DNA from: Candidatus Micrarchaeota archaeon
GTDB taxonomy: Archaea; B1Sed10-29; JAJRYS01
DNA length: 11,683 nt
Reading direction: 5' to 3'
Assembly (NCBI GenBank): GCA_964496415.1
Contig: CAZBZN010000023.1
Coordinates: 1-11,683, forward strand
The notes under the pieces are model-generated. The model was not told the origin of the DNA and did not search any database. It saw nothing but the letters and a program-made list of their open reading frames with translations. How positions within the stretch are numbered: the stretch's first letter is position 1; each line of letters begins with the position of its first letter. The position numbers were made by a program, and so were the translations under genes. This document shows positions 1 through 11,683 of this stretch, piece after piece.

Positions 1-3
1 AGG

Positions 4-12
4 ATTTAAATA
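4..12 (+). promoter_or_regulatory. Putative archaeal TATA box for ORF 34..390 (leaderless transcript)
   Basis: ATTTAAATA at 4-12, about 22-25 nt before ATG 34/37. No SD-like motif lies in between. Confidence 0.5.
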
Positions 13-33
13 CTTCTAATTGCAAAATAAAAA

Positions 34-390
34 ATGATGGATGAGATTAGAGAACTGCTTCATAGCTTGGTTCATCAGTCTGACGCATGCAGACTAACTG
101 TCTTAAACAGGCAAAGGATTCATGCTTATTCTATGGTGGGCGGAATCGCGTCACTTGAAGCAAGATTATACTCAAAAGGACTTGGAGAACACACTGAAAT
201 ACTTCAAAAAGCAGTAAACAACTGTCTTTCATGCATTAAGTCAACAGCTGCTACTGGAAAATGCTTTAAATGCTCAAAGGCTTTTCTTAAAGCTTTAGAA
301 AAAGAACTTGCTTCAAAGCCAGCCTCAGAATGGAGTGACCTGATAATAGAAGCAAAGAAAAAACACAAAATAAGAAGAAGGTCAAAATAA
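34..390 (+). CDS. Hypothetical protein with CxxC-x9-CxxC (possible Zn-binding) and basic C-terminal tail
   Basis: 118-aa ORF with a TATA box at leaderless spacing, CLSC...CFKC, and a KKKHKIRRRSK tail. It stops 5 nt from the convergent 838-aa gene. No family recognised. Confidence 0.7.
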   Translation: MMDEIRELLHSLVHQSDACRLTVLNRQRIHAYSMVGGIASLEARLYSKGLGEHTEILQKAVNNCLSCIKSTAATGKCFKCSKAFLKALEKELASKPASEWSDLIIEAKKKHKIRRRSK

Positions 391-395
391 AAGAC

Positions 396-2912
396 TTATT
401 TTATTAGCTCTTCAGCAATTTCTATAGGCAATGCTACTTTTTTTCTATTAAGAATTATCACCTTAAACTTCTTAACTCCTTTTCCACGAGTCCTTGCTTC
501 AAATTCTGCTCCTACAGGAAAATCAGCTGCGTTTCTTTCAGCTGTCTCCATTCTCATTACAGGCATGAACACTTCATCAGGACCTATCTTTTGTTTTTTC
601 ATCAGGACACCATTAATCACAGCATACTGTGAGTCTGTTTGTTTAGCTAACGCTTTCATGCCAAGGAAATAATTAACATCTTTTCCAAGCCCACCTAGCT
701 TGACAGGGTTTTTTCTCAGCAAGTCTCTTCTAAGCTCAGCCCTTGCACTGGCAGACTCAACCAATTTTTCTCTTTCTCTTCCTTCTGCTTTTTCAATCTT
801 CTTTATCATCCTTCTTCTCTCACCTTCATAAGTAGCATACCCAACATGATGGGTTTTAGGCTTTCCTCCAGCTTTCTTAGCTTTAACTCTAAGTTCTTTC
901 TCTCTCTTAGCAGCAATCTCTTCTAATTCTTCTTCACTAAGAAAACCAAAATCAGGCACACTAATTTCTGCTTTAGCAGCCTCTCTTACTGCTGGCTTTT
1001 CTTTCTCTTCAACAGGTTCTAACAAGGATTCTTTGGCAGGTTTTGATACTTCCACGCTAACCTTAGTACCAGTAATAGATCCTGTTGACAGCCCTAATTT
1101 TTTTAACAATTCTATTCCCGGACCGCTTTCAGGAGTTGGTTTTGAAACTGGTTTTGCCTCTTCACTAACCCTGCTTTCAGTGGTTAAGGATACAGCTGGT
1201 AATCTTAGCCTCTCAAGCTCTGCAGATATTTCCTCTTCTTTTCTCCCAGAGTTCTTCATTGCTGTTGCTATGAGTCTTGATAGCATGGTTTTATCTTTTT
1301 CTCTTAAATACCTTGGGCTGGTGAAAAGTGATCCTGTCTTAACCCAGTTAACATAAGCTCTTACAAGCCTTTCCCCTGTAGATCTATCTATTAATCCTTT
1401 TTCAGTAAGAAGTTTTCTTGCTCTTCTAACTTCCTCGTCAGTTGCTGTAAAATCCCTTACATTAATGGCCGGCTTTTTTTCCTCTTCTTTTAGTTTTTTA
1501 ACAGTTCTTGGAACTGGAAGGCCTGCTTCTTCAAATTTTTTCCTTACTTTATACTTCATGGCCCTAAGAGAGCCTTTAGGTGCTCCTTCTATCGTTCCTG
1601 TTAACATTAACTCTAACTGCTCGTCAGTCACTATCACACTCTTTTCAGGATTTTTAAGGTGTTTCATTATTAGTCCTTTATTGTAGTAAGGAGCATGCTT
1701 CTCTTTTTCAATAACCTCAGGAATAGGAAAGCCAGCTTCTTTAAGTTTTTTCCTTAAAGCTATCTTAGAGCTTACAAGACTTCCTTTTTTTATCCCTTTT
1801 ATTTTTCCAGTAGTATACAGCTCGTACTCTTTTTTAGTGAGTAAGATGACTTTTGAAGGATCCTCTGGATGAGTAACAGGGATTTTATCCTTGCTGGTCT
1901 TAAGAAATTCAAAGATTGGAATTCCTGCTTTTTCAAGTTCTTTTCTAAGCTCGCCTCTGCGTTTTCTAATAGTATCCTCTTTTAACCTCTCTACTTTCCC
2001 TTCTTTTTCTAAGAATTCAAACAAGAGAGGGTCAAGGTCTAAGTATTTCCCGTATTCTGGGAAGTAAACTCTTATCTTCTTCTTTTCATGCTCTTCTTTT
2101 AGAAAAGTTGGGATCGGAATTCCTTCTTTTTTAAGTTTTTCCATCAACCGGCATTTCAAGTTAGCTCTTTCTATAGCACTGTAACCTTCAGGATACTTGC
2201 CATACTTGTAAAGCATCCATTGAGTTTCACTAAAAGTAATCTTCTTGCCGGTAACAGGATGTTTCACTATTACTACTCCTTTCTTACTAGATCCTTTTAC
2301 TAAAAAATCAGGCAAAGGAATTCCTTTTTCTTCTAACAGCTTACGTAATTGTGACAAGTATCTTTCACGGGTGGATCTGCTTATTCCTTCTTTTTTCCCT
2401 TGTTTTTCTAAAAATTCAAATAGTACTAAGTCAAGATCCAAGTACTTCCCATACTCCGGAAAGTAAATTCTTATCTTTTTTTCATGTTCTTTCAAGTAAG
2501 TAGGAATCGGCATTCCTTCTTTTTTTAGTTTTTTTATAAGCCTAAATCTTAAGTTAGCTCTTTCTTTAGAGTTCATGCCTTTAGGGTATTCCCCGTACTT
2601 GTATAGCCTCCATTGTGTTTGACTAAAAGCCACTTCTTTACCAGTAACAGGGTGTTTTACAACTACTCTTTTTCCTTCTAAAAACCAGGGTATGGGAATT
2701 CCTTTTTCTTTTAGCATTTCACGTAATTGAGAACGGTAAACTTCACTAGTAGACCCCTTTATCCCTTTTCTTTTCCCTTCCTTTTCTAAGAACTCAAACT
2801 GACGAGGAGTCAACTCTATAGTCTCACCATATTCTGGAAAATGAAGAGGAATTCTAATTTTTTCTCTCTTCCCTTTCTTTTTTGATTTTTCACTACGGCT
2901 TGCTTTAGGCAT
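396..2912 (-). CDS. Large basic hypothetical protein with seven tandem ~62-70 aa modules (putative nucleic-acid-binding array), a low-complexity linker and a beta-rich C-terminal domain
   Basis: 838-aa uninterrupted ORF. Repeated units end in L(K/E)x(E/K/A)G(I/M/F/L)P(I/L/V)P. Synonymous divergence between repeat copies shows it is coding. TATA box at leaderless spacing. Confidence 0.9.
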   Translation of the reverse strand: MPKASRSEKSKKKGKREKIRIPLHFPEYGETIELTPRQFEFLEKEGKRKGIKGSTSEVYRSQLREMLKEKGIPIPWFLEGKRVVVKHPVTGKEVAFSQTQWRLYKYGEYPKGMNSKERANLRFRLIKKLKKEGMPIPTYLKEHEKKIRIYFPEYGKYLDLDLVLFEFLEKQGKKEGISRSTRERYLSQLRKLLEEKGIPLPDFLVKGSSKKGVVIVKHPVTGKKITFSETQWMLYKYGKYPEGYSAIERANLKCRLMEKLKKEGIPIPTFLKEEHEKKKIRVYFPEYGKYLDLDPLLFEFLEKEGKVERLKEDTIRKRRGELRKELEKAGIPIFEFLKTSKDKIPVTHPEDPSKVILLTKKEYELYTTGKIKGIKKGSLVSSKIALRKKLKEAGFPIPEVIEKEKHAPYYNKGLIMKHLKNPEKSVIVTDEQLELMLTGTIEGAPKGSLRAMKYKVRKKFEEAGLPVPRTVKKLKEEEKKPAINVRDFTATDEEVRRARKLLTEKGLIDRSTGERLVRAYVNWVKTGSLFTSPRYLREKDKTMLSRLIATAMKNSGRKEEEISAELERLRLPAVSLTTESRVSEEAKPVSKPTPESGPGIELLKKLGLSTGSITGTKVSVEVSKPAKESLLEPVEEKEKPAVREAAKAEISVPDFGFLSEEELEEIAAKREKELRVKAKKAGGKPKTHHVGYATYEGERRRMIKKIEKAEGREREKLVESASARAELRRDLLRKNPVKLGGLGKDVNYFLGMKALAKQTDSQYAVINGVLMKKQKIGPDEVFMPVMRMETAERNAADFPVGAEFEARTRGKGVKKFKVIILNRKKVALPIEIAEELIK
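1500..2861 (-). repeat. Intragenic tandem repeat array of 7 modules: A 2861-2679, B 2678-2493, A 2492-2301, B 2300-2100, A 2099-1902, C 1901-1710, C 1709-1500
   Basis: A units share FPEYG..(I/L).L....FEFLEK.GK. B units share VKHPVTGK...FS.TQW.LYKYG.YP.G....ERANL. C units share H...P.K....T.....L..TG.I.G..KGSL...K...RKK..EAG.P.P. DNA similarity is visible with a period of about 380-400 nt (e.g. 2430-2480 vs 2031-2080). Confidence 0.9.
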
Positions 2913-2959
2913 TACTTATTTTAAGAAAGATTTCCTTTTATATTTTGTGAGGTGCTGTA
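2913..2959. promoter_or_regulatory. Compact divergent promoter region
   Basis: Minus strand: CAAAA-TATAAAA (TATA 2942-2936), about 24 nt before ATG 2912. Plus strand: TTTTAAGA 2919-2926 followed by SD GAGGTG 2949-2954 before ATG 2960. Confidence 0.55.
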
Positions 2960-4261
2960 ATGAAGAAAGTAATAATAATGGGCGCTGGTGGAAGGGACTT
3001 TCATAACTTCCTGACTTTTTTCAAGCACAAGGAAGAGTATGAGGTGGTGGCTTTTACTGCTGCGCAGGTTCCTGGAATCTCTGGGAGAACGTTTCCTCCT
3101 AGCCTTGCAGGGAAAAAATACCCTGAAGGCATCCCAATATTCAGTGAAGAAAAGCTTGTTGACTTAATCAAACAAGAAAAAGTAGAGTTGGTTAACTTCG
3201 CTTATTCTGATGTTAGCAATGAATATGTTTGTTTTAAGGCTCAGGAGTGCTTGGGTGCTGGAGCTGACTTCCTGCTTCTTGGGCCAGAGTCCACGATGCT
3301 TGAATGCAGCAAGCCTGTGATAGCTGTTACTGGCACGCGTACTGGTGTTGGCAAGAGCACTGTTACTCGTTACGTTGCTAAGCTTGTTAAGAGTCTTGGC
3401 TTGAGAGTGGTTGTTGTAAGACATCCAATGCCTTACGGTGACCTTGAAAAACAAGCAGTGCAGAGGTTTGAGAAGCTTGAAGACCTTGACAGTGCTGAAT
3501 GCACTGTGGAAGAAAGAGAAGAATACGAGCCTTTGATAAGAGAGGGCTTTATCGTCTTTGCAGGCGTTGACTACGAAAAAATCTTTGAAAAAGCGTGTGA
3601 AGAAGCTGACGTGGTCATCTGGGATGGTGGCAATAATGATTTTCCTTTTGTGAAACCTGGTTTTTGGATTACTGTTGCTGATGGTTCAAGGCAAGGGCAT
3701 GAGTTGTCTTATTATCCTAGTGTCGTGAACTTAGCTAACTCTGACTTGGTTTTGATTAACAAGGCAGATGACTTGGAAAAAGTTAAGGTGATAGAGGAAA
3801 ATGTGAGAAAAGTTAACAAGGATTGTAAGATAACTGTTGTAAGGAGTGTTTTAAAGACAAGTGAGAGCATTAAAGGAAAGAAAGTGTTAGTAGTTGAGGA
3901 TGGGCCTAGCTTGACTCATGGTGGGGTGAAGAAAGCAGCTGGTTTGAAGGCTGCTGAAGAACAAGAAGCAATAGTAGTTGATGGAAGAGATTTTGCTGTT
4001 GGAAGCATTAAGCATGCTTTTGAGGAGTATGGGATTGATAAGGCTGTTCCTGCTCTTGGTTATTACGGCAAGCAATTAGAAGACTTGGAGGAGACTATTA
4101 ACAAAGCTGACTGTGACTTGGTGTTAAGTAGTTCTCCTGCCAGTATTGAAAAAATACTTAGCATCAACAAGCCTGTTGTGAGGGTGTCTTATGAGATGGA
4201 GAAGAATGATGAAGTAGATTCTGCAGTGGTTAAGTTTTTAAGCCAGCAGGGTTTGCTTTAG
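2960..4261 (+). CDS. arcE: COG2403 P-loop enzyme; arginine synthetase (ArcE)-like, often annotated as cyclic 2,3-diphosphoglycerate synthetase-like GTPase
   Basis: Motifs GAGGRDFHNF, P-loop GTRTGVGKS, RHPMPYGDL, CTVEEREEYEP, WDGGNND and VEDGPSLTHGG match the family as I recall it from Thermococcus kodakarensis ArcE. SD GAGGTG upstream. The family call is strong; the activity is inferred. Confidence 0.8.
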   Translation: MKKVIIMGAGGRDFHNFLTFFKHKEEYEVVAFTAAQVPGISGRTFPPSLAGKKYPEGIPIFSEEKLVDLIKQEKVELVNFAYSDVSNEYVCFKAQECLGAGADFLLLGPESTMLECSKPVIAVTGTRTGVGKSTVTRYVAKLVKSLGLRVVVVRHPMPYGDLEKQAVQRFEKLEDLDSAECTVEEREEYEPLIREGFIVFAGVDYEKIFEKACEEADVVIWDGGNNDFPFVKPGFWITVADGSRQGHELSYYPSVVNLANSDLVLINKADDLEKVKVIEENVRKVNKDCKITVVRSVLKTSESIKGKKVLVVEDGPSLTHGGVKKAAGLKAAEEQEAIVVDGRDFAVGSIKHAFEEYGIDKAVPALGYYGKQLEDLEETINKADCDLVLSSSPASIEKILSINKPVVRVSYEMEKNDEVDSAVVKFLSQQGLL

Positions 4262-4265
4262 TTTA

Positions 4266-5654
4266 TTATTTCATTGTTTTTTCTATGTCTTTTAAATCAA
4301 AGCAAAATACTCTTTTTCCTTTATATTCTTTTATTTTCTTTTTGAAAGATTTTGCGAATACTGCGTAGTATTCTTTTCTTTCATCATCATGCCATTTTAC
4401 TTTTTCAGATTTTTCTATGAGTTCTTTGATTACTTTGCTTGCGTTTGTTTTTTCTTTCCATTTGCATTCCCCAAAAAGAATTTCTTTCGTGTTTTCGTTT
4501 AGAGCAATTAAGTCTATTTCATTTTCTTTATGCCACCACTTTCCTATTTTTGAAGGCTTGAATGGGAGACTTAGGCTTGGAATTAGTTTCATGCAAAAGT
4601 CTTCAAATGCAATGCTTACGTGTTGGCTGAATTTTTTTTCAATGTCTCTTATTAATTCTTTTCCCAGTCCTTGTTCTATGTAGTCTTTGTTTGGGTATAC
4701 GAATTTGAACCAAAACTCAAAGTATTTATCTTCAAACTTGTATAGTGTATTTCTTGCTTTAAAATTAGATTCTGTTACTGGTTTTACTTTTTTTAGAATG
4801 TGAATGTTGCATAAAGTGTCTATGTATTTTGATACGAGGCTTTTCTCAAGCCCTGTGTTGTTCACTATTAACCCTATCCTATGGTTTCCTTCTGCTATTG
4901 ATTTCAGTATTGCGAAGTAGTTTCTTGGTTCTCTTAGTTCTTCTCTTAAGAGAAATTCAGCTTCTTCATACAAGAAGCTTCCTTTTGAGAATACTTGTTC
5001 TATCATGTTTTTTGTTAATGGTTTTTCTGTTTGGAATTTGTTAAGGTATAATGGTATCATGTCTGTGATTGAGTATACTTTTATCAGGTCTTCTGTTTTG
5101 TATTTTGGCAGAAAGGATCTTAAGTATTTTACATTTATTGGAGTTACTTTCCATTGTCCTGTTCTTCTGCCGTACAAGGGGCTTTTGTAGCTAAGAACTT
5201 CTGTTTCCATCATGCTTATGCTTGACCCAAGTAAGATTAGCATTATTTTTTTCTTTGACAAGTGGTTATCCCATGCTTTTTGGAAAAGTGAAGGGATTGC
5301 TTTGTTCCCTTCAATCAAGTAAGGGAACTCGTCAATTATTAGTATAATTCTCCTATTTGCTTTTTTAGCGAATTCTGAAAGTAAATCAACCCAGTCTTTA
5401 AATGATGCTTTTTTGAAAAGCTCATCTTTGAAGAATTCTCCTATTTTCTCTTTTAACTCGTTTAAGTTTTCTTTATCTGGTCTCTTGTCAGCTAAGAAGT
5501 ATATGAATTGCTTTTTTTCTGAGAATTTTAAAACTAGTTCTGTTTTTCCAATCCTTCTTCTTCCATAAAGAACTATTAATTCTGGCTTTTTCGAAGAATA
5601 CTTTTTTTCTAGGAAAGCCAGTTCATCTCTTCTATTTATAAATTGTTGAATCAT
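4266..5654 (-). CDS. Archaeal AAA+ ATPase (COG1672, ATPase_2) with winged helix and C-terminal DUF234 / PD-(D/E)xK-like domain
   Basis: N-terminal FINRRDEL, Walker A YGRRRIGKT, Walker B LIIDEFPYL, SPLYGRRT, and C-terminal WW...EIDLIAL...LFGECKW. Confidence 0.9.
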   Translation of the reverse strand: MIQQFINRRDELAFLEKKYSSKKPELIVLYGRRRIGKTELVLKFSEKKQFIYFLADKRPDKENLNELKEKIGEFFKDELFKKASFKDWVDLLSEFAKKANRRIILIIDEFPYLIEGNKAIPSLFQKAWDNHLSKKKIMLILLGSSISMMETEVLSYKSPLYGRRTGQWKVTPINVKYLRSFLPKYKTEDLIKVYSITDMIPLYLNKFQTEKPLTKNMIEQVFSKGSFLYEEAEFLLREELREPRNYFAILKSIAEGNHRIGLIVNNTGLEKSLVSKYIDTLCNIHILKKVKPVTESNFKARNTLYKFEDKYFEFWFKFVYPNKDYIEQGLGKELIRDIEKKFSQHVSIAFEDFCMKLIPSLSLPFKPSKIGKWWHKENEIDLIALNENTKEILFGECKWKEKTNASKVIKELIEKSEKVKWHDDERKEYYAVFAKSFKKKIKEYKGKRVFCFDLKDIEKTMK

Positions 5655-5754
5655 GATTATTCTAATCTAAATTCAACTATTTAAAGTTTTTGGAGTTTAA
5701 TTATCATAAAGTTTTTAAAAAACAATAGCTTGATTAATTAAAGGGGGATGTTAG
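5655..5754. promoter_or_regulatory. Divergent promoter region (ATPase / hsp20)
   Basis: Minus-strand TTTAAATA about 23 nt before ATG 5654. Plus-strand AAAG-TTTTTAAAA at about 5708-5720 and G-rich SD GGGGGATG before ATG 5755. Confidence 0.5.
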
Positions 5755-6162
5755 ATGGATTTTTTTGAAGAAATGAGAAGAATGCAAAAAGAAATAGAAA
5801 GGATGATGCAGGCTGCTTACTCTGGTTTTGACTTCAGGCAGCCAGTGATTGAAATAATCGACAAGGGAAAGAACTTGGTAGTGATAGCAGAGCTTCCTGG
5901 AGTTGATAAGAAGGACATAAGCTTGTCTTGTGACGGTTTTGTTTTGGACATTGAAGCAAGAACCAGCAAGAAAGAAGAGAAAAAAAGAAAAGGATTTTAT
6001 TACAGTGAAAGAAAGGCTTCAGTGTTTAAGAGAAGCATAAGCTTGCCTGAAGAAGTTGATTTTTCAAAAGCAAAAGCTTCTTTCAAGAATGGGGTTCTTG
6101 AAATAGTGCTTCCTAAGAAAACCGCTAAAGCTAGGAAAAAGCAAAAGATAAAAATCCAGTAA
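5755..6162 (+). CDS. hsp20: Small heat shock protein (Hsp20/alpha-crystallin family)
   Basis: AELPGVDKKDI, FKRSISLPEEVD, AKASFKNGVLEIVLPK and a C-terminal IxI motif (IKI). Confidence 0.93.
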   Translation: MDFFEEMRRMQKEIERMMQAAYSGFDFRQPVIEIIDKGKNLVVIAELPGVDKKDISLSCDGFVLDIEARTSKKEEKKRKGFYYSERKASVFKRSISLPEEVDFSKAKASFKNGVLEIVLPKKTAKARKKQKIKIQ

Positions 6163-6204
6163 GAGGTTTTAGTTTTTTGGATTGGTTTCAAAAAATAAGA
6201 AAGA

Positions 6205-6234
6205 AAGAGCAGCTTTCAAAGGTCAGCTGCTCTT
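6205..6234 (-). terminator. Hairpin plus U-rich tract overlapping the histone stop codon
   Basis: Perfect 10-bp inverted repeat AAGAGCAGCT (6205-6214) / AGCTGCTCTT (6225-6234) with a 10-nt loop. On the minus strand it is followed by TCTTTCTTATTTTTT. Confidence 0.6.
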
Positions 6235-6389
6235 ACGGTTTTCCTGCCGTTTGCTTTTGCTCTTTCTACTGCTTTTTTGATTAATGCTTCTACTTCTTTT
6301 GAAAGAGCTTCTACAAAATCACCTGCAGTGTTCATGCCGTGTTTTTTGATTGTTTCTTTTACTTTGCTTTGCACTACTAAGACTTCCAT
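6216..6389 (-). CDS. Small prokaryotic histone (histone fold with truncated alpha3; face-to-face / HTkC-HLp-like), 57 aa, not in the ORF track
   Basis: Translated by hand: MEVLVVQSKVKETIKKHGMNTAGDFVEALSKEVEALIKKAVERAKANGRKTVRAADL*. It has the LVVxSKVK start and the RAxxNGRKTVxxxDL end (R-T pair, R-D clamp). A strong SD, GAGGAGG, overlaps the upstream stop codon. Confidence 0.92.
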   Translation of the reverse strand: MEVLVVQSKVKETIKKHGMNTAGDFVEALSKEVEALIKKAVERAKANGRKTVRAADL

Positions 6390-6401
6390 TTTCTAACCTC
6401 C

Positions 6402-6785
6402 TCAAATTTGTTTTTTAAGAGCTTTTATGAATCTTTCAGTCTCAAGCAGGACTTTCTCAGTTGCTGTCTTAAGCTTGTTCTTTAATTCTTTAACTTCAGA
6501 AACCTGGGTTTTGTTTGCTTTTGGTTTTTGAGCATAACAAGAGTCAAGCACTTCATCAGCTGCTTGCTTTAGTTTTAAAAGCACTGCTCTTGCCTCGTCA
6601 ACTTCAAAAGCAAGCTTGATTATTTTTTCTTTTTCAGTTCTTTTCATCGCCTGAGAATGTTCTAAGTAATACTGGATTAAAGAATAAACTTCTGACAAAG
6701 TCTCTTTATACCCGTCTATGGTGGAATAATAAAACCCTGTTAGCTTGTAGAAGTTTTTATAAGCTTTTTCTTCTAAGTCAGTCAA
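6402..6785 (-). CDS. Hypothetical all-alpha (helical bundle) protein
   Basis: 127 aa, TTG start with SD GAGGTGA (6796-6790) overlapping the upstream stop. Amphipathic heptad pattern throughout. Confidence 0.8.
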   Translation of the reverse strand: MTDLEEKAYKNFYKLTGFYYSTIDGYKETLSEVYSLIQYYLEHSQAMKRTEKEKIIKLAFEVDEARAVLLKLKQAADEVLDSCYAQKPKANKTQVSEVKELKNKLKTATEKVLLETERFIKALKKQI

Positions 6786-6794
6786 CGAATCACC

Positions 6795-7214
6795 TCAAGC
6801 TATTGGCAGTGGAGGGTATTCCTGATATTCTCTTACCTTTTTTATTGTTTTCTCAGCTTTCTTAATAAGCTTTGACAATCTCTTCCTTAGTTTTAAAAAC
6901 CTTTCAATAGTTTTTTTCTTTTCTTTAATCACTTTAGTAGGTGACTTTTTGCTCACGTAAGCTTGTTTAAGTCCTTCAACAAGCTCGGAAAATTCCAAGT
7001 ACAATGAATTAAATTCAAGGATAAGCAAGTCACTTTCAATAACCAAGCCGTTTATTTCTTTTCTCATTTCAGGAGGATAATTAGAAGACAACGCATAATA
7101 TTTTAAAATAATATCTCTTGATTGAGTTAAAGCATCATAAGCCTCGTTAATTGCTTGAATGCTTACTCCTATTTTTTTCAAAATGAACAACTCAACTTCC
7201 TGCTCAGCTTTCAT
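6795..7214 (-). CDS. Hypothetical all-alpha (helical bundle) protein, basic C-terminal helix
   Basis: 139 aa. ATG overlaps the end of the HIT gene by 11 nt, with SD-like GAGGCGA upstream. Heptad pattern. Confidence 0.8.
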   Translation of the reverse strand: MKAEQEVELFILKKIGVSIQAINEAYDALTQSRDIILKYYALSSNYPPEMRKEINGLVIESDLLILEFNSLYLEFSELVEGLKQAYVSKKSPTKVIKEKKKTIERFLKLRKRLSKLIKKAEKTIKKVREYQEYPPLPIA

Positions 7215-7599
7215 TATTTTCGCCTCTTAAAAGAGCTCCGAACTTTTTCAAGTACTCTTCGCTTGCTTTCTCACCTGGCTTTATGTTCAAGTATCCTTTT
7301 TTCACAGGGTAAAGTTTTACATGCACGTGAGGTACTTCAAACCCCTCAATGACAAGACAAGTCCTCGTAGGCTTTATTTTTTCATCAAGAATGTTTGCTA
7401 CTTTCTTAGCTGAATCCATTAGCTTACGATAATCCTCGTCAGGCATTGTGAAAATGTACTCGTAATGCTTTTTTGGAATGACTAAAACTTGTCCTTCACA
7501 AGCTGGGTAAAGGTCAAGAAAAGCTACTGAAAACTCATCCTCATAAATTATTTCTGCTGGGATTTCCTTGTTCACTATCTTGCAGAAAATGCATTCCAT
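7204..7599 (-). CDS. HIT (histidine triad) family protein, variant motif HVHVK
   Basis: N-terminal CIFC, AFLDxxP..GQVLVIPKKH, and GFEVPHVHVKLYP at the triad position. TATA TTTTTATA (7630-7623) at leaderless spacing. Confidence 0.9.
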   Translation of the reverse strand: MECIFCKIVNKEIPAEIIYEDEFSVAFLDLYPACEGQVLVIPKKHYEYIFTMPDEDYRKLMDSAKKVANILDEKIKPTRTCLVIEGFEVPHVHVKLYPVKKGYLNIKPGEKASEEYLKKFGALLRGENNES

Positions 7600-7642
7600 G
7601 GTTTTATGAAAAGAATTAGAAGTATAAAAACCCTAATGCAGT

Positions 7643-7882
7643 TCATTTTCCTACTATTATTATGTCTTTTACTGACTTTACTCTTTTGTACATTATGCTT
7701 TTCTTTTGAAGGAGTTTTGCTAGTTCTTCTTTGTTAGGTGAAAGCATCCTTAAGGGTTCTGTGGTGATTCTGACGACTTCCCCTGTTTCCATGTTTATTA
7801 TCAAATCATAAGCTTTTCCAATGTATTCTCCTTTATCATCATAAATGCTTAACCCATAAATCCTTGAAACTGGAATGCTCAT
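7643..7882 (-). CDS. PRC-barrel domain protein (possible CdpB-like cell division protein)
   Basis: VSRIYGLSIYDDKGEYIGKAYDLIINMETGEV...IMYKRVKSVKDIIIV is a typical single PRC barrel. SD GGTGAGG and TATA TTTAAAAA (7923-7916) upstream. Confidence 0.85.
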   Translation of the reverse strand: MSIPVSRIYGLSIYDDKGEYIGKAYDLIINMETGEVVRITTEPLRMLSPNKEELAKLLQKKSIMYKRVKSVKDIIIVGK

Positions 7883-7996
7883 AACCTCACCAAACTAAGG
7901 TAAAGCAATAATGGTTTTTAAACTTTTCTTTAACTCAGTTTGTTTTGTGAAAGTTTTAAATAAGTGTTGGTTGTTAATTCAACAAAGGGGATTACT

Positions 7997-8518
7997 ATGG
8001 ATTTTTGGAAGAAAAGAAAGAAGAAACCAGAAGATCCTTTTGAAGAAATCAACAGGATGATGAATGAGTTCATGAAAAACTTGATGGACAGTGATTTTTC
8101 AAAACTTTTTGATGAAGAATTGTTTGAAAAGCTAGAGCCAGGAAAGCCTGCTGTTTATGGTTTTTCAATAAAAGTAGGGCCTGAGGGAAAACTTAAGATT
8201 GACAAGTTTGGTAATATTGAGCCAAAAGAAGAAGAAATTGAAATCCGTGACGAGAGAGAACCATTAGTGGACGTCATTGAAAAAGACAAAGAAATAACAA
8301 TTCTTGCAGAGCTTCCTGGAGTAAGCAAGAAAGACATTGACATTCATGTTACTAAAGATAAAGAGCACTTGGTTATCAGGGTTCCTGGAAAGTTCTACAA
8401 GAAACTAAAGCTTCCTGCAAAGGTTTTTTCAAAGCTTGGGAAAGCACATTACAAGAACGGAGTGCTTGAAGTTAACTTGAAGAAAAAACAATCCCGTGGC
8501 AGGATAAAAGTTGAATGA
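7997..8518 (+). CDS. hsp20: Archaeal-type small heat shock protein Hsp20
   Basis: Archaeal Hsp20 motif PAVYGFSIKVGPEGK...FGN, plus REPLVDV, AELPGV, YKNGVLEV and C-terminal IKV. Start moved from GTG 7964 to ATG 7997, which follows a GGGGAT SD. Confidence 0.9.
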   Translation: MDFWKKRKKKPEDPFEEINRMMNEFMKNLMDSDFSKLFDEELFEKLEPGKPAVYGFSIKVGPEGKLKIDKFGNIEPKEEEIEIRDEREPLVDVIEKDKEITILAELPGVSKKDIDIHVTKDKEHLVIRVPGKFYKKLKLPAKVFSKLGKAHYKNGVLEVNLKKKQSRGRIKVE

Positions 8519-8528
8519 AGGGATTTTC

Positions 8529-8891
8529 TTGGAATGTGAGGTCTGCGGAAGAAAGACAAAAGACCTTAAGCTTGTGATGATTGAAGGAGCAGCAGTTTAC
8601 GCTTGCCCTTCATGTGCTGCTGGAAAACTTGAAGCAAGACAACCGATAGTCAGAGTTCGTAAAGTGACTAAAAAGCCAGTACAAGAAGAGGAAGATAAGC
8701 TGTTGATAATTGATTATGGTAAAGTGATTCAAAAAGCAGCTCAAGCAAAAGGACTTACAGTAGAAGAGCTTGCTAAAAGAGTAGGTGAAAGCGAGTCAAC
8801 CATGCGGAAGATAATCCATGAAAAACTAACACCTACTGAAAAAACAGCTGCCAAACTTGAAAAACTGCTTGGAATAAAGCTCTATGAGTGA
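8529..8891 (+). CDS. mbf1: Archaeal multiprotein bridging factor 1 (Zn-ribbon + Cro-like HTH)
   Basis: CEVCG...IEGA...CPSC zinc ribbon, then DYGKVIQKA...GLTVEELAKRVGESES...KLEKLLGIKL. Likely start TTG 8529 (MECEVCG) after AAGGGAT; the track start is 8511. Confidence 0.88.
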   Translation: MECEVCGRKTKDLKLVMIEGAAVYACPSCAAGKLEARQPIVRVRKVTKKPVQEEEDKLLIIDYGKVIQKAAQAKGLTVEELAKRVGESESTMRKIIHEKLTPTEKTAAKLEKLLGIKLYE

Positions 8892-10123
8892 ATTACATGC
8901 TGTTCTGGATTATTCTCTTAATGTTCTTAGTAGTCATTCCTCTTATTTTTTTCAAATTTAAAGGCTTTGACGTTGAAGGAGTATTCGTGTTATGGCGTAC
9001 TAAGAAATGCCTTGGGTTGATTAAAAAACTCTCAGCTTATAGGTTTTTTACCATGCTTGCTGATTTAGGGATAGTTTTTTCCTTTGGGTTGCTGGGAGCC
9101 TTGTTTTTCTCAAAGAAAAAACCACTTTACTCAATAAAACTTTACTTAACATTCCTTGGGTTAGGGACTTTCTTGGCTTTTCCAGGAATCATAAACTTTA
9201 TTGGTTCAAGAAGCTTAGTTGTTTTCTCCCTTTACTTTTTTGGTTTCGCAGGATTCTCTGTTTATTATTTAGCTGCTGGAGCATGGTTGATAATCATGCA
9301 GTACTTGCAAGGTTCAACTCCTGTCCCAATGATCCAGCCTATAATCCCAGGAGTAAGCATTCCAGGAGCTCCTGTGCAAAAAATCCCAATAGAAGCTTTG
9401 GTTGGATTAGTCATCCTAGTGATAGTGCATGAGTTTTCTCATGCAATAGTTGCTTTAAGGGAAAAAATAAAAGTAAAATCAGTTGGGTTAGTTACTGTTG
9501 GCTTGATTCCAATAGGAGCATTCGCAGAGCCAGATGAAAAACAAATGAAAAAAACCAAGAAGGAGAAAAGAATGAGAGTGTATGCAGCTGGGTCTATGGC
9601 TAATTTTTCCTTAGCATTACTCTTAATACCAGTGCTTGCAGGTTTTCAATTATTCATTCTTCCAGGAGTTTCTGAAAGCTCTTATTTAAGAGTTCTTGAA
9701 GTTCATGAGGGGTCTCCTGCTTTCAAAGCAGGAATAAAACCAGGCATGATAATCTATAACAAAGAAATAGGATACTTGAAAAAGAACCCGTTTCAGGAAG
9801 TTACTTTAGTAACTGACAAAGGAAACTTTACTGTAAAAGCAAATGCTTCTGGAATGATAGGAATAATCTTCACCCAAGAAGTCAGGCAATGGTCAAAAGA
9901 ATGGCTTGAACTAGAAGCTTTCATAATCCTAAACTGGGCTTACTTGTTGAACCTTTTTGTTGGAATGTTTAACTGTCTTCCATTAGGAATGCTTGATGGG
10001 GCAAGAATTCTTGAAGATTTAATCCCAGGGAAAAAACCAACAAGAAAGAAAATAGTCAAAGCAACAAGCTTAATCATACTCATTCTAATAGTGATAGGAG
10101 TAATCCCTTATTTCATAAAATGA
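8888..10123 (+). CDS. Site-2 protease (M50 intramembrane metalloprotease) with PDZ-like insert
   Basis: HEFSH zinc motif, GAFAEPDE, AAGSMAN, NCLPLGMLDG, multiple hydrophobic segments and PDZ-like VHEGSPAFKAGIKPG. The start overlaps the mbf1 stop (GTGA). Confidence 0.92.
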   Translation: MNYMLFWIILLMFLVVIPLIFFKFKGFDVEGVFVLWRTKKCLGLIKKLSAYRFFTMLADLGIVFSFGLLGALFFSKKKPLYSIKLYLTFLGLGTFLAFPGIINFIGSRSLVVFSLYFFGFAGFSVYYLAAGAWLIIMQYLQGSTPVPMIQPIIPGVSIPGAPVQKIPIEALVGLVILVIVHEFSHAIVALREKIKVKSVGLVTVGLIPIGAFAEPDEKQMKKTKKEKRMRVYAAGSMANFSLALLLIPVLAGFQLFILPGVSESSYLRVLEVHEGSPAFKAGIKPGMIIYNKEIGYLKKNPFQEVTLVTDKGNFTVKANASGMIGIIFTQEVRQWSKEWLELEAFIILNWAYLLNLFVGMFNCLPLGMLDGARILEDLIPGKKPTRKKIVKATSLIILILIVIGVIPYFIK

Positions 10124-10138
10124 AAGAATAAGAATCAA

Positions 10139-10166
10139 CAGGCGAGGTGACGCCTGCAGGTTTTTT
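10139..10166 (+). terminator. Putative terminator hairpin between the convergent S2P and ftsZ genes
   Basis: CAGGCG-aggtga-CGCCTG (6-bp GC-rich stem) followed by CAGG and T6. Confidence 0.5.
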
Positions 10167-11236
10167 CAAATAAAAGAGATTCCAAGGGTTTCATCAAGAG
10201 CCTTTGCTTTTGACCCTGCTGCAAGACCCTCTGTCATTGGCCCTTTAATGTGAGCGCTTTGCACTCCAGTCATTATAGCTATTACTTCCACTTTGCCCTC
10301 GTATTCTGGGACAATCCTAGCACCCCAAATCACTGTAGCTGAAGGGTCTATTGCTTCTGTTAGCCTCTCACCAATCTCATTAGCTTCTCCAAGAGTCAAG
10401 TCAGTACCACCAGTGATGTGAATCAAGCAACCCTTTGCTCCAGTGTAATCAACATCCAAGAGGCTGTTCCTAAGAGTGTCTTCTACTACTTCTTCTACTC
10501 TCTGATGTCCTCTTGCTTCTCCAACGCTTATTACTGAAACTCCACCTTGAGTCATTATGCTTCTTACGTCAGCGTAATCCAAGTTAATGAGTGACGGGGT
10601 TGTTATTGTTTCAGTTATTCCCTTGACAGCTCTTGAAATAACTTCGTCAGCTACGCTGAAAGCCTGTTCTATTGGCAGGTTAGGAACTAACTCAACCAAC
10701 CTGTTGTTGTCAATTATTATCACAGTATCAGCTACCTTCCTCAATTTTTGAATTCCTTCATCTGCTTTAAGAAGTCTTGCTCTTTCAAGCTTGAAAGGAT
10801 AAGTAACCATTGCTATTACTATTGCTCCTTGTTCTTTAGCAATGTCAGCAATTATAGGAGCAGCTCCTGTTCCAGTTCCTCCACCCATTCCAGCAGTTAT
10901 AAAAACCATGTCAGCTCCATCAAGAGCTTGTGAAAGAGTAGCTCTTGAAACTTCAGCTGCTTTTGCTCCTACTTCAGGATAGCCTCCTGCTCCTAACCCT
11001 CTTGTAACACTTTGACCAATAAGCAGTTTTTTAACAGCATCATGAATCAAAGTCAAGTGTTGTTTGTCAGTGTTAACAGCAATCAACTCTGCGCCAGAAA
11101 CTCCTAGTCTTGCCATCCTGTTTAAAGTGTTGTTCCCTGCTCCACCTACTCCAACAACAACGATTCTTGGTCCCTCGGCTAAGCCGTGTATTGGTTTTTG
11201 TTCAGATGTTATAGCATTCCTAACTATTGACTCCAC
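10166..11236 (-). CDS. ftsZ: Cell division protein FtsZ (FtsZ2 type)
   Basis: [30 protein letters not shown] and T7 loop [18 protein letters not shown] and PFKLERAR resemble haloarchaeal FtsZ2 as I recall it. Likely start GTG 11236, 5 nt after SD GAGGTGA; the track start is 11245. Confidence 0.95.
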
Positions 11237-11270
11237 AAGCGTCACCTCATTCTAAATTGAAGCCATTCTA

Positions 11271-11347
11271 ATATAAAAGCTTTTCCTGAAAATAAGCAAC
11301 CAAAAGCACTTTTTTGAATTGAATACTTTCAAACTCAAGCTTAAAAA
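11271..11347. promoter_or_regulatory. Divergent promoters for ftsZ (minus) and SRP RNA (plus)
   Basis: Minus-strand TTTTATAT at 11278-11271 preceded by GAAAAGC. Plus-strand TTAAAAA at 11341-11347, 24 nt before the SRP RNA 5' end. Confidence 0.55.
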
Positions 11348-11370
11348 CAACAAAAACAATTAAAATTAAC

Positions 11371-11649
11371 GGGCAGGAGATAGGCTGGGGGAGTAGCAGT
11401 CCCCTGTAACTCCAAACCTGCTTAGGGAGAGCCGAAGCTGTCAGGGCGTTGTCTTTCTCTTAGCATCATGCGCTTCCTGGCAACAATGACCCTCTGTCCT
11501 AATGGACTCAGCTTGCTGGGAACCTGGTCAGGGCGGGAACGCAGCAGCCATAACCAGTAAGCTGGGTGTCTTTAGGGTAGCAGAGGAGAGAAGCCAGGAA
11601 GAAAAGCAGGTGCTAAGGGAGACAGCCACCTGACAGCGTTCTCCTGCCC
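11371..11649 (+). ncRNA. ffs: Archaeal signal recognition particle (7S) RNA
   Basis: Helix 1 GGGCAGGAGA (11371-80) / TCTCCTGCCC (11640-49). Alu domain with GGGG/CCCC, TGTAAC, CTCC/GGAG and complementary loops AGCAG/CTGCT. Long helix 5 (GCTGTCAGG/CCTGACAGC etc.). Helix 8 GGTCAGG-GCG-GGAA-CGC-AGCAGCC. Confidence 0.95.
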
Positions 11650-11683
11650 ACAAACCGCGTGCGGTTTACGGACAGGGGATTTC

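Follow-up and report, generated by a model that had tools for sequence, protein, structure and literature searches.

A seven-unit array of shortened HTH-like modules in an Iainarchaeota protein: a candidate DNA binder

The P0001 gene lies on the minus strand of the 11,683-nucleotide stretch of DNA analysed here (the window), in the genome of a small-genome Iainarchaeota (DPANN) archaeon. The gene is an insertion within a conserved operon, between a 118-aa ORF and a P-loop protein gene. The locus contains the following features.

34..390, plus strand: conserved ORF of 118 aa that flanks the insertion on the left; adjoins the 5' side of the P-loop gene in genomes G001, G003 and G004
396..2912, minus strand: P0001 gene, an ORF of 838 aa (pI 9.8) whose GC3 and codon use match the rest of the genome
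399..962, minus strand: C-terminal region, aa 651–838, for which searches for families, relatives and folds gave no match
963..1187, minus strand: Ser/Pro/Glu/Lys-rich probable linker by sequence, aa 576–650
1188..1508, minus strand: basic region behind the array, aa 469–575, probably helical; no family match
1509..1718, minus strand: U7, type C, aa 399–468, net charge +3
1719..1910, minus strand: U6, type C, aa 335–398, net charge +8
1911..2108, minus strand: U5, type A (helix start diverged), aa 269–334, net charge +2
2109..2309, minus strand: U4, type B, aa 202–268, net charge +8
2310..2501, minus strand: U3, type A, aa 138–201, net charge +3
2502..2687, minus strand: U2, type B, aa 76–137, net charge +10
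2688..2870, minus strand: U1, type A, aa 15–75, net charge +4
2871..2912, minus strand: Lys/Arg-rich N-terminal tail, residues 1–14 (net +7 over residues 2–16)
2913..2959, no strand: AT-rich divergent intergenic stretch of 47 bp, common to P0001 and the downstream P-loop gene, with a putative TATA-like element by eye
2960..4261, plus strand: conserved 433-aa P-loop protein gene, right flank of the insertion

A mobile-element origin of P0001 is unsupported by its composition (GC3 of 0.28 against 0.30 ± 0.05; codon index at the 15th percentile), and no long terminal repeat was found at the gene ends among the repeats listed. A second assembly, L011, is 99.96% identical, with 2 of 4512 bases differing, and contigs from another study (run X2) span nearly the whole gene with no joint inside it. 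The array is therefore not an assembly artefact. No long hydrophobic segment was found in P0001. The first-pass annotation of this DNA had omitted both the basic tail at the N-terminus and the C-terminal 370 aa.

The seven tandem units occupy P0001 residues 15–468 (nucleotides 2870 down to 1509) and contain 61, 62, 64, 67, 66, 64 and 70 residues from U1 to U7. Each unit ends in a G-h-P-h-P/F motif (residues 75, 137, 201, 268, 334, 398 and 468). BLAST identities are 48–63% among U1, U3 and U5, 69% between U2 and U4, and 45% between U6 and U7 (51 columns), and thus the order A-B-A-B-A-C-C holds; type C is the least cohesive of the three, U6 also sharing 42% identity with U1. Aligned to itself, P0001 gives an off-diagonal match with an E-value of 2.6e-50, and a self-match of this kind (E ≤ 1e-4 with low-complexity filtering) is observed in only 2 of the 784 ORFs of the genome. 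The array reported in the first-pass annotation is thus real, with units of 61–70 rather than 62–70 residues, and all seven helix-start motifs that it quoted were located in P0001. Its assignment of a β-hairpin to every unit also stands, but the hairpin of U7 reads HLKNP, not HPEDP.

In the AlphaFold2 model, the unit consists of a β-hairpin, a helix, a Gly loop of 8–9 residues, a long helix, the G-h-P-h-P cap and a short helix. The layout previously read from the sequence agrees with the model up to the cap but overlooked the short third helix that follows each cap. The two-unit model has a pLDDT of 76.5 and a pTM of 0.47 for the pair; pTM values range from 0.47 to 0.52, and both AlphaFold2 models were built on 4–7 paralogous rows. 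The best fold match of the two-unit model is the DNA-binding domain of ArlR (6IS4; Z 6.1, rmsd 2.2 Å, 58 aligned residues), a middling score relative to the tool's own level of about 8 for a meaningful match. The ArlR overlay covers chain range 135–211 and skips about 19 residues. The second match is AdeR (5X5L; Z 5.3). Among the best 50 fold rows, we take 20 to be OmpR/PhoB-type, 7 LuxR-type and 6 sigma region 4, with labels drawn only in part from titles. The LuxR-type rows score Z 3.3–3.9 over 39–48 residues, and cullin/APC protein-binding domains are also among the 50. A Foldseek search of the PDB and viral structures gave no match at E ≤ 0.001, and the ESM Atlas structures gave no significant family for aa 138–268 and 650–838 (best TM 0.46 and 0.34).

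The sequence signal follows the same family. By hhalign, the seven-unit profile aligns collinearly over 52 columns with one built from 22 OmpR domains, at a score of 22.6 and a probability of 27.6%. This score exceeds those of all 150 column shuffles (maximum 16.6) and all 150 block shuffles (maximum 21.2). The alignment requires an 18-residue gap at helix 2 and the transactivation loop; once the OmpR profile had been stripped, post hoc, of its strand-helix-2 segment, the probability became 87.6%, and P0001 ranked first of the 784 ORFs with the edited profile (E 0.0055; next 0.53). The Pfam model of the family (PF00486, Trans_reg_C) found nothing at E ≤ 1 anywhere in the genome, though controls matched, and none was listed for single units. 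Of the OmpR- and LuxR-type resemblances proposed earlier, the OmpR-type one is retained, but the LuxR/GerE HTH (PF00196, 24 members) fits much worse, at 2.5%. Two further families were rejected: the excisionase/MerR-like HTH_17 (PF12728, 13 members) reached 0.8% over 18 columns, and LEM/HeH/SAP matches covered 13–15 residues only (HeH, 14 bits against a cut-off of 28.9; Ish1, 15.3 against 26.6).

The unit resembles the OmpR/PhoB domains (PF00486; ArlR, AdeR) in the hairpin ahead of helix 1, the start motif of helix 1 and the long helix with its L-R-K-x-L end, and the predicted overlay, of middling strength, gives hairpin, helix 1 and recognition helix the same relative placement. In contrast to OmpR, the modelled unit contains the 8–9-residue Gly loop in place of helix 2 and the transactivation loop, and a proline cap and short helix in place of the C-terminal β-hairpin wing. 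It also lacks the four-stranded sheet and a Pfam score, and seven copies are carried on one chain. Unlike OmpR/PhoB response regulators, P0001 contains no N-terminal receiver domain, as judged from the absence of a Pfam or NCBIfam match and the presence of only 14 residues before U1. The unit is thus predicted to match an OmpR-type winged helix minus helix 2 and the wing.

One homologue was confirmed by reciprocal search. The protein L245:1375-2400 of G001, from a neighbouring genus of the same family, matches P0001 with an E-value of 6e-7 (9e-10 for its unit 3 alone) and contains a basic N-terminal tail and at least three units; its sequence is truncated at the end of the contig. Unit 1 of this protein is a full HTH by sequence, and the other two are short; the last helix of unit 1 aligns with the long helix of U1 (1 of 1000 shuffles was as good). 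The earlier view that the units are HTH-derived, with a loop in place of the middle helix, is accordingly supported by the fold search, the profile alignment and this homologue, in which a full unit stands beside two short ones. The unit is confirmed in two proteins, from 2 of the 31 genomes, and this rarity limits its significance. As had been suspected from the sequence, the family is an unrecognised one: Pfam, PHROGs, NCBIfam and a sequence search of the PDB gave no significant family for P0001. No homologue was found in a word search of 5.8 billion sequences (about 8000 candidates scored per search) or among genome contigs, viral contigs, plasmids and phages, and no relatives were obtained with whole P0001 (0 of 40) or its C-terminal 189 aa (0 of 30) as the query. 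An HMM search of 1.84 billion sequences returned P0001 and P0002 alone; P0002 was rejected as a homologue, given that its match is limited to the last 31 columns, without the hairpin and without a Pfam match. Other candidates, none of them confirmed, were a single unit of G004 (L216:14286-14786; hhalign 4.5%, not confirmed by reciprocal search), an 806-aa array of G009 (L244:5612-8029; reciprocal search negative), a G006 match composed mostly of hairpin and helix 1, and a G020 match (E 0.01; 8.4 bits rescored) that appears by eye to be a radical-SAM-type protein and was dropped. The widened profile A8 matched 0 of 121 genomes in each of two other archaeal phyla, in genome sets without a positive control. 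A8 aligns with profile A7 at 80.9%, but over 13 columns only and with both sets chosen by earlier matches, and A7 matched only weak wHTH rows in the PDB (Fur, E 0.025; DrrD, E 0.06). No description of P0001 or its module was found in a search of freely accessible papers.

The repeats are old. Between units, synonymous sites have reached saturation (pS 0.62–0.77) and dN is 0.17–0.64, and purifying selection acts between units. The helix start diverges to the same degree as the scaffold (pN 0.14 against 0.16 in U2/U4; 0.27 against 0.24 in U1/U3). No copy-number variant of the array was observed among the four runs examined; between genera, the unit number varies from seven in P0001 to at least three in the G001 homologue. 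Saturated synonymous sites in a conserved protein therefore indicate ancient repeats in a fixed multi-domain array without a TALE-like, fast-changing code. The zinc-finger-like logic of an expandable array, proposed earlier, finds no support, given the same saturation, the helix starts held within U2/U4 and U1/U3, and the lack of a copy-number variant in the four runs. Like TALE and C2H2 zinc-finger arrays, P0001 strings modules in tandem along a single chain, in which the scaffold is conserved while the putative reading residues vary. In contrast to those arrays, P0001 contains no Cys/His ligand set, and its units are 21–69% identical with about nine variable positions rather than two to four; compared with the near-identical TALE repeats, the other units are 21–61% identical to U3.

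The variability of the array is concentrated at the start of the long helix. Nine-column windows at this position are the least conserved of 49, with an identity of 0.13–0.15 against 0.40 before and 0.55 after it (next lowest region, 0.17), in agreement with the earlier claim of a variable recognition-helix start on a conserved scaffold. In PhoB, bases are read by Thr194, Val197 and Arg201 (PMC3973317). The equivalent columns of U1–U7 contain T/V/Q, E/N/R, T/R/Q, E/N/R, T/K/E, S/S/A and S/A/K, and a helical wheel, whose moment direction ranged from −32 to 86 degrees, turns the last two columns away from the side that carries Leu. The long helices hold 4–8 K/R per 17 residues, but the net charge of type A units comes close to neutrality (+2 to +4). 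Any repeat protein varies on its exposed helix face, which counts against inferring DNA reading from this pattern.

We give an even chance to the reading that P0001 is a lineage-specific multi-module DNA binder, with seven old, fixed, shortened HTH modules on one extended dsDNA site. One protein with seven modules would likely grip a long stretch of DNA. The long helix of each module would act as the recognition helix in the major groove; a single stripped module would bind weakly, and seven on linkers of 7–15 residues would add up. The duplicated A-B pair may read a directly repeated sub-site and U5–U7 others, and the 370-aa C-terminal part may be an effector or oligomerisation end. The loss of helix 2 and the wing takes away contacts used by OmpR domains and counts against a DNA binder. 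As a candidate target, no CRISPR or iteron array was found by TRF and k-mer counts in the 91%-complete assembly, and repeats often stay unassembled; sigma-70 promoter and terminator scans were at chance level. Archaeal Cbp1 offers a precedent: its three HTH domains, which are duplicates, line up on a single DNA repeat (PMC10883916). Cbp1/Cbp2 and P0001 are both archaeal, with duplicated HTH domains on short linkers aligned, in Cbp1/Cbp2, on one DNA site. However, Cbp1/Cbp2 contain two or three full HTHs, whereas P0001 contains seven truncated units and the 370-aa tail, and its 91%-complete assembly yielded no CRISPR array.

The same HTH-derived fold could instead clamp nucleic acids irrespective of sequence, as a chromatin, nucleoid or RNA-coating protein whose helix start varies because it is unconstrained, which we consider rather unlikely. 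The high pI, a net charge per residue of 0.076 (a level that 14 of 246 large ORFs attain), K/R at the column equivalent to PhoB 199 in six of seven units, and the absence of helix 2 and the wing from the model are consistent with a clamp, but within U2/U4 and U1/U3 the helix start is constrained no less than the scaffold despite saturated dS, and a general chromatin protein would be expected phylum-wide rather than in 2 of 31 genomes. It is unlikely that the units are RRE/PqqD- or cullin-like peptide- or protein-binding modules and that the array scaffolds several partners or a repeated one. RRE domains consist of three strands and three helices, whereas the modelled unit has two strands, stands in a tandem array and carries a strongly basic helix; moreover, the sequence signal follows OmpR, and the 13 window proteins scanned contain no RiPP enzyme by Pfam and no RiPP maturase or precursor. 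The case for such modules comes from the RRE/PqqD domains (PF05402) among the fold rows (6 of 50; Z 3.4–4.9), which, as in the modelled unit, place strands ahead of helices much as a winged helix does, and match the B unit best (model range 64–125). The top-scoring ones, at 4.4–4.9 (6JX3, 5WGG, 5V1U), lie about 1–2 below the best match. An exposed β-hairpin edge could pair with a peptide strand, and conserved exposed or semi-exposed aromatics are found on the A and B units.

Export of P0001 into a host archaeon as a DNA-binding effector, with the basic N-terminal tail as part of a targeting signal of orphan genes in the lineage, is very improbable. Host-dependent life is expected for DPANN archaea, and basic tails are also present on the G001 homologue and other repeat orphans. 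An N-terminal net charge of at least +5 (first 15 residues, ORFs of at least 150 aa, threshold picked after looking) is found in 12 of 85 unshared proteins of the same genome and in 19 of 412 shared ones (p 0.003); for G004 the counts are 10 of 59 and 16 of 336 (p 0.002). Internal windows show no such difference. The post hoc threshold weakens this count, C-termini of the own genome follow the same trend, basic tails equally fit plain nucleic-acid binding or relaxed selection, and the literature search found no description of such a signal. An array that serves as a structural spacer or filament-like repeat without ligand reading, with a convergent HTH resemblance, is extremely unlikely: collinear sequence and structure matches converge on the same family, the G001 homologue retains a full HTH unit, and the pair pTM of 0.47 gives no sign of rigid stacking, against which stand the middling fold scores and a cap motif (amphipathic helix, Gly, hydrophobic, Pro) that also fits the unrelated-looking P0002, over 31 columns only.

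If P0001 is the multi-module DNA binder favoured here, it would provide a 60-residue, metal-free, helix-2-less HTH module that functions in arrays, would imply that the canonical turn and scaffold helix are dispensable once modules are concatenated, and would offer a new scaffold for testing swappable specificity. A broader version, decidedly doubtful, would make this minimal two-helix module (a winged helix minus helix 2 and the wing) the element of a lineage-specific reader toolkit of Iainarchaeota, with a modular sub-site code in the helix starts and possibly with TALE-like effectors delivered to the host. To our knowledge, regulation and host interactions of Iainarchaeota are barely known. 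Orphan arrays of the phylum, the G009 array and C20:228-1370 of the same genome as P0001, likewise combine a basic N-terminal tail with tandem hairpin-HTH or HTH-like units under no family name; unlike P0001, they retain helix 2, and reciprocal searches with P0001 were negative. Together with P0001, they suggest that Iainarchaeota harbour a pool of HTH arrays with basic tails and no name as yet.

P0001, an 838-residue protein encoded on the minus strand (396–2912), has a pI of 9.8 and contains no long hydrophobic segment. It is organized as follows:

14 residues, ahead of U1: basic N-terminal tail
Residues 15–468: array of seven units, U1–U7 (61, 62, 64, 67, 66, 64 and 70 residues)
Residues 469–575, downstream of the array: basic region
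Between the basic region 469–575 and the C-terminal region: low-complexity linker
188 residues: C-terminal region, which had no match in any search made

The B units and U6 are strongly basic (+8 to +10), and the A units are mildly basic (+2 to +4). The linkers from the cap (the G-hydrophobic-P-hydrophobic-P motif that ends each unit) to the next hairpin span 7–15 residues and include a short third helix.

The A-B-A-B-A-C-C order read in the first-pass annotation was borne out by within-class identities of 48–63% for type A (U1, U3 and U5), 69% for type B (U2 and U4) and 45% for type C (U6 and U7), the loosest class. Nucleotide similarity between copies does not exceed 73–78% across long stretches, and Tandem Repeats Finder detected no repeat in the array DNA. 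Comparison of the paralogous units shows saturation at synonymous positions (pS 0.62–0.77) and a dN of 0.17–0.64; the array is thus old and under purifying selection. On this sequence pattern, a TALE-like, recombination-homogenised array does not fit, and the annotated expandable repeat with zinc-finger-array-like logic was not supported. Twelve base differences appear in the read tables for this gene, mostly from low-depth contigs and all 3′ of the array (7 silent and 5 residue-changing); this count omits two 3-base gaps near 2395, found in runs with little coverage of the gene. A second assembly (L011) differs from the window at 2 of 4512 bases and carries one silent change within the array. 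Contigs of a hydrothermal-vent metagenome from a separate study span nearly all of the gene without an internal joint.

AlphaFold2 models of U3 (7 alignment rows, pLDDT 74.5) and U3-U4 (4 alignment rows, pLDDT 76.5, pTM 0.47) both predict a unit composed of a β-hairpin, an 8–9-residue helix, an 8–9-residue loop, a 17–18-residue helix, the cap and a short helix. Foldseek returned no match to the unit models at E ≤ 0.001. In a wide structural search, the ArlR DNA-binding domain was the top match for the single-unit model (Z 4.9) and the two-unit model (Z 6.1, rmsd 2.2 Å, 58 aligned residues), and Z values under 8 may reflect merely a common arrangement. The 50 structural rows for the two-unit model comprise 20 OmpR/PhoB-type, 7 LuxR-type, 6 sigma region 4, 6 RRE/PqqD and 11 other domains, by family labels taken in part from entry titles.

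Comparison profiles were built from 22 OmpR, 24 LuxR and 13 HTH_17 domains of five bacterial genomes, leaving out a truncated OmpR match and two matches to LuxR. Against the OmpR profile, the unit profile reached a probability of 27.6%, in a collinear alignment of 52 columns broken by a gap of 18 residues where helix 2 lies; the probability was 2.5% with LuxR and 0.8% with HTH_17. The OmpR score exceeded all 150 column shuffles and all 150 block shuffles, and the signal derives mostly from the A units, which reach 17% by themselves compared with 1.4% for B and 2.1% for C. Post hoc removal of the helix-2 segment from the OmpR profile raised the probability to 87.6% and ranked P0001 first among 784 ORFs. 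Pfam PF00486 does not match P0001, which is therefore not a member of that family. The gap at helix 2 and the predicted loop agree with the annotated HTH-like unit whose middle helix is replaced by a loop; of the two likenesses annotated, OmpR/PhoB fits far better than LuxR.

Windows across the start of the long helix are the least conserved among 49 (0.13–0.15), in line with its annotated variability. Thr194, Val197 and Arg201 are named in PMC3973317 among the base-reading residues of PhoB. Their equivalents in the OmpR profile alignment lie 8, 5 and 1 residues ahead of a conserved Leu and are T/V/Q, E/N/R, T/R/Q, E/N/R, T/K/E, S/S/A and S/A/K in the seven units. In U2/U4 and U1/U3, conservation of the helix start equals that of the remainder of the unit, and in U5 and U6/U7 the start is strongly diverged (pN 0.65–0.68 versus 0.23–0.39). 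The pattern would fit a duplicated A-B reading pair with three re-tuned modules, but the comparison over nine codons has little power, and exposed helices drift in any case.

Large sequence searches returned only P0001 itself and P0002, a 561-residue unnamed JGI/IMG protein. The repeat units of P0002 finish in a similar amphipathic helix-Gly-hydrophobic-Pro cap, and Pfam assigned it no family. Its match covers the cap half only; it was rejected as a homologue and is probably unrelated. When the 31 genomes of the phylum were searched one by one with the profile, five weak matches emerged outside the source genome, one of which (G004) had seeded the query. One of the five is a confirmed homologue, a 342-residue protein of G001, a genome of the same taxonomic family; it is cut by its contig end and finds P0001 reciprocally (E 6e-7; third unit alone, E 9e-10). 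By eye, it contains one full hairpin-HTH followed by two short forms. In tests with 1000 shuffles each, its unit 1 is related to its unit 2 (equalled by 0 shuffles) and to U1 (equalled by 1); against unit 3, 825 shuffles did as well, and the similarity lacks significance. The last helix of unit 1 falls on the long helix of U1, the best sign that the latter acts as the recognition helix. Some alignments place the long helix on helix 2 of the full HTH, a rival register made possible by the Gly-hydrophobic ending that helix 2 shares in HTHs of this kind. An 806-residue G009 protein (L244:5612–8029, minus strand) has a basic N-terminal tail and seven hairpin-HTH units in full form; it gave only a weak Penicillinase_R match in Pfam, belongs to a cluster of two unnamed members and showed no homology to P0001 in reciprocal searches. 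Copy number, which the annotation proposed to compare across archaeal MAGs, differs between P0001 (seven units) and the truncated G001 homologue (at least three). The widened unit profile matched 0 of 121 and 0 of 121 genomes of two other phyla, sets with no positive control.

The most likely reading of P0001, with an even chance, is a DNA binder of several modules: its stripped HTH units, each weak, would cooperate along one long site, and the C-terminal part would serve as an effector. The groove insertion, specificity, target and role in the cell that this reading entails are inferred. The account of Cbp1 in PMC10883916, with three HTHs acting together, offers a precedent, and the P0001 units would similarly share one long site. 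Tandem HTH arrays as such are already known; seven repeats of a module lacking both helix 2 and the wing did not turn up in the libraries and publications searched. So basic a protein might instead coat DNA or RNA non-specifically, which we consider unlikely, and an RRE-like peptide scaffold, the class of six structural rows beside 20 of OmpR/PhoB type, is slightly less likely still. A host-directed effector is improbable, and a ligand-free spacer is the most improbable reading. For the DNA-binding model, the 91%-complete assembly yielded no CRISPR or iteron array that could serve as target; its abundant repeats are GC-rich elements only. One of these, with 20-mers present 6–7 times in the genome, lies at the window end.

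The source genome is archaeal (687 kb). The nearest records to the FtsZ of the window are from Candidatus Iainarchaeum (70–79%), which identifies the host as an Iainarchaeota (DPANN) archaeon. The P0001 gene has base and codon use native to this genome and the following neighbours:

34–390, plus strand: 118-residue ORF of an unannotated family (6 of 31 phylum genomes), just 5′ of the P-loop gene in all five relatives that were compared
2960–4261, plus strand: 433-residue P-loop protein (25 of 31 phylum genomes)
4266–5654, minus strand: ATPase_2/DUF234 gene, a second insertion
5755–6162, 7964–8518, 8511–10123, 7643–7882 and 10166–11245: ordinary neighbours (two Hsp20, MBF1-like HTH, M50 peptidase, PRC barrel, FtsZ)
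7204–7599: HIT protein, an ordinary neighbour
11373–11647: archaeal SRP RNA, with the GC-rich element immediately after (region 11373–11683)

The P-loop protein matched no family of Pfam or NCBIfam above the cut-off; it may resemble cyclic 2,3-diphosphoglycerate synthetase-like proteins. Its gene shares a 47-bp divergent stretch with P0001. The 118-residue ORF and P-loop gene adjoin in G001, G003 and G004 (gaps of 6–31 bp) and are separated by one or two genes in G009 and G013. Because the flanks are adjacent in relatives, the P0001 gene, which lies on the opposite strand, is an insertion specific to this lineage; the ATPase_2/DUF234 gene is a second insertion, since the G004 P-loop gene directly adjoins Hsp20. 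The region by the 118-residue ORF seems often to take up orphan genes. Different basic-tailed orphans stand beside this ORF in G009 (L187:5445–6383) and G013 (L188:4816–5643), similar only in their hydrophobic C-terminal 28-residue ends.

P0001 falls in a statistical class of proteins that relatives do not share and whose N-termini are basic. By a threshold picked after looking at the data, strongly basic N-termini occur in 12 of 85 unshared versus 19 of 412 shared proteins in the source genome and in 10 of 59 versus 16 of 336 in about 575 kb of G004. Unshared proteins have such N-termini about three times as often in these two genomes, with no difference in internal windows; in the source genome their C-termini are also more often strongly basic. 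These proteins are possibly an unrecognised targeting-signal or nucleic-acid-binder class. Two adjoining basic-tailed repeat proteins of the source genome gave no Pfam family above cut-off:

C20:228–1370 (L186): 381 residues, four HTH-like repeats of ~58 residues
C20:1503–2357 (L186): 285 residues, about seven repeats of ~28 residues

The G009 array profile matches the 381-residue protein (E 0.0013).
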